Shown: piece after piece, positions 1 through 9,878 of the stretch | How the letters are laid out: each line of letters starts with the position of its first letter | How positions within the stretch are numbered: the first letter of the stretch is position 1 | Source: a virus | Lineage: Duplodnaviria; Heunggongvirae; Uroviricota; Caudoviricetes | Direction: 5' to 3' (one strand) | Virus record (IMG/VR): IMGVR_UViG_2703718826_000003 | Location: 1-9,878 of that record | Length of the DNA stretch: 9,878 bases | The notes under the pieces: generated by a model | The model's input: the letters and a program-made list of their open reading frames with translations, nothing else | Told to the model about the DNA's origin: nothing | Database searches by the model: none | Position numbers and translations under genes: made by a program

Positions 1-1
1 G

Positions 2-265
2 GAACTGGCCAGACATCTAGAATTTACTGTCAGCACCGGCGTTAAAGTTTACTTCTGCGATCCTCAGAGTCCTTGGCAGCGGGGAACAAATGAGAACACA
101 AATGGGCTAATTCGGCAGTACTTTCCTAAAAAGACATGTCTTGCCCAATATACTCAACATGAACTAGATCTGGTTGCTGCTCAGCTAAACAACAGACCGA
201 GAAAGACACTGAAGTTCAAAACACCGAAAGAGATAATTGAAAGGGGTGTTGCATTGACAGATTGA
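2..265 (+). CDS. IS30-family transposase, C-terminal fragment (5' end outside window)
   Basis: Frame 2 is open from window start to TGA at 263-265; translation ELARHLEFTVSTGVKVYFCDPQSPWQRGTNENTNGLIRQYFPKK...ERGVALTD matches my recollection of the IS30 transposase C-terminus including the catalytic-region NENTNGL motif. Confidence 0.85.
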   Translation, partial: ELARHLEFTVSTGVKVYFCDPQSPWQRGTNENTNGLIRQYFPKKTCLAQYTQHELDLVAAQLNNRPRKTLKFKTPKEIIERGVALTD

Positions 266-272
266 ATCTACA
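247..272. repeat. IS30 right terminal inverted repeat (26 bp)
   Basis: TGTTGCATTGACAGATTGAATCTACA, resembling the IS30 terminal repeat from memory; directly abuts unrelated phage DNA. Confidence 0.75.
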
Positions 273-299
273 GTGTTGTATTGTATAAATAGAGTACAT

Positions 300-340
300 A
301 AAGCCATCAATATTTCTATCGATGGCTTTATCTTTTTATT
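300..340. terminator. Hairpin plus T-tract, putative intrinsic terminator (clearest on + strand, possibly bidirectional)
   Basis: Perfect 9-bp stem AAAGCCATC(300-308)/GATGGCTTT(321-329) with 12-nt loop, followed on the + strand by ATCTTTTTATT; sits between the IS30 end and the stop of the minus-strand tail fibre assembly gene. The U-tract on the minus-strand transcript is weaker. Confidence 0.45.
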
Positions 341-914
341 GCGGGGCGACTGGCCACTCAACATCCGCTGCTACTGCTGTATCAACACGATTCAACAATA
401 CCCGATATGTCTTCCATGCAGTCAGTAACGATGCCTCTTCCTCCGTCGCAATATCCAAATCTACGGCATCCTGAAGTGGCGCAATATGCTCACTGGCCAT
501 CTGCATCAGGCTGTTTTTTGTTTCTTCCGCCTTCCGGATCCGGAACAGTTTTTCTGCTTCTGCATCTTTCACCCAGGCTGTGCCGTTCCACTTCTGAAAC
601 TCCCCTTCCGGGGATAACCAGGTGACATTTTCCGGTAATGGGCCAAGTTCAGAAATAAATAACGCGTCGCCGGAAGCCACGTCATAGACGGTTTTTCCCC
701 GATGGTCTTCAACGAGATTCCACGATGCCTCATCACTGTTGAAAACGGCCACGAAGCCAGCCGGAATATCTGGCGGGGCAATATCGGTACTGTTTGCAGG
801 CAGACCTGTATGAGGTGGAATGTATGCATCACCTTCACCAATAAACTCATTGGTTCCAGCCAGTAGATTATAAATTTTTATGGTCCGTGATTGTTCACTC
901 ATTCTGAATGTCAT
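336..914 (-). CDS. tfa: Tail fibre assembly protein (Tfa / Mu-P1 U-type chaperone)
   Basis: 192-aa ORF; N-terminus [48 protein letters not shown] is the typical enterobacterial tail fibre assembly signature as I recall it. Start ATG overlaps the upstream tail-fibre stop (TAATG, minus strand 916-912), indicating translational coupling. Confidence 0.9.
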
Positions 915-2530
915 TATGCAAGCCTCACAATATAGTTAAATGCGATGTTTTTTACGGTGTTTTCTTCGTTACCCGTAGCGTTAACGGTGATGGTGTGTCC
1001 GTGGGGACCAATAATGACAGAATGGGCATGAGCACCAATGCCGATAGTGTGGTTATGGGCACCGATATATACATTGTGAGCATGCCCTCCTGCGCTCGAC
1101 GTGGTACCAGTACCTAACGCAGCGTTATAACCGGCTGATACACCATTCCCCGCGCCAGTGTGACCAACAGGTATATTGTGTGAATGAGCTCCTGCGCTAT
1201 TTGTGGTTTTTGTGCCGTAATCAAATGAACTGGTCGTTTTAGTACCGTAATCAAACGACGATGTGGTTTTCGTCCCCAAATCCGTACTGGATGCACTGGC
1301 GCTGTGGGTGTGCGATTTAATGCCGTCCTGTTCCTGAGACAATACTGCACGACCACTGGCGGGCTTGCCCTTAATCGTCCAGCTACGCATATCAGGGATC
1401 ACACCTGACGGATAAGCGGCTGCAAGTTTCGGGTATGCAGATTTGTCAAAAGTCTGCCCCTGCATCAGGGCATAACCAGACGGAACGGTATCTGATGGCC
1501 AAGGGATCGGTGCGCCAACCGGATAAAGTTCATGCGGCGAAATATACAGCGAATAAACAGAACCGTCCGTTAATCCTTCCGGCTTATTAGCAGAATATGC
1601 TGGTGAAGTATGAATCGTTACGCTGGCATTACTGGTATAATCCCATTGAATATTTACACCAGTCGCATAATTTCCAATAGCAACGTAAATATCGTAAGTG
1701 TCACCAGAAGTATTGACCCACGCAAAATTTGTAAACCCTGCCGATGTGCGCTGCCATAAAGCTCCAGTAATCCCCTTCGGATTACCGTTACCTGCACGCA
1801 AAACAAGTTCAGATATACCTGCCTGTTGAGGTGACCCCACGTTAAATCCCGCGCCACCAATCAACGTAATTGAAACAACAGAACTTGCCTGCGGCATGGT
1901 TACAGTTGCCAGCTTGAACCATCCTGCACCACCACTAAAAGACATTGTTGTGGAGTTGATTGTGCCTATAGACCGTGGGTTAAGTTCAATATCTTTAGAA
2001 CCATCAAACGAGACGCCATTGATAGCACATGCTGTCTGCAACTTGGTCGCTGTAGCCGCATTACCAGAGGTGTCCTGATTCCCTTTGGCATTGACGCCGG
2101 GAATTGAATCTTTTGACGTATAGACCTGCGCCCATTCAGACCAGTTGGCAGAATCAGTATCCCGCCGCGAACGGATATGTACGGGCGCATGGGCACCGCT
2201 CGTGCCACTCCAGCCAATGAATAACTCACCTTCGCCAGCAGCGGTGGCACCTTTAAGGTGAAGCACATTGCCATAGGGGGAAGGGTAGCCATTGTTGTAT
2301 GCCTCATACAGCTGAATCCCGGATGTTCCCTGTGCATTCGCCTCCAGGGCCGTTACGCGACCGCGAGATACCAGAGTATTGATATTAATGTCAGCCGAAC
2401 CATCGAACCTGACGCCATTAATGTTTCTGGCTGTTTTTAATTTCGTCGCGGTGTCGGCGTTCCCCGCCAGCGCCCCGGTGATCCCACCGTTGAAAGTCTG
2501 GCGTGCACTCCATGTGTTAGCCGTGCTCAA
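914..2530 (-). CDS. Tail fibre protein, variable C-terminal (receptor-binding) cassette, Sv/Sv'-like; no canonical start, frame open upstream to 2608 through the crossover site
   Basis: 538-aa ORF with two tail-fibre repeat units (GNADTATKL...[15 protein letters not shown] and [29 protein letters not shown]), a His-x-His-rich C-terminus, and a downstream coupled chaperone gene. First conventional start is TTG at 2530; in-frame translation continues upstream across the cix-like site with no stop until TAA at 2609-2611, consistent with a cassette fused to a constant 5' part by inversion. Confidence 0.85.
1202..1276 (-). repeat. In-frame 30-bp tandem coding repeat (2.5 copies) in the tail fibre gene
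   Basis: Encodes [25 protein letters not shown]. Units 1247-1276 and 1217-1246 are identical at protein level but differ at roughly 11 of 30 nucleotides, almost all synonymous. Confidence 0.7.
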
Positions 2531-2560
2531 CAGGGGGATCTTTTCACCGCTTGTGCCAAG

Positions 2561-2586
2561 TTCTCTTAAACCAAGGTTTAGGATTG
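2561..2586. other. cix/gix-type crossover site for the adjacent serine invertase
   Basis: TTCTCTTAAACC-AA-GGTTTAGGATTG: 26-bp imperfect dyad (9 of 12 half-site positions symmetric) around a central AA, with the AAACC..GGTTT core shared by hix/gix/cix/pix sites. It overlaps the invertase stop codon (2578-2580) and the tail fibre frame reads through it. Confidence 0.8.
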
Positions 2587-3138
2587 AAATGATGACGCCG
2601 GAAACTTCTTATAAAGCGTGGAAACAGCCACATCATAGATGATTGCAACCTGCTTACGGGGGATGCCCTTCTCGAGCAATCGCCGCATTTGCTGCCATGT
2701 TTCTTCTTGGTATTTAGGCCGACGCCCACCTATACGACCTTCTGCGCGAGCTGCATCAAGTCCAGCGCGTGTACGTTCAACGATAAGCTCACGTTCCATT
2801 TCTGCCAGCGCCCCCATTACGTGAAAGAAAAAGCGCCCCATTGGTGTACTGGTGTCGATGGAGTCAGTGAGACTCCGGAAGTTAATGCCTCTGTCACGCA
2901 GCTCTTCCACCAGCACAACTAAGTGACGCATGCTGCGCCCAAGACGATCTAACTTCCATACGACTAGGGTGTCACCTCTGGAAAGCATACGGAGAACCTT
3001 TTTTAACCCAGGGCGTTCAGCCTTTTTGCCGCTCGCCTTGTCCTCAAAAATTAGCTTACATCCTGCGCTTTCAAGGGCATTTCGTTGTAAAGCAGTGTTT
3101 TGTTCATTTGTTGATACGCGTACATAGCCAATTAGCAT
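2578..3138 (-). CDS. cin: Serine DNA invertase, Cin/Gin/Pin/Hin family (186 aa)
   Basis: N-terminus [22 protein letters not shown] with catalytic Ser in the RVSTNEQ motif, conserved [15 protein letters not shown] and GRIGGRRPK segments, and a C-terminal helix-turn-helix-like [13 protein letters not shown]. Length 186 aa, same as P1 Cin as I recall. Gene ends within the crossover site. Confidence 0.93.
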
Positions 3139-3265
3139 ATTTTCTGCTCACCATAGTTATTCATAGCAAGCTGCGGATTTTAATTAACAGAAACCAGTGT
3201 GTGTGGAAATCACAAAGTGCATACCGTGCCCCAATGATGTTTTATTGAAAAGCGGGGTTACTTTA
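3139..3265. promoter_or_regulatory. Divergent intergenic control region between the invertase gene and the plus-strand operon (promoters not resolved)
   Basis: 127-bp AT-rich spacer between divergent starts. One weak sigma70-like candidate for the invertase on the minus strand: -35 TTAATT (complement of 3182-3187), 16-bp spacer, -10 TATGAA (complement of 3160-3165). No confident plus-strand promoter identified by eye. Confidence 0.25.
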
Positions 3266-3547
3266 ATGTTTGATTTAACCATATTTTTTATAACCATCCT
3301 TGGAGGCGTGCATTCGTTTCTGAATGGGGTTCGTGAAAAACGTTACGAAGCGTCATGCAGGCAATTGATGGCCGAGTGTATTGCTGCCGTACTTGCAGGC
3401 TTTATAGGCATGTATTTCGCGGAATATAAGGGTATGGATGAAAGTCTTCAGAATTGCGTGACTATTATTTGCAGCATCAATAACAGGCTCATTCTTGAAA
3501 AGTTACAAAGGATTATCGATTCGTACCTCAGTAGCAATGCCTCTTAA
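3266..3547 (+). CDS. Small holin-like membrane protein (two predicted transmembrane helices); possibly LydC-like
   Basis: ORF track gives 3197-3547 from a GTG with no ribosome-binding site. ATG at 3266 is preceded by GGGG 8 nt upstream and gives a 93-aa protein with two hydrophobic segments (LTIFFITILGGVHSFL, IAAVLAGFIGMYFAEY). Start and function uncertain. Confidence 0.5.
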   Translation: MFDLTIFFITILGGVHSFLNGVREKRYEASCRQLMAECIAAVLAGFIGMYFAEYKGMDESLQNCVTIICSINNRLILEKLQRIIDSYLSSNAS

Positions 3548-3587
3548 GCAACAAATGACCGGTTGAGAAGTTACTTTGCATACCATT

Positions 3588-3609
3588 ACCTCCTGACAAC
3601 GTAGGAGGG
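3588..3609 (+). promoter_or_regulatory. Hairpin pairing the Shine-Dalgarno sequence of the downstream holin gene with an upstream anti-SD
   Basis: CCTCCT (3589-3594) and AGGAGG (3603-3608) form a 6-bp stem with an 8-nt loop; AGGAGG is the ribosome-binding site 6 nt upstream of the GTG start at 3615. Confidence 0.4.
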
Positions 3610-3614
3610 AACTT

Positions 3615-3944
3615 GTGCTTGACACACAGGAATTAGCTCCAGTTGCTATTGCGCTCCTGCTTTCAGTAATTGGTGGGATAGGCACGTTCCTGATGGATGT
3701 CCGAGACGGTCGCCAGTCTGGCAATTTGTTGGGATTGGTTACGGAGATCTTTGTTGCAGTGACAGCTGGCGCGGTGGCGTACCTATTGGGGCAACACGAG
3801 GGCTGGGAGTTATCAATTACGTACTTAATGGTAACGATAGCCAGCAATAACGGTCATGAGGTGATTTCAGGGATGAAACGAGTGAATATCGATAGCATTC
3901 TGAATGTTCTTACAAGTTTGGTGAAAAAGGGAGGCGGGAAATGA
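3615..3944 (+). CDS. lydA: Holin (LydA-like), 109 aa
   Basis: GTG start with strong AGGAGG ribosome-binding site; hydrophobic segments LAPVAIALLLSVIGGIGTFL and LLGLVTEIFVAVTAGAVAYLL, charged C-terminal tail KKGGGK; size and position match P1 lydA as I recall it. Stop overlaps the next start (ATGA). Confidence 0.7.
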   Translation: MLDTQELAPVAIALLLSVIGGIGTFLMDVRDGRQSGNLLGLVTEIFVAVTAGAVAYLLGQHEGWELSITYLMVTIASNNGHEVISGMKRVNIDSILNVLTSLVKKGGGK

Positions 3945-4384
3945 TTGGCTGGGGTGTATGCGTTCTTGCGTTAGCCTTAGCCGATCGCTATTTGCTAAAA
4001 CGCAAGGACATCACGCATTTAGAACTTGGTGATGTGGAAATTAAACCGGGTTTCATCCGGGTGCCGTTCAAATACCGGTCTAAATTCCCGTTTTTGCGCG
4101 GCGCAACAGTCAGATATTGGATCCGCGATGTTCAGAAGCCGACGACAGTGATTGAAGGCGAACAACGTTGTTTGACGTCGGCTGAACAGGGCGAAAACAG
4201 TGAATGGTTGTACATACCCACTGAATATATGGGTAAAGGAGAGCGACTGTGGCATTTCAACGTCATGGTTACGCATGGCGACTCGTTCATTAACCCGTTG
4301 TATCGGATTTTCCCTGTTACTCAGCAAATCCGCAGAAGTTACGTAATAAATCTCGCACAGGATGTGTCAGATGACGAAAAATAA
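3941..4384 (+). CDS. lydB: LydB-like protein (putative antiholin / lysis regulator), 147 aa, N-terminal membrane anchor
   Basis: ATG overlaps the holin stop (ATGA at 3941-3944) with an AGGGAGG ribosome-binding site inside the 3' end of the holin gene; N-terminal hydrophobic stretch MIGWGVCVLALALA then a soluble domain. Assignment rests on size and order relative to P1. Confidence 0.55.
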   Translation: MIGWGVCVLALALADRYLLKRKDITHLELGDVEIKPGFIRVPFKYRSKFPFLRGATVRYWIRDVQKPTTVIEGEQRCLTSAEQGENSEWLYIPTEYMGKGERLWHFNVMVTHGDSFINPLYRIFPVTQQIRRSYVINLAQDVSDDEK

Positions 4385-4973
4385 GTATGCAACGGTCGAT
4401 TTTGACCAGGTTAATGAAAAGGGGCTGAAATCCCTTATCGCGGCGATCAATAAAACCGGGGTTACGGTAATTGAGGTTGACTCCAGCAACCGCGCAACAA
4501 CGAAAGATGGCGTTAAAGTTAAAACCGCAAAGCTGGTTCTTAACGACGGACAAATCCTTGCCATACAGGTAAACGATACTGGCGATATATCGTCTGTGAA
4601 ACTGAATGGAAAAGCTATTCCTAACGCTCAGTCGCCGGATATCAAGACGCTTGGTACCGTCATGGGACAGGCGGCCCGCAAAAACTCCGCAAAATTCCAG
4701 AAATCACTGATCGCCAAAGCGAAGCGTGTAGCCAATCCGGTAGACAAGAAACCGGCAGTTAAATCCAACTTTCAGCGCCTGCAAGAAGCAAAACAGCGGA
4801 ATGCTCAGGTGGTTGCCGCTTATAAGTCCGCGCAGAATTCGGTGTCTTTCAATCAACAGCAGATCACTGATTTGCGGGCGAAGCTGGATAAGGAGACGGG
4901 CCGACTCAATAACGAAAAGGCACGGAATGGCGAACTCAAACGTCGTCTTAAGCAACTGAAAGCAGGAAATTAA
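4371..4973 (+). CDS. Hdf/DarA-family protein (short paralogue), about 200 aa, C-terminal coiled coil
   Basis: ATG at 4371 has AGGA 8 nt upstream (the ORF-track start at 4362 has none). Contains the KNSAKFQ motif followed by a predicted coiled coil; the same motif and architecture recur in the next protein. Confidence 0.6.
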   Translation: MTKNKYATVDFDQVNEKGLKSLIAAINKTGVTVIEVDSSNRATTKDGVKVKTAKLVLNDGQILAIQVNDTGDISSVKLNGKAIPNAQSPDIKTLGTVMGQAARKNSAKFQKSLIAKAKRVANPVDKKPAVKSNFQRLQEAKQRNAQVVAAYKSAQNSVSFNQQQITDLRAKLDKETGRLNNEKARNGELKRRLKQLKAGN

Positions 4974-4974
4974 C

Positions 4975-6006
4975 ATGGAACAGTTCAATATCAATAAAGG
5001 GGTGACGATCAAGCCTGGGCTTGACGTGCTTCCCCCGCCAGTGACTGATGATGAATATCGCGCATTAATGGCCGGTGAGGACCGCTATCTGATGACGGAA
5101 TCCAACACCCTGGAGGAAATCGAGGCTACGTTCTTCTATGACACGCCGATCCACTGGTGTGCTACGGATTTACTGGAGGCGATTAGTTCTACTCGTTTGC
5201 AGTTACACCGGACCATGCAGGCATTTGTCCGGGCATTGAACCAGAAGCTGAATGGCACCGGAATCTCTGCGGGGAGTGATAAAACGGGGGATGTGGCCCA
5301 GAGCGGCGCGCGCGCGATCGGCGGTGCTGAAATTGGCCGGGCACGGAACGTTAACGGGCTGCCGGTCCTGCCAGCCATTATTCCGCTCAGTGATGGTCAG
5401 ACTATCAGCATTCTGTTTCATAGCCCGACAGCGGAAAACCGGATCACCAATAGCGATACGCTGGTTGCTTTCCAGTTCTTACTGAATAAAAAAGACGTTA
5501 CTCACACCGTTGCTCCGATGAGTGGACGTGATATGACGCTGGCGCAGGTCACCATGAAACTTGCCAACCTTGCAGAGAAAAACTCGGCAAAATTCCAGCG
5601 TGCGCAGAAGAAGAAAAAAGCCCTGGTTGATGAAATAACCCAACTACAGGCTGACAGTGACCAGAAAGAGGATGCCATGAGCGACCTCGCGGATCAGGTG
5701 GCAGCGGTAGAAGGGCAGAAGGTAGATCTGGAGCAGAAAATTAACGCTGTTGCATCGGAAGCGGATTCTCTTTATGAAGAGAATGAGCGTTTGCAGACGG
5801 AGATTGATCAGCTCAATCGCACTGGTGGGCGCGAAACCATTGCTCCTGCGGGGATGACTGGTGGACACTCTCGCGCGATGACGGATCGCCTTGCAAGTAT
5901 CAAAAATCGTATGCATATGAACGGGGAAGTGACGCTCAGTAATGGTGCATCAATGAAGCAATTCATTGAGGACGGTGAAGGGTATATCCAGTTAACTGGG
6001 ATGTGA
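4975..6006 (+). CDS. DarA-like protein (antirestriction / head-morphogenesis family), 343 aa
   Basis: ATG 4975 with AGGA 7 nt upstream, 1 nt after the previous stop. Contains KNSAKFQ followed by a long heptad-like coiled coil (LVDEITQLQADSDQKEDAMSDLADQVAAVEGQKVDLEQKINAV...). Naming by analogy to the P1 darA operon from memory. Confidence 0.6.
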   Translation: MEQFNINKGVTIKPGLDVLPPPVTDDEYRALMAGEDRYLMTESNTLEEIEATFFYDTPIHWCATDLLEAISSTRLQLHRTMQAFVRALNQKLNGTGISAGSDKTGDVAQSGARAIGGAEIGRARNVNGLPVLPAIIPLSDGQTISILFHSPTAENRITNSDTLVAFQFLLNKKDVTHTVAPMSGRDMTLAQVTMKLANLAEKNSAKFQRAQKKKKALVDEITQLQADSDQKEDAMSDLADQVAAVEGQKVDLEQKINAVASEADSLYEENERLQTEIDQLNRTGGRETIAPAGMTGGHSRAMTDRLASIKNRMHMNGEVTLSNGASMKQFIEDGEGYIQLTGM

Positions 6007-7391
6007 AGACGCTGGATAAACAGGTTGATGTAACTCCCGATGAAGATGCTGTTATGCAGAAAATCAGTGGTGGCGTCTCCATCGCCGGGATTAACGACAT
6101 CATTTCCTGTGACGATTTCTACCGTTTCCAGCAGCGCGGCATGATCAAAATCACTGACTCATACGGCGTTCAGACTACAGAGTCAGGCTATAGCATTGAT
6201 TTTGTTGGTACCTATACGGACCCACTGAAGCATGCGGTTTACCCGGATCGCCGTGACGGCGCGCTGAAGTCGTCAATTGCAAAATGGGTGCTTGGTATGA
6301 TGTCGGAAGGGAATAACCGCCAGATCCGTTCGGCAGAAACATTCCTGGTTGAACTGTTTGGCTCCAATTATGGCGATGTAATCGCGTCATACGGAGATAC
6401 GCTATCCCCTGAAGCAATTCAGGAGAAAATAGCGGATGCGATCGCCAGAATGCCGGAAAAAACAAGCCAGGGGGCTACTCGTAACGGGGATTCTGAACTT
6501 GAAGTCACCAATGCCATTTTCGGTACCAATGAGTTCCGGGCGTCAGATTATGAGATCACCACAGCACAGTTTGGCACCATTGGCATTTACAGCAATAAAG
6601 CCGAGATCAAGCAGGCAATGGACGCAGCAAGCGCGCGCATCGCAGCAGAACGGGAAGCCAATCTGAATCATGCAGTCGCCGCACTGACTCAATCGTGGGT
6701 AACAGCAATCAGGGAGGCCGCCACCACAGGGAAAATCACACCTGCAATTGCGGATGTCGTAAACGACGGCTCTAAATTTATGGATGCCTATCAAATGGAT
6801 GCGGTGCAGTTGCCATCAGCCTATGGCCAACTCAGCTATCGCATGACCTACAACCTGGTATCAATGTTTACTGACCTTGCCATCCTTGGGCTGGTGGACC
6901 TTAACGAGGTTACGCCGGAATTACTCAGCATGCGCAAGAATCATGTTGAGATATTGCAGAGAATTAACACGGTTCTTGCCGGGCGCACCGATGAAGAGAA
7001 ACAGGCCGACGCTGATCGGATAAACCTGGCCCTAGGCAACATCACGGAGGAAGAAATTGCCGCCAGAAACGAGAAACAAGAAGAGTTATCATCAATACAG
7101 GGTGATGCCACCAGCATAGCTCAGTCTCTTGGGCTGAATTATCGCGTATCCACCGCCGACCTGAAGATGATGTACGCACCAAAATTCGCCGCTGGCGAGG
7201 TATTTGGGCTTCAGGAAGCCTCCGGCATGAAAGGGGTTCTTTTCCGTGCGAAAGACGCAATCAAGGCGAAATTCGGCGCTCGCTGGTTGCCAGCGAAGGC
7301 GAAGAACAGCGACTTCCCAGGTAACTGGTGGATTATCGAGACAAAACACAACGTGGCGGACGTTCTGGCCGTCATCCAACAATACGCATAA
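6003..7391 (+). CDS. Hypothetical protein of the Dar-like operon, 462 aa (possibly the C-terminal portion or partner of DarA)
   Basis: Long ORF with GTG start overlapping the upstream stop (ATGTGA at 6001-6006); coding-like composition; no motif I can assign. Confidence 0.6.
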   Translation: MKTLDKQVDVTPDEDAVMQKISGGVSIAGINDIISCDDFYRFQQRGMIKITDSYGVQTTESGYSIDFVGTYTDPLKHAVYPDRRDGALKSSIAKWVLGMMSEGNNRQIRSAETFLVELFGSNYGDVIASYGDTLSPEAIQEKIADAIARMPEKTSQGATRNGDSELEVTNAIFGTNEFRASDYEITTAQFGTIGIYSNKAEIKQAMDAASARIAAEREANLNHAVAALTQSWVTAIREAATTGKITPAIADVVNDGSKFMDAYQMDAVQLPSAYGQLSYRMTYNLVSMFTDLAILGLVDLNEVTPELLSMRKNHVEILQRINTVLAGRTDEEKQADADRINLALGNITEEEIAARNEKQEELSSIQGDATSIAQSLGLNYRVSTADLKMMYAPKFAAGEVFGLQEASGMKGVLFRAKDAIKAKFGARWLPAKAKNSDFPGNWWIIETKHNVADVLAVIQQYA

Positions 7392-7396
7392 CAGGA

Positions 7397-7416
7397 GCGC
7401 CCGGTTCGCCGGGCGT
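7397..7416 (+). other. GC-rich hairpin with UUCG tetraloop in the intergenic spacer
   Basis: GCGCCCGG-TTCG-CCGGGCGT, 7-8 bp GC stem closing a UUCG tetraloop, between the stop at 7389-7391 and the ATG at 7425; not followed by a U-tract. Confidence 0.5.
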
Positions 7417-7424
7417 CGCATAAT

Positions 7425-7865
7425 ATGGCCACATTATCTGATACAATAAAACCGAATAAAACATATCTTGAGGCGGTGCTGCGTACGGCGTTGTTAGGAA
7501 AGACAGAAGACGAATACGTTGATTTCTTCCTGTCAGGGCTACGCGGGCGATTACTGAAAAATCCCCGCCTGTACCGCAGCTATGGTCCATACTGGCCGGA
7601 AATTAAAAAATTATTACTGGAGCGCGGTTATGGTAATTTCGGTCGTCTCGTTGACCGTGACGTTCGCAAAATTTACCGTTATGACCGTCCGGCGCTGACG
7701 CTCATAGCCGCGACGCTCTACAGCCAGGAGCGTTTTGATAATGGTCAGATATACTCAGCCTGGCATTTACTGCCAGTGCCTGAAGAGGTTGACGACCAGG
7801 ACTATGAGTTTGAGTCTTACGATTTGGAAGTTGAAGCCTTGGCACAGGCTGGAGAGAAAACTTGA
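7425..7865 (+). CDS. Hypothetical protein, 146 aa, strongly acidic C-terminal tail
   Basis: ATG start after the hairpin; C-terminus PVPEEVDDQDYEFESYDLEVEALAQAGE; stop overlaps the next start (TTGA). Confidence 0.55.
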   Translation: MATLSDTIKPNKTYLEAVLRTALLGKTEDEYVDFFLSGLRGRLLKNPRLYRSYGPYWPEIKKLLLERGYGNFGRLVDRDVRKIYRYDRPALTLIAATLYSQERFDNGQIYSAWHLLPVPEEVDDQDYEFESYDLEVEALAQAGEKT

Positions 7866-8110
7866 AGAAGCGATACTACACAGTAAAGCATGGGACGCTA
7901 CGAGCATTGCAAGAGTTTGCTGATAAGCATAACGTTGAGGTGCGCAGGGAAGGGGGAAGTAAAGCTCTGCGCATGTACCGTCCTGACGGAAAATGGCGGA
8001 CGGTCGTCGATTTCAAAACTAACAGTGTTCCCCAGGGCGTCCGCGACCGGGCATTCGAAGAATGGGAGCAGATCATCATAGATAACGCATTGCTTCTGAA
8101 CGCTGATTAA
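7862..8110 (+). CDS. Hypothetical small basic protein, 82 aa, translationally coupled to the upstream gene
   Basis: TTG start with GGAGAG 7 nt upstream, overlapping the upstream stop (cTTGA); K/R-rich N-terminal half. Confidence 0.45.
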   Translation: MKKRYYTVKHGTLRALQEFADKHNVEVRREGGSKALRMYRPDGKWRTVVDFKTNSVPQGVRDRAFEEWEQIIIDNALLLNAD

Positions 8111-8120
8111 TAATCATTTA

Positions 8121-8141
8121 AAGCCCATATGATATGGGCTT
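8121..8141. repeat. Perfect 10-bp-arm palindrome (AAGCCCATAT g ATATGGGCTT)
   Basis: Lies 11 bp after the 82-aa gene stop and 22 bp before the AT-rich gene; no U-tract on either side, so an operator, RNA-processing or stability hairpin is as likely as a terminator. Confidence 0.45.
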
Positions 8142-8162
8142 AAACAACAGGATCGATATACA

Positions 8163-9203
8163 GTGTTAGTTAAATATATAGGCGAGAGTTATATGGAAAA
8201 ACCTTGGCCGGGCATGCACATTAGAACATCTTGTCTGGAGGATGGTTTCTTTAGAGCAACGCAACCAAAGTATCTTAATGATCCGTCGAGTGAGTCGCGA
8301 CTTCTTCCATTTTTTAATAAATTTTCACCAGCCGATTACGCATGGGCTAGAAATGAATTTAAGAAAATGCAACGAGATCCATCTTATGTCCCATCTATAC
8401 AAGAGTTAGAGTATTATTTAAAACCTTGCGGGAAACGATACGGAGAGGATTTTCCACACTTGTTAATCAATGAAGGTTTTACCTCAATGGATTCATATGA
8501 TGAATCTAAACTCCAAGAAATAGTAACGTACCTTAACGATTATTTAGTAGAAGCCGTAAGCTGTCATCTTGGTGTATTCTCTCTATCAAAAAGTGATTGC
8601 AATCTACACATGTGGACTCATTATGCATCGATAGGAAAGGGGTTTGCTGTAGTTTTCGATGAAACACACGATTTTTTCAAAATATATAGGCCGTGTGATG
8701 TTAGTTATAATCCAGAAGATAGAGCATCTGTAACCTATTATAAAGGCGCTGTGCGATTTAATGGCTATCCTGCGCCATCGAGGAATATAGATATAAAGAA
8801 TAAAGATAATACATTGCATGGGATCTTAAATCGAGATTCAGTTCGCGAGCTTTTTATTAATAGGCTCCTTTATACAAAAGGTGAAGAGTGGCTTCCTGAA
8901 AATGAAAGTAGAATTATTTTTCCTTTAGCTGATTGCGAGAGAAAGATAGGAAGTATTGTCTCTCCATCGATTGATGATTGCCTATTAAATGAGTATCCTG
9001 ATGTTTTTCATGACTATCATGAAATTAACTTAAAGAAAATTCCTTTTTCTGCATTCAAGCAAATTACCTTAGGGTATAACATGACTGAAAAAGATAAAAA
9101 TATAATTTTAGATAAAGTTAGTTCGAATAAAGAATTGTCTCACGTCAACGTATTATATTCAAAACTTGATATATACGGAAAGGTTGTGGTTAAGCCCATG
9201 TAA
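8163..9203 (+). CDS. AT-rich cargo gene, 346-aa protein with DUF2971-like motifs; function unknown
   Basis: GC content visibly lower than flanking phage genes. Motifs LVKYIG...FRATQPKYLNDPSSE and SCHLGVFSLS...NLHMWTHYASIGKGFAVVFDE resemble the DUF2971 family as I recall it (N-terminal LYKY, NDP-E, MW-HYA). Start is GTG 8163 or ATG 8193. Confidence 0.6.
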   Translation: MLVKYIGESYMEKPWPGMHIRTSCLEDGFFRATQPKYLNDPSSESRLLPFFNKFSPADYAWARNEFKKMQRDPSYVPSIQELEYYLKPCGKRYGEDFPHLLINEGFTSMDSYDESKLQEIVTYLNDYLVEAVSCHLGVFSLSKSDCNLHMWTHYASIGKGFAVVFDETHDFFKIYRPCDVSYNPEDRASVTYYKGAVRFNGYPAPSRNIDIKNKDNTLHGILNRDSVRELFINRLLYTKGEEWLPENESRIIFPLADCERKIGSIVSPSIDDCLLNEYPDVFHDYHEINLKKIPFSAFKQITLGYNMTEKDKNIILDKVSSNKELSHVNVLYSKLDIYGKVVVKPM

Positions 9204-9287
9204 TAATACGCTTATGTCTACACTTCATGATAAATACCTTCCTTAACTTAGGAAGGTTAGTTGTAGGTTTACGCAGAAAGTAACAAA

Positions 9288-9320
9288 TAACCTTCGTAGG
9301 TTATAGAATATTATTCTTTC
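9288..9320 (+). terminator. Weak terminator candidate after the AT-rich gene
   Basis: Stem TAACCT / AGGTTA with TCGT loop (9288-9303) followed by the T-rich TAGAATATTATTCTTTCC; a second small hairpin ACCTTCC/GGAAGGT lies at 9236-9257. Confidence 0.3.
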
Positions 9321-9347
9321 CGGTGAGTATTCCTTGAGGAACTCTAG

Positions 9348-9363
9348 GGAAGGTGCGAATAAG
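9348..9363. repeat. IS5 terminal inverted repeat (16 bp)
   Basis: GGAAGGTGCGAATAAG at the junction with the AT-rich flank. Confidence 0.8.
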
Positions 9364-9493
9364 TGGGGAAATTCTTCTCGGCTGACTCAGTCATTTCATT
9401 TCTTCATGTTTGAGCCGATTTTTTCTCCCGTAAATGCCTTGAATCAGCCTATTTAGACCGTTTCTTCGCCATTTAAGGCGTTATCCCCAGTTT

Positions 9494-9878
<385 letters not shown>

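Follow-up and report, generated by a model that had tools for sequence, protein, structure and literature searches.

A probable phage-plasmid relic with a silent, IS30-truncated half of a P1-type tail-fibre switch

The DNA analysed here (the window) is a stretch of 9,878 nucleotides from the IMG/VR virus record IMGVR_UViG_2703718826_000003, and its positions 273-2586 very probably represent the silent, cin-proximal half of an invertible segment of the type carried by the P1-like phage-plasmids JL22 and p15648-1, cut by IS30 and retained in a decayed relic that is no longer a phage. In intact relatives the segment has the order cixR, Sv (Mu-like), U, sacF, then convergent to sacF the gene tfa, Sv' (lambda Stf-like tip), cixL and cin. 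Cin, aided by an enhancer situated within cin, flips this segment, and in this way one or the other 3' cassette is joined, in the same reading frame, to the 5' constant region of S. What is left of it in the window is cixL, Sv', tfa, the hairpin between tfa and sacF and the end of sacF cut by IS30. The surrounding P1 DNA is a fossil, marked by a darA::darB deletion and bounded on the other side by IS5.

Boundary between IS30 and P1-like DNA

The first 272 nucleotides of the window (1-272, + strand) are the 3' end of IS30, with the C-terminal codons of the transposase, its stop codon at 263-265, and then the inverted repeat of the right terminus, whose edge reads ...GATTGAATCTACA with 272 as the last base. 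They differ at 2 of 272 positions (99.3% identity) from a complete 1221-bp IS30 that carries a 2-bp target duplication, and annotated IS30 copies were also matched; the match to the full-length element confirms the terminal repeat that the original prediction had placed at 272. IS30 (IS30 family, copy-out-paste-in) is about 1.2 kb long, encodes a DDE transposase and is flanked by imperfect repeats of 26 bp, and the terminal 272 bp visible in the window, with a canonical right inverted repeat and only the right end in view, agree with that description. In every record compared, position 273 is the very first base that is homologous to P1-like plasmids.

The IS30/273 junction was found in the window and in three other assemblies, namely L023/L026 (human gut metagenome), L024 and L025, the last of which has an additional IS within tfa that splits the junction from the remainder of the cassette. 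The three contigs beside the window, all of them short, came from exact-protein look-ups, and a scan of JGI/ENA metagenomes for the junction gave a single match, a 9.46-kb gut-metagenome contig identical with the one already known. The junction was absent from 5,426 complete E. coli genomes, from 72,556 PLSDB plasmids and from the GTDB species representatives. All four contigs with the junction terminate within IS30, and the DNA to the left of the element is therefore irrecoverable. The window, which is probably an entire short-read contig, begins in IS30 and ends in IS5 as such contigs typically do, a situation in which the junction could be suspected of being an assembly chimera at a repeat; its recurrence in three other independent assemblies makes this hardly credible. 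The flank of IS30 showed, among other IS30 targets, a loose resemblance only to the ycjM insertion site.

Directly to the right of IS30 lie the last 20 bp of sacF (273-292, + strand), a serine/hexapeptide acetyltransferase gene of which six codons and the stop TAG (290-292) survive. Position 273 corresponds to position 7001 of the intact relative L001, where the sacF coding sequence spans 6448-7020, and the break falls mid-way in the 5.44-kb invertible segment of the intact relatives. A profile search gave Hexapep matches for the sacF product under the Pfam cut-off, and a search for sacF homologues returned names without functional evidence. A 190-aa ORF beside IS1 in sibling plasmids was considered as a candidate sacF and was ruled out for having no DNA similarity.

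A hairpin with a 15-bp stem (298-331) is located between the convergent tfa and sacF. Its fold reaches -20.5 kcal/mol on the tfa strand (z -5.9); for the + strand the z is -4.0, and there the hairpin is followed by a T-run, on the sacF side. The predicted fold makes the hairpin a likely bidirectional terminator, and a simple terminator scan did not list it. A terminator shared by two cassettes had been proposed at this place, 28 bp from the IS30 repeat; the strong hairpin is indeed there, but the spacing measures 25 bp and the neighbours of the hairpin in the nearest intact relatives are tfa and sacF, not tfa and the partner cassette.

A silent fibre cassette beside an intact cin

The gene following the hairpin, tfa (336-914, - strand), encodes a lambda-type tail-fibre assembly chaperone (Caudo_TAP, 3.5e-42), and its ATG overlaps the stop codon of the fibre by 1 nt. 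The tfa region has 88% DNA identity to lambda stf-tfa, and an identical Tfa protein occurs in P1-like and P2-like elements. The fibre part (917-2572, - strand) is an Sv'-type 3' segment coding for the C-terminal ~554 aa of a fibre, with a match to JL22 Stf and a Collar domain, and it has no constant part, promoter or proper start. Within it, 914-1527 is the tip common to P2-like prophages and lambda Stf, and 1979-2584 is a 0.6-kb repeat present in both fibre variants, of which L001 holds an inverted 606-bp copy.

The original prediction that this cassette is a currently unexpressed copy was borne out on several points. The first start of the fibre ORF (914-2530) is a TTG, the frame remains open upstream across cix, and a scan of the minus strand for sigma-70-like promoters in 1-3400 found none. 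The cassette is moreover colinear with residues 451-1006 of the expressed 1006-aa fibre (Stf) of JL22, that is its C-terminal 556 aa, of which 550 are identical. These sequence features support the reading of the cassette as the unexpressed, cin-proximal copy. The cassette, tfa and cin are all free of disabling mutations, suggesting either that the decay is recent or that some selection still acts; we infer that nothing in the relic is expressed, with the possible exception of cin.

The crossover site cixL (2561-2586, sequence TTCTCTTAAACCAAGGTTTAGGATTG, central AA at 2573-2574) maps to the annotated cixL of P1, overlaps the stop codon of cin and is the sole cix in the window. The gene cin (2578-3138, - strand) encodes an intact serine DNA invertase with Resolvase and HTH_7 domains, identical to P1 Cin in 185 of 186 residues (99%). 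A region homologous to the P1 recombinational enhancer, a putative place of Fis binding located by mapped position only, lies within cin at 3049-3120; this part of the window belongs to the stretch 1983-5996, which aligns with P1 without gaps at 97.4%. An adjacent serine invertase gene and a 26-bp boundary crossover site, as expected of an invertible segment, are present, and two alternative 3' cassettes with chaperones, together with a constant 5' part and its promoter outside the segment, were not found in the DNA examined. Two inverted cix inner half-sites are found in the intact relatives L001 and L002 and in P1, and a second inverted cix is missing from the window, from 39.5 kb of the NCTC9040 sibling and from L023-L025, which have one site each. 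Likewise, Sc, Sv and U had no match in the window, L003 or L023-L025, leaving only the Sv'-tfa cassette.

Comparison with the invertible segments of relatives

The C segment of P1 (cin, cixL/cixR, Sv-U / U'-Sv') also has cixL overlapping the cin stop, its 0.6-kb repeat is 96.5-97.4% identical to window 1983-2584, and its cassette likewise stands beside cin, points away from cix and lacks its own start. The tip and the chaperone, on the other hand, are lambda Stf/Tfa-like in the window and Mu-like in P1; the subtype to which the window belongs has sacF between its two chaperone genes, unlike P1, and the window itself has only one cix and one cassette. The closest likeness is to the JL22/p15648-1 subtype of P1-like phage-plasmids (PMC9603915), which shows the same order of tfa, hairpin and sacF, with DNA identities of 98.4-99.5% to p15648-1 and three other subtype plasmids across window 273-3200 and of 99.3% to JL22 across 273-2584. 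Members of this subtype are complete phage-plasmids of 97-100 kb with an intact 5.44-kb segment, whereas the window has an IS30-cut sacF and a deleted backbone. Both orientations of the segment occur among close relatives, H26-H29 being arranged like the window, as is p15648-1, and JL22 and H31-H35 being inverted.

These comparisons modify the expectation that a second cassette lies convergently just past the chaperone gene: it holds in P1, where U and U' face each other across 28 bp, but in the nearest intact relatives (p15648-1, JL22) the gene convergent to tfa is sacF, encoding a hexapeptide acetyltransferase. The proposal that IS30 lies inside the invertible segment is correct when read against these relatives; the further proposal that it sits in place of the partner cassette does not hold, since the element cuts the 3' end of sacF and the Sv-U cassette of the intact segment ends about 1 kb to the left of that point.

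Deletion of the P1 backbone and sibling elements

To the right of cin the P1 DNA is interrupted at a deletion junction with a 4-bp overlap (5993-5996), where darA codon ~341 is joined to the last 462 codons of darB. The possibility that foreign DNA begins at 5997 was rejected: window 5993-8110 corresponds to P1 11867-9750 (3' end of darB, ulx and lxc), joined to darA at P1 28802, and the break is therefore an internal P1 deletion, of 16.9 kb. In a P1-like phage the portal, pro, endolysin and ssb genes are encoded in the interval between the two joined ends; without them the element falls short of the full complement of head, lysis and tail genes expected of a functional phage-plasmid, and the junction shows it to be a defective P1 relic. 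The right end of the window (9345-9878) is an IS5 end, which matches the IS5 in the P1 record at 98.5% identity, is annotated as IS5 in NCTC9040 and bounds the relic.

The relic consisting of darA::darB, ulx, lxc and a DUF2971 gene recurs, with an identity of about 100%, both in E. coli NCTC9040 and in IncY/MOBH cargo plasmids rich in IS elements. The darA::darB junction ORF is widespread in IS-rich plasmids, for example LT883139.1 (IncY, MOBH, with lac and dgo operons). In NCTC9040, window 320-9878 is present with 99.98% identity and is framed by IS1 and IS5; IS1 stands there at 320, in place of the IS30 that the window has at 272. The relic there adjoins repA-parAB and mobH in an IS-rich chromosomal island, and neither a constant part of the fibre nor baseplate genes lie within 15 kb of it. 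P1-type repA-parAB and a MOBH relaxase are present in the siblings. No second cix or fibre constant part was found in the DNA examined from the siblings, and most of them lack cin and the cassette too, with IS1 abutting window position 3480, 3649 or 3669. An IS-bounded relic of this kind resembles the P1-derived IncY/p0111 plasmids from which phage genes have been lost (PMC10879196).

Discussion

The anatomy of the cassette, the insertion point of IS30, the deletion and the relic context of the siblings are observed directly; the fate of the part to the left of IS30 has to be judged from indirect evidence. A simple insertion of IS30 into sacF, with a 2-bp duplication, would leave the 5' part of sacF, U, Sv, cixR and the S constant part directly beyond the element, and Cin would still flip a segment of ~6.7 kb in an element that is defective all the same. 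The junction is clean to the base compared with the intact relative, no damage is seen in cin, cixL, Sv' and tfa, and simple insertion with a 2-bp duplication is the usual mode of IS30 (PMC9333248). With the DNA to the left out of view, the whole partner half, together with cixR, could still lie just past the element. However, the left half is retained in no sibling lineage, and the left junction predicted for such an event (sacF...GCGGT followed by TGTAGATTCAATTGG, spacer 0-6) had no match in genome and viral collections. The read-through protein expected from a sacF'::IS30 fusion, looked up in six versions, also had no exact match among 15 billion proteins, in a collection that includes the right-junction contigs; this is a weak negative, as a single residue difference defeats an exact look-up. 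On balance, simple insertion into an otherwise complete segment is rather unlikely, and a usable partner half is probably gone from the source. A more elaborate version, in which the partner half and cixR survive, Cin flips the IS30-carrying segment in a non-phage IncY plasmid and the relic is kept as a fibre-tip reservoir, is improbable. If it were true, the reservoir tips could recombine into co-resident P1-, P2- or lambda-like phages, and Cin might act in trans on crossover sites of such phages.

The suggestion that IS30 locks or inactivates the host-range switch of a live P1-like phage begins from a sound observation, as IS30 does fall inside the segment, and naturally locked P1-like phages are known. 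Two of these, vB_EcoM-Ro157c2YLVW and L009, have the same lambda-type tip, tfa and sacF, but their switch is deleted (no cin, no Sv and most of U' missing) and the cassette, joined to the constant part, is expressed, whereas the window keeps cin and has its cassette in the silent position, with no S constant part nearby. On its own, an insertion of 1.2 kb in the middle of the segment should presumably leave inversion by Cin possible; to abolish it would take the loss of the second cix. The 16.9-kb deletion, the IS30 and IS5 copies at the two edges and the fact that the siblings take the form of cargo plasmids or of an IS-rich island in a chromosome make a live, locked phage very improbable and the matter of its host range moot. 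The deleted phage genes could in principle reside elsewhere in the source genome. With the backbone reduced to a relic, the cassette would be silent and useless to any virion regardless of IS30.

The preferred reading therefore remains that of a silent half-segment in a decayed, non-phage element. P2-like prophages carry the tip-tfa-sacF module at 98% identity, and fibre tip, chaperone and sacF move as one between P1-like and P2-like phages, which hints that sacF is functionally linked to the receptor recognised by the tip. The conversion of P1-like phage-plasmids into plasmids through gene loss is documented (PMC10879196), and the present case is an instance of this known decay and not a new form of host-range control; outside of correct annotation its importance is small, the erosion of P1-like elements having already been described. 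The appropriate label is a defective P1-derived relic with cin, one cix, a silent lambda-type cassette and an IS30-cut sacF, and not a phage host-range switch. As such, it offers a small, clean case of IS30, IS1, IS3-family and IS5 elements wearing a phage-plasmid down to a cargo plasmid.

Organization of the cassette beside cin

The cin gene (2578-3138) encodes a protein identical to P1 Cin at 185 of 186 positions, and its stop codon is overlapped by a cix crossover site, TTCTCTTAAACCAAGGTTTAGGATTG (2561-2586), present once in the window; when the window is aligned to P1 (ungapped, 97.4%), the crossover annotated for P1 cixL coincides with the central AA at 2573/2574. Beside this site lie a fibre ORF of 538 codons (914-2530), whose earliest possible start is a TTG and whose upstream frame is open right through the crossover site, and tfa on the minus strand (336-914; Caudo_TAP match, 3.5e-42). 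Since the ORF and 18 codons upstream are colinear with residues 451-1006 of the expressed fibre (1006 aa) of the P1-like phage JL22, with 550 of 556 residues identical, the cassette is a 3' gene segment expressible only with the constant 5' part of gene S. The minus strand of 1-3400 yielded no sigma-70-like site. These results agree with the silent cassette of the original prediction, whose described features (IS30 end, hairpin, tfa, TTG-start ORF, cix and cin) were located at the predicted coordinates or a few bases away.

Three layers compose the cassette: a 0.6-kb repeat (1979-2584) found as inverted copies at both segment ends in P1 and relatives, a JL22-subtype-specific stretch (1528-1978), and the fibre tip, tfa and a sacF stub (273-1527), 98% identical in P2-like prophages and including 352-1523, which is 88% identical to lambda stf-tfa. 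A 30-bp tandem repeat of 2.3 copies (1202-1270), encoding 10-letter peptide repeats, lies directly upstream of His-rich HxH motifs in the fibre tip.

IS30 insertion within sacF

Positions 1-272 represent the IS30 3' end, with 2 mismatches to a complete 1221-bp IS30 copy that has a 2-bp target duplication; the transposase stop codon lies at 263-265, and the element's right terminal repeat finishes ...GATTGAATCTACA at 272. The alignment of all P1-like records begins precisely at 273, and the IS30/273 junction is real, since it recurs in three further independent assemblies. In the intact relative p15648-1 (L001), a plasmid whose segment is oriented as in the window (99.5% identity) and inverted in JL22, 5.44 kb separate two inverted cix inner half-sites. 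By this layout some 2.3 kb lie between the insertion point (equivalent to L001 7000/7001) and cixL, and 3.1 kb between it and cixR, so that IS30 does lie inside the invertible segment, as proposed.

A convergent partner cassette had been expected just beyond the chaperone gene, reasonably enough from P1, where U and U' are convergent with 28 bp between them. In p15648-1 and JL22, however, it is sacF, a 190-aa hexapeptide acetyltransferase gene, that is convergent to tfa, 43 bp off, and Mu-like U and Sv lie at least 0.5 kb further upstream of sacF. IS30 thus did not displace the partner cassette but sits within sacF, 20 bp before its end. Because of this position and of the convergent sacF in the nearest intact relatives, the hairpin (298-331; 15-bp stem; -20.5 kcal/mol and z -5.9 when read on the tfa strand; z -4.0 with a T-run behind it on the + strand) would be the tfa/sacF terminator, and not one common to two fibre cassettes as had been thought.

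The lydC-cin-Sv'-U'-U-S interval was already given as a hypervariable region of P1-like phage-plasmids in the JL22 paper (PMC9603915), which left the role of sacF unexplained. Fibre tip, tfa and convergent sacF form one module (window 273-1527; records L004-L010), which P1-like phage-plasmids share at 98% identity with P2-like prophages; in the latter it sits between H and the tail genes. That P1-like and P2-like elements have these genes in common as one module suggests that sacF is functionally tied to the receptor bound by the tip.

One sibling contig, from an assembly that also has the IS30/273 junction, carries an extra IS3-family element within the 3' end of tfa (L025 2580-3880), with window 379-386 on both flanks, as expected of a target duplication. 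The DNA beside the IS30 right end (273-286, GTGTTGTATTGTAT) loosely resembles the DNA beside a common IS30 insertion, the one in ycjM (L028 1444-1457, ATGTTGTCTTTATG), a likeness which IS30 target preference may explain.

Loss of virion genes and sibling relics

P1 32815-28802 (cin to mid-darA) aligns with window 1983-5996, and P1 11867-9750 (last 462 darB codons, followed by ulx and lxc) with 5993-8110. These alignments share 4 bp at 5993-5996, and the first ~341 darA codons are so joined to the last 462 of darB (4975-7391). The darA::darB junction is an internal P1 deletion of 16.9 kb; a P1-like phage has its portal, pro, endolysin, ssb, ddrB and ddrA genes in this interval. Where P1 has its res-mod restriction system, just after lxc, the window has a DUF2971 gene of low G+C (0.34-0.40; 8163-9203), and an IS5 end begins at 9345. 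A public contig collection lists the 343-aa junction ORF in 755 blocks, a very wide distribution, and its long contigs are IS-rich plasmids with P1-type repA-parAB (24 contigs read).

In E. coli NCTC9040, window 320-9878 is present at 99.98% identity, with IS1 (L003 14248-15000) abutting 320 inside the hairpin, whereas IS30 ends at 272 in the window; repA-parAB, mobH and numerous IS elements surround the relic, and the S constant part, U, Sv and a second cix are all absent from the 39.5 kb examined. Most siblings have neither cin nor the cassette, IS1 abutting window 3480, 3649 or 3669, and the IS1 endpoints look like a series of successive IS1-mediated deletions. Plasmid LT883139.1, typed IncY and MOBH, has the lac and dgo operons aboard.

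Every contig with the IS30/273 junction stops inside IS30. Neither this right junction nor the predicted left one was present in closed genomes, PLSDB plasmids, species-representative genomes or viral contigs, and no record of the predicted sacF'::IS30 read-through protein was found, which is a weak negative. The partner half has probably been lost; a simple IS30 insertion, with that half still there beyond the element, is considered rather unlikely.

Fate of the switch

In intact relatives, Cin recombination between cixL and cixR joins the constant part to either Sv or Sv', and near-identical plasmids show both segment orientations. Going by what is known of this recombinase family, a 1.2-kb mid-segment insertion alone would not be expected to block inversion, and locking would therefore need the loss of cixR. 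The original suggestion of a phage locked by IS30 does not hold, there being no phage to lock after a deletion that includes portal, pro and endolysin. In this element a single cix is visible, the constant part is apparently missing and there is no virion left for a fibre to decorate; the cassette is therefore a fossil, probably still intact through recent decay.

Truly locked P1-like phages do exist, and originate from cin-Sv-U' deletion. In NC_050153.1 (24152-29278) and L009 (7152-12278), the loss of lydC, cin, Sv and the greater part of U' has left a lambda-type tip in permanent fusion with the fibre; such phages are host-range variants locked by nature.

Taken together, the original observation was largely correct and its interpretation partly right. 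P1-like phage-plasmids are documented to turn into mobilisable plasmids as genes are lost and IS elements act on them (PMC10879196), and the element in the window and its siblings match this process, as a known kind of event leaving a known kind of relic.

Follow-up and report, generated by a model that had tools for sequence, protein, structure and literature searches.

A cin-proximal tail-fibre cassette of a P1-like plasmid prophage encodes a T4 gp37-type tip with a tandem decapeptide in its predicted stem

A tail-fibre cassette next to cin

We analyzed a stretch of viral DNA of 9,878 nucleotides (IMG/VR record IMGVR_UViG_2703718826_000003, positions 1 to 9,878), referred to throughout as the window, and focused on a tail-fibre region that lies between an insertion element and a DNA invertase gene. 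The features that define this region are listed by window coordinates, strand (a dot where none applies) and identity.

1..272, +, right end of an IS30-family element (transposase C-terminus at 2-265, terminal inverted repeat at 247-272)
336..914, -, tfa (U' position), predicted tail-fibre assembly chaperone (Caudo_TAP, E=3.5e-42)
917..2571, -, Sv' cassette, last ~550 codons of an S tail fibre of P1 type, in a reading frame that is open from the cix site
1983..2584,., arm next to cin of the C segment's 602-bp inverted repeat, constant part of both alternative fibres (placed from the repeat arms of L001)
2561..2584,., cix-type crossover site TTCTCTTAAACCAAGGTTTAGGAT, dyad-symmetric and overlapping the cin stop codon; the repeat-arm homology ends there
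2578..3138, -, cin, serine DNA invertase (Pfam Resolvase, E=4.8e-51; HTH_7, E=1.9e-18)

The surroundings of the cassette are those of a P1-like element. Phages P1, P7 and JL22 match window 1979-5996 at 97-98%, a stretch that covers cin, lydA/B, hdf and darA, and the gene next to the cassette is annotated as cin in all three. The match to P1 itself begins at 1979 and continues rightwards. P1-like plasmid homology begins at 273, and plasmid p15648-1 matches window 273-5996 at 99.1%. We located the inverted-repeat arms in a related locus, L001, at 2848-3449 and 7711-8312 (99% complementary), and converted L001 coordinates to window coordinates by subtracting 5728. Plasmid p15648-1 (99% identical) has both arms. 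The window has the proximal arm and its cix site; past the IS30 end, and no longer within it, come the distal arm, the other cix site and the constant region of S. The partner cix site, in the S gene of L001, is ATCCAATACCTTGGTTTAAGAGAA.

A preliminary description of this DNA had taken the open reading frame at 914-2530 (minus strand) as a stand-alone gene. This view was abandoned, because the frame continues from the cix site and the same sequence occurs as a gene fusion in JL22. The listed open reading frame simply starts past an upstream stop codon, a stop codon closes the frame that leads into the cassette from upstream, and in its present orientation the cassette has neither a start codon nor a promoter of its own. 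In phage JL22, where the segment has the opposite orientation, the cassette sequence (99.5% identical at the protein level) stands in the expressed orientation, as the C-terminus of a 1006-residue stf gene that is followed by tfa. The full-length S gene of p15648-1 also contains residues of this frame, including a 22-residue stretch. Both orientations were thus seen in relatives rather than in the source strain, with the cassette silent in p15648-1, as in the window, and fused in frame, in the expressed orientation, in JL22. We propose that the source is a P1-like (IncY) plasmid prophage and that window 914-2571 (minus strand) is the cin-proximal Sv' cassette of its invertible C segment, at present unexpressed. 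Inversion by Cin at cix (2561-2584) would attach the cassette to the constant N-terminal part of fibre protein S (~450 residues) and would at the same time bring it and the coupled tfa gene under the S promoter.

This arrangement resembles the P1 C segment (Cin) and the Mu G segment (Gin), in that the cassette adjoins cin, lies in a 602-bp inverted repeat (proximal arm in the window) ending in cix, is followed by its own tfa (U'), and is found in both orientations among relatives. The variable part (window 336-1979), however, is not the Sv'/U' of P1 itself but a lambda/T4-type tip with a lambda-type Tfa. Also unlike P1, an acetyltransferase gene accompanies the variable part in relatives, and here the segment is interrupted by IS30.

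The IS30 end (transposase model NF033563, E=1.5e-29) cuts the C segment 63 bp past the tfa stop codon, inside the acetyltransferase gene that intact relatives carry between their two tfa genes. The position of this insertion (window 1-272), together with the missing start codon and promoter, could mean that the cassette is a dead remnant, in which IS30 broke the C segment, Sv' and tfa can no longer be inverted, and the sequence motifs are merely inherited. We consider this unlikely. Both open reading frames are undamaged and share 99% identity with their counterparts in p15648-1 and JL22, and cin and the proximal cix site are also intact. Moreover, an insertion within the invertible segment does not by itself delete the distal cix site, which is located outside the window.

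Much of this is established biology, including the tip, its Tfa/gp38 chaperone, the mosaic spread of such tips among unrelated phages and the invertible fibre segment of P1. Public records already contain the exact cassette, in the isolated phage JL22 (annotated stf/tfa) and in hundreds of E. coli protein entries. Of practical use is the right annotation, in which the open reading frame at 914-2530 is a silent alternative host-range cassette and not a free-standing gene.

The tip is homologous to the receptor-binding tip of T4 gp37

The last 214 residues of the fibre protein contain the following parts (all on the minus strand; residues are those of the 538-residue translation of 914-2530).

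1316..1531, -, collar domain, N-terminal part, residues 334-405, corresponding to T4 gp37 811-881 (Pfam Collar and 2XGF alignment)
968..1315, -, needle domain inserted into the collar, residues 406-521, corresponding to T4 gp37 882-1009 (2XGF alignment)
1304-1312, 1178-1186, 1076-1084, 1049-1057, 1022-1030 and 995-1003, -, six His-x-His (HxH) motifs
1277..1303, -, first ascending unit, SASASSTDL, an xDL type of decapeptide rung
1247..1276, -, decapeptide unit 1, residues 419-428 (DNA same as lambda stf unit 1)
1217..1246, -, decapeptide unit 2, residues 429-438, codons ACG ACC AGT TCA (counterpart: unit 2 of fibre locus L085)
1178..1216, -, transition unit of 13 residues carrying the second ascending HxH (family-wide G[TS]KxTNxxGxHxH)
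1085..1177, -, hypervariable head or tip, residues 452-482 (31 residues), the only unalignable block in the alignment
986..1084, -, descending stem with four GxHxH at exact 9-residue spacing (H483, H492, H501, H510)
917..967, -, C-terminal part of the collar domain, residues 522-538, almost invariant and with the same sequence as the end of T4 gp37

The resemblance to a T4 gp37-type tip, suggested earlier from the letters of the sequence, proved to be real homology. Residues 325-538 matched chain residues 18-242 of the crystal structure 2XGF with E=7e-77 (phmmer against PDB sequences), and the last 214 residues are 62% identical to T4 gp37 and 64% identical to lambda Stf. From these alignments we conclude that this part is a true homologue of the crystallized receptor-binding tip of gp37. 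Pfam Collar (PF07484) was recognized at residues 339-385 (E=1.4e-11), and the final 17 residues align with the C-terminal collar strand of gp37, such that the collar is split by the needle. For T4 we used the domain limits and residue numbering of PMC6957217, and the numbering of motifs was cross-checked against the residues named there. There was nothing meaningful among PDB sequences for the upstream 324 residues (phmmer; best E=1.2, catechol dioxygenases), and NCBIfam had no model for either the fibre or Tfa.

By homology, the last 214 residues would form a collar domain interrupted by a trimeric six-stranded needle. A six-stranded needle with octahedral HxH-Fe sites has been described for gp37 and related fibres (PMC6116203, PMC7291167, PMC6957217). 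AlphaFold2 modelling of residues 325-538 as a single chain, with a 37-sequence alignment, gave a mean pLDDT of 53.5, a pTM of 0.20 and almost no secondary structure, a poor result that is expected for one chain of an intertwined trimer.

The order of parts is the same as in the T4 tip (collar, ascending stem, head, descending stem, collar), the C-terminal 15 residues are identical, and a homologous chaperone gene follows directly downstream in both. The differences are in the N-terminal context (P1 S fibre here, distal half-fibre in T4), in the stem and in the head, which has 31 residues here compared to 34 in T4 and another sequence. In gp37, receptor-binding mutations map to residues 932-965, the equivalent of the head (PMC6957217), and we presume that the hypervariable head is likewise the region of receptor contact. 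This short head, at the far end of the needle, would then set receptor specificity. Because its sequence differs from those of T4 and lambda, the receptor should not be presumed to be OmpC, nor can the OmpC/LPS specificity of T4 be transferred to it.

The preliminary description had also pointed to a coupled, chaperone-type gene downstream, and this was borne out. The tfa gene is coupled to the fibre gene by a stop/start overlap (TAATG, window 912-916), and its product matches Caudo_TAP, is 89% identical to lambda Tfa and 28.6% identical to T4 gp38 (E=7e-19), and falls in PHROG 105 (E=3.7e-97), which is also the PHROG of gp38. Tfa is thus lambda Tfa-like and a distant homologue of gp38, and would be needed for folding of the trimer.

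The similarity to lambda (Ur-lambda) Stf/Tfa extends to DNA, with ~90% identity over window 352-1039 (tfa plus ~120 nt at the 3' end of the fibre gene). Lambda Stf also has two FDY units and the same stop/start overlap. In contrast to the window protein, it has eight HxH motifs, including an additional 14-residue pair, and its head is much larger, with 48 residues between HxH motifs where there are 34 here. Its unit 2 is GTKTTGSFDY, unlike unit 2 of the window, and its gene is not in an invertible segment, whereas the window cassette is.

Six conserved HxH motifs are predicted to bind iron

HxH motifs occur at residues 407, 449, 483, 492, 501 and 510. At least six had been reported for the last 120 residues; there are exactly six, in the contexts first described, although they span the last 132 residues. 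Chance clustering was ruled out by shuffling and by invariance in homologues. When the whole 538-residue protein was shuffled 100,000 times, the mean number of HxH was 0.57 and six were reached once; when only the last 138 residues were shuffled, the mean was 1.1 and six were reached in 18 of 100,000 cases. All 12 histidines of the six motifs are invariant across the 37-sequence alignment, and among the layouts of the family the one with six HxH is the most frequent.

Six of the seven iron-binding motifs of T4 gp37 align with those found here (H883/885, H929/931, H966/968, H980/982, H989/991 and H998/1000). The window protein is without the distal 14-residue HxH pair of T4 (T4 918-931 and 969-982). 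At each site, the buried HxH motifs of three chains would coordinate one Fe(II), giving six predicted metal sites; T4 has seven, and eight would be expected for lambda from its sequence. Iron binding, like the rung geometry described below, is predicted here from homology and sequence periodicity.

The motifs could instead bind another metal (zinc or nickel), or act only as packing residues. T4 gp12 was crystallized with zinc at its HxH site, after refolding in zinc (PMC6116203). However, the homologous sites of gp37, with 62% identity, contain crystallographic iron, as do HxH sites in P2 gpV, phi92 and pyocin fibres (PMC6116203, PMC6957217). With 12 of 12 motif histidines invariant in 37 homologues, we regard another metal or a mere packing role as very improbable.

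Ascending and descending stem units are equal in number

The decapeptide occurs exactly twice in tandem (residues 419-428 and 429-438), as had been noted. What had been called a partial third copy is instead a distinct transition unit, GTKxTNxxGxHxH, which is conserved throughout the family, including T4 (GTKGTNSTGGHTH). Copy number of the decapeptide in the family ranges from 1 to 4, and xDL and FDY units interchange among homologues. The units also vary non-synonymously among homologues, within the constrained pattern G-[TS]-K-x-x-x-x-F-D-Y.

The two sides of the stem were compared in 171 distinct needles. In 171 of 171 there were as many ascending 10-residue units as descending 9-residue GxHxH spacings, counting as conforming five exceptions that are degenerate cases keeping the spacing, and bearing in mind that the 171 are related sequences. 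Expressed as the first HxH gap and the number of trailing 9-residue gaps, the needles fell into the classes (22,1), (32,2), (42,3) and (52,4), with 1, 62, 98 and 5 members, respectively. An extra 14-residue HxH unit was present on both strands in 42 needles and on neither in 125, and never on one strand only. Relative to T4 gp37, the window protein has one more proximal rung, consisting of a second decapeptide on the ascending side and a third 9-residue spacing on the descending side.

Because ascending and descending unit counts are always equal, the best reading of the decapeptide is as a single rung of the needle stem. The tandem decapeptides would be two of three ascending 10-residue rungs in the proximal stem, and every ascending rung would be paired with one descending unit, GxHxHxxxx. 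We are nearly evenly divided, leaning slightly to doubt, on whether the stem follows a strict length-matching rule (from 1 to 4 units, with the 14-residue unit on both strands or neither), a rule that has perhaps never been stated explicitly before. If the rule is true, growth or shrinkage of the needle needs two coordinated changes ~70 codons apart, and the stem is a spacer that can be adjusted rung by rung and could be engineered. The rung-count rule would then be a small, testable design principle for fibre-tip engineering.

As a separate observation, equality of the two sides held although recombination visibly shuffles both of them.

The two decapeptide units have separate DNA affinities

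Units 1 and 2 are identical as peptides. Their 30-nt DNA sequences had been described as differing at about a third of positions, with nearly all differences synonymous; they differ at 8 of 30 positions (27%), and all eight differences are synonymous. These include a TCG/AGT pair of serine codons, and all six four-fold-degenerate codons differ. The four-fold synonymous sites of the two units are saturated. None of 200,000 random sets of eight substitutions kept the peptide.

Each unit has its own relatives. The DNA of unit 1 is identical in lambda stf and in the E. coli/Shigella prophage fibres L027-L030 and L053. Unit 2 is matched in L085 by GTKTSSSFNH, encoded by ACG TCC AGT TCA, which shares the AGT-TCA codons with the window; the counterparts of unit 2 in other fibres show non-synonymous variation. 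Unit 1 lies in a block common to lambda-like fibres and unit 2 in a block that travels with the tip, and we suggest that the two are old paralogous units held near consensus by structural constraint. An old duplication under strong purifying selection, one of the two explanations offered at the outset, fits these affinities and the distribution of units in the family; the other, active selection for DNA divergence, is not needed to explain the data.

In its most specific form, selection for divergence would mean that the tandem duplication is recent and that its codons were pushed apart because slippage or recombination between 30-bp repeats of identical sequence was selected against. The purely synonymous differences (8 of 8) and the change in all six four-fold-degenerate codons are in line with this, as is a second lineage, L003, in which GTKTTSAFDY is present twice with only synonymous DNA differences. 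Against it, the DNA of unit 1 is that of lambda unit 1, while other fibres have a separate counterpart of unit 2, and two- and three-unit layouts with non-identical peptides occur in Escherichia, Salmonella, Citrobacter, Buttiauxella and other genera. The flanks are 90-97% identical to relatives yet the units differ by 27%, which is a misfit with a recent event. We know of no mechanism by which codons would diverge in this way so fast. The unit-specific DNA affinities and the family-wide distribution led us to reject this explanation, which we find scarcely credible.

A different origin of the pair has to be taken more seriously. Homologous recombination could have united the two units, with unit 2 arriving with the tip cassette (window ~1051-1238) of another fibre lineage and unit 1 coming from a conserved collar/stem block, in which case the DNA difference would reflect two parental lineages and not divergence in place. 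Window 1527-1238 is 94-97% identical to single-FDY E. coli/Shigella prophage fibres (L027-L030, L053, L055 and L056), and this match ends at 1238, 9 nt inside unit 2. Lambda stf-tfa matches window 1051-350 at ~90% identity, and 1238-1051 has no close match in those loci. Unit 1 of other lineages has an 'ACA ACC AGT TCG' version with five synonymous differences from window unit 2, and identical or near-identical tips are found on different stems (P0019, P0052 and P0060). However, 30 nt are too short for assigning parentage, and the ends of blastn matches are approximate. Both units, in the same codons, are already present in L083, a P2/Mu-like prophage fibre, and the junction is therefore not recent. 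In addition, an exchange out of register would violate the rung-number rule unless an extra descending unit came from the donor as well. Recombination is a reasonable possibility for the pair, to which we give somewhat less than even weight. It concerns only the origin of the window's unit pair and is compatible with the main explanation.

That main explanation, a silent Sv' cassette that carries a lambda Stf/T4 gp37-type tip and in which the decapeptides are old rungs, is in our judgement very probably correct as a whole. Homology, layout, silent orientation, covariation of unit counts and the separate DNA affinities of both units are direct observations.

Among 30 distinct pairs of neighbouring units, two were identical as peptides, compared to 0.22 expected under a naive independence model, and constraint plus chance may therefore not explain everything. 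If the rung rule is true, this mild excess of identical neighbours could reflect co-constraint between adjacent rungs.

A lambda/T4-type tip in a silent fibre cassette of a P1-like prophage

To judge from its sequence matches, the source of the window is a P1-like plasmid prophage. P1, P7 and JL22 were 97-98% identical to window 1979-5996, across cin, lydA/lydB, hdf and darA, and the IncY plasmid p15648-1 (E. coli NCCP15648) was 99.1% identical to window 273-5996. P1 homology ended at window 1979, and P1's own Sv'/U' are different; their place is therefore taken, at window 336-1979, by a module of the lambda/T4 type. This end of the window contained:

Left 272 bases: end of an IS30-family element (NCBIfam NF033563, E = 1.5e-29)
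336-914, minus strand: tail-fibre assembly gene of the Tfa type (Pfam Caudo_TAP, E = 3.5e-42)
914-2530, minus strand: fibre ORF (Pfam phage tail Collar domain at residues 339-385, E = 1.4e-11)
2578-3138, minus strand: serine invertase (Resolvase and HTH_7)

The fibre ORF is not a free-standing gene; it is a cassette for the C-terminal ~550 residues only, and is silent in the present orientation. Plasmid p15648-1 has a 602-bp inverted repeat with arms that are 99% complementary, one within a full-length S fibre gene and the other, equivalent to window 1983-2584, adjoining cin. Homology between the arms stopped at a dyad-symmetric site (TTCTCTTAAACCAAGGTTTAGGAT, window 2561-2584) that overlaps the stop codon of cin. 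A stop closes the fibre reading frame upstream of this site, and the TTG start listed for 914-2530 is therefore an artefact of ORF calling. The isolated Punavirus JL22 has the same tip (99.5% at the protein level) in the opposite orientation, fused within an stf gene of 1006 residues that stands behind gene R and ahead of tfa, with P1-type S and U genes adjoining cin. The occurrence of both orientations among close relatives shows that Cin switches between two host-range tips, of which this is one; the copy in the window, interrupted by IS30, may still be able to invert.

The tip is homologous to that of T4 gp37

The resemblance to T4 gp37 noted in the preliminary description reflects true homology. 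In a phmmer search of all PDB sequences, the crystallised T4 gp37 tip (2XGF) matched query residues 325-538 over chain residues 18-242 of 242 (E = 7e-77), and BLASTP gave the tip 62% identity with T4 gp37 and 64% with lambda Stf. In T4, the needle D11 (residues 882-1009), which has seven iron atoms along its length, is inserted into the collar D10 (residues 811-881 and 1010-1026) (PMC6957217). When lambda Stf 578-774 is modelled on 2XGF, it forms a collar with an antiparallel needle of six strands, and in function the lambda and T4 parts can replace each other (PMC7291167). T4 obtained g38 and the C-terminus of g37 from a phage related to lambda (PMC3157838). The corresponding parts here are:

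Residues 334-405 and 522-538: collar domain, equivalent of T4 D10
Residues 406-521: needle, equivalent of T4 D11
Residues 452-482: head, the hypervariable needle end

In an alignment of 37 sequences, the collar and stem were highly conserved and the head was the only unalignable block; its 31-letter sequence is unlike the heads of T4 and lambda.

At least six His-x-His (HxH) motifs had been described in the C-terminal 120 residues. We found six, in the quoted contexts, at residues 407, 449, 483, 492, 501 and 510; they are indeed clustered, over the last 132 residues rather than 120. Shuffles of the whole protein gave a mean of 0.57 HxH and reached six in 1 of 100,000 cases, and shuffles of the His-rich last 138 residues alone gave a mean of 1.1 and reached six in 18 of 100,000. 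All 12 motif histidines were invariant in the 37-sequence alignment. The motifs align to T4 H883/885, H929/931, H966/968, H980/982, H989/991 and H998/1000, with numbering taken from the alignment and cross-checked with residues G921, H929, I933, N937, G938, K945, I951, Y953, G964 and F970 in PMC6957217. HxH motifs form octahedral His6-Fe sites in gp37, P2 gpV, phi92 and pyocin fibres (PMC6116203).

The downstream gene, predicted to be a coupled chaperone, starts within the fibre stop codon (TAATG) and encodes a Tfa homologue 89% identical to lambda Tfa. Its product was 28.6% identical to T4 gp38 (BLASTP, E = 7e-19) and falls in PHROG 105, the family given to gp38 in a T4 record. By analogy with the homologous structure and the literature, the fibre tip would form a trimer with six buried Fe(II) sites, its folding would depend on Tfa, and the head would contact the receptor. 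The earlier observation and its main interpretation were both correct. The tip is a textbook module that public records already contain in annotated form, with the architecture that is modal for the family.

Stem units on the two strands of the needle are matched in number

We measured HxH spacing in 171 distinct needles from 265 proteins, including 145 added representatives of a 50%-identity library. The gap between the first and second HxH was 12+10n residues, where n is the number of xDL/FDY units, and the descending strand ended in n HxH spacings of 9 residues.

HxH spacing in needle stems (first gap in residues; n; trailing 9-residue gaps; needles)
22; 1; 1; 1
32; 2; 2; 62
42; 3; 3; 98
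52; 4; 4; 5

Five degenerate exceptions kept the spacing: one had lost an HxH, leaving an 18-residue gap, two had a one-residue deletion, and two had lost the second ascending HxH. Next to the head, a further HxH unit of 14 residues was present on both strands in 42 needles, on neither in 125, and never on one strand only; one more needle had a 12/12 pair. The window needle has n=3, lacks this distal pair and so has six HxH, the number seen most often (91 of 171 needles); T4 has n=2 with the pair (seven HxH) and lambda n=3 with the pair (eight HxH).

Recombination joins ascending and descending parts of different origin and the counts match perfectly, which argues for a structural constraint. 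Each ascending decapeptide would pair with one descending GxHxHxxxx unit to form one rung of the six-stranded needle; from sequence periodicity, the second decapeptide here would be matched by the third 9-residue descending spacing. This rung-matching rule is the only modestly new point of the analysis.

The decapeptide units are old paralogues

The exact tandem decapeptide repeat was found as described, at window 1247-1276 (unit 1) and 1217-1246 (unit 2), followed by a further 10-residue stretch. This stretch had been read as a partial third copy; it is instead a separate conserved transition unit, G[TS]KxTNxxGxHxH, also present in T4. The two units differ at 8 of 30 nt, all synonymous and including a TCG/AGT serine pair. 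Four-fold-degenerate codons differed in 6 of 6 cases and two-fold codons in 0 of 4, and the peptide was never kept in 200,000 trials with eight random substitutions.

The decapeptide is a structural unit found family-wide, and no peculiarity of this gene. In a census of the best 120 homologues, 17 had two exact copies, and each of these shared 90% or more identity with the query over the tip; 88 had one copy and 15 had none. The second unit in most other homologues was a variant such as GTKTTSLFDY, GTKTVSTFNH, GTKTTSTFDY, GTKTASTFDY or GTKTTGSFDY. In the stems of more distant genomes, one to four units followed the pattern G-[TS]-K-x-x-x-x-[FT]-D-[YL], the FDY and TDL types replacing one another.

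Selection to keep the peptide while the DNA diverges, or an old duplication under strong purifying selection, had been proposed; the data fit the latter, as old paralogues under constraint. Unit 1 has the same DNA sequence as unit 1 in lambda stf and in several E. coli/Shigella prophage fibres, and the distinctive codons of unit 2 (ACG ACC AGT TCA) are shared with the second unit of a related fibre, with peptide GTKTSSSFNH. By blastn, window 1527-1238 matched fibres that have just one FDY unit at 94-97% identity, the match stopping 9 nt inside unit 2, and window 1051-350 matched lambda stf-tfa at about 90%. Unit 2, the transition unit, the head and the first descending motif all lie between 1238 and 1051, in a part common only to fibres with the same tip, such as a P2/Mu-like prophage fibre. 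This mosaic and the unit-specific affinities indicate that the units are old paralogues, each with a history of its own. That their peptides are identical in this lineage reflects constraint toward the consensus; age together with structural constraint explains why the repeat has diverged synonymously. Peptide-identical pairs made up 2 of 30 distinct pairs, compared to 0.22 expected under a naive independence model, a mild excess that is not fully accounted for. The other of the two pairs, an instance of the same phenomenon, came from an unrelated lineage, an uncultured Enterobacteriaceae MAG (L003 3250-3309), where two neighbouring copies of GTKTTSAFDY differ at 7 of 30 nt, all synonymous.

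Between the constant inverted-repeat part and the collar lies a stretch of ~140 residues (window 1556-1970, residues 187-325) with no match in Pfam or among PDB sequences. Over window 1238-1970, which also takes in the collar and unit 1, DNA identity to the fibre of a prophage in the Shigella flexneri chromosome (L030) was 91%. The stretch forms a mosaic block of its own and may be a second binding domain.

Neighbouring genes and other observations

A gene for a 190-residue hexapeptide-type acetyltransferase, annotated serine O-acetyltransferase or sacF, adjoins the tip cassette and is convergent to tfa. The loci concerned are window 1-292, 5448-6020 of the p15648-1 locus (L001), L083 4687-5259, L088 6267-6743 and L085 4533-5120. 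In the window, the IS30 end lies 20 nt ahead of the stop of this gene, so only window 273-292 of the gene is visible. The gene is present in p15648-1, in JL22 (100% over 158 residues) and, with 91.6% identity, in a P2/Mu-like prophage of E. coli; a version with 60% identity adjoins a related tip in a further contig. Given this recurrent association, the tip, tfa and acetyltransferase seem to move together as one module; the acetyltransferase is possibly a receptor-modifying conversion gene. Between the convergent ends of tfa and the acetyltransferase gene, an inverted repeat (AAAGCCATCAATATTTCTATCGATGGCTTT) followed by T-runs (window 296-335) looks like a bidirectional terminator.

At the other end, P1 homology stopped at window 5996. 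Within window 4975-7391, the DarA-like ORF has only 343 residues, with a DarA_N domain and a coiled coil. A second ORF, of 462 residues (6003-7391), follows and overlaps it, and neither Pfam nor NCBIfam gave a match to this one; the region for defence against restriction (dar) therefore differs from that of P1. Window 8163-9203 encodes a 346-residue DUF2971 protein, behind which lies a C-terminal fragment of a DDE transposase (PF01609; 9494-9676, minus strand). This forms a second IS-associated junction, at the window's right end. At 100% identity, window 3480-9168 matched two other plasmids of E. coli.

Identical lambda stf was found on low-coverage contigs in assemblies of unrelated organisms, including Chromatium, Leeuwenhoekiella, Paenibacillus, Kitasatospora and Bradyrhizobium (loci L005-L016, L020 and L045); these are almost certainly contamination with lambda control DNA, not real hosts.

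Follow-up and report, generated by a model that had tools for sequence, protein, structure and literature searches.

The 26-bp site at positions 2561 to 2586 was identified from its sequence as cixL of a P1-like phage-plasmid, adjoining the cin invertase gene. The site is probably orphaned: cin has remained intact beside it, while the partner site cixR and the constant 5' part of the tail-fibre gene S (Sc) appear to have been lost. The window, by which we mean the whole stretch of DNA analysed, is the entire 9,878-bp draft contig LONL01000097.1 (assembly GCA_001575835.1), with IS30 and IS5 at its ends, and is the exact reverse complement of the contig record (L007). The features assigned in the window are compiled in Table 1.

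Table 1. Features of the window, with coordinates, strand and basis of assignment
Feature	Position	Strand	Basis or remark
IS30 3' end, in the invertible segment just beyond U'	1-272	+	Plasmid homology from 273; contig ends inside
U', tail-fibre assembly chaperone of the Sv' cassette, 192 aa	336-914	-	Pfam Caudo_TAP
Sv' cassette, promoterless tail-fibre 3' part	914-2608	-	Open frame, Pfam Collar, p15648-1 match
606-bp inverted-repeat arm ending in cix	1979-2584		Matches two inverted places in intact relatives
cixL, Cin recombination site, 26 bp	2561-2586	+	26/26 to published cixL and P1 genome
Central AA dinucleotide, point of staggered cleavage and strand exchange	2573-2574		P1 annotation; PMC3241671 Table 3
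cin, serine DNA invertase, 186 aa, intact ORF	2578-3138	-	185/186 to P1 Cin; Pfam
Homologue of the P1 C-segment inversion enhancer	3049-3120		P1 annotation 7070-7141; 69/72 identical
cin upstream region, with counterparts of P1cin, P2cin and RBS	3139-3265	-	Mapped from P1 annotation
P1cin predicted promoter counterpart	about 3177-3209	-	P1 annotation
P2cin predicted promoter counterpart	about 3234-3260	-	P1 annotation
IS5 left end, running off the contig end	9348-9878		Terminal repeat GGAAGGTGCGAATAAG at 9348-9363

On the plus strand, positions 2561-2586 read TTCTCTTAAACC-AA-GGTTTAGGATTG, 26 bases in a 12-2-12 layout. The half-sites agree at 8 of 12 positions, and the Din-family core AAACC-AA-GGT(T/A)T is present. 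The preliminary description had seen here an imperfect dyad of the hix/gix/cix family, essentially the P1 cix sequence, and alignment bore this out. The site was identical at 26 of 26 positions to the published P1 cixL (PMC3241671 Table 3) and to the cixL region of the P1 genome NC_005856 (6582-6607). Agreement with other sites of the Din family was lower, namely 22/26 for cixR, 20/26 for pixL and 19/26 for both hixL and gixL, and ranged from 15 to 20 of 26 over the hix, gix, pix and mix sites scored. When the window was searched with up to three mismatches allowed, the cixL copy at 2561-2586 was the sole match, with 0 expected by chance.

Symmetry alone was uninformative, because the window contains 34 dyads of 12-2-12 geometry and 8/12 quality compared with a mean of 29 in shuffled sequences. 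On that count the dyad is no rarer than chance and might be a palindrome that arose fortuitously in coding DNA and has no role in recombination. We regard this as extremely improbable in view of the complete identity to cixL where no chance match is expected, the flanking P1 C-segment genes at 97-99% identity, and the inversion breakpoints that fall at cixL in relatives. The chance dyad was dropped as a candidate on account of the identity to the characterised P1 cixL, and we take the site to be real by its identity to known sites and not by its dyad symmetry. As a copy of that characterised site, it is an already known element with nothing new in kind.

P1 coordinates were transferred to the window with a local offset of 4021, by which P1 cin (6599-7159) corresponds to 2578-3138, the annotated Cin-binding region to 2557-2587, and the annotated crossover (6594/6595) to 2573/2574. 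The central two bases are marked as the breakage site in Din-family sites (PMC3241671 Table 3).

We next compared the invertase itself with its characterised homologues. The predicted Cin is identical to P1 Cin at 185 of 186 residues, E28K being the sole change. Pfam domains Resolvase (PF00239, E = 4.8e-51) and, at the C terminus, HTH_7 (PF02796, E = 1.9e-18) were detected, and the catalytic Ser9 was present in the N-terminal MLIGYVRVS(9)T, as read from the translation. In Hin, Q151, R154 and L155 together with the basic residues 47, 48 and 51 are proposed Fis/enhancer contacts, peculiar to Fis/enhancer-dependent invertases (PMC3798978). Compared by position with the description in PMC3798978, allowing for the one-residue N-terminal offset of Hin, the Cin of the window has K46, K47, R50, Q150, R153 and L154, which match the invertase-specific residues (PMC3798978 Fig. 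8 legend). The stop codon of cin, TAA at 2578-2580, was found within the right half-site of cixL, just where the preliminary description had placed it.

A Fis-dependent recombinational enhancer had been expected at about 2980-3100, in the 5' part of the invertase gene. This was partly right: the annotated P1 enhancer maps to 3049-3120, still within the gene, a range that overlaps the expected one and lies slightly further right. This 72-bp segment in the 5' part of cin is, at the level of sequence, a homologue of the P1 Fis-dependent enhancer, agreeing with P1 at 69 of 72 positions and identical to the enhancer of the intact plasmid p15648-1. In a crude scan for Fis sites (G-N13-C with an AT-rich centre), one P1 candidate motif was found to have its first G replaced by A in the window, a substitution that the functional plasmid p15648-1 has as well. 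The base behind E28K, at window 3057, falls inside the enhancer homologue, where it is coding and enhancer sequence at once and makes up one of the three differences from P1; p15648-1 carries the P1 base at the equivalent position.

The region upstream of cin was 100% identical to that of p15648-1 and departed from P1 mainly at its distal end. A generic sigma-70 and terminator scan of 200-3700 returned fewer hits than shuffled sequences and none for cin on the minus strand, and we therefore relied on homology to the annotated P1 promoters. By these comparisons cin, its enhancer homologue and its promoter region appear intact.

The tail-fibre frame was then examined. On the minus strand, this frame has a stop at 2609-2611 and is open from 2608 through cixL to the stop at 914-916, in a frame other than that of cin; the earlier statement that it is open from 2608 across the site was thus correct. 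Upstream of cixL it lacks a start codon of its own, and the cassette proper begins at the crossover (2573/2574). Sv' contains a phage tail Collar domain according to Pfam and shares 99.1% identity with its counterpart in p15648-1, and the peptide that spans the crossover in this frame is the one found in the full-length S of that intact plasmid. The product of U' matched Caudo_TAP with E = 3.5e-42, and its relatives are annotated as tail fiber assembly protein. The Sv'-U' cassette, with a lambda Stf/Tfa-like receptor-binding tip and chaperone, lies beside cin in the unexpressed orientation. The "partial tail protein" at this place is a real cassette without a promoter and not a sequencing artefact. 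The second, inverted copy of the 606-bp arm is 96.4% identical to 1979-2584 in P1 and 98.7% identical in p15648-1.

On the minus strand between 336 and 1979, the distal part of Sv' and the whole of U' differ from the P1 versions, and 352-1523 is 88.5% identical to stf/tfa of the lambda family (HK630, HK629 and lambda imm21). The Sv' tip contains a 10-residue peptide repeated twice in tandem and followed by GTKTTNS, as well as a histidine-rich region of HxH repeats. Between U' and the acetyltransferase gene, a hairpin composed of AAAGCCATC and GATGGCTTT with 12 nt between them was observed at 300-329, with a T-rich run after it. It probably serves these two convergent genes as a terminator, and was missed by the generic terminator scan because of its long loop. 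The IS1 breakpoint of strain NCTC9040 described below (position 320) falls within this hairpin.

To set the window beside functional systems, its intact relatives were compared. P1, p15648-1 (NZ_CP009051.1) and pC21-4 (NZ_CP052881.1) each carry cixL by cin and, 4.2-5.4 kb away, an inverted cixR (TTCTCTTAAACCAAGGTATTGGATAA), which lies within S, the tail-fibre gene. Apart from the p15648-1 block 5848-11312, which is inverted (98.5% identical) and whose ends fall inside both cix sites, p15648-1 and pC21-4 are colinear. The two plasmids thus present both orientations of the segment at the family level, and are evidently natural isolates in opposite switch states that carry the Sv'-U' cassette of the window. 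The switch of the P1-like family works as the literature describes. The architecture proposed in the preliminary description, in which inversion fuses a constant tail-fibre 5' part to alternative cassettes, therefore holds for the intact relatives. A working switch in the window is not supported, since one site is present there and the segment is cut by IS30 at 272/273. In many P1-like plasmids, a serine O-acetyltransferase gene lies between U and U' in the invertible segment (8448-9020 in p15648-1; 7866-8438 in a related plasmid, L014); it is a passenger whose orientation flips with the segment, and P1 does not have it.

Since the early 1980s, the inversion of the C segment of P1 by Cin at its cix sites has been textbook knowledge. 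For an intact element, the steps are those established for P1 in classical work, together with the biochemistry of Gin and Hin (PMC3798978). Cin dimers would bind cixL and its inverted partner cixR, about 4-5.5 kb away within S, and the Fis-bound enhancer in the 5' part of cin would join both sites in a synaptic complex on supercoiled DNA. Cin would then cut both sites through Ser9, the breaks in the central AA being staggered by 2 bp, after which one pair of subunits would rotate by 180 degrees and religation would leave the segment inverted. The promoter and Sc would in this way be fused in frame, within ...YLGLRELG..., to either Sv-U or Sv'-U', and exchange of one for the other would change the host range. 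With cixR and Sc lost, cixL would be an orphan half-site, unable to switch anything.

We searched for the partner site in the window and in related sequences. The window contains a single cix site and no second one, and ten contigs carrying this exact Cin contain one cix core each and no second. The closest complete genome is the chromosome of E. coli NCTC9040, which is 100% identical over window 320-9878. There, IS1 lies directly at window position 320 and is followed by unrelated genes of the P1 par/rep region. No second cix was found within the 27.5 kb examined in this genome, and the 606-bp arm (642-bp query) matched one place in the 4.98-Mb chromosome compared with two in intact plasmids. 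The Sc part is present in p15648-1, where its frame runs on across the crossover into the shared peptide. With its promoter, it is absent from the window, and in NCTC9040 the DNA beyond IS1 encodes the par/rep-region genes. The position of IS1 at 320 points to an adjacent deletion mediated by IS1.

Two inverted sites on one molecule were accordingly found in none of these sequences, that is, the window, the ten contigs and NCTC9040; the contig of the window ends inside IS copies. The preliminary description had held that a working switch should show a second inverted site within about 5 kb. None was present in the window or in NCTC9040, and the switch is probably refuted in situ, with the qualification that the window's contig stops in IS copies. 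The exact IS30/U' junction of the window gave 0 hits in species-representative genomes. In complete E. coli genomes and PLSDB no match spanned it, and the best matches listed (100% identical) begin at 273. NCTC9040 is a relative and a different genome, with its left junction formed by IS1 at 320 as against IS30 at 272 in the window; the single site was seen directly in both, and for the window's own genome we infer the loss of the partner. If IS30 and IS1 are simple insertions, sequence beyond the IS30 and IS5 at the contig ends could still hold cixR or Sc. The cin, Sv' and U' ORFs are uninterrupted and carry no disabling mutation, which is compatible with recent decay and equally with continued use.

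A scaffold, L005 (LDYI01000177.1), seems to lead out of IS30 to a lambdoid int gene and on to chromosomal genes of the rspB/rspA-ynfA-ynfB type. It was discounted as proof of partner loss because its IS30 pieces are flanked by N-runs on either side, and the linkage of the P1 remnant to int and the chromosomal genes may be a scaffolding artefact. The N-runs, at 9955-10007 and 10760-10837, lie inside the IS30 copy.

The boundaries of the element were also determined. At its left end the window contains GATTGAATCTACA, ending at 272, which we take to be the IS30 terminal repeat, and homology to P1-like plasmids begins at 273. A sister contig (L008), 100% identical to window 1-8602 (8602 bp), contains a complete IS30, followed by 197 bp of the serine acetyltransferase gene and then IS1, where the contig ends (region 8603-9874 of L008). 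Its IS30 encodes a 383-aa transposase with HTH_38 and rve domains. Past this IS30, P1-like DNA resumes with a 2-bp overlap (p15648-1 9001/9002), and the IS30 is therefore regarded as a simple insertion. As a side observation on the IS5 at the other end, P1 itself carries IS5 near the corresponding region, inside mod.

Within the element, a 16.9-kb deletion relative to P1 joins P1 positions 28802 and 11867 at window 5993-5996. At the junction, darA is retained for its first ~341 codons and darB for its last 462, in ORFs 4975-6006 and 6003-7391 with a 4-bp overlap. The losses include ddrA, ddrB, hxr, isaB, IS1, isaA, ssb, lyz, lydD/E, pro, the portal gene prt and most of darB. The element cannot be a viable phage; it is a defective P1 remnant, chromosome-borne or otherwise IS-bounded. 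The same darA/darB junction is found, 100% identical, on the plasmids NZ_LT883139.1 and NZ_CP010179.1. To the right, positions 8163-9203 (plus strand) encode a DUF2971 protein of 346 aa, which weakly matches PDC-S31, a family of candidate defence proteins in PADLOC. The gene directly follows ulx (7425-7865) and lxc (7862-8110), where P1 has EcoPI mod/res, and may be a swapped defence module.

These boundaries bear on whether the switch could still function in situ, with IS30 and IS1 as passengers in an enlarged segment and with U, Sv, cixR, Sc and the late promoter lying beyond the contig end. Such an arrangement would agree with the clean, simple insertion of IS30, beyond which P1-like DNA resumes, with the intact state of cin, enhancer homologue, promoter region, Sv' and U', and with contig ends that are assembly breaks in repeats and not biological ends. 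It is nevertheless unlikely. NCTC9040 is the sole complete genome with the element, and in it the partner arm is absent chromosome-wide and IS1 abuts unrelated P1 genes. An invertible tail fibre would moreover serve no phage after a 16.9-kb deletion that removed portal, protease and lysozyme, and in 23 of the 29 collection blocks with the exact Cin the longest contig measures 5-10 kb, which fits an IS-bounded fragment. We therefore favour an orphaned cixL in a defective remnant. In practical terms, the proper annotation of the locus is a defective P1 remnant bounded by IS elements and carrying one cix site, and not a working phase-variation switch. For discovery it carries little weight, the site being a copy of the characterised P1 site, and its practical value lies in annotation.

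An orphaned cixL does not by itself make the neighbouring cin idle, and an intact resident cin could still influence how P1-like phage-plasmids entering the cell behave. Gin, Cin, Pin and Hin are known to cross-complement, and Cin uses quasi-cix sites. It is conceivable, if doubtful, that the intact cin and its orphan cixL remain active with other partners, either in trans on Din-family segments or at quasi- or heterologous sites. Equally doubtful are the particular targets and outcomes that can be named, with the e14 P segment and Mu-like or P1-like segments as candidates, and with low-frequency recombination at cixL leading to chromosomal inversions or deletions. The cin ORF, upstream region and enhancer homologue are intact, and the latter two are those of a functional plasmid. 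Din-family sites have the AAACC-AA-GGT core and the central AA in common (PMC3241671). NCTC9040 has a second cin-like gene, and at least one is present in 3755 of 5426 complete E. coli genomes. On the other hand, the enhancer is cis-acting, so that a target in trans needs an enhancer of its own. Activity of this kind would in any case supplement the orphaned-relic reading rather than replace it.

It is likewise doubtful that the intact cin-enhancer-cixL module, lodged in a dead P1 remnant that is fixed in the chromosome of an E. coli lineage, is still expressed as a resident trans-acting Din invertase. If so, the resident Cin could flip the tail-fibre segments of e14, Mu-like phages or P1-like plasmids that enter the cell or already reside there, and pairing of cixL with heterologous or quasi-sites could drive occasional large chromosomal rearrangements.

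Finally, the locus was compared with known systems. As in P1, cixL is identical at 26 of 26 positions, Cin at 185 of 186 and the enhancer at 69 of 72, the overlap with the stop codon is the same, the 606-bp repeat arm is shared at about 96-97% identity, and lydC, lydA, lydB, hdf and darA are the neighbours. Unlike P1, the window has a lambda Stf/Tfa-like Sv'/U' left of 1979 and a segment interrupted by IS30; cixR and Sc are absent from it and from the closest complete genome, and the 16.9-kb deletion leaves the prophage defective. With p15648-1 the window shares 99.1% identity over 273-5996, a stretch that includes Sv'-U', cixL, cin and the upstream region, and the cassette has the same orientation relative to cin. 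p15648-1 and pC21-4 differ in that they keep both cix sites, the full S and the second cassette, whereas the lineage of the window retains 197 bp of the serine acetyltransferase gene between IS30 and IS1.

Among the more distant systems, Mu Gin/gix, e14 Pin/pix, Salmonella Hin/hix and p15B Min/mix share the 12-2-12 sites with an AAACC-NA-GGT core and a small serine recombinase that bears its HTH at the C terminus. Gin, Pin and Min, but not Hin, also share the swapping of tail-fibre 3' ends. Mu gix has GA at the centre in place of the AA of cix, hin lies within its own segment and flips a promoter, and p15B Min uses six sites. The differences from P1 are mosaic and degenerative, and none is new in kind. 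Although in the sequence at hand it shows a single site where a functional switch has two, the system can be assigned to P1 Cin/cix itself, of which it is a member by descent.

What the first reader, a model, noticed from the sequence alone, without database searches (positions are those of the whole stretch)
3266..4384. Lysis-control genes embedded at the head of the Dar-like operon
Two small two-helix membrane proteins followed by an N-terminally anchored protein, all tightly coupled, directly precede the Hdf/DarA-like genes, and no endolysin is in the window. This matches my recollection of the P1 lydA/lydB arrangement in the darA operon and implies co-regulation of lysis timing with packaging of head proteins. 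The first small ORF (3266-3547) may be an extra holin paralogue, LydC-like.
Basis: partly seen in the sequence, partly recalled or inferred. Interest (0 to 1): 0.35.

Follow-up and report, generated by a model that had tools for sequence, protein, structure and literature searches.

The report
Phage P1 lydC-lydA-lydB lysis genes
These are the already well-studied holin and antiholin genes (lydC, lydA, lydB) of phage P1, here sitting in a decayed, insertion-sequence-bounded P1 remnant that has lost the segment carrying the P1 cell-wall-degrading enzyme, so the finding is correct but ordinary.

Summary
The three ORFs exist exactly as described. They are phage P1 lydC (3266-3547; 84/93 aa identical to P1), lydA (3615-3944; 330/330 nt identical) and lydB (3941-4384; 145/147 aa). 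They lie between cin and hdf/darA, as in P1. Pfam places them in the LydA holin family (PF16083) and the LydB family (PF16084).

Three corrections apply:
- lydC is not coupled to lydA. A 67-nt spacer identical to P1 separates them and carries the late promoter LPdar (3568-3586).
- The window is not a live phage arm but a P1 relic bounded by IS30 and IS5.
- darA is cut at codon 341 and joined to the last 462 codons of darB. The missing 16,934 bp of P1 include lyz, lydD, lydE, portal and protease.

Extra points:
- LydB's N-terminal hydrophobic helix is conserved in 34 diverse homologues, with charges indicating an N-out/C-in anchor.
- The order lydA-like, lydB, hdf is kept in 14 distant phage contigs.

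Verdict: already known, low interest.

The parts
2578..3138 (-). cin, the DNA invertase of the P1 C-segment; left neighbour, divergent from lydC
   Evidence: The P1 annotation places cin directly upstream of lydC. The ORF is 186 aa, with serine-recombinase hits.
3111..3138 (+). Sigma-70-like hexamer pair (TTGATA-16-TAGCAT); a possible lydC promoter, weak evidence only
   Evidence: The consensus scan found 1 site, against 2.6 expected by chance. The literature mentions only a 'putative early promoter' before lydC.
3266..3547 (+). lydC, an accessory holin and LydA paralogue
   Evidence: 84/93 aa and 266/282 nt identical to P1 lydC. PF16083 scores 29.0 bits and phrog_1527 holin E 4e-38. Two hydrophobic segments. 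28 of the 44 mismatches to P1 across 3139-4400 lie in 3228-3307, covering the ribosome-binding region and the first 14 codons.
3568..3586 (+). Late promoter LPdar: -22 palindrome AAGTTACTT plus -10 TACCAT
   Evidence: The spacer 3548-3614 is identical to P1, where LPdar is annotated. The pattern is unique in the window, with 0.04 matches expected by chance.
3615..3944 (+). lydA, the principal canonical holin of P1
   Evidence: 330/330 nt identical to P1 lydA. PF16083 scores 30.1 bits and phrog_1527 E 4e-49. Two strong hydrophobic segments and a basic C terminus, KKGGGK.
3941..4384 (+). lydB, antiholin antagonist of LydA
   Evidence: 145/147 aa identical to P1 LydB. PF16084 scores 344 bits. Its ATG overlaps the lydA stop (ATGA). 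The AlphaFold2 model (pLDDT 92) shows helix 2-19 followed by a beta-sandwich 24-138.
4362..4973 (+). hdf, the next gene of the dar operon
   Evidence: 201/203 aa identical to P1 Hdf. Matches DarA_N and phrog_1620.
4975..6006 (+). darA truncated after codon 341 of 639
   Evidence: BLASTP against P1 DarA gives 332/341 identity, ending at residue 341. PGAP annotates the identical copy as an incomplete pseudogene.
5993..5996 (.). Deletion junction: P1 position 28802 joined to 11867 (4-nt overlap); 16,934 bp of P1 absent
   Evidence: blastn of the window against P1 1-30000. The missing genes are read from the P1 annotation. tblastn finds no trace of them in the window.
6003..7391 (+). darB 3' fragment (residues 1794-2255 of 2255), in a different frame from darA'
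   Evidence: BLASTP gives 453/462 identity to the P1 DarB C terminus.
7425..8110 (+). ulx and lxc, the last P1-derived genes on this side
   Evidence: tblastn gives Ulx 98.6% and Lxc 100% identity.
1..272 (+). 3' end of an IS30 element; left boundary of the P1-derived block
   Evidence: The sequence encodes the C-terminal part of a transposase that I recognise from memory as IS30's. It is followed by what I read as the terminal inverted repeat, ending at about 272; no search was run on this stretch. P1-like plasmid homology starts at 273.
9343..9878 (-). IS5-family element; right boundary
   Evidence: 90% match to an IS5-like element (ISKpn26 family) elsewhere in locus L004. The identical NCTC9040 copy is annotated as an IS5 transposase.

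Best explanation
The interval holds the phage P1 genes lydC, lydA and lydB in their native arrangement.

How they work in an intact P1-type phage:
- LydA (109 aa) is the main canonical holin. LydC (93 aa, a paralogue) is an accessory holin made from its own upstream promoter.
- Both accumulate in the inner membrane and, at a set time, permeabilise it. This lets the unlinked SAR-endolysin Lyz destroy the wall.
- LydB (147 aa) is translated by coupling to lydA. It antagonises LydA and so prevents premature lysis.
- lydA and lydB are the first two cistrons of the late transcript started at LPdar, which continues into hdf and darA. The holin/antiholin pair is therefore made together with the internal head (anti-restriction) proteins.

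Inferred here: LydB is tethered to the membrane by its N-terminal helix, in N-out/C-in orientation. Its beta-sandwich domain would sit on the cytoplasmic face, where it could bind LydA.

In this particular window the genes are intact but belong to a decayed P1 remnant:
- The remnant is bounded by IS30 and IS5.
- It has an internal 16.9-kb deletion that removed lyz, lydD, lydE, portal, protease, ssb, ddrA, ddrB and most of darA and darB.
- Most likely the genes are silent passengers, because LPdar needs the P1 late activator Lpa. They are probably not a working lysis clock.
For: Shown here:
- DNA is 96.5% identical to P1 over 3139-4400, and gene order matches the P1 annotation.
- Per-gene identities: lydA 330/330 nt, LydB 145/147 aa, LydC 84/93 aa. 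The LPdar spacer is identical.
- Pfam PF16083 and PF16084, plus PHROG holin and 'lysis determining protein' families, match.
- The hydrophobic segments are as described.
- The LPdar motif is unique in the window.

From the literature (PMC9025707):
- LydA and LydC act as canonical holins and are lethal when cloned.
- LydB delays lysis, and lydB amber phages lyse prematurely.
- lydA and lydB are expressed from the late dar promoter, lydC from a putative early one.
- Lyz is unlinked.

Relic status:
- darA is cut at residue 341 and darB begins at residue 1794.
- The junction maps to P1 28802/11867.
- No Lyz, LydD, LydE, Prt, Pro, Ssb, DdrA or DdrB is found in the window. None is found in 50 kb around the 100%-identical copy in E. 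coli NCTC9040, nor in 30 kb of plasmid LT883139.
- Insertion sequences lie at both ends.
- In sister copies IS1 cuts into lydA (match starts at 3649), or the match starts inside lydC (3480). The host replicon therefore does not need these genes.

LydB anchor:
- 34 homologues of 25-45% identity all have an uncharged N-terminal run (median 16 aa) followed by invariant R16 and near-invariant D15.
- They carry on average 3.9 K/R in the 12 residues starting at that D-R pair, and 0.03 K/R before the hydrophobic run.
- AlphaFold2 (pLDDT 92) gives helix 2-19 plus a beta-sandwich.
Against: - No expression or lysis data exist for this element.
- The rest of the source genome is unseen. A complete P1-type prophage supplying Lpa and Lyz in trans cannot be excluded.
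- The exact IS30 junction was not found in any complete E. coli genome, so the source replicon is unknown.
- lydC has its own promoter region, which differs from P1 just upstream of the start codon. Its expression state is uncertain.
- Bednarek 2022 reports no predicted transmembrane domain in LydB. In the P1 protein the hydrophobic run is only 14 residues, with a 19-residue Kyte-Doolittle mean of 1.62, right at the usual threshold. The anchor is an inference.
- LydA and LydC pass the Pfam gathering score only narrowly.
Confidence: 0.88

Rival explanations
1. The genes are the working holin/antiholin timer of a viable P1-type prophage or plasmid. The endolysin would lie elsewhere on the same element, as in P1.
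For: All three ORFs, their overlaps and LPdar are intact and nearly identical to P1. In P1 the endolysin is also unlinked.
Against: The P1 segment that carries lyz, lydD, lydE, portal and protease is precisely what is deleted between darA codon 341 and darB codon 1794. The block is bounded by IS30 and IS5. The identical copy in NCTC9040 is a roughly 9.5-kb island in an IS-rich mosaic. None of 80 P1-like viral contigs carries this junction.
Confidence: 0.07
2. The orphaned cassette has been co-opted. It might act as an Lpa-responsive suicide or interference module that fires when a P1-type phage superinfects. Alternatively it might act as a holin/antiholin addiction pair stabilising the host plasmid.
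For: The ORFs and promoter are kept intact although the phage is dead. The promoter depends on a phage-supplied activator (established P1 biology). A defence-candidate gene (PDC-S31-like, DUF2971) lies 4 kb downstream.
Against: Sister copies are truncated by IS1 within lydA, or start within lydC, which argues against selection. Identity to P1 is so high (lydA 100% nt) that the intact ORFs may simply reflect recent decay. LydB is co-expressed and would blunt any suicide effect.
Confidence: 0.04
3. The ORFs are chance open frames or are mis-assigned, and are not lysis genes at all.
For: The LydA and LydC Pfam scores are only just above threshold.
Against: The sequences are identical or near-identical to experimentally characterised P1 genes (PMC9025707). 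PF16084 scores 344 bits. The synteny is conserved in 14 distant phage contigs.
Confidence: 0.01

Closest known systems
Phage P1 lydC-lydA-lydB at the head of the late dar operon (NC_005856 30414-31532; Bednarek et al. 2022, PMC9025707)
   Same: Same genes, order, overlaps, late promoter and neighbours (cin upstream, hdf and darA downstream). LydA is identical, LydB 98.6% and LydC 90% identical.
   Different: A divergent patch at 3228-3307 covers the lydC ribosome-binding region and first 14 codons. The operon is truncated after darA codon 341. Lyz, LydD and LydE are deleted and the flanks are insertion sequences.
P7 / RCS47 / vB_EcoM-Ro157c2YLVW-type Punaviruses
   Same: lydA, lydB and hdf are 99.3-100% identical in DNA from window position about 3555 onward.
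   Different: Their DNA matches stop just upstream of LPdar, so the window's P1-type lydC DNA is absent from them. In Ro157c2YLVW a U' tail-fibre chaperone gene lies there instead. Across 80 close loci, lydC occurs in at least three allele classes or is missing.
Lambda S105/S107 holin-antiholin
   Same: A small membrane holin is held in check by an antagonist made from the same transcript.
   Different: The lambda antiholin is an N-terminally extended isoform of the holin itself. LydB is an unrelated 147-aa protein with one N-terminal helix and a beta-sandwich domain. The lambda endolysin is adjacent, whereas that of P1 is unlinked.
T4 holin T with antiholins RI (periplasmic) and RIII (cytoplasmic)
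   Same: A separate antiholin protein binds or regulates the holin. RI also starts with an N-terminal hydrophobic segment (PMC8385771, title and abstract).
   Different: There is no sequence or confident fold similarity. The PDB fold search gave only generic beta-sandwiches with TM-score below 0.5. The charge distribution of LydB predicts a cytoplasmic globular domain, unlike the periplasmic RI.

Membership tests
LydA holin family (Pfam PF16083 Phage_holin_3_3; P1 LydA) | Sequence matches the family model above its gathering score | tested here: met
   LydA scores 30.1 bits and LydC 29.0 bits against a cutoff of 28.4. phrog_1527 holin gives E 4e-49 and 4e-38. LydA is 109/109 identical to P1 LydA.
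LydA holin family (Pfam PF16083 Phage_holin_3_3; P1 LydA) | Small protein with at least two transmembrane segments and a polar or basic C terminus | tested here: met
   Each protein has two segments with a 19-residue Kyte-Doolittle mean of at least 1.7. The LydA C terminus is KKGGGK. A conserved short third hydrophobic segment ends in SNNG. Whether the class is I or II is unresolved in the literature.
LydA holin family (Pfam PF16083 Phage_holin_3_3; P1 LydA) | Membrane-permeabilising, lethal activity that supports a cytoplasmic endolysin | not testable with these tools
   This was shown for P1 LydA and LydC by Bednarek 2022. It is inferred here from identity with LydA and 90% identity with LydC.
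LydB antiholin family (Pfam PF16084) | Full-length match to the LydB model | tested here: met
   344.1 bits, residues 1-147 of 147. 145/147 identical to P1 LydB.
LydB antiholin family (Pfam PF16084) | Encoded immediately after, and translationally coupled to, a LydA-type holin gene | tested here: met
   There is an ATGA overlap at 3941-3944. The same adjacency is seen in 14 distant loci.
LydB antiholin family (Pfam PF16084) | Delays LydA-dependent lysis | not testable with these tools
   Known for P1 LydB.
P1 late dar operon (LPdar-lydA-lydB-hdf-darA-ddrA-ddrB) | Lpa-type late promoter (-22 palindrome plus -10) upstream of lydA | tested here: met
   AAGTTACTTTGCATACCAT lies at 3568-3586, identical to the annotated LPdar.
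P1 late dar operon (LPdar-lydA-lydB-hdf-darA-ddrA-ddrB) | Complete set of downstream Dar genes (hdf, full darA, ddrA, ddrB) | tested here: not met
   hdf is intact. darA stops at residue 341 of 639. ddrA and ddrB are absent.
Complete P1 lysis system (Lyz SAR-endolysin, LydD pinholin, LydA/LydC holins, LydB) | Presence of the endolysin lyz and pinholin lydD on the same element | tested here: not met
   tblastn gives no hit in the window or in the 30-50 kb around the identical copies. The P1 interval that holds them (20.0-20.9 kb) lies inside the deleted 11868-28801. The rest of the source genome could not be examined.

The most novel reading that the evidence does not exclude
The relic might be more than debris. 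It combines an intact Lpa-dependent promoter driving lydA and lydB, hdf and a truncated DarA N-terminal fragment. It sits on a plasmid-derived island next to a PDC-S31-like defence candidate. This could act as an interference module that is switched on only when a P1-type phage superinfects and supplies the late activator. The effect would be to mistime lysis or poison head assembly. A second point, more likely true but less novel, is that LydB would be a distinct class of antiholin: an N-out/C-in membrane-tethered beta-sandwich acting at the cytoplasmic face.
Probability: 0.04. Interest if true: 0.55.

Novelty: already known. Interest (0 to 1): 0.1.

Why it matters
As a discovery it matters little. 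The gene trio and its placement ahead of the Dar genes were described for P1 decades ago and dissected functionally in 2022. Three modest points remain useful.

- **Annotation.** RefSeq labels these genes only 'phage holin family protein' or 'hypothetical protein' in such remnants. An automated pipeline might score this island as a live prophage lysis module when its endolysin, portal and protease are gone.
- **LydB topology.** The family-wide N-terminal anchor signature and a confident fold model bear on a contradiction in the literature about whether LydB has a transmembrane domain. Its mechanism is still stated to be unknown.
- **Deep synteny.** The order lydA-like, lydB, hdf (then darA-like in some) is conserved in contigs whose LydB is only 28-41% identical. 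Coupling of holin control to internal head-protein genes is therefore an old, conserved trait of this phage group rather than a P1 peculiarity.

Tried and rejected
- **RNA and operator searches.** An Rfam scan of the window found only IS009 inside the tail-fibre assembly gene, and nothing in the lyd region. A search for the P1 C1 operator consensus found no match with up to 3 mismatches, so there is no evidence that lydC is C1-controlled here. The sigma-70 and terminator scan of 3000-4500 found one weak promoter-like site, no more than chance, and no terminator between lydC and lydA.
- **Family libraries.** NCBIfam gave no hits for LydA, LydB, LydC or Hdf. PADLOC gave no hits for the three Lyd proteins.
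- **LydB structure.** The PDB sequence search found nothing. The fold search returned only generic beta-sandwiches (a LEA14-like protein, Asf1, glycosidase accessory domains) with TM-score below 0.5. I do not treat these as homology.
- **Source replicon.** I tried to locate it through the IS30/P1 junction. No complete E. coli genome has that junction.
- **Technical failures.** The search for related loci with the 34-sequence alignment failed for lack of a conserved stretch. With the close subset it returned only P1-identical loci. A third alignment of distant members worked.
- **Fusion protein rejected.** I considered that the 343-aa and 462-aa ORFs might form a DarA-DarB fusion protein. They are in different reading frames.

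Full report
**Observation**

The ORF list and the sequence show three same-strand ORFs at the stated coordinates.
- 3266-3547 encodes 93 aa with an ATG start.
- 3615-3944 encodes 109 aa, with a GTG start eight bases after GGAGGG.
- 3941-4384 encodes 147 aa. Its ATG overlaps the preceding stop as ATGA.

The next ORF, 4362-4973, overlaps the third by 23 nt.

Kyte-Doolittle analysis gives the following.
- The 93-aa protein has two clear hydrophobic segments (19-residue means 1.71 and 1.90).
- The 109-aa protein also has two (2.16 and 1.88).
- Each has a short, weaker third segment as well.
- The 147-aa protein has a single hydrophobic run at residues 1-14 (19-residue mean 1.62, 15-residue mean 1.93).

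The description is accurate with one exception. The first ORF is not coupled to the second: a 67-nt spacer separates them.

**Identity**

Megablast of 3139-4400 against phage genomes gives full-length matches of 96.4-96.8% to P1 and its close relatives. The annotated features under the match are LydC, LydA, LydB and Hdf.

The P1 reference annotation gives the order cin(-), lydC, late promoter LPdar, lydA, lydB, hdf, darA, ddrA, ddrB.

Gene-by-gene comparison:

| Gene | Identity to P1 |
|---|---|
| lydA | 330/330 nt |
| LydB | 145/147 aa |
| LydC | 84/93 aa |
| Hdf | 201/203 aa |
| lydC-lydA spacer | identical |

- The LPdar motif (-22 palindrome AAGTTACTT plus -10 TACCAT) lies at 3568-3586. 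It is unique in the window, with 0.04 matches expected by chance.
- Pfam assigns LydA and LydC to PF16083, the LydA holin family (30.1 and 29.0 bits against a cutoff of 28.4). It assigns LydB to PF16084 (344 bits). PHROGs agree.
- Of the 44 mismatches to P1 in 3139-4400, 28 fall in 3228-3307. That patch covers the lydC ribosome-binding region and its first 14 codons.

**What is known about function**

Bednarek et al. 2022 (PMC9025707) report the following.
- LydA is the principal canonical holin.
- LydC is an accessory canonical holin, 29% identical to LydA. It is encoded by a monocistronic unit with a putative early promoter, immediately before the dar operon.
- Both are lethal when cloned.
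- LydB is an antiholin. lydB amber phages lyse prematurely, and lydB delays lysis in plasmid assays.
- lydA and lydB are expressed from the late dar promoter together with anti-restriction and capsid-morphogenesis genes.
- The SAR-endolysin Lyz and the pinholin LydD sit in an unlinked late operon.

**Surroundings: a relic, not a phage arm**

Homology to all P1-type phages stops at window position 5996.
- The 343-aa ORF at 4975-6006 equals DarA residues 1-341 of 639.
- The 462-aa ORF at 6003-7391 equals DarB residues 1794-2255 of 2255.
- ulx and lxc follow.

blastn maps the junction to P1 position 28802 joined to 11867, with a 4-nt overlap. 16,934 bp of P1 are therefore missing. According to the P1 annotation, that interval contains the darA 3' part, ddrA, ddrB, hxr, isaB, IS1, isaA, ssb, lyz, lydD, lydE, pro, prt and most of darB. 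None of these is detectable in the window by tblastn.

The boundaries are as follows.
- The left end (1-272) I read as the end of an IS30 element; this rests on my recognition of the sequence, not on a search.
- An IS5-family element starts at about 9343.
- Between lxc and IS5 lies a low-GC DUF2971 gene, in the place where P1 carries mod and res.

Related copies elsewhere:
- Window 320-9878 is essentially identical (99.98-100%) to a segment of the E. coli NCTC9040 chromosome record. There it is a roughly 9.5-kb island between IS1 and IS5 in a mosaic of plasmid-derived genes (repA, parAB, mobH).
- Two E. coli plasmids carry the same darA/darB junction but are eroded further. In LT883139 an IS1 cuts lydA (match starts at 3649). 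In CP010179 the match starts at 3480, inside lydC.
- None of 80 P1-like viral contigs has the junction.
- The exact IS30 junction of the window was not found in any complete E. coli genome, so the source replicon is unknown.

**Consequence for mechanism here**

The genes and LPdar are intact. However, LPdar needs the P1 late activator Lpa (established P1 biology, not tested here). The cognate endolysin region has also been deleted.

The most likely state is silent carriage of a recently decayed cassette. The truncated sister copies show that the replicon does not depend on it. A resident or superinfecting P1-type phage could still trans-activate the cassette, and this cannot be excluded from a 9.9-kb window.

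**LydB topology**

Bednarek et al. state that LydB has no predicted transmembrane domain. A 2025 paper instead calls it a single-transmembrane-domain antiholin.

An exhaustive HMMER search found only 51 representative clusters. I aligned 34 full-length members of 25-45% identity to the window protein. The results:
- Every member has an uncharged N-terminal hydrophobic run (median 16 residues, range 10-24).
- 23 of 34 reach a 19-residue Kyte-Doolittle mean of at least 1.6.
- The run is followed by near-invariant D15 and invariant R16.
- On average there are 3.9 K/R in the 12 residues starting at the D-R pair, and 0.03 K/R before the hydrophobic run.

By the positive-inside rule this is an N-out/C-in signal anchor, not a cleavable signal peptide.

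AlphaFold2 with this alignment gives a confident model (pLDDT 92, pTM 0.82). It has helix 2-19 followed by a beta-sandwich spanning 24-138. The PDB fold search returns only generic beta-sandwiches, and the PDB sequence search returns nothing.

I infer a membrane-tethered antiholin whose globular domain faces the cytoplasm.

**Holin family features**

I aligned LydA, three LydC allele classes and eight distant homologues. The alignment shows:
- two robust hydrophobic segments;
- a conserved R-x-x-R loop between them;
- a conserved acidic residue in the second segment;
- a short third hydrophobic stretch ending in SNNG.

Whether that third stretch spans the membrane (class I) or not (class II) cannot be settled here. 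The literature is inconsistent on this point.

**Conservation of the arrangement**

In 14 viral contigs whose LydB is 28-41% identical to the query homologue, the order lydA-like holin, lydB, hdf is kept in every case. The genes overlap or abut in nearly all of them.
- A DarA-like gene follows in five of them.
- None has a second LydC-like copy.
- No Lyz homologue was found within the available flanks (up to 5 kb).

Among 80 close P1-like loci, lydA, lydB and hdf are always present at 97% or higher. lydC is polymorphic:
- at the DNA level there are 33 full, 21 partial and 26 absent matches;
- at the protein level 63 loci have an extra LydC-like ORF, in at least three allele classes (93, 87 and 94 aa), and 17 have none.

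The holin/antiholin pair at the head of the Dar genes is therefore an old, conserved feature. lydC is a variable add-on at a mosaic boundary near position 3555.

**Verdict**

The feature is already known (P1 lydC, lydA, lydB). The new information concerns context (a dead, IS-bounded P1 remnant lacking its endolysin) and a clarification of LydB's likely topology. Interest is low.

Noticed in passing
window 4975-7391 (junction 5993-5996): darA is truncated at codon 341 and joined out of frame to the last 462 codons of darB. This corresponds to a 16,934-bp deletion of P1 (positions 11868-28801) that removes lyz, lydD, lydE, portal, protease, ssb, ddrA and ddrB. The same junction occurs in the E. 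coli NCTC9040 chromosome and in plasmids LT883139 and CP010179, but in none of 80 IMG/VR P1-like contigs.
   Followed up: yes
window 8163-9203: A low-GC (0.32-0.37) 346-aa DUF2971 protein occupies the position where P1 carries the EcoP1I mod and res genes. It matches the PADLOC phage-defence candidate PDC-S31 (E 5e-16) and phrog_1762. It may be a defence gene in a variable hotspot.
   Followed up: partly
window 1-272 and 9343-9878: The P1-derived block is bounded by what I read as an IS30 end on the left (recognised by eye, no search run) and an IS5-family element on the right. In NCTC9040 the left boundary is instead an IS1 at window position 320, so different lineages have been trimmed independently.
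   Followed up: partly
window 373-571 (-): Rfam IS009 (RF02111) matches at 192.7 bits over its full length, lying inside the tail-fibre assembly gene (336-914, minus strand).
   Followed up: no
window 336-2530 (-): Only part of the invertible C-segment survives: a tail-fibre assembly gene and a 538-aa variable C-terminal tail-fibre fragment without the constant N-terminal part. Positions 352-1523 are 88.5% identical to lambda-type stf/tfa, whereas P1 homology begins at about 1979.
   Followed up: partly
window 3228-3307: 28 of the 44 differences from P1 in the lyd region are packed into 80 nt covering the lydC Shine-Dalgarno region and TMD1 codons (7 of the 9 amino-acid changes lie in residues 2-10). 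This is a small recombinational patch. The same N-terminal variant occurs in 5 of 80 IMG/VR loci.
   Followed up: partly
window 3941-4384; homologues P0003-P0051: The LydB family is small (51 clusters at 50% identity in 1.8 billion proteins). It has invariant R16, P67, N118 and P119, and a near-invariant NP[LF]Y[KR]IFP motif near the C terminus. The literature disagrees on whether LydB has a transmembrane domain.
   Followed up: yes

Follow-up and report, generated by a model that had tools for sequence, protein, structure and literature searches.

A hairpin over the lydA ribosome-binding site in the late promoter of the P1 dar operon: a possible translational insulator dependent on transcript start

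On which RNA would a hairpin that can close over the ribosome-binding site of a holin gene act, and what would open it? The question is raised by a stretch of DNA of 9,878 nucleotides, referred to below as the window, in which the sequence CCTCCT at 3589-3594 is complementary in all six bases to AGGAGG at 3603-3608, the Shine-Dalgarno (SD) sequence of a holin-like gene, with 8 nt between the two. The initial annotation of the window had described this complementarity, which we confirmed in the sequence, and had proposed that the resulting hairpin blocks ribosome access and gates holin translation as a timer of lysis. Here we examine the hairpin together with the genes around it, the promoter that it overlaps and the corresponding regions of P1 relatives.

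The lydA locus and its hairpin

Positions 3000-5000 of the window displayed 97% identity to phage P1, and also to many P1-like plasmid prophages. The window belongs to a P1-like plasmid prophage carrying cin, lydC, lydA, lydB, hdf and a truncated darA. The holin-like gene is lydA, encoding the P1 holin that has already been studied experimentally (PMC9025707). The genes relevant to this study are as follows.

2578-3138, minus strand: cin, found together with tail-fibre genes
3266-3547, plus strand: lydC, a holin-like paralogue (annotated lydC of P1; Pfam Phage_holin_3_3 match)
3615-3944, plus strand: lydA, holin of 109 aa with a GTG start (99% identity to P1 LydA; Pfam PF16083 match)
3941-4384, plus strand: lydB, antiholin (Pfam LydB match, E = 8e-104)
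4362-4973, plus strand: hdf

The lydC gene immediately precedes lydA on the same strand, and the start of lydB overlaps the stop of lydA. AGGAGG had been taken for the sole strong ribosome-binding site of the operon, but this is wrong; lydB is preceded by GGAGG at 3930-3934, 6 nt before its ATG.

Concerning the region downstream of hdf, 4975-7391 contains a darA-like open reading frame (plus strand) of only 343 aa, continuing directly into the 3' end of the P1 darB sequence. The junction is located near 5993-5996, and ulx comes next at 7425-7865. Compared with the P1 map, the junction implies that ddrA, ddrB, ssb, lyz, lydD, pro, prt and most of darB have been lost, and two plasmids (NZ_LT883139.1 and NZ_CP010179.1) are 100% identical to the window over the junction. 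Taking into account the lost genes and these identical plasmids, the source looks like a defective P1-like plasmid that has retained lydA and lydB with no endolysin nearby. Downstream of ulx, a 346-aa open reading frame with a DUF2971 domain occupies 8163-9203. This stretch has a continuous match in some P1 isolates (MH422554), and matches the reference P1 record (AF234173) only in two pieces.

The primary structure of the lydA leader was then examined. A repeat search extended the two arms of the hairpin to TTACCTCCT and AGGAGGGAA, which are complementary at 8 of 9 positions. The GTG start codon is found at 3615, 6 nt past the SD. When the region was folded with ViennaRNA, an additional G3595-U3602 wobble gave 7 pairs and a 6-nt loop, and an outer stem was formed between GCAUA (3578-3582) and UGUGC (3614-3618), burying the GUG start codon. 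The elements of the predicted structure are listed below; LPdar is the late promoter described in the next section.

3578-3582, plus strand: 5' strand of the outer stem, GCAUA, in the spacer/-10 region of LPdar (minimum-energy and centroid folds)
3586-3594, plus strand: anti-SD arm TTACCTCCT with the core CCTCCT at 3589-3594, beginning at the final base of the -10 hexamer and reaching about +1
3595-3602, plus strand: loop GACAACGT, which the pair G3595/U3602 may close to 6 nt
3603-3611, plus strand: SD arm AGGAGGGAA with the core AGGAGG at 3603-3608
3614-3618, plus strand: 3' strand of the outer stem, UGUGC, which holds the GUG start

The predicted free energy of the inner hairpin in isolation was -9.1 kcal/mol, and that of the structure including the outer stem was -14.1 kcal/mol. 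Folding of 3570-3630, which had been put forward as a check on the hairpin, did produce both the stem and the outer stem (-15.8 kcal/mol), but the stability of the fold was only moderately beyond chance (z = -2.0), with 7 of 200 shuffles of the region folding equally well. An Rfam scan of 3100-4100 gave no match at an E of 1 or less. A terminator scan of 3100-4000 detected 0 terminator-like sites, and hence none between lydC and lydA. A role of the hairpin itself as an intrinsic terminator or attenuator was considered and rejected; the stem is followed by GAACUUGUG, which has no U tract, and the scan was empty. The sequence ACCUCCU within the anti-SD arm also matches the 3' tail of 16S rRNA.

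The late promoter LPdar and the RNA on which the hairpin would act

The DNA that encodes the 5' arms of the hairpin is also promoter DNA. The elements of LPdar are as follows.

3568-3576, plus strand: -22 box AAGTTACTT, the same as the feature that AF234172 and AJ000741 annotate, and aligning with other P1 late promoters
3581-3586, plus strand: -10 hexamer TACCAT, annotated in P1
3593-3595, plus strand: probable start of the late transcript, at the 7th to 9th nt past the -10 hexamer; the box centre at 3572 then falls at -22

The -22 box is a 9-bp inverted repeat annotated as Lpa-binding, and the spacer tgca between the box and the -10 hexamer gives a 4-nt spacing equal to that in five other late promoters. 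LPdar thus has what is found at the Lpa-dependent late promoters of P1, namely an AAGTnACTT-like 9-bp repeat, a spacing of about 4 nt, a TAnnnT-like -10 sequence and a gene close downstream. Based on standard RNA polymerase geometry, and on the name "-22" with the box centred at 3572, late transcripts should start at about 3593-3595. With such a start, the late lydA mRNA should contain neither the inner nor the outer 5' arm. Both 5' arms (3578-3582 and 3586-3594) fall within the DNA of the LPdar region spanned by the -22 box and the -10 hexamer and its immediate downstream flank, and from the curated annotation and this geometry it is very likely that LPdar overlaps the 5' arm of the hairpin. 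In the literature covered, which did not extend to the primary P1 papers, there was no mapped transcription start for LPdar and no mention of a lydA hairpin.

We thus examined the predicted folding of the lydA leader as a function of the 5' end of the transcript. With 5' ends from 3266 to 3589, the SD was paired with upstream sequence at a probability of about 1.0, leaving a probability of 0.00 of being unpaired with all 3' ends folded. The occlusion of ribosome access that had been proposed for this hairpin is therefore what is predicted, in every context folded, for RNA containing both arms. The GUG start codon was likewise closed in transcripts with 5' ends at or before 3589 (predicted probability of being unpaired, 0.01-0.05). 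With 5' ends from 3590 to 3597, the local hairpin was gone and the SD no longer paired upstream, the probability of an unpaired SD rising to 0.15-0.39. The cost of opening the SD was about 10-12 kcal/mol in read-through RNA versus 2-8 kcal/mol in late RNA, with a mean difference of 5.6 kcal/mol over 12 sequence contexts. There are strong grounds to conclude that the stem is real and will form on any RNA in which both arms are present.

Late RNA itself was predicted to retain some structure over the initiation region, as follows.

3612-3630, plus strand: alternative hairpin of late RNA, CUUGUG with CACAGG, in which the GUG is still paired (predicted fold)
3654-3660, plus strand: CUCCUGC in codons 14-16, a partner for weaker long-range pairing of the SD in late RNA

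The former consists of 6 bp between the GUG start and codons 4-6, and the sequence ACACAGGAA within 3612-3630 is invariant, third codon positions included, in all lineages aligned. These predicted folds raise the possibility that LydA initiation may be throttled even on late mRNA.

The mode of regulation suggested in the initial annotation, in which translation of the upstream region opens the stem, does not agree with the arrangement of the reading frames. The lydC stop codon (3545-3547) lies 42 nt before the anti-SD, outside the reach of a terminating ribosome, and the sole other reading frame between lydC and the anti-SD is a 3-codon frame beginning with an ATG at 3556 and stopping at 3567. 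Since the lydC stop is this far away and no open reading frame crosses the arm, upstream translation cannot open the stem. Translational coupling by way of an anti-SD opened by upstream ribosomes was rejected on the same account, there being no open reading frame that is translated through the arm or ends within reach. A timer acting on the late message fared no better. Late lydA mRNA, which is what drives lysis, is expected to begin at about 3593-3595 and so to be without the anti-SD, and therefore the hairpin should act only on RNA initiated upstream.

An alternative would be that the hairpin resides within the functional late lydA mRNA after all, and that upstream translation or RNA cleavage opens the ribosome-binding site and times lysis. 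The stem is stable enough to block initiation, and the initiation region is predicted to be partly closed even in late RNA, both of which are in line with this possibility. It would however demand a transcription start at or before 3589, at a distance of 3 nt or less from the end of the -10 hexamer at 3586, while the annotated promoter geometry sets +1 at about 3593-3595. The 42 nt separating the lydC stop from the anti-SD, with no open reading frame crossing, and the absence of an Rfam match in the region scanned also speak against it, and a stem of this length falls well short of what RNase III requires. We regard a gate on the late mRNA as very unlikely.

The reading that we prefer, and hold to be evenly poised between true and false, is that the hairpin acts as a translational insulator, its effect set by where the transcript begins, and forms part of the late promoter of the P1 dar operon. 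RNA reading through from upstream, either from the lydC promoter or from any other source, an upstream insertion included, in the lysogenic or early state or on a rearranged plasmid, would carry both arms. The anti-SD would be transcribed first, 8 nt ahead of the SD, and the local stem would close at once. In this read-through RNA the stem would bury AGGAGG and the outer stem would bury the GUG, and the lethal holin LydA would not be made. When Lpa activates LPdar, RNA polymerase would start at about 3593-3595, inside the 5' arm, and the late mRNA, devoid of both the anti-SD and the outer 5' strand, would allow lydA to be translated. Translation on the late mRNA would still be moderated by the GUG start and the weaker downstream pairings. 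We have shown the complementarity, the predicted folds and the annotated position of the promoter, and also that neither a terminator nor a translated frame spans the arm.

As for the origin of read-through RNA, lydC is preceded by a putative early promoter (PMC9025707), and lydC would be the expected source. With no terminator in between and lydC co-directional behind this reported promoter, it is possible that upstream RNA reads through into lydA. We infer the exact transcription start, the existence of the read-through RNA and its effect on translation. Leaky expression of lydA is lethal (PMC9025707), and an insulator makes biological sense because even leaky expression of the gene kills. 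Taking into account that LydA kills at slight expression, that the prophage lives as a low-copy plasmid and that no terminator is present before lydA, P1 would need a means to silence the gene until Lpa fires. On the other hand, lydC too is holin-like, and cloning it is lethal, so that the case for keeping a holin off in the early state is less strong. The geometry is also partly forced; with the promoter about 20 nt from the SD, any nearby upstream complement of the SD must overlap the promoter.

If the hairpin does this job, it would explain how read-through from lydC, from insertion sequences and from rearrangements abutting the module is tolerated. Those who clone lydA or engineer P1 vectors would face expression that depends on the promoter making the RNA. 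The current picture of P1 lysis timing by Lpa, LydB and LydD would be left unchanged by the hairpin.

Relatives, other late promoters and the chance of a fortuitous match

Conservation of the leader was examined in 88 loci of the P1 lineage. These were identical through the promoter, leader and start, with the exception of two singletons outside the 6-bp core stem; one of these, A3588C, would extend the stem to a perfect 9 bp. As the flanks are equally invariant, the invariance of the stem says nothing specific about the stem. No covariation was found in the 88 leaders and the deeper lineages did not share the stem, and for these two reasons a covariance model was not built.

The boundaries of the conserved unit could be seen in mosaic plasmids. 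In several variants the sequence from the -22 box through lydA is identical and that just upstream of the box is mosaic, and in four loci (L004, L005, L006 and L091) homology among P1-like plasmids breaks at 3546-3567, just upstream of the box. Judging from this break, the promoter, leader and lydA act as a single module in recombination. In L006, a TnpB-type element is found just upstream of the lydA module. In L091, unrelated sequence abuts 3588, so that the late promoter is lost and the whole hairpin retained.

Scans for other lineages yielded 3 loci from genome contigs, and from viral contigs mostly 99%-identical copies of P1. LydA identity was 77% and 73% in Salmonella salamae, 71% in Cronobacter / K. 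aerogenes and 65% in Pantoea. In all of these the positions of the promoter and SD are kept, with unrelated sequence in place of CCTCCT. Upstream masking of the SD was no better than in shuffled sequences in the three sister lineages (fractions of 0.07-0.8, versus 0.005-0.06 in P1). In Cronobacter and S. salamae, a pairing between ACUUACCUU and GAGGUGAGU, with the anti-SD located upstream of the -22 box, was tried as a substitute and rejected, its opening energy being no better than that of shuffles. The gene order upstream also differs. In S. salamae, Cronobacter and one of the two Pantoea loci (L008, L009, L010 and L014, the last being the Pantoea locus), cin is directly upstream of lydA on the same strand and lydC is absent, whereas in P1 cin is on the opposite strand and lydC lies between cin and lydA. 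In the more distant D6 (43% LydA identity), a candidate late promoter is enclosed by a different hairpin, of 10 bp, that lies directly next to the SD. Its predicted masking difference was 4.6 kcal/mol (p = 0.05), with the D6 promoter assigned by inference.

We also compared the late promoters of P1 itself. When 104 annotated P1 genes were ranked by the SD masking added by the 50 nt upstream of position -22, pmgC was 1st, lydA 6th and pacA 11th, all of them first genes behind late promoters. The value of lydA was reached by 4 of 93 other P1 genes. As a class, the first genes behind late promoters showed no clear enrichment in SD masking, their ranks extending from 1 to 96 of 104. The two other promoters with a comparable arrangement are as follows.

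LPsit / pmgC (locus L007, 46576-46626), minus strand: downstream of the co-directional sim genes, with the strongest upstream-dependent SD masking of the 104 P1 genes
LPpac / pacA (locus L103, 42475-42531): ACGAAAG in the SD region of pacA has its complement, ACTTTCGT, in the -22 box and spacer of the promoter

At LPsit, the spacer and -10 hexamer read CTCGTAGAAT, and a perfect inverted copy of these 10 nt, ATTCTACGAG, overlaps the pmgC SD. At LPpac, only RNA that has read through from lpa is predicted to be masked, the difference being about 3.0 kcal/mol. When the real promoter positions were used, late promoters with a co-directional gene upstream had the five highest masking differences (in kcal/mol: sit, 10.7; dar, 5.6; pac, 3.0; hot, 2.0; gene 23, 1.8), and the differences of the four divergent promoters pro, lyz, 26 and pmgL were 0.85 or less. 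The two groups differed in a one-sided Mann-Whitney test (p = 0.012, n = 11), in which the classes were set post hoc and are confounded by leader length. One could suppose from this that P1-type phage-plasmids systematically build arms that mask ribosome-binding sites into Lpa-dependent late promoters lying behind genes expressed early or in the prophage, but we consider this rather unlikely. The cases would be lydC before lydA, sim before pmgC, lpa before pacA and par before gene 23. If it were true, promoter DNA would double as an insulator that silences lethal or untimely late proteins in a plasmid prophage with few terminators; the device known from T4 gene e would have been reinvented independently, and a general design rule for compact late promoters would follow.

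Another possibility is that the CCTCCT/SD complementarity is a chance match in the initially transcribed or discriminator region of a compact promoter-RBS module, one that was never selected and meets negligible read-through RNA. Short complements of this kind are not rare. The plus strand of the window harbours 40 perfect 6-bp hairpins, 13 of them GC-rich; 4 of 42 P1 genes have upstream sequence that complements their SD region perfectly over at least 6 nt, and among P1 genes a 6-bp complement is about a 1-in-20 event. The fold z-score was only -2.0, informative variation is absent inside the P1 lineage, and the anti-SD is missing in three sister lineages that retain the promoter and SD. A fortuitous match would nevertheless leave several features to coincidence. 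The stem, GC-rich and local, prevails in all predicted ensembles in which it occurs, the start codon is taken up by a second stem, and when the upstream sequence was shuffled, only 0.5-6% of shuffles masked the lydA SD as strongly. LPsit/pmgC and LPpac/pacA have the same architecture, and D6 has it in a different sequence. LydA, moreover, is lethal when leaky and no terminator shields its gene. We treat a chance match as a serious contender, if on balance a doubtful one. Whether the stem has been selected, and how important read-through RNA is, must be regarded as uncertain; there is no covariation, the sister lineages do not have the stem and a 6-bp match is not a very rare event.

There is also a slight chance, the smallest that we assign to any explanation, that the repeat serves at the level of DNA, as a protein-binding dyad over the +1 of LPdar, or on the other strand, where AGGAGG would serve a small antisense open reading frame. 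CCTCCT-N8-AGGAGG does constitute a 20-bp dyad centred just past +1. Its half-site centres are 14 bp apart, however, and the P1 record annotates neither a known operator nor C1 or Lpa at this position. On the minus strand (3528-3594), the complement of the anti-SD reads AGGAGG and is followed after 7 nt by an ATG and a 17-codon open reading frame antisense to the 3' end of lydC; the sequence AGGAGGTAATGGTATG provides a good SD spacing to the second ATG. This mini-frame runs into the mosaic sequence upstream of 3566, so that its product is not conserved, and it is probably not a gene.

Comparison with known systems

In phage lambda, the sdi stem-loop at the initiation region of the holin gene S tunes holin production. 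This stem-loop is part of the late mRNA, where it governs the ratio between two start codons, whose products are the holin S105 and the antiholin S107. The P1 arrangement differs from this in that lydA has a single GUG start, the antiholin is encoded by the separate gene lydB, and the stem is one that late mRNA should lack.

Within P1, the closest counterparts of LPdar are LPsit/pmgC and LPpac/pacA. At these promoters, as at LPdar, the SD region of the first gene finds a complement in the spacer, the -10 or the -22 sequence, and masking is predicted only in read-through RNA. The sequences and the positions of the arms are not those of LPdar, and the repeat at pmgC uses the -10 hexamer itself.

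Outside P1, a comparable device is known from phage T4. There, the initiation regions of the genes e, soc, 49 and I-TevI are closed by an inhibitory structure in the long early transcripts, and late promoters located inside the DNA of the 5' strand give rise to transcripts that lack this strand and are translated (PMC3014915). For gene e, translation differs about 100-fold between the two kinds of transcript (PMC3014915). P1 lydA resembles gene e in that the SD and start of a lysis gene are predicted to be sequestered in long transcripts initiated upstream, and in that a late promoter, here LPdar with a start placed by geometry, lies within the DNA of the 5' strand. The two differ in promoter type, which in T4 is recognized through gp55 with TATAAATA and in P1 by the sigma-70 RNA polymerase with Lpa, a -22 box and a -10 sequence. 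They also differ in the protected gene, an endolysin gene in T4 and a holin gene in P1. The P1 stem departs from an ideal comparison in not being conserved in sister lineages. We suggest that the lydA hairpin, if real, belongs to the same kind as that of T4 gene e and does not represent a separate one, in which case the T4 lysozyme paradigm would extend to a temperate phage-plasmid with a different late-transcription system.

Follow-up and report, generated by a model that had tools for sequence, protein, structure and literature searches.

Why do two open reading frames, of 343 and 462 codons, abut with an ATGTGA overlap in what looks like the darA operon of phage P1? The window (the whole analysed stretch of 9,878 nucleotides) contains the confirmed frames at 4362/4371–4973 (203/200 aa), 4975–6006 (343 aa) and 6003–7391 (462 aa, with a GTG start). 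The initial annotation compared them with the Dar genes of P1 and proposed for the last two a split or rearranged darA, or a frameshift. We are highly confident that the region comes from a plasmid-prophage of the P1 family (Punavirus, IncY) in which a single deletion, 16,938 bp long in P1 coordinates, has fused the darA operon to a block made up of the darB 3' end, ulx and lxc. As read from the alignments, the 343- and 462-aa pair is two gene fragments, neither a new gene nor a split one.

Table 1. Features of the fused dar locus (window coordinates)
Feature	Position	Strand	Basis or remark
LPdar, Lpa-dependent late promoter of the darA operon	3568..3586	+	identity to the P1 region
lydA (holin), gene 1 of the darA operon	3615..3944	+	Pfam Phage_holin_3_3; collinear with P1 lydA
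lydB (LydA antagonist)	3941..4384	+	Pfam LydB, 344 bits, full length
hdf, intact	4362..4973	+	203 aa from ATG 4362, per P1 annotation
KNSAKFQ motif in Hdf	4680..4700	+	direct sequence reading and BLASTP alignment
darA', truncated darA	4975..6006	+	DNA follows P1 darA to window 5996; protein diverges from residue 342
KNSAKFQ motif in DarA'	5578..5598	+	direct sequence reading and BLASTP alignment
Deletion junction	5993..5996	+	4-bp microhomology TAAC common to darA and darB
'darB, 3' remnant of darB	5994..7391	+	codons 1791–2255 and stop; 98% identical to the P1 darB 3' end
ulx, intact, 146 aa	7425..7865	+	PHROG 1629 "Ulx-like anti-restriction", E = 4.5e-66; collinear with P1 ulx
lxc, intact	7862..8110	+	collinear with P1 lxc

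The darA operon and its DarA_N paralogues

The proposed likeness to the P1 operon is borne out at the nucleotide level: in megablast the lydA-lydB-hdf-darA region is 98–99% identical to P1 and P7, the gene order is the same as in these phages, LPdar is identical, and ulx and lxc are intact. In local BLAST, window 1979–5996 corresponds to P1 32818–28802; the part from 4371 to 5996 matches P1 lydB-hdf-darA at 98% identity, and over 3555–3620 no base differs (100% identity) from the P1 region with the annotated -22 and -10 elements of LPdar (L001 2198–2216). We also observe cin 3 kb upstream.

In P1, the inner surface of the capsid carries 55 pairs of Hdf and DarA, which recruit the other Dar proteins. 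The Hdf encoded here differs from P1 Hdf at 2 amino acids (protein comparison) and matches PHROG 1620 "Hdf-like antirestriction" with E = 4.7e-80. RefSeq starts hdf at ATG 4371 (200 aa), and an AGGA stands about 9 nt 5' of that ATG.

The initial annotation noticed the heptapeptide KNSAKFQ in this protein and in the 343-aa one and considered the two to be paralogues; both points hold. The motif occupies residues 107–113 of Hdf (in the 203-aa numbering), where K is next, and residues 202–208 of the 343-aa protein, where R is next. The Pfam gathering score for DarA_N (PF18788) is 27 bits; residues 13–109 of Hdf (77.3 bits) and residues 66–204 of the 343-aa protein (146.6 bits) are both above it, and in both proteins the heptapeptide is immediately C-terminal to the match. 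Direct BLASTP of the two gives 31% identity over 90 aa, the alignment ending at the motif (E = 5e-4, for a single comparison). A further alignment, that of the Hdf PHROG profile, covers residues 166–287 of the 343-aa protein (E = 5.4e-5), extending into the helical part.

Hdf and the truncated DarA (DarA') both fit the DarA_N family (PF18788; PMC5512222), with no difference at the domain level. Hdf and DarA are indeed paralogues through this domain, which is already published and covered by PF18788: in the description by Iyer et al. (2017), DarA-N makes up the N-terminal part of DarA and is the only domain that Hdf has (PMC5512222). The homology of Hdf to the N-terminal region of DarA, stated in the initial annotation, is correct. 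A conserved "NX+" motif is mentioned for the domain (PMC5512222). The long helix of the 343-aa protein past the motif is consistent with sub-threshold coiled-coil Pfam matches at residues 199–283. Such a helix after KNSAKFQ also agrees with the alpha-helix domains that cryo-EM shows in P1 DarA and Hdf (PMC12810830).

The 343-aa product consists of DarA residues 1–341, with 9 residue differences from P1, followed by Gly-Met-stop from darB DNA in the wrong frame; the full-length DarA of 639 aa is not encoded. In P1 DarA, DarA_N occupies residues 66–204 and DarA_C residues 411–472, and by Pfam DarA_C is absent from both the 343-aa and the 462-aa frame. The ordered part of DarA spans residues 70–382, with penton-binding loops at 321–326 and 342–346, and residues 1–69 are the proposed N-terminal fragment removed by Pro (PMC12810830). 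DarA' lacks the whole C-terminal part, DarA_C included, and a part of the penton-binding domain (loop 342–346). The RefSeq label for it is "internal head protein, incomplete, missing C-terminus".

The junction and the darB remnant

In a three-way alignment of the window, P1 darA and P1 darB, identity changes over from darA to darB exactly at TAAC. The two copies of this tetranucleotide lie at P1 28805–28802 in darA (codons 340–341) and at P1 11867–11864 in darB (codons 1790–1791), and the reading frames of the two blocks do not match across the join. Counted on P1, the gap from darA codon 341 to darB codon 1791 amounts to 16,938 bp and takes in darA codons 342–639, ddrA, ddrB, hxr, ssb, lyz, pro, prt and darB codons 1–1790; in the window, darA' runs straight into the darB remnant ('darB), with no ddrA or ddrB between them. 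The deletion runs from one TAAC copy to the other, the probable route being microhomology-mediated illegitimate recombination. It left the 465 codons of 'darB without a promoter, a start codon or a ribosome-binding site of their own, and darA' now ends at a TGA not in the darB frame. Hdf, Ulx and Lxc are intact.

Beyond the junction, local BLAST equates window 5993–8110 with P1 11867–9750; this block comprises the final 462 darB codons followed by ulx and lxc and is 98% identical to P1. Window 5993–7500 taken against the darB 3' end and ulx also gives a 98% match. Regarding the earlier proposal of a split or rearranged darA, the sizes indeed do not fit the 639-aa DarA and the rearrangement is real; however, the 462-aa frame is not a half of darA but residues 1794–2255 of DarB, with 8 substitutions relative to P1 (protein comparison). 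The GTG start at 6003, assigned by the ORF caller, is the internal DarB Val1794, the first start-like codon that follows the stop at 5976 in this frame.

The overlap is as initially described. At 6001–6006, ATG-TGA closes the 343-aa frame and GTG 6003 opens the 462-aa one, and no properly spaced Shine-Dalgarno sequence was found before this GTG restart. The sole purine-rich stretch 5' of the GTG is GGGA (5998–6001), 1 nt away, which by its spacing is too near for a Shine-Dalgarno role. Between the stops at 5976 and 6004 there is no slippery heptamer (X XXY YYZ); positions 5979–6006 read AGGGTATATCCAGTTAACTGGGATGTGA.

The frame of 'darB is open over all 462 codons, and no Pfam domain was found in its translation. 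In P1 DarB the domains are at residues 145–290, 833–911 and 1455–1517, with the methylase and the helicase all before residue 1517, and the capsid-targeting signal is within the first 30 residues (PMC9024508). The 2255-aa DarB is not encoded here: the N-terminal capsid-targeting signal, the N6-adenine methyltransferase and the SF2 helicase are all gone, and RefSeq labels the remnant "helicase, incomplete, missing N-terminus". Between 'darB and its nearest intact allele there are 11 synonymous and 5 nonsynonymous differences, which are most likely older than the deletion and uninformative on selection.

The P1-homologous block ends at window 8110, the end of lxc; 3' of lxc, P1 has the res-mod genes, whereas a DUF2971 gene and IS5 are found here. 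Ulx is a Dar component that helps the incorporation of DarB in P1, and lxc is a modulator of the C1 repressor.

Recurrence of the junction and the host element

In megablast of window 4371–5996, none of the 19 P1-type phage records matches past 5996, and of 699 plasmids 697 likewise stop there; intact darA and darB stand far apart in 697 of the 699 P1-like plasmids. Of 678 complete E. coli genomes that bear P1, 3 have the same junction base for base; an identical one was found in at least 8 independent assemblies. The darA'–'darB arrangement was not found in diverged relatives and was seen in one clonal lineage only. The exact 343-aa product occurs on 413 contigs and the exact 462-aa product on 323, and RefSeq flags both frames in the junction-bearing genomes as pseudogenes.

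Across 8 assemblies, the sole variable position of window 3649–8148 is 7848; there are no substitutions in darA' and 'darB, which gives no power for a selection test. Because the copies are clonal and without substitutions in these frames, their persistence is uninformative on selection. Hundreds of contigs belong to the lineage, and an arrangement this common is at least not a harmful one.

Two defective P1-derived IncY cargo plasmids of E. coli, plasmid A of strain H15 (NZ_CP010179.1) and plasmid I (NZ_LT883139.1), carry a dar block 100% identical to that of the window, with the same junction. A copy in the chromosome record of NCTC9040 is 99.98% identical over window 320–9878, again with the same junction. 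The first 286 positions of the window are an IS30 end, while NCTC9040 carries IS1 at that place; therefore, the window comes from another member of the lineage. In sister copies IS1 is inserted in lydC or lydA, and the host element is rich in IS1, IS5 and IS30 copies.

The host element was considered in one complete genome, NCTC9040, where the 118 kb around the locus retain only about one third of P1 and only 23 of the 48 kb of its other half. In this 118-kb region, P1 11868–28801 and 36492–47400 have no match except IS copies; gp22, gp23 and an lpa homologue are present; prt, pro, lyz, tub, sit, bplA, gp5, gp6, gp7, gp24, gp25, gp26, repL and ban are absent, the region being also without the tail tube, tape measure, baseplate and lytic replicon. 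With the portal, protease, lysozyme and tail genes gone from these 118 kb, we infer that no virion could be built and, therefore, that the Dar system could not work as such.

Compared with a functional P1 Dar system, the sequences point to a complete Hdf and Ulx, and not to a complete DarA, ddrA/ddrB, DarB or the ability to build virions. We infer that darA' and 'darB are relics on a clonally spreading, IS-riddled cargo plasmid. Hdf and DarA' could still be made, considering the intact LPdar and the lpa homologue in NCTC9040; the GTGA start/stop overlap could in principle permit some reinitiation on 'darB.

Other explanations and biological meaning

The deletion might instead be ascribed to an insertion sequence (an IS1 adjacent deletion or IS–IS recombination) or to a site-specific recombinase such as Cin: copies of IS1, IS5 and IS30 abound in the element, P1 has IS1 within the deleted interval, and cin is 3 kb upstream. 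We consider this very unlikely; darA passes directly into darB with no IS sequence or end at the junction, the only common sequence, TAAC, is much shorter than a cix site, and both breakpoints are in coding sequence without a recombination site annotated in the P1 record. The IS-mediated deletion was rejected on the absence of an IS remnant at the junction. A selected functional module, in which DarA' and a C-terminal DarB protein would be produced by termination-reinitiation, possibly against superinfecting P1-like phages, seems to us very unlikely, although LPdar is intact, the GTG/TGA overlap looks like that of coupled genes, 'darB keeps an open frame over its 462 codons, the lineage is widespread (the 413 and 323 contigs), and DarA' retains its hexon-binding and alpha-helix domains, which contact the capsid. 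Once darB DNA is read in a frame shifted by one base, both the stop and the "start" appear automatically, without any design, and the Shine-Dalgarno-like sequence is unusably near the GTG; the 'darB remnant has neither a recognisable domain nor the DarB packaging signal. Moreover, RefSeq calls both frames pseudogenes, and the element is decaying by IS insertions, including those in lydC and lydA of the sister copies. Programmed frameshifting or a coupled restart was rejected, since there is no slippery site and no usable Shine-Dalgarno sequence, and the conservation is limited to one clone.

We give practically no credence to the reading that the real darA is intact and that a frameshift in one long gene, either an error of sequencing or assembly or a recent point change, produced the 343/462 split. 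As in a frameshifted gene, the frames abut with a 4-nt overlap and the second one has no ribosome-binding site; however, the DNA past 5996 has no similarity to darA and is darB codons 1791–2255, the two products add up to 805 aa (343 + 462), unlike the 639-aa DarA, and DarA_C is in neither of them. At least 8 independent assemblies also agree on every base of the junction, because of which resequencing would not help. The frameshifted darA was thus rejected, as the alignments place darB, not darA, after 5996; no single-base frameshift could restore darA, and 4975–7391 is not a single uninterrupted gene.

Returning to a single deletion that left two gene fragments, one further role can be imagined: Hdf and DarA', expressed from LPdar under Lpa, might act as a dominant-negative anti-phage factor from a decayed prophage, which we regard as highly improbable. 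Both proteins retain the hexon-binding and alpha-helix domains that touch the capsid. Lpa could come from the resident element or from a P1-like phage that superinfects, and Hdf and DarA' would occupy the 55 penton-hexon sites of the incoming phage capsids. If this is true, the loading of DdrA, DarB and Ulx would be blocked, and the progeny would be restriction-sensitive or mis-sized.

We believe that the finding has little biological weight: the dar genes, the Hdf–DarA paralogy and DarA_N are published, and RefSeq already marks the pseudogenes. It calls for caution in similar scans: where two frames abut and a start overlaps a stop, they may be the fused remains of two unrelated genes that lie 17 kb apart, and not one split gene. 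The junction (…CCAGTTAAC joined to TGGGATG…) is a marker for a clonal lineage of E. coli cargo plasmids of the IncY type, which are defective and derived from P1.

Gene content of the window and the Hdf–DarA relationship

A six-frame ORF list and similarity searches identify the window as a P1-family segment (Punavirus, IncY plasmid prophage), its plus strand being the minus strand of phage P1 (NC_005856.1).

Features of the window (window positions)
Feature	Position	Strand	Remark
IS30 end	1–286
U'	336–914	minus	orphan tail-fibre gene
Sv'	914–2530	minus	orphan tail-fibre gene
cin	2578–3138	minus	invertase
lydC	3266–3547
LPdar	3568–3586		late promoter, identical to P1
lydA	3615–3944
lydB	3941–4384
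hdf	4362–4973
343-aa ORF (darA')	4975–6006
462-aa ORF ('darB)	6003–7391
ulx	7425–7865
lxc	7862–8110
DUF2971 gene	8163–9203		low G+C
IS5	9345–9878

The initial annotation described a Dar-like operon with two paralogous proteins sharing a KNSAKFQ motif, and this description holds. The motif is encoded at 4680–4700 (Hdf) and 5578–5598 (343-aa protein), and the proteins are related above chance by three measures: the Pfam domain DarA_N (PF18788; 77.3 bits in Hdf and 146.6 bits in the 343-aa protein, gathering score 27 bits), BLASTP (31% identity over 90 residues ending in KNSAKFQ, E = 5e-4) and the Hdf PHROG profile. The alignment of the last with the 343-aa protein covers residues 166–287, and the likeness therefore continues into the helical part. 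The "coiled coil" noted after the motif reflects the alpha-helix domain located there (Hdf residues 135–203; PMC12810830). The paralogy had been described before (Iyer et al., PMC5512222), and in a cryo-EM study from 2026, 55 DarA–Hdf pairs were located at penton–hexon junctions on the inner capsid surface (PMC12810830).

Two start codons can be considered for hdf: ATG 4362 (203 aa; P1 annotation and the cryo-EM paper), with only a directly abutting AGG, and ATG 4371 (200 aa; RefSeq), with AGGA about 9 nt upstream. U' and Sv' form an orphan alternative tail-fibre cassette beside cin; the constant S part, R and the baseplate genes are absent nearby, and RefSeq labels the cassette "phage tail protein, missing N-terminus". 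Its P1 homology breaks off at 1979, and the distal part (273–1979), which matches other P1-like plasmids (e.g., NZ_CP009051.1), is the usual mosaic variable region. The DUF2971 gene (346 aa, PHROG 1762, G+C 0.32–0.37) lies directly after lxc and is followed by IS5; the same slot in P1 holds the EcoP1I mod-res genes. P1-like elements vary at this res-mod slot, and the DUF2971 gene there may have an accessory or defence role.

The darA–darB junction

All the sequence-level statements of the initial annotation are correct, including the overlap of the ATG-TGA end of the 343-aa ORF with the GTG of the 462-aa ORF (6001–6006) and the lack of a properly spaced Shine-Dalgarno before that GTG. The proposed split or rearranged darA, or frameshift, is right only in the spirit of "rearranged": the second ORF belongs to the darB tail, so neither a split darA nor a frameshift applies. 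When 4371–7391 is compared with phage records by megablast, the 98–99% matches to P1, P7 and relatives extend only to 5996, and a separate search with the rest finds the 3' end of darB and ulx at 98% from 5993 on. In a three-way alignment the identity switches from darA to darB inside TAAC (5993–5996), the sole sequence common to both parents at the breakpoint.

In P1 coordinates the last darA-side position is 28802 and the first on the darB side is 11867; the deletion therefore comprises 16,938 bp. According to the P1 annotation, it removed darA codons 342–639, ddrA, ddrB/iddB, hxr, isaB, IS1, isaA, ssb, lyz, lydD/lydE, pro, prt and darB codons 1–1790. The two genes are joined out of frame. 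The darA frame gives residues 1–341 and Gly-Met before it meets a TGA that is not in the darB frame. In the darB frame, a stop lies upstream at 5976 and the first start-like codon thereafter is the GTG of DarB Val1794, so the ORF caller begins there and obtains exactly 462 residues (DarB 1794–2255).

An IS-mediated or Cin-mediated origin of the deletion is, in our opinion, highly unlikely, as neither IS sequence nor a recombinase site was found at the junction, just the 4 shared bp. We infer that microhomology-mediated illegitimate recombination explains the deletion most simply; replication slippage or end joining would then have joined darA to darB.

Intact P1 DarA contains DarA_N (66–204) and DarA_C (411–472); DarA' keeps DarA_N and the helix, but DarA_C is gone, as is part of the penton-binding domain, with the loop 342–346. 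Intact P1 DarB contains a methyltransferase (145–290) and helicase motifs (833–911 and 1455–1517), whereas a Pfam search found no recognisable domain in 'darB. The fragment also lacks the capsid-targeting signal, i.e., the N-terminal 30 residues of DarB (PMC9024508).

Distribution of the junction

Of the 678 complete E. coli genomes with P1-like sequence, only 3 contain the 300-bp junction sequence intact (H15 plasmid A; plasmid I, NZ_LT883139.1; the NCTC9040 chromosome record, NZ_LR134247.1), the two halves lying far apart in the remaining ones; among plasmids the junction occurs in 2 of 699. A large protein collection contains the exact 343-aa product on 413 contigs and the exact 462-aa product on 323, and these truncated ORFs have even given rise to PHROGs families with profile lengths of 343 and 462. 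Eight assemblies examined differ by a single substitution (7848) across 3649–8148, with flanks varying by IS1, IS5 and IS30 events. In RefSeq both are marked as pseudogenes, the 343-aa ORF as "internal head protein, missing C-terminus" and the 462-aa ORF as "helicase, missing N-terminus"; the genes are already known and the deletion scar is already flagged in public annotation. Considering the recurrence of the junction and the near-identity of the eight assemblies, the deletion is genuine; it marks one recent plasmid lineage spreading clonally.

NCTC9040, the closest complete genome, has 2 mismatches to the window over 320–9878. It carries IS1 where the window has its IS30 end, so the window derives from another member of this plasmid lineage. 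In sister plasmids (L003 and L005) IS1 lies in lydC (collinearity ends at about 3485) or in lydA (about 3648). The former insertion goes with loss of cin and the tail-fibre cassette; with the latter, lydA is also cut to 95 aa. The operon decay continues from the upstream side in these copies. Protein cluster P0018, that of the 462-aa ORF, also includes a different DarB C-terminal ORF (557 aa, 247 contigs; "lysozyme (plasmid)" in one source), which may be another darB truncation or fusion from a separate P1-like lineage.

Residual expression and the host element

LPdar is intact and an lpa homologue is present; hence, induction may still lead to late synthesis of Hdf and DarA(1–341). It seems to us extremely improbable that DarA(1–341) together with Hdf competes in a dominant-negative manner within the capsids of superinfecting P1-like phages. 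Reinitiation on 'darB at the GTGA overlap could occur in principle; however, reading darB one base out of frame is by itself enough to create this overlap, and a usable ribosome-binding site is lacking. Compared with its nearest intact allele (E. fergusonii NZ_CP099340.1), 'darB is 98.8% identical, with 11 synonymous and 5 nonsynonymous codon changes, most likely ordinary allelic variation older than the deletion; as the copies are clonal, they provide no power to test selection since then.

The host element was checked in one genome by comparing 118 kb joined around the NCTC9040 locus with P1. IS copies aside, only four segments of the first 47.4 kb of P1 remain: lox-cre-ref (P1 1–2506), lxc-ulx-'darB (P1 9750–11867), darA'-hdf-lyd-cin-Sv' (P1 28802–32818) and a cix fragment. 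The other half retains 23 of 48 kb: gp21'–gp22–gp23, par and rep; pmgM–pap; and phd/doc, lpa and pacAB. A frameshifted c1 is retained too. The gaps hold IS elements and cargo (encapsulin with Dyp peroxidase, rclA, MobH relaxase; ttr genes in H15).

The NCTC9040 copy of the decayed IncY/P1-derived element, with repA/parAB, MobH relaxase, encapsulin with Dyp peroxidase and many IS copies, lies entirely within the chromosome record (about 2,121,000–2,213,000) and adjoins a Mu-like prophage; in H15 and LT883139 the element is a 116–119 kb plasmid. The chromosomal placement is either integration via IS copies or an assembly join.

The portal, prohead protease, lysozyme, tail tube, tape measure and baseplate genes, repL and ban are absent from the 118 kb. 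Judging from this gene content, the host element would be unable to assemble a virion; since Dar acts via capsid-packaged proteins, the antirestriction system would be non-functional here.

What the first reader, a model, noticed from the sequence alone, without database searches (positions are those of the whole stretch)
7425..8110. Translationally coupled 146-aa acidic-tailed and 82-aa basic protein pair at the operon end
The two small genes overlap by 4 bp (TTGA), are preceded by a very stable UUCG hairpin, and encode proteins of opposite charge character: a long acidic C-terminal tail on the first and a K/R-rich N-terminal half on the second. The arrangement is reminiscent of toxin-antitoxin, chaperone-client or DNA-mimic antirestriction modules, but I recognise no family for either protein.
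Basis: inference. Interest (0 to 1): 0.45.

Follow-up and report, generated by a model that had tools for sequence, protein, structure and literature searches.

The report
Phage P1 ulx and lxc genes
The two small overlapping genes are the already characterised phage P1 genes ulx, a capsid protein that helps load the anti-restriction protein DarB, and lxc/bof, the co-repressor of the C1 repressor; here they sit in a decayed P1-like remnant, so the finding is ordinary.

Summary
ORFs 7425-7865 (146 aa, acidic tail) and 7862-8110 (82 aa, TTG start, basic N-terminus) overlap by TTGA, and a GC-rich UUCG hairpin precedes them. They are not an unknown module. They are ulx and lxc (bof) of phage P1: the nucleotides are 97-99% identical to P1, P7, SJ46 and RCS47. 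Lxc is identical in protein to P1 Lxc. Ulx is identical to P7 Ulx and 98.6% identical to P1 Ulx.

According to the literature, Ulx is a virion head protein that aids DarB incorporation, as part of the Dar anti-restriction system. [quoted passage not shown] The deeply conserved partner of ulx is the upstream darB, not lxc: distant Ulx homologues follow DarB-like genes and have no lxc. I found no support for the toxin-antitoxin or DNA-mimic readings.

Two small extras emerged:
- The hairpin lies exactly between the Shine-Dalgarno sequence and the ulx AUG. Its stem shows compensatory changes across lineages, which suggests a T4 gene 25/38-style split ribosome-binding site.
- Lxc-like ORFs follow ulx in D6-like prophages, where Lxc had been reported absent.

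The window is an IS-riddled P1 remnant in E. coli NCTC9040 with darA and darB truncated.

The parts
6003..7391 (+). C-terminal 462-codon remnant of darB (N-terminus deleted). In intact P1 this is the end of the 2255-aa DarB gene that precedes ulx.
   Evidence: Matches PHROG 1685 positions 1805-2278 of 2278 and PHROG 21007. Aligns to the P1 darB 3' end. RefSeq annotates it as a helicase pseudogene missing its N-terminus.
7393..7397 (+). Shine-Dalgarno sequence AGGAG for ulx, 27 nt upstream of the ATG in the linear sequence.
   Evidence: Read directly from the sequence. No other purine-rich Shine-Dalgarno sequence lies within 5-12 nt of the ATG. A homologous SD abuts the hairpin in JK004, L096, L103, L011, D6 and L005.
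7397..7416 (+). GC-rich hairpin between the SD and the ulx start codon: 7 G-C pairs plus a G-U pair, UUCG loop. Proposed to bring the SD to about 9 nt from the AUG (split ribosome-binding site).
   Evidence: Folding gives -17 to -18 kcal/mol. Eight distinct versions in relatives keep all 56 stem cells paired. Five of the 7 pairs show changes on both sides, and loop sequences differ between most versions.
7425..7865 (+). ulx: 146 aa, helical core with a disordered acidic C-terminal tail. Dar-system accessory protein that aids DarB incorporation into the P1 head.
   Evidence: Protein 100% identical to Ulx/OlxA of P7, SJ46 and RCS47, and 98.6% identical to P1 Ulx. PHROG 1629 'Ulx-like anti-restriction', E 4.5e-66. 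Annotated ulx in NC_005856. AF2 model: helices 4-105, tail pLDDT about 40. Function taken from PMC9024508 Table 1, PMC12810830 and PMC10695390.
7468..7494 (+). Position of the predicted sigma-70 promoter P3lxc of the P1 annotation. In the window its -10 element is CGTTGT instead of CATTGT.
   Evidence: P1 annotation transferred by alignment. Not found by the consensus promoter scan.
7611..7639 (+). Position of the predicted sigma-70 promoter P2lxc (TTATTA-17-TAATTT), identical to P1.
   Evidence: This is a prediction in the P1 record; I did not verify it.
7789..7817 (+). Position of the predicted sigma-70 promoter P1lxc (TTGACG-17-GAGTCT), identical to P1.
   Evidence: This is a prediction in the P1 record; I did not verify it.
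7851..7856 (+). Shine-Dalgarno sequence GGAGAG for lxc, inside the 3' end of ulx, 5 nt from the TTG.
   Evidence: The region is predicted to be unstructured.
7862..8110 (+). lxc (= bof): 82 aa, TTG start overlapping the ulx stop (TTGA). Co-repressor/modulator of the C1 repressor.
   Evidence: Protein identical to P1 Lxc apart from tblastn reading the TTG initiator as Leu. PHROG 2160, E 7.8e-57. Annotated lxc, 'modulator of C1 action', in NC_005856. AF2 model pLDDT 83, alpha-beta3-alpha. Function taken from PMC8546580, citing Velleman et al. 1990 and 1992 and Schaefer & Hays 1990.
8121..8141 (.). 9-bp hairpin just after the lxc stop, with no U-tract on the + strand. Homology with P1 ends at the lxc stop codon.
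   Evidence: Fold -14.9 kcal/mol, z = -3.3. Alignment with P1 and MH422554. Not called as a terminator.

Best explanation
The pair is ulx and lxc (bof) of a P1-like phage-plasmid. These are two adjacent genes with different, already described functions, not a two-protein module.

Ulx (from the literature). Ulx is packaged into the phage head and is needed for efficient incorporation of the 250-kDa DarB methyltransferase/helicase. DarB is injected with the DNA and protects it in cis from EcoB/EcoK type I restriction.

Ulx (inferred here). It has a helical core of about 100 residues and a disordered acidic tail with a conserved aromatic/acidic motif. I infer that it acts as an adaptor between DarB and the DarA/Hdf-based internal head scaffold.

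Lxc (from the literature). Lxc joins C1 repressor on its operators in a ternary complex, which strengthens repression and blocks the antirepressor Coi.

lxc expression (inferred). The TTG start overlapping the ulx stop, with a Shine-Dalgarno sequence 5 nt upstream, allows lxc to be translated by ribosomes coming off ulx. Three predicted promoters inside ulx allow expression independent of ulx.

ulx translation (inferred). It probably depends on a split ribosome-binding site. The hairpin between AGGAG and the AUG shortens the effective spacing from 27 nt to about 9 nt.

This copy. The element is a decayed remnant. darB lacks its first ~1800 codons and darA its C-terminal half, so Ulx has lost its client and is probably a relic.
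For: Identity:
- The nucleotides are 97-99% identical to P1, P7, SJ46, RCS47 and others, over regions annotated Ulx and Lxc/modulator protein/bof.
- The proteins are 98.6-100% identical to the P1 and P7 proteins.
- PHROG 1629 and PHROG 2160 hits.

Function (literature):
- Ulx was detected in purified P1 virions and is listed as 'aids DarB localization' (PMC9024508, Table 1).
- Ulx is one of six Dar proteins, incorporated after DarA/Hdf, and is needed against EcoB/EcoK (PMC12810830; PMC12707154).
[quoted passage not shown] Its over-expression raises the frequency of lysogeny (PMC8546580).

Pairing logic:
- darB-ulx-lxc-like synteny holds in JK004, D6 and five further lineages.
- Ulx homologues at 35-42% identity in Desulfovibrio, Marinobacterium and Bacteroidales MAGs follow a DarB-like helicase C-terminus (E 2e-6). 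In two of these loci (L013, L015) a portal-like ORF of about 550 aa follows directly, and none of them has a recognisable lxc.

TTG start:
- It is the first possible start after the in-frame stop at 7832 and has a good SD.
- Relatives have GTG or ATG at the homologous start position.
- Residues 9-31, upstream of the first internal ATG, are conserved.

Split ribosome-binding site:
- Geometry and stem covariation.
- Lineages without the hairpin have the SD at normal spacing.
- Precedent in T4 genes 38 and 25 (PMC3014915).

Decay of this copy.
Against: - The primary papers on Ulx (Piya et al. 2017) and Bof (Velleman 1990, 1992; Schaefer & Hays 1990) could not be read here. Their content is taken from papers that cite them and from the GenBank annotation.
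- The adaptor role of the Ulx tail is inference. The AF2 tail is low-confidence, and the fold has no PDB match.
- Translational coupling is inferred from geometry only. In two lineages the genes are separated by 2 or 10 nt and lxc has its own SD. P1 carries predicted internal promoters, so coupling is not obligatory.
- The hairpin's energy is not an outlier against shuffles. The D6 and L005 hairpins could be independent inventions rather than covarying homologues.
- Whether a c1 gene survives in this remnant was not determined.
Confidence: 0.9

Rival explanations
1. The two genes form a type II toxin-antitoxin pair: a small basic toxin or DNA-binding protein plus an acidic-tailed antitoxin, translationally coupled.
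Confidence: 0.02
2. Ulx and Lxc bind each other, as chaperone-client or via acidic tail and basic N-terminus, so that the conserved adjacency reflects a shared function. Late-made Lxc might, for example, be held or delivered by Ulx.
For: A tight ulx-lxc-like juxtaposition (overlap of 8, 4 or 1 nt, or a gap of 2 or 10 nt) persists down to 14-27% Lxc identity in D6-like and other lineages. The charges are complementary.
Against: Lxc is not listed among the proteins detected in the P1 virion proteome, whereas Ulx is (PMC9024508). The two proteins have documented, unrelated partners (DarB and C1). Gene order is generally conserved among these phage-plasmids, so synteny alone is weak evidence. The deeper Ulx lineages lack Lxc. 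No complex prediction could be run.
Confidence: 0.06
3. Ulx is itself a DNA-mimic anti-restriction protein, like Ocr or ArdA, that uses its acidic tail to inhibit type I enzymes directly.
For: The acidic C-terminal tail (net -9 over residues 121-140) is conserved, with a Y..S.D.E.E pattern across the family. Loss of ulx sensitises P1 to EcoB/EcoK (PMC12810830).
Against: Only about 25 residues are acidic and the overall pI is 5.1. The tail is predicted disordered, not a rigid DNA-like surface. Citing papers attribute the ulx phenotype to failure to incorporate DarB (PMC9024508; PMC10695390). There is no sequence or fold match to Ocr or ArdA.
Confidence: 0.05
4. The hairpin before ulx is not a translational element. 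It is instead an mRNA 3'-end stabiliser, a processing site or a weak terminator that separates darB from ulx-lxc expression.
For: It lies 6 nt after the darB stop codon. GC-rich stem-loops commonly protect 3' ends. Several lineages lack it.
Against: No U-tract follows it, and the terminator scan does not call it. The P1 record annotates no terminator there. In every lineage that has it, the SD abuts its 5' side and the AUG lies 7-9 nt from its 3' side. No alternative SD is available, whereas lineages without it have a normally spaced SD.
Confidence: 0.3

Closest known systems
Ulx of bacteriophage P1 (P7 OlxA); PHROG 1629 'Ulx-like anti-restriction'
   Same: The 146-aa protein is 100% identical to the P7, SJ46 and RCS47 proteins and 98.6% identical to P1 Ulx. 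It has the same position directly after darB, the same hairpin and the same start.
   Different: In this window darB is reduced to its last 462 codons. DarA is truncated, and the portal and protease genes are deleted. The DarB-loading function therefore cannot operate here.
Lxc (Bof) of bacteriophage P1, the ImmT co-repressor of C1; PHROG 2160
   Same: Identical 82-aa sequence, the same TTG start overlapping the ulx stop, and the same predicted upstream promoters P1lxc and P2lxc.
   Different: The -10 element of P3lxc carries an A-to-G change. Downstream, mod/res of P1 is replaced by a DUF2971 gene. Presence of the C1 partner in this remnant was not checked.
Split translation-initiation regions of T4 genes 38 and 25 (SD-hairpin-AUG)
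   Same: A stable hairpin sits between the SD and the AUG. The linear spacing of 27 nt is reduced to about 9 nt; in T4 gene 25 it goes from 27 to 11, and in gene 38 from 22 to 5 (PMC3014915). The hairpin is present in close relatives and absent in more distant ones, which have ordinary spacing.
   Different: There is no sequence relationship and no experimental test for ulx. The stem is shorter (7-8 bp) and purely G-C.
Type II toxin-antitoxin modules and Ocr/ArdA DNA mimics
   Same: Small overlapping genes of opposite charge, and an acidic segment in an anti-restriction context.
   Different: No profile or fold match, no toxicity in published data, and only the tail is acidic.

Membership tests
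P1 Ulx (Dar accessory) | Sequence membership in the Ulx family | tested here: met
   98.6-100% protein identity to P1 and P7 Ulx. PHROG 1629, E 4.5e-66, over residues 3-142.
P1 Ulx (Dar accessory) | Encoded immediately downstream of darB | tested here: met
   The darB 3' end lies at 6003-7391, followed by ulx at 7425. The same order is seen in 12 or more lineages. Here darB is a truncated pseudogene.
P1 Ulx (Dar accessory) | Protein is packaged in the head and is required for DarB incorporation and EcoB/EcoK protection | not testable with these tools
   Known for P1 from PMC9024508 and PMC12810830 (both citing Piya 2017). It is not demonstrable from sequence, and is moot here because DarB is truncated.
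P1 Lxc/Bof (C1 co-repressor) | Sequence identity, 82 aa, with a non-ATG start overlapping the ulx stop | tested here: met
   Identical to P1 Lxc. TTG at 7862 with an SD 5 nt upstream, first start after the in-frame stop. PHROG 2160 covers 1-82 of 82.
P1 Lxc/Bof (C1 co-repressor) | [quoted passage not shown] | not testable with these tools
   Literature only (PMC8546580, refs 32-34). The AF2 model gives an alpha-beta3-alpha fold with no informative structural neighbour.
P1 Lxc/Bof (C1 co-repressor) | The partner gene c1 is present in the same element | not tested
   c1 occurs in about 700 E. coli records. I did not establish whether the NCTC9040 remnant retains it.
Type II toxin-antitoxin module | Either protein matches a known toxin or antitoxin family | tested here: not met
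Type II toxin-antitoxin module | One partner is toxic alone and is neutralised by the other | not testable with these tools
   Published data argue against it. Both genes are non-essential under CRISPRi knock-down (PMC10695390), and Lxc over-expression is tolerated (PMC8546580).
DNA-mimic anti-restriction proteins (Ocr/ArdA type) | Globally acidic protein with a structured DNA-like surface | tested here: not met
   pI 5.13, with charge concentrated in residues 119-137. The tail is predicted disordered. No fold or sequence match.
Split (structure-bridged) ribosome-binding site, T4 gene 25/38 type | SD too far from the AUG in the linear sequence, with an intervening hairpin restoring 5-11 nt spacing | tested here: met
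   AGGAG 7393-7397, hairpin 7398-7415, then 9 nt to ATG 7425. The same geometry (7-9 nt) holds in JK004, L096, L103, L011, D6 and L005.
Split (structure-bridged) ribosome-binding site, T4 gene 25/38 type | Stem maintained by compensatory substitutions | tested here: met
   8 distinct versions and 7 pairs give 56 of 56 standard pairs. Five pairs change on both sides, and the 8 versions carry 7 different loop sequences. The sample is small, and the D6 and L005 hairpins may be independent.
Split (structure-bridged) ribosome-binding site, T4 gene 25/38 type | Stem-destabilising mutations reduce translation | not testable with these tools
   Needs reporter fusions.

The most novel reading that the evidence does not exclude
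Two things that the papers I searched do not describe remain possible.

(1) ulx of P1-like and D6-like phage-plasmids may be translated through a structure-bridged 'split' ribosome-binding site of the T4 gene 25/38 kind.

(2) The Lxc co-repressor family may extend, at 14-27% identity, to the small ORF that always follows ulx in D6-like and related plasmid prophages, where Lxc was reported absent (PMC6799933). The ImmT locus darB-ulx-lxc would then be an ancient linked unit.

A bolder version is that this persistent coupling reflects a functional tie between Dar loading and immunity control.
Probability: 0.45. Interest if true: 0.3.

Novelty: already known. Interest (0 to 1): 0.1.

Why it matters
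It matters little as a discovery. Both genes were named and studied in phage P1 decades ago (bof/lxc) or in 2017 (ulx), and this copy sits in a degraded prophage remnant.

The practical lessons are about annotation:
- RefSeq labels both genes 'hypothetical protein' in the matching E. coli records.
- Gene callers frequently miss the TTG start of lxc.
- Neither family has a Pfam or NCBIfam model.

The side observations could interest P1 specialists but need experiments. They are a conserved SD-hairpin-AUG arrangement in front of ulx, and Lxc-like ORFs in D6-like prophages.

Tried and rejected
- Pfam, NCBIfam and PADLOC scans gave nothing for either protein.
- PDB sequence searches gave nothing meaningful.
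- The Foldseek search of the Ulx model against the PDB had no hit below E = 3.9.
- The afdb50 library was unavailable.
- BLASTP of Lxc against D6 orf13 found nothing. Only the profile-profile comparison linked them.
- MAFFT would not keep the hairpin stems in register, so I counted the pairs by script instead.
- The consensus promoter scan does not recover the P1-annotated lxc promoters. They remain predictions.
- Rfam has no family at the hairpin.
- The primary papers (Lobocka 2004; Piya 2017; Schaefer & Hays 1990) are not held.
- tblastn with P1 C1 did not detect a homologue in D6, although PMC6799933 reports one in a D6-like prophage.
- I considered the toxin-antitoxin and DNA-mimic readings and rejected them; see the rival explanations.

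Full report
**Observation**

The window contains the two ORFs as described: 7425-7865 (+, ATG, 146 aa) and 7862-8110 (+, TTG, 82 aa). The TGA stop of the first overlaps the TTG of the second, giving TTGA.

The first protein has pI 5.13, with its negative charge concentrated near the C-terminus (residues 121-140, net -9). The second has pI 9.62, with a basic N-terminal half (residues 1-40, net +7).

The hairpin is real: CGCCCGG-UUCG-CCGGGCG at 7398-7415, extended by a G7397-U7416 wobble pair, at about -17 to -18 kcal/mol. In its GC-rich context it is not an energetic outlier, with z = -1.4.

TTG 7862 is the first possible start after an in-frame TGA at 7832. It is preceded by GGAGAG at a 5-nt spacing, in an unstructured stretch.

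'Operon end' is not established. A same-strand DUF2971 gene starts about 53 nt after lxc, and only a hairpin without a U-tract lies between them.

**Identity**

Megablast of 7300-8200 finds 18 phage records at 96.8-99% identity: P1, P7, SJ46, RCS47, phi456, JL22 and others. The matched features are annotated Ulx (OlxA), Lxc/modulator protein/bof, and DarB. In the reference P1 record the order is darB - ulx - lxc, with the same 4-bp overlap.

By tblastn the 146-aa protein is 100% identical to the P7, SJ46 and RCS47 proteins and 98.6% identical to P1 Ulx. The 82-aa protein is identical to P1 Lxc; the single apparent mismatch is the TTG initiator being read as Leu.

PHROGs assigns them to phrog_1629 'Ulx-like anti-restriction' (E 4.5e-66) and phrog_2160 (E 7.8e-57). 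Pfam, NCBIfam and PADLOC have no model for either. That explains why they look like orphans, and why RefSeq calls them 'hypothetical protein' in the matching E. coli records.

**What the genes do (literature)**

Ulx:
- It was detected by mass spectrometry in purified P1 virions and is listed as 'aids DarB localization' (PMC9024508, Table 1).
[quoted passage not shown] Together with DarB and DdrB it is tied to protection against EcoB/EcoK (PMC12810830; PMC12707154).

Lxc:
- Its name stands for 'lowers expression of c1', and it was formerly called Bof.
- It increases C1 affinity for its operators by forming a ternary complex, and it prevents Coi from dissociating C1.
- Over-expressing it raises the frequency of lysogeny, and its promoters are considered constitutive (PMC8546580; refs 32-34 there).

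Both genes score as non-essential in a P1 CRISPRi screen (PMC10695390). I could not read the primary papers.

**Is it a pair?**

The synteny darB - ulx - small ORF is conserved well beyond P1. I found it in Cronobacter phage JK004, phage D6, a Pantoea element, 'Enterobacteriaceae bacterium B14', and Enterobacter/E. coli D6-like plasmids. Across these, the two genes overlap by 8, 4 or 1 nt, or are separated by 2 or 10 nt.

BLASTP does not link P1 Lxc to the D6-type small proteins, but a profile-profile comparison does: hhalign 96.4%, E 1.2e-9 over 74 columns. This is a small addition to the record, because a study of D6-like prophages reported a C1 homologue but 'Lxc ... was not detected' (PMC6799933).

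At the homologous start position the codon is TTG, GTG or ATG in different lineages. Residues upstream of the first internal ATG are conserved. Both observations support the annotated TTG start.

The deeper partner of ulx, however, is darB:
- The Ulx family has 285 representatives at 50% clustering.
- Members at 35-42% identity in Desulfovibrio, Marinobacterium and Bacteroidales MAGs follow a large helicase whose C-terminus resembles that of DarB (E 2e-6).
- In two of these loci (L013, L015) a portal-like ORF of about 550 aa follows directly. None of them has an lxc-like ORF.
- Lxc is not listed among the proteins detected in the P1 virion proteome.

Ulx therefore belongs functionally with DarB, and lxc is an immunity gene that rides at the end of the same transcription unit in the P1/D6 group.

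**Structures**

The AF2 model of Ulx (12-sequence alignment) has a confident helical core at residues about 8-105. Residues 107-146 are low-confidence and probably disordered, with a short helix at 134-144. The tail carries family-invariant residues Y127, S131, D133, E135 and E137. Foldseek finds no PDB neighbour.

Neither model supports a toxin, antitoxin or DNA-mimic assignment. The idea that the Ulx tail is the DarB- or scaffold-binding element is my inference.

**The hairpin**

Its position is informative. The only Shine-Dalgarno sequence for ulx (AGGAG, 7393-7397) abuts the 5' side of the stem, and the AUG lies 9 nt from the 3' side. The linear spacing is 27 nt, and 9 nt with the stem closed.

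The same arrangement, with 7-9 nt after the stem, occurs in JK004, L096, L103, the Pantoea element, D6 and L005. Lineages without a hairpin have the SD at normal spacing.

Across the eight distinct versions:
- All 56 stem positions are standard pairs.
- Five of the seven pairs show changes on both sides.
- The 8 versions carry 7 different loop sequences: UUCG (in two versions), UUAG, AUGU, CGCG, GAAG, AACC, AGUC. JK004, which was not counted, has CGGAG.

The UUCG loop itself is therefore not the conserved feature; the stem is.

This matches the 'split' translation-initiation regions of T4 genes 38 (22 to 5 nt) and 25 (27 to 11 nt) (PMC3014915). I rate this reading at about 0.55, against about 0.3 for a 3'-end stabiliser or processing role. 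The sample is small, and the D6 and L005 hairpins may be independent inventions.

**Context of this copy**

The window is 100% identical to E. coli NCTC9040 chromosome NZ_LR134247.1, positions 2148412-2157970. There it is part of an IS1/IS5/IS30/IS66-riddled P1-like remnant carrying repA and parAB.

Relative to P1, about 17 kb is missing between darA codon ~341 and the last 462 codons of darB. The two sides are joined at a TAAC microhomology near 5993-5997. The same junction occurs in plasmids CP010179 and LT883139. The deletion removes the darA C-terminus, ddrA, ddrB, pro, prt, most of darB, and its predicted promoter PdarB.

In this element Ulx therefore has no client and no capsid. Its perfect conservation reflects how recent the decay is, not selection. 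lxc could still act if c1 is present, which I did not determine.

Homology with P1 ends at the lxc stop codon. P1 mod/res is replaced by a DUF2971 gene that matches the PADLOC candidate defence system PDC-S31.

**Verdict**

The interpretation as an unknown two-protein module is not. These are known genes, and interest is low. The split-RBS hypothesis and the Lxc homologues in D6-like prophages are modest leads.

Noticed in passing
window 4975-7391, junction about 5993-5997: darA is cut after about 341 codons and joined to the last 462 codons of darB at a TAAC microhomology. About 17 kb of P1 is deleted, including the darA C-terminus, ddrA, ddrB, pro, prt and most of darB. The same junction occurs in E. 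coli plasmids CP010179 and LT883139 and in the NCTC9040 chromosome.
   Followed up: yes
window 8163-9203 (+): A 346-aa DUF2971 protein (Pfam E 4e-6) that matches the PADLOC candidate defence family PDC-S31 (E 5e-16). It occupies the position where P1 has the EcoP1I mod/res genes. Homology with P1 stops exactly at the lxc stop codon.
   Followed up: partly
L003 4438-4698 (phage D6 orf13); also L005, L006, L007, L098, L100: The small ORF that directly follows ulx in D6-like and related plasmid prophages is a remote Lxc homologue (hhalign 96.4%, E 1.2e-9). A published analysis of D6-like prophages reported that Lxc was not detected (PMC6799933).
   Followed up: partly
L013 1977-2432, L014 1998-2423, L015 237-677: Ulx homologues at 35-42% identity, each with an acidic tail, occur in Desulfovibrio, Marinobacterium and Bacteroidales MAG contigs. 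Where the upstream sequence is available (L013, L014) they follow a DarB-like helicase gene; in L013 and L015 a portal-like ORF follows directly. None has an lxc. The family has 285 representatives at 50% clustering and no Pfam model.
   Followed up: partly
window 373-571 (-): Rfam family IS009 (RF02111) matches at 192.7 bits inside the tail-fibre-assembly gene region.
   Followed up: no
window 7862-8110; proteins P0003-P0015: Public gene calls for lxc are often wrong. Some are truncated to 45-72 aa from internal starts. Others are extended or frame-shifted fusions of 92-113 aa. The likely cause is the TTG start overlapping ulx.
   Followed up: partly
window 7489-7494: The -10 element of the P1-annotated promoter P3lxc is CGTTGT here, against CATTGT in P1. 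None of the three annotated lxc promoters is recovered by the consensus scan.
   Followed up: partly
window 9494-9878: An IS5-family transposase remnant, annotated as a pseudogene with an internal stop in NCTC9040. The surrounding P1-like remnant is riddled with IS1, IS5, IS30 and IS66 copies and is assembled in the chromosome record.
   Followed up: partly
window 3197-3547 and 3615-3944 (+): Two consecutive LydA-type holin-family ORFs (Pfam PF16083; PHROG 1527) precede lydB, so the holin gene appears duplicated upstream of the darA operon.
   Followed up: no
protein clusters P0016, P0017, P0019 and others: NCBI names Ulx 'peptide-binding protein', although no NCBIfam model matches it. The origin of the name is unclear.
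   Followed up: no
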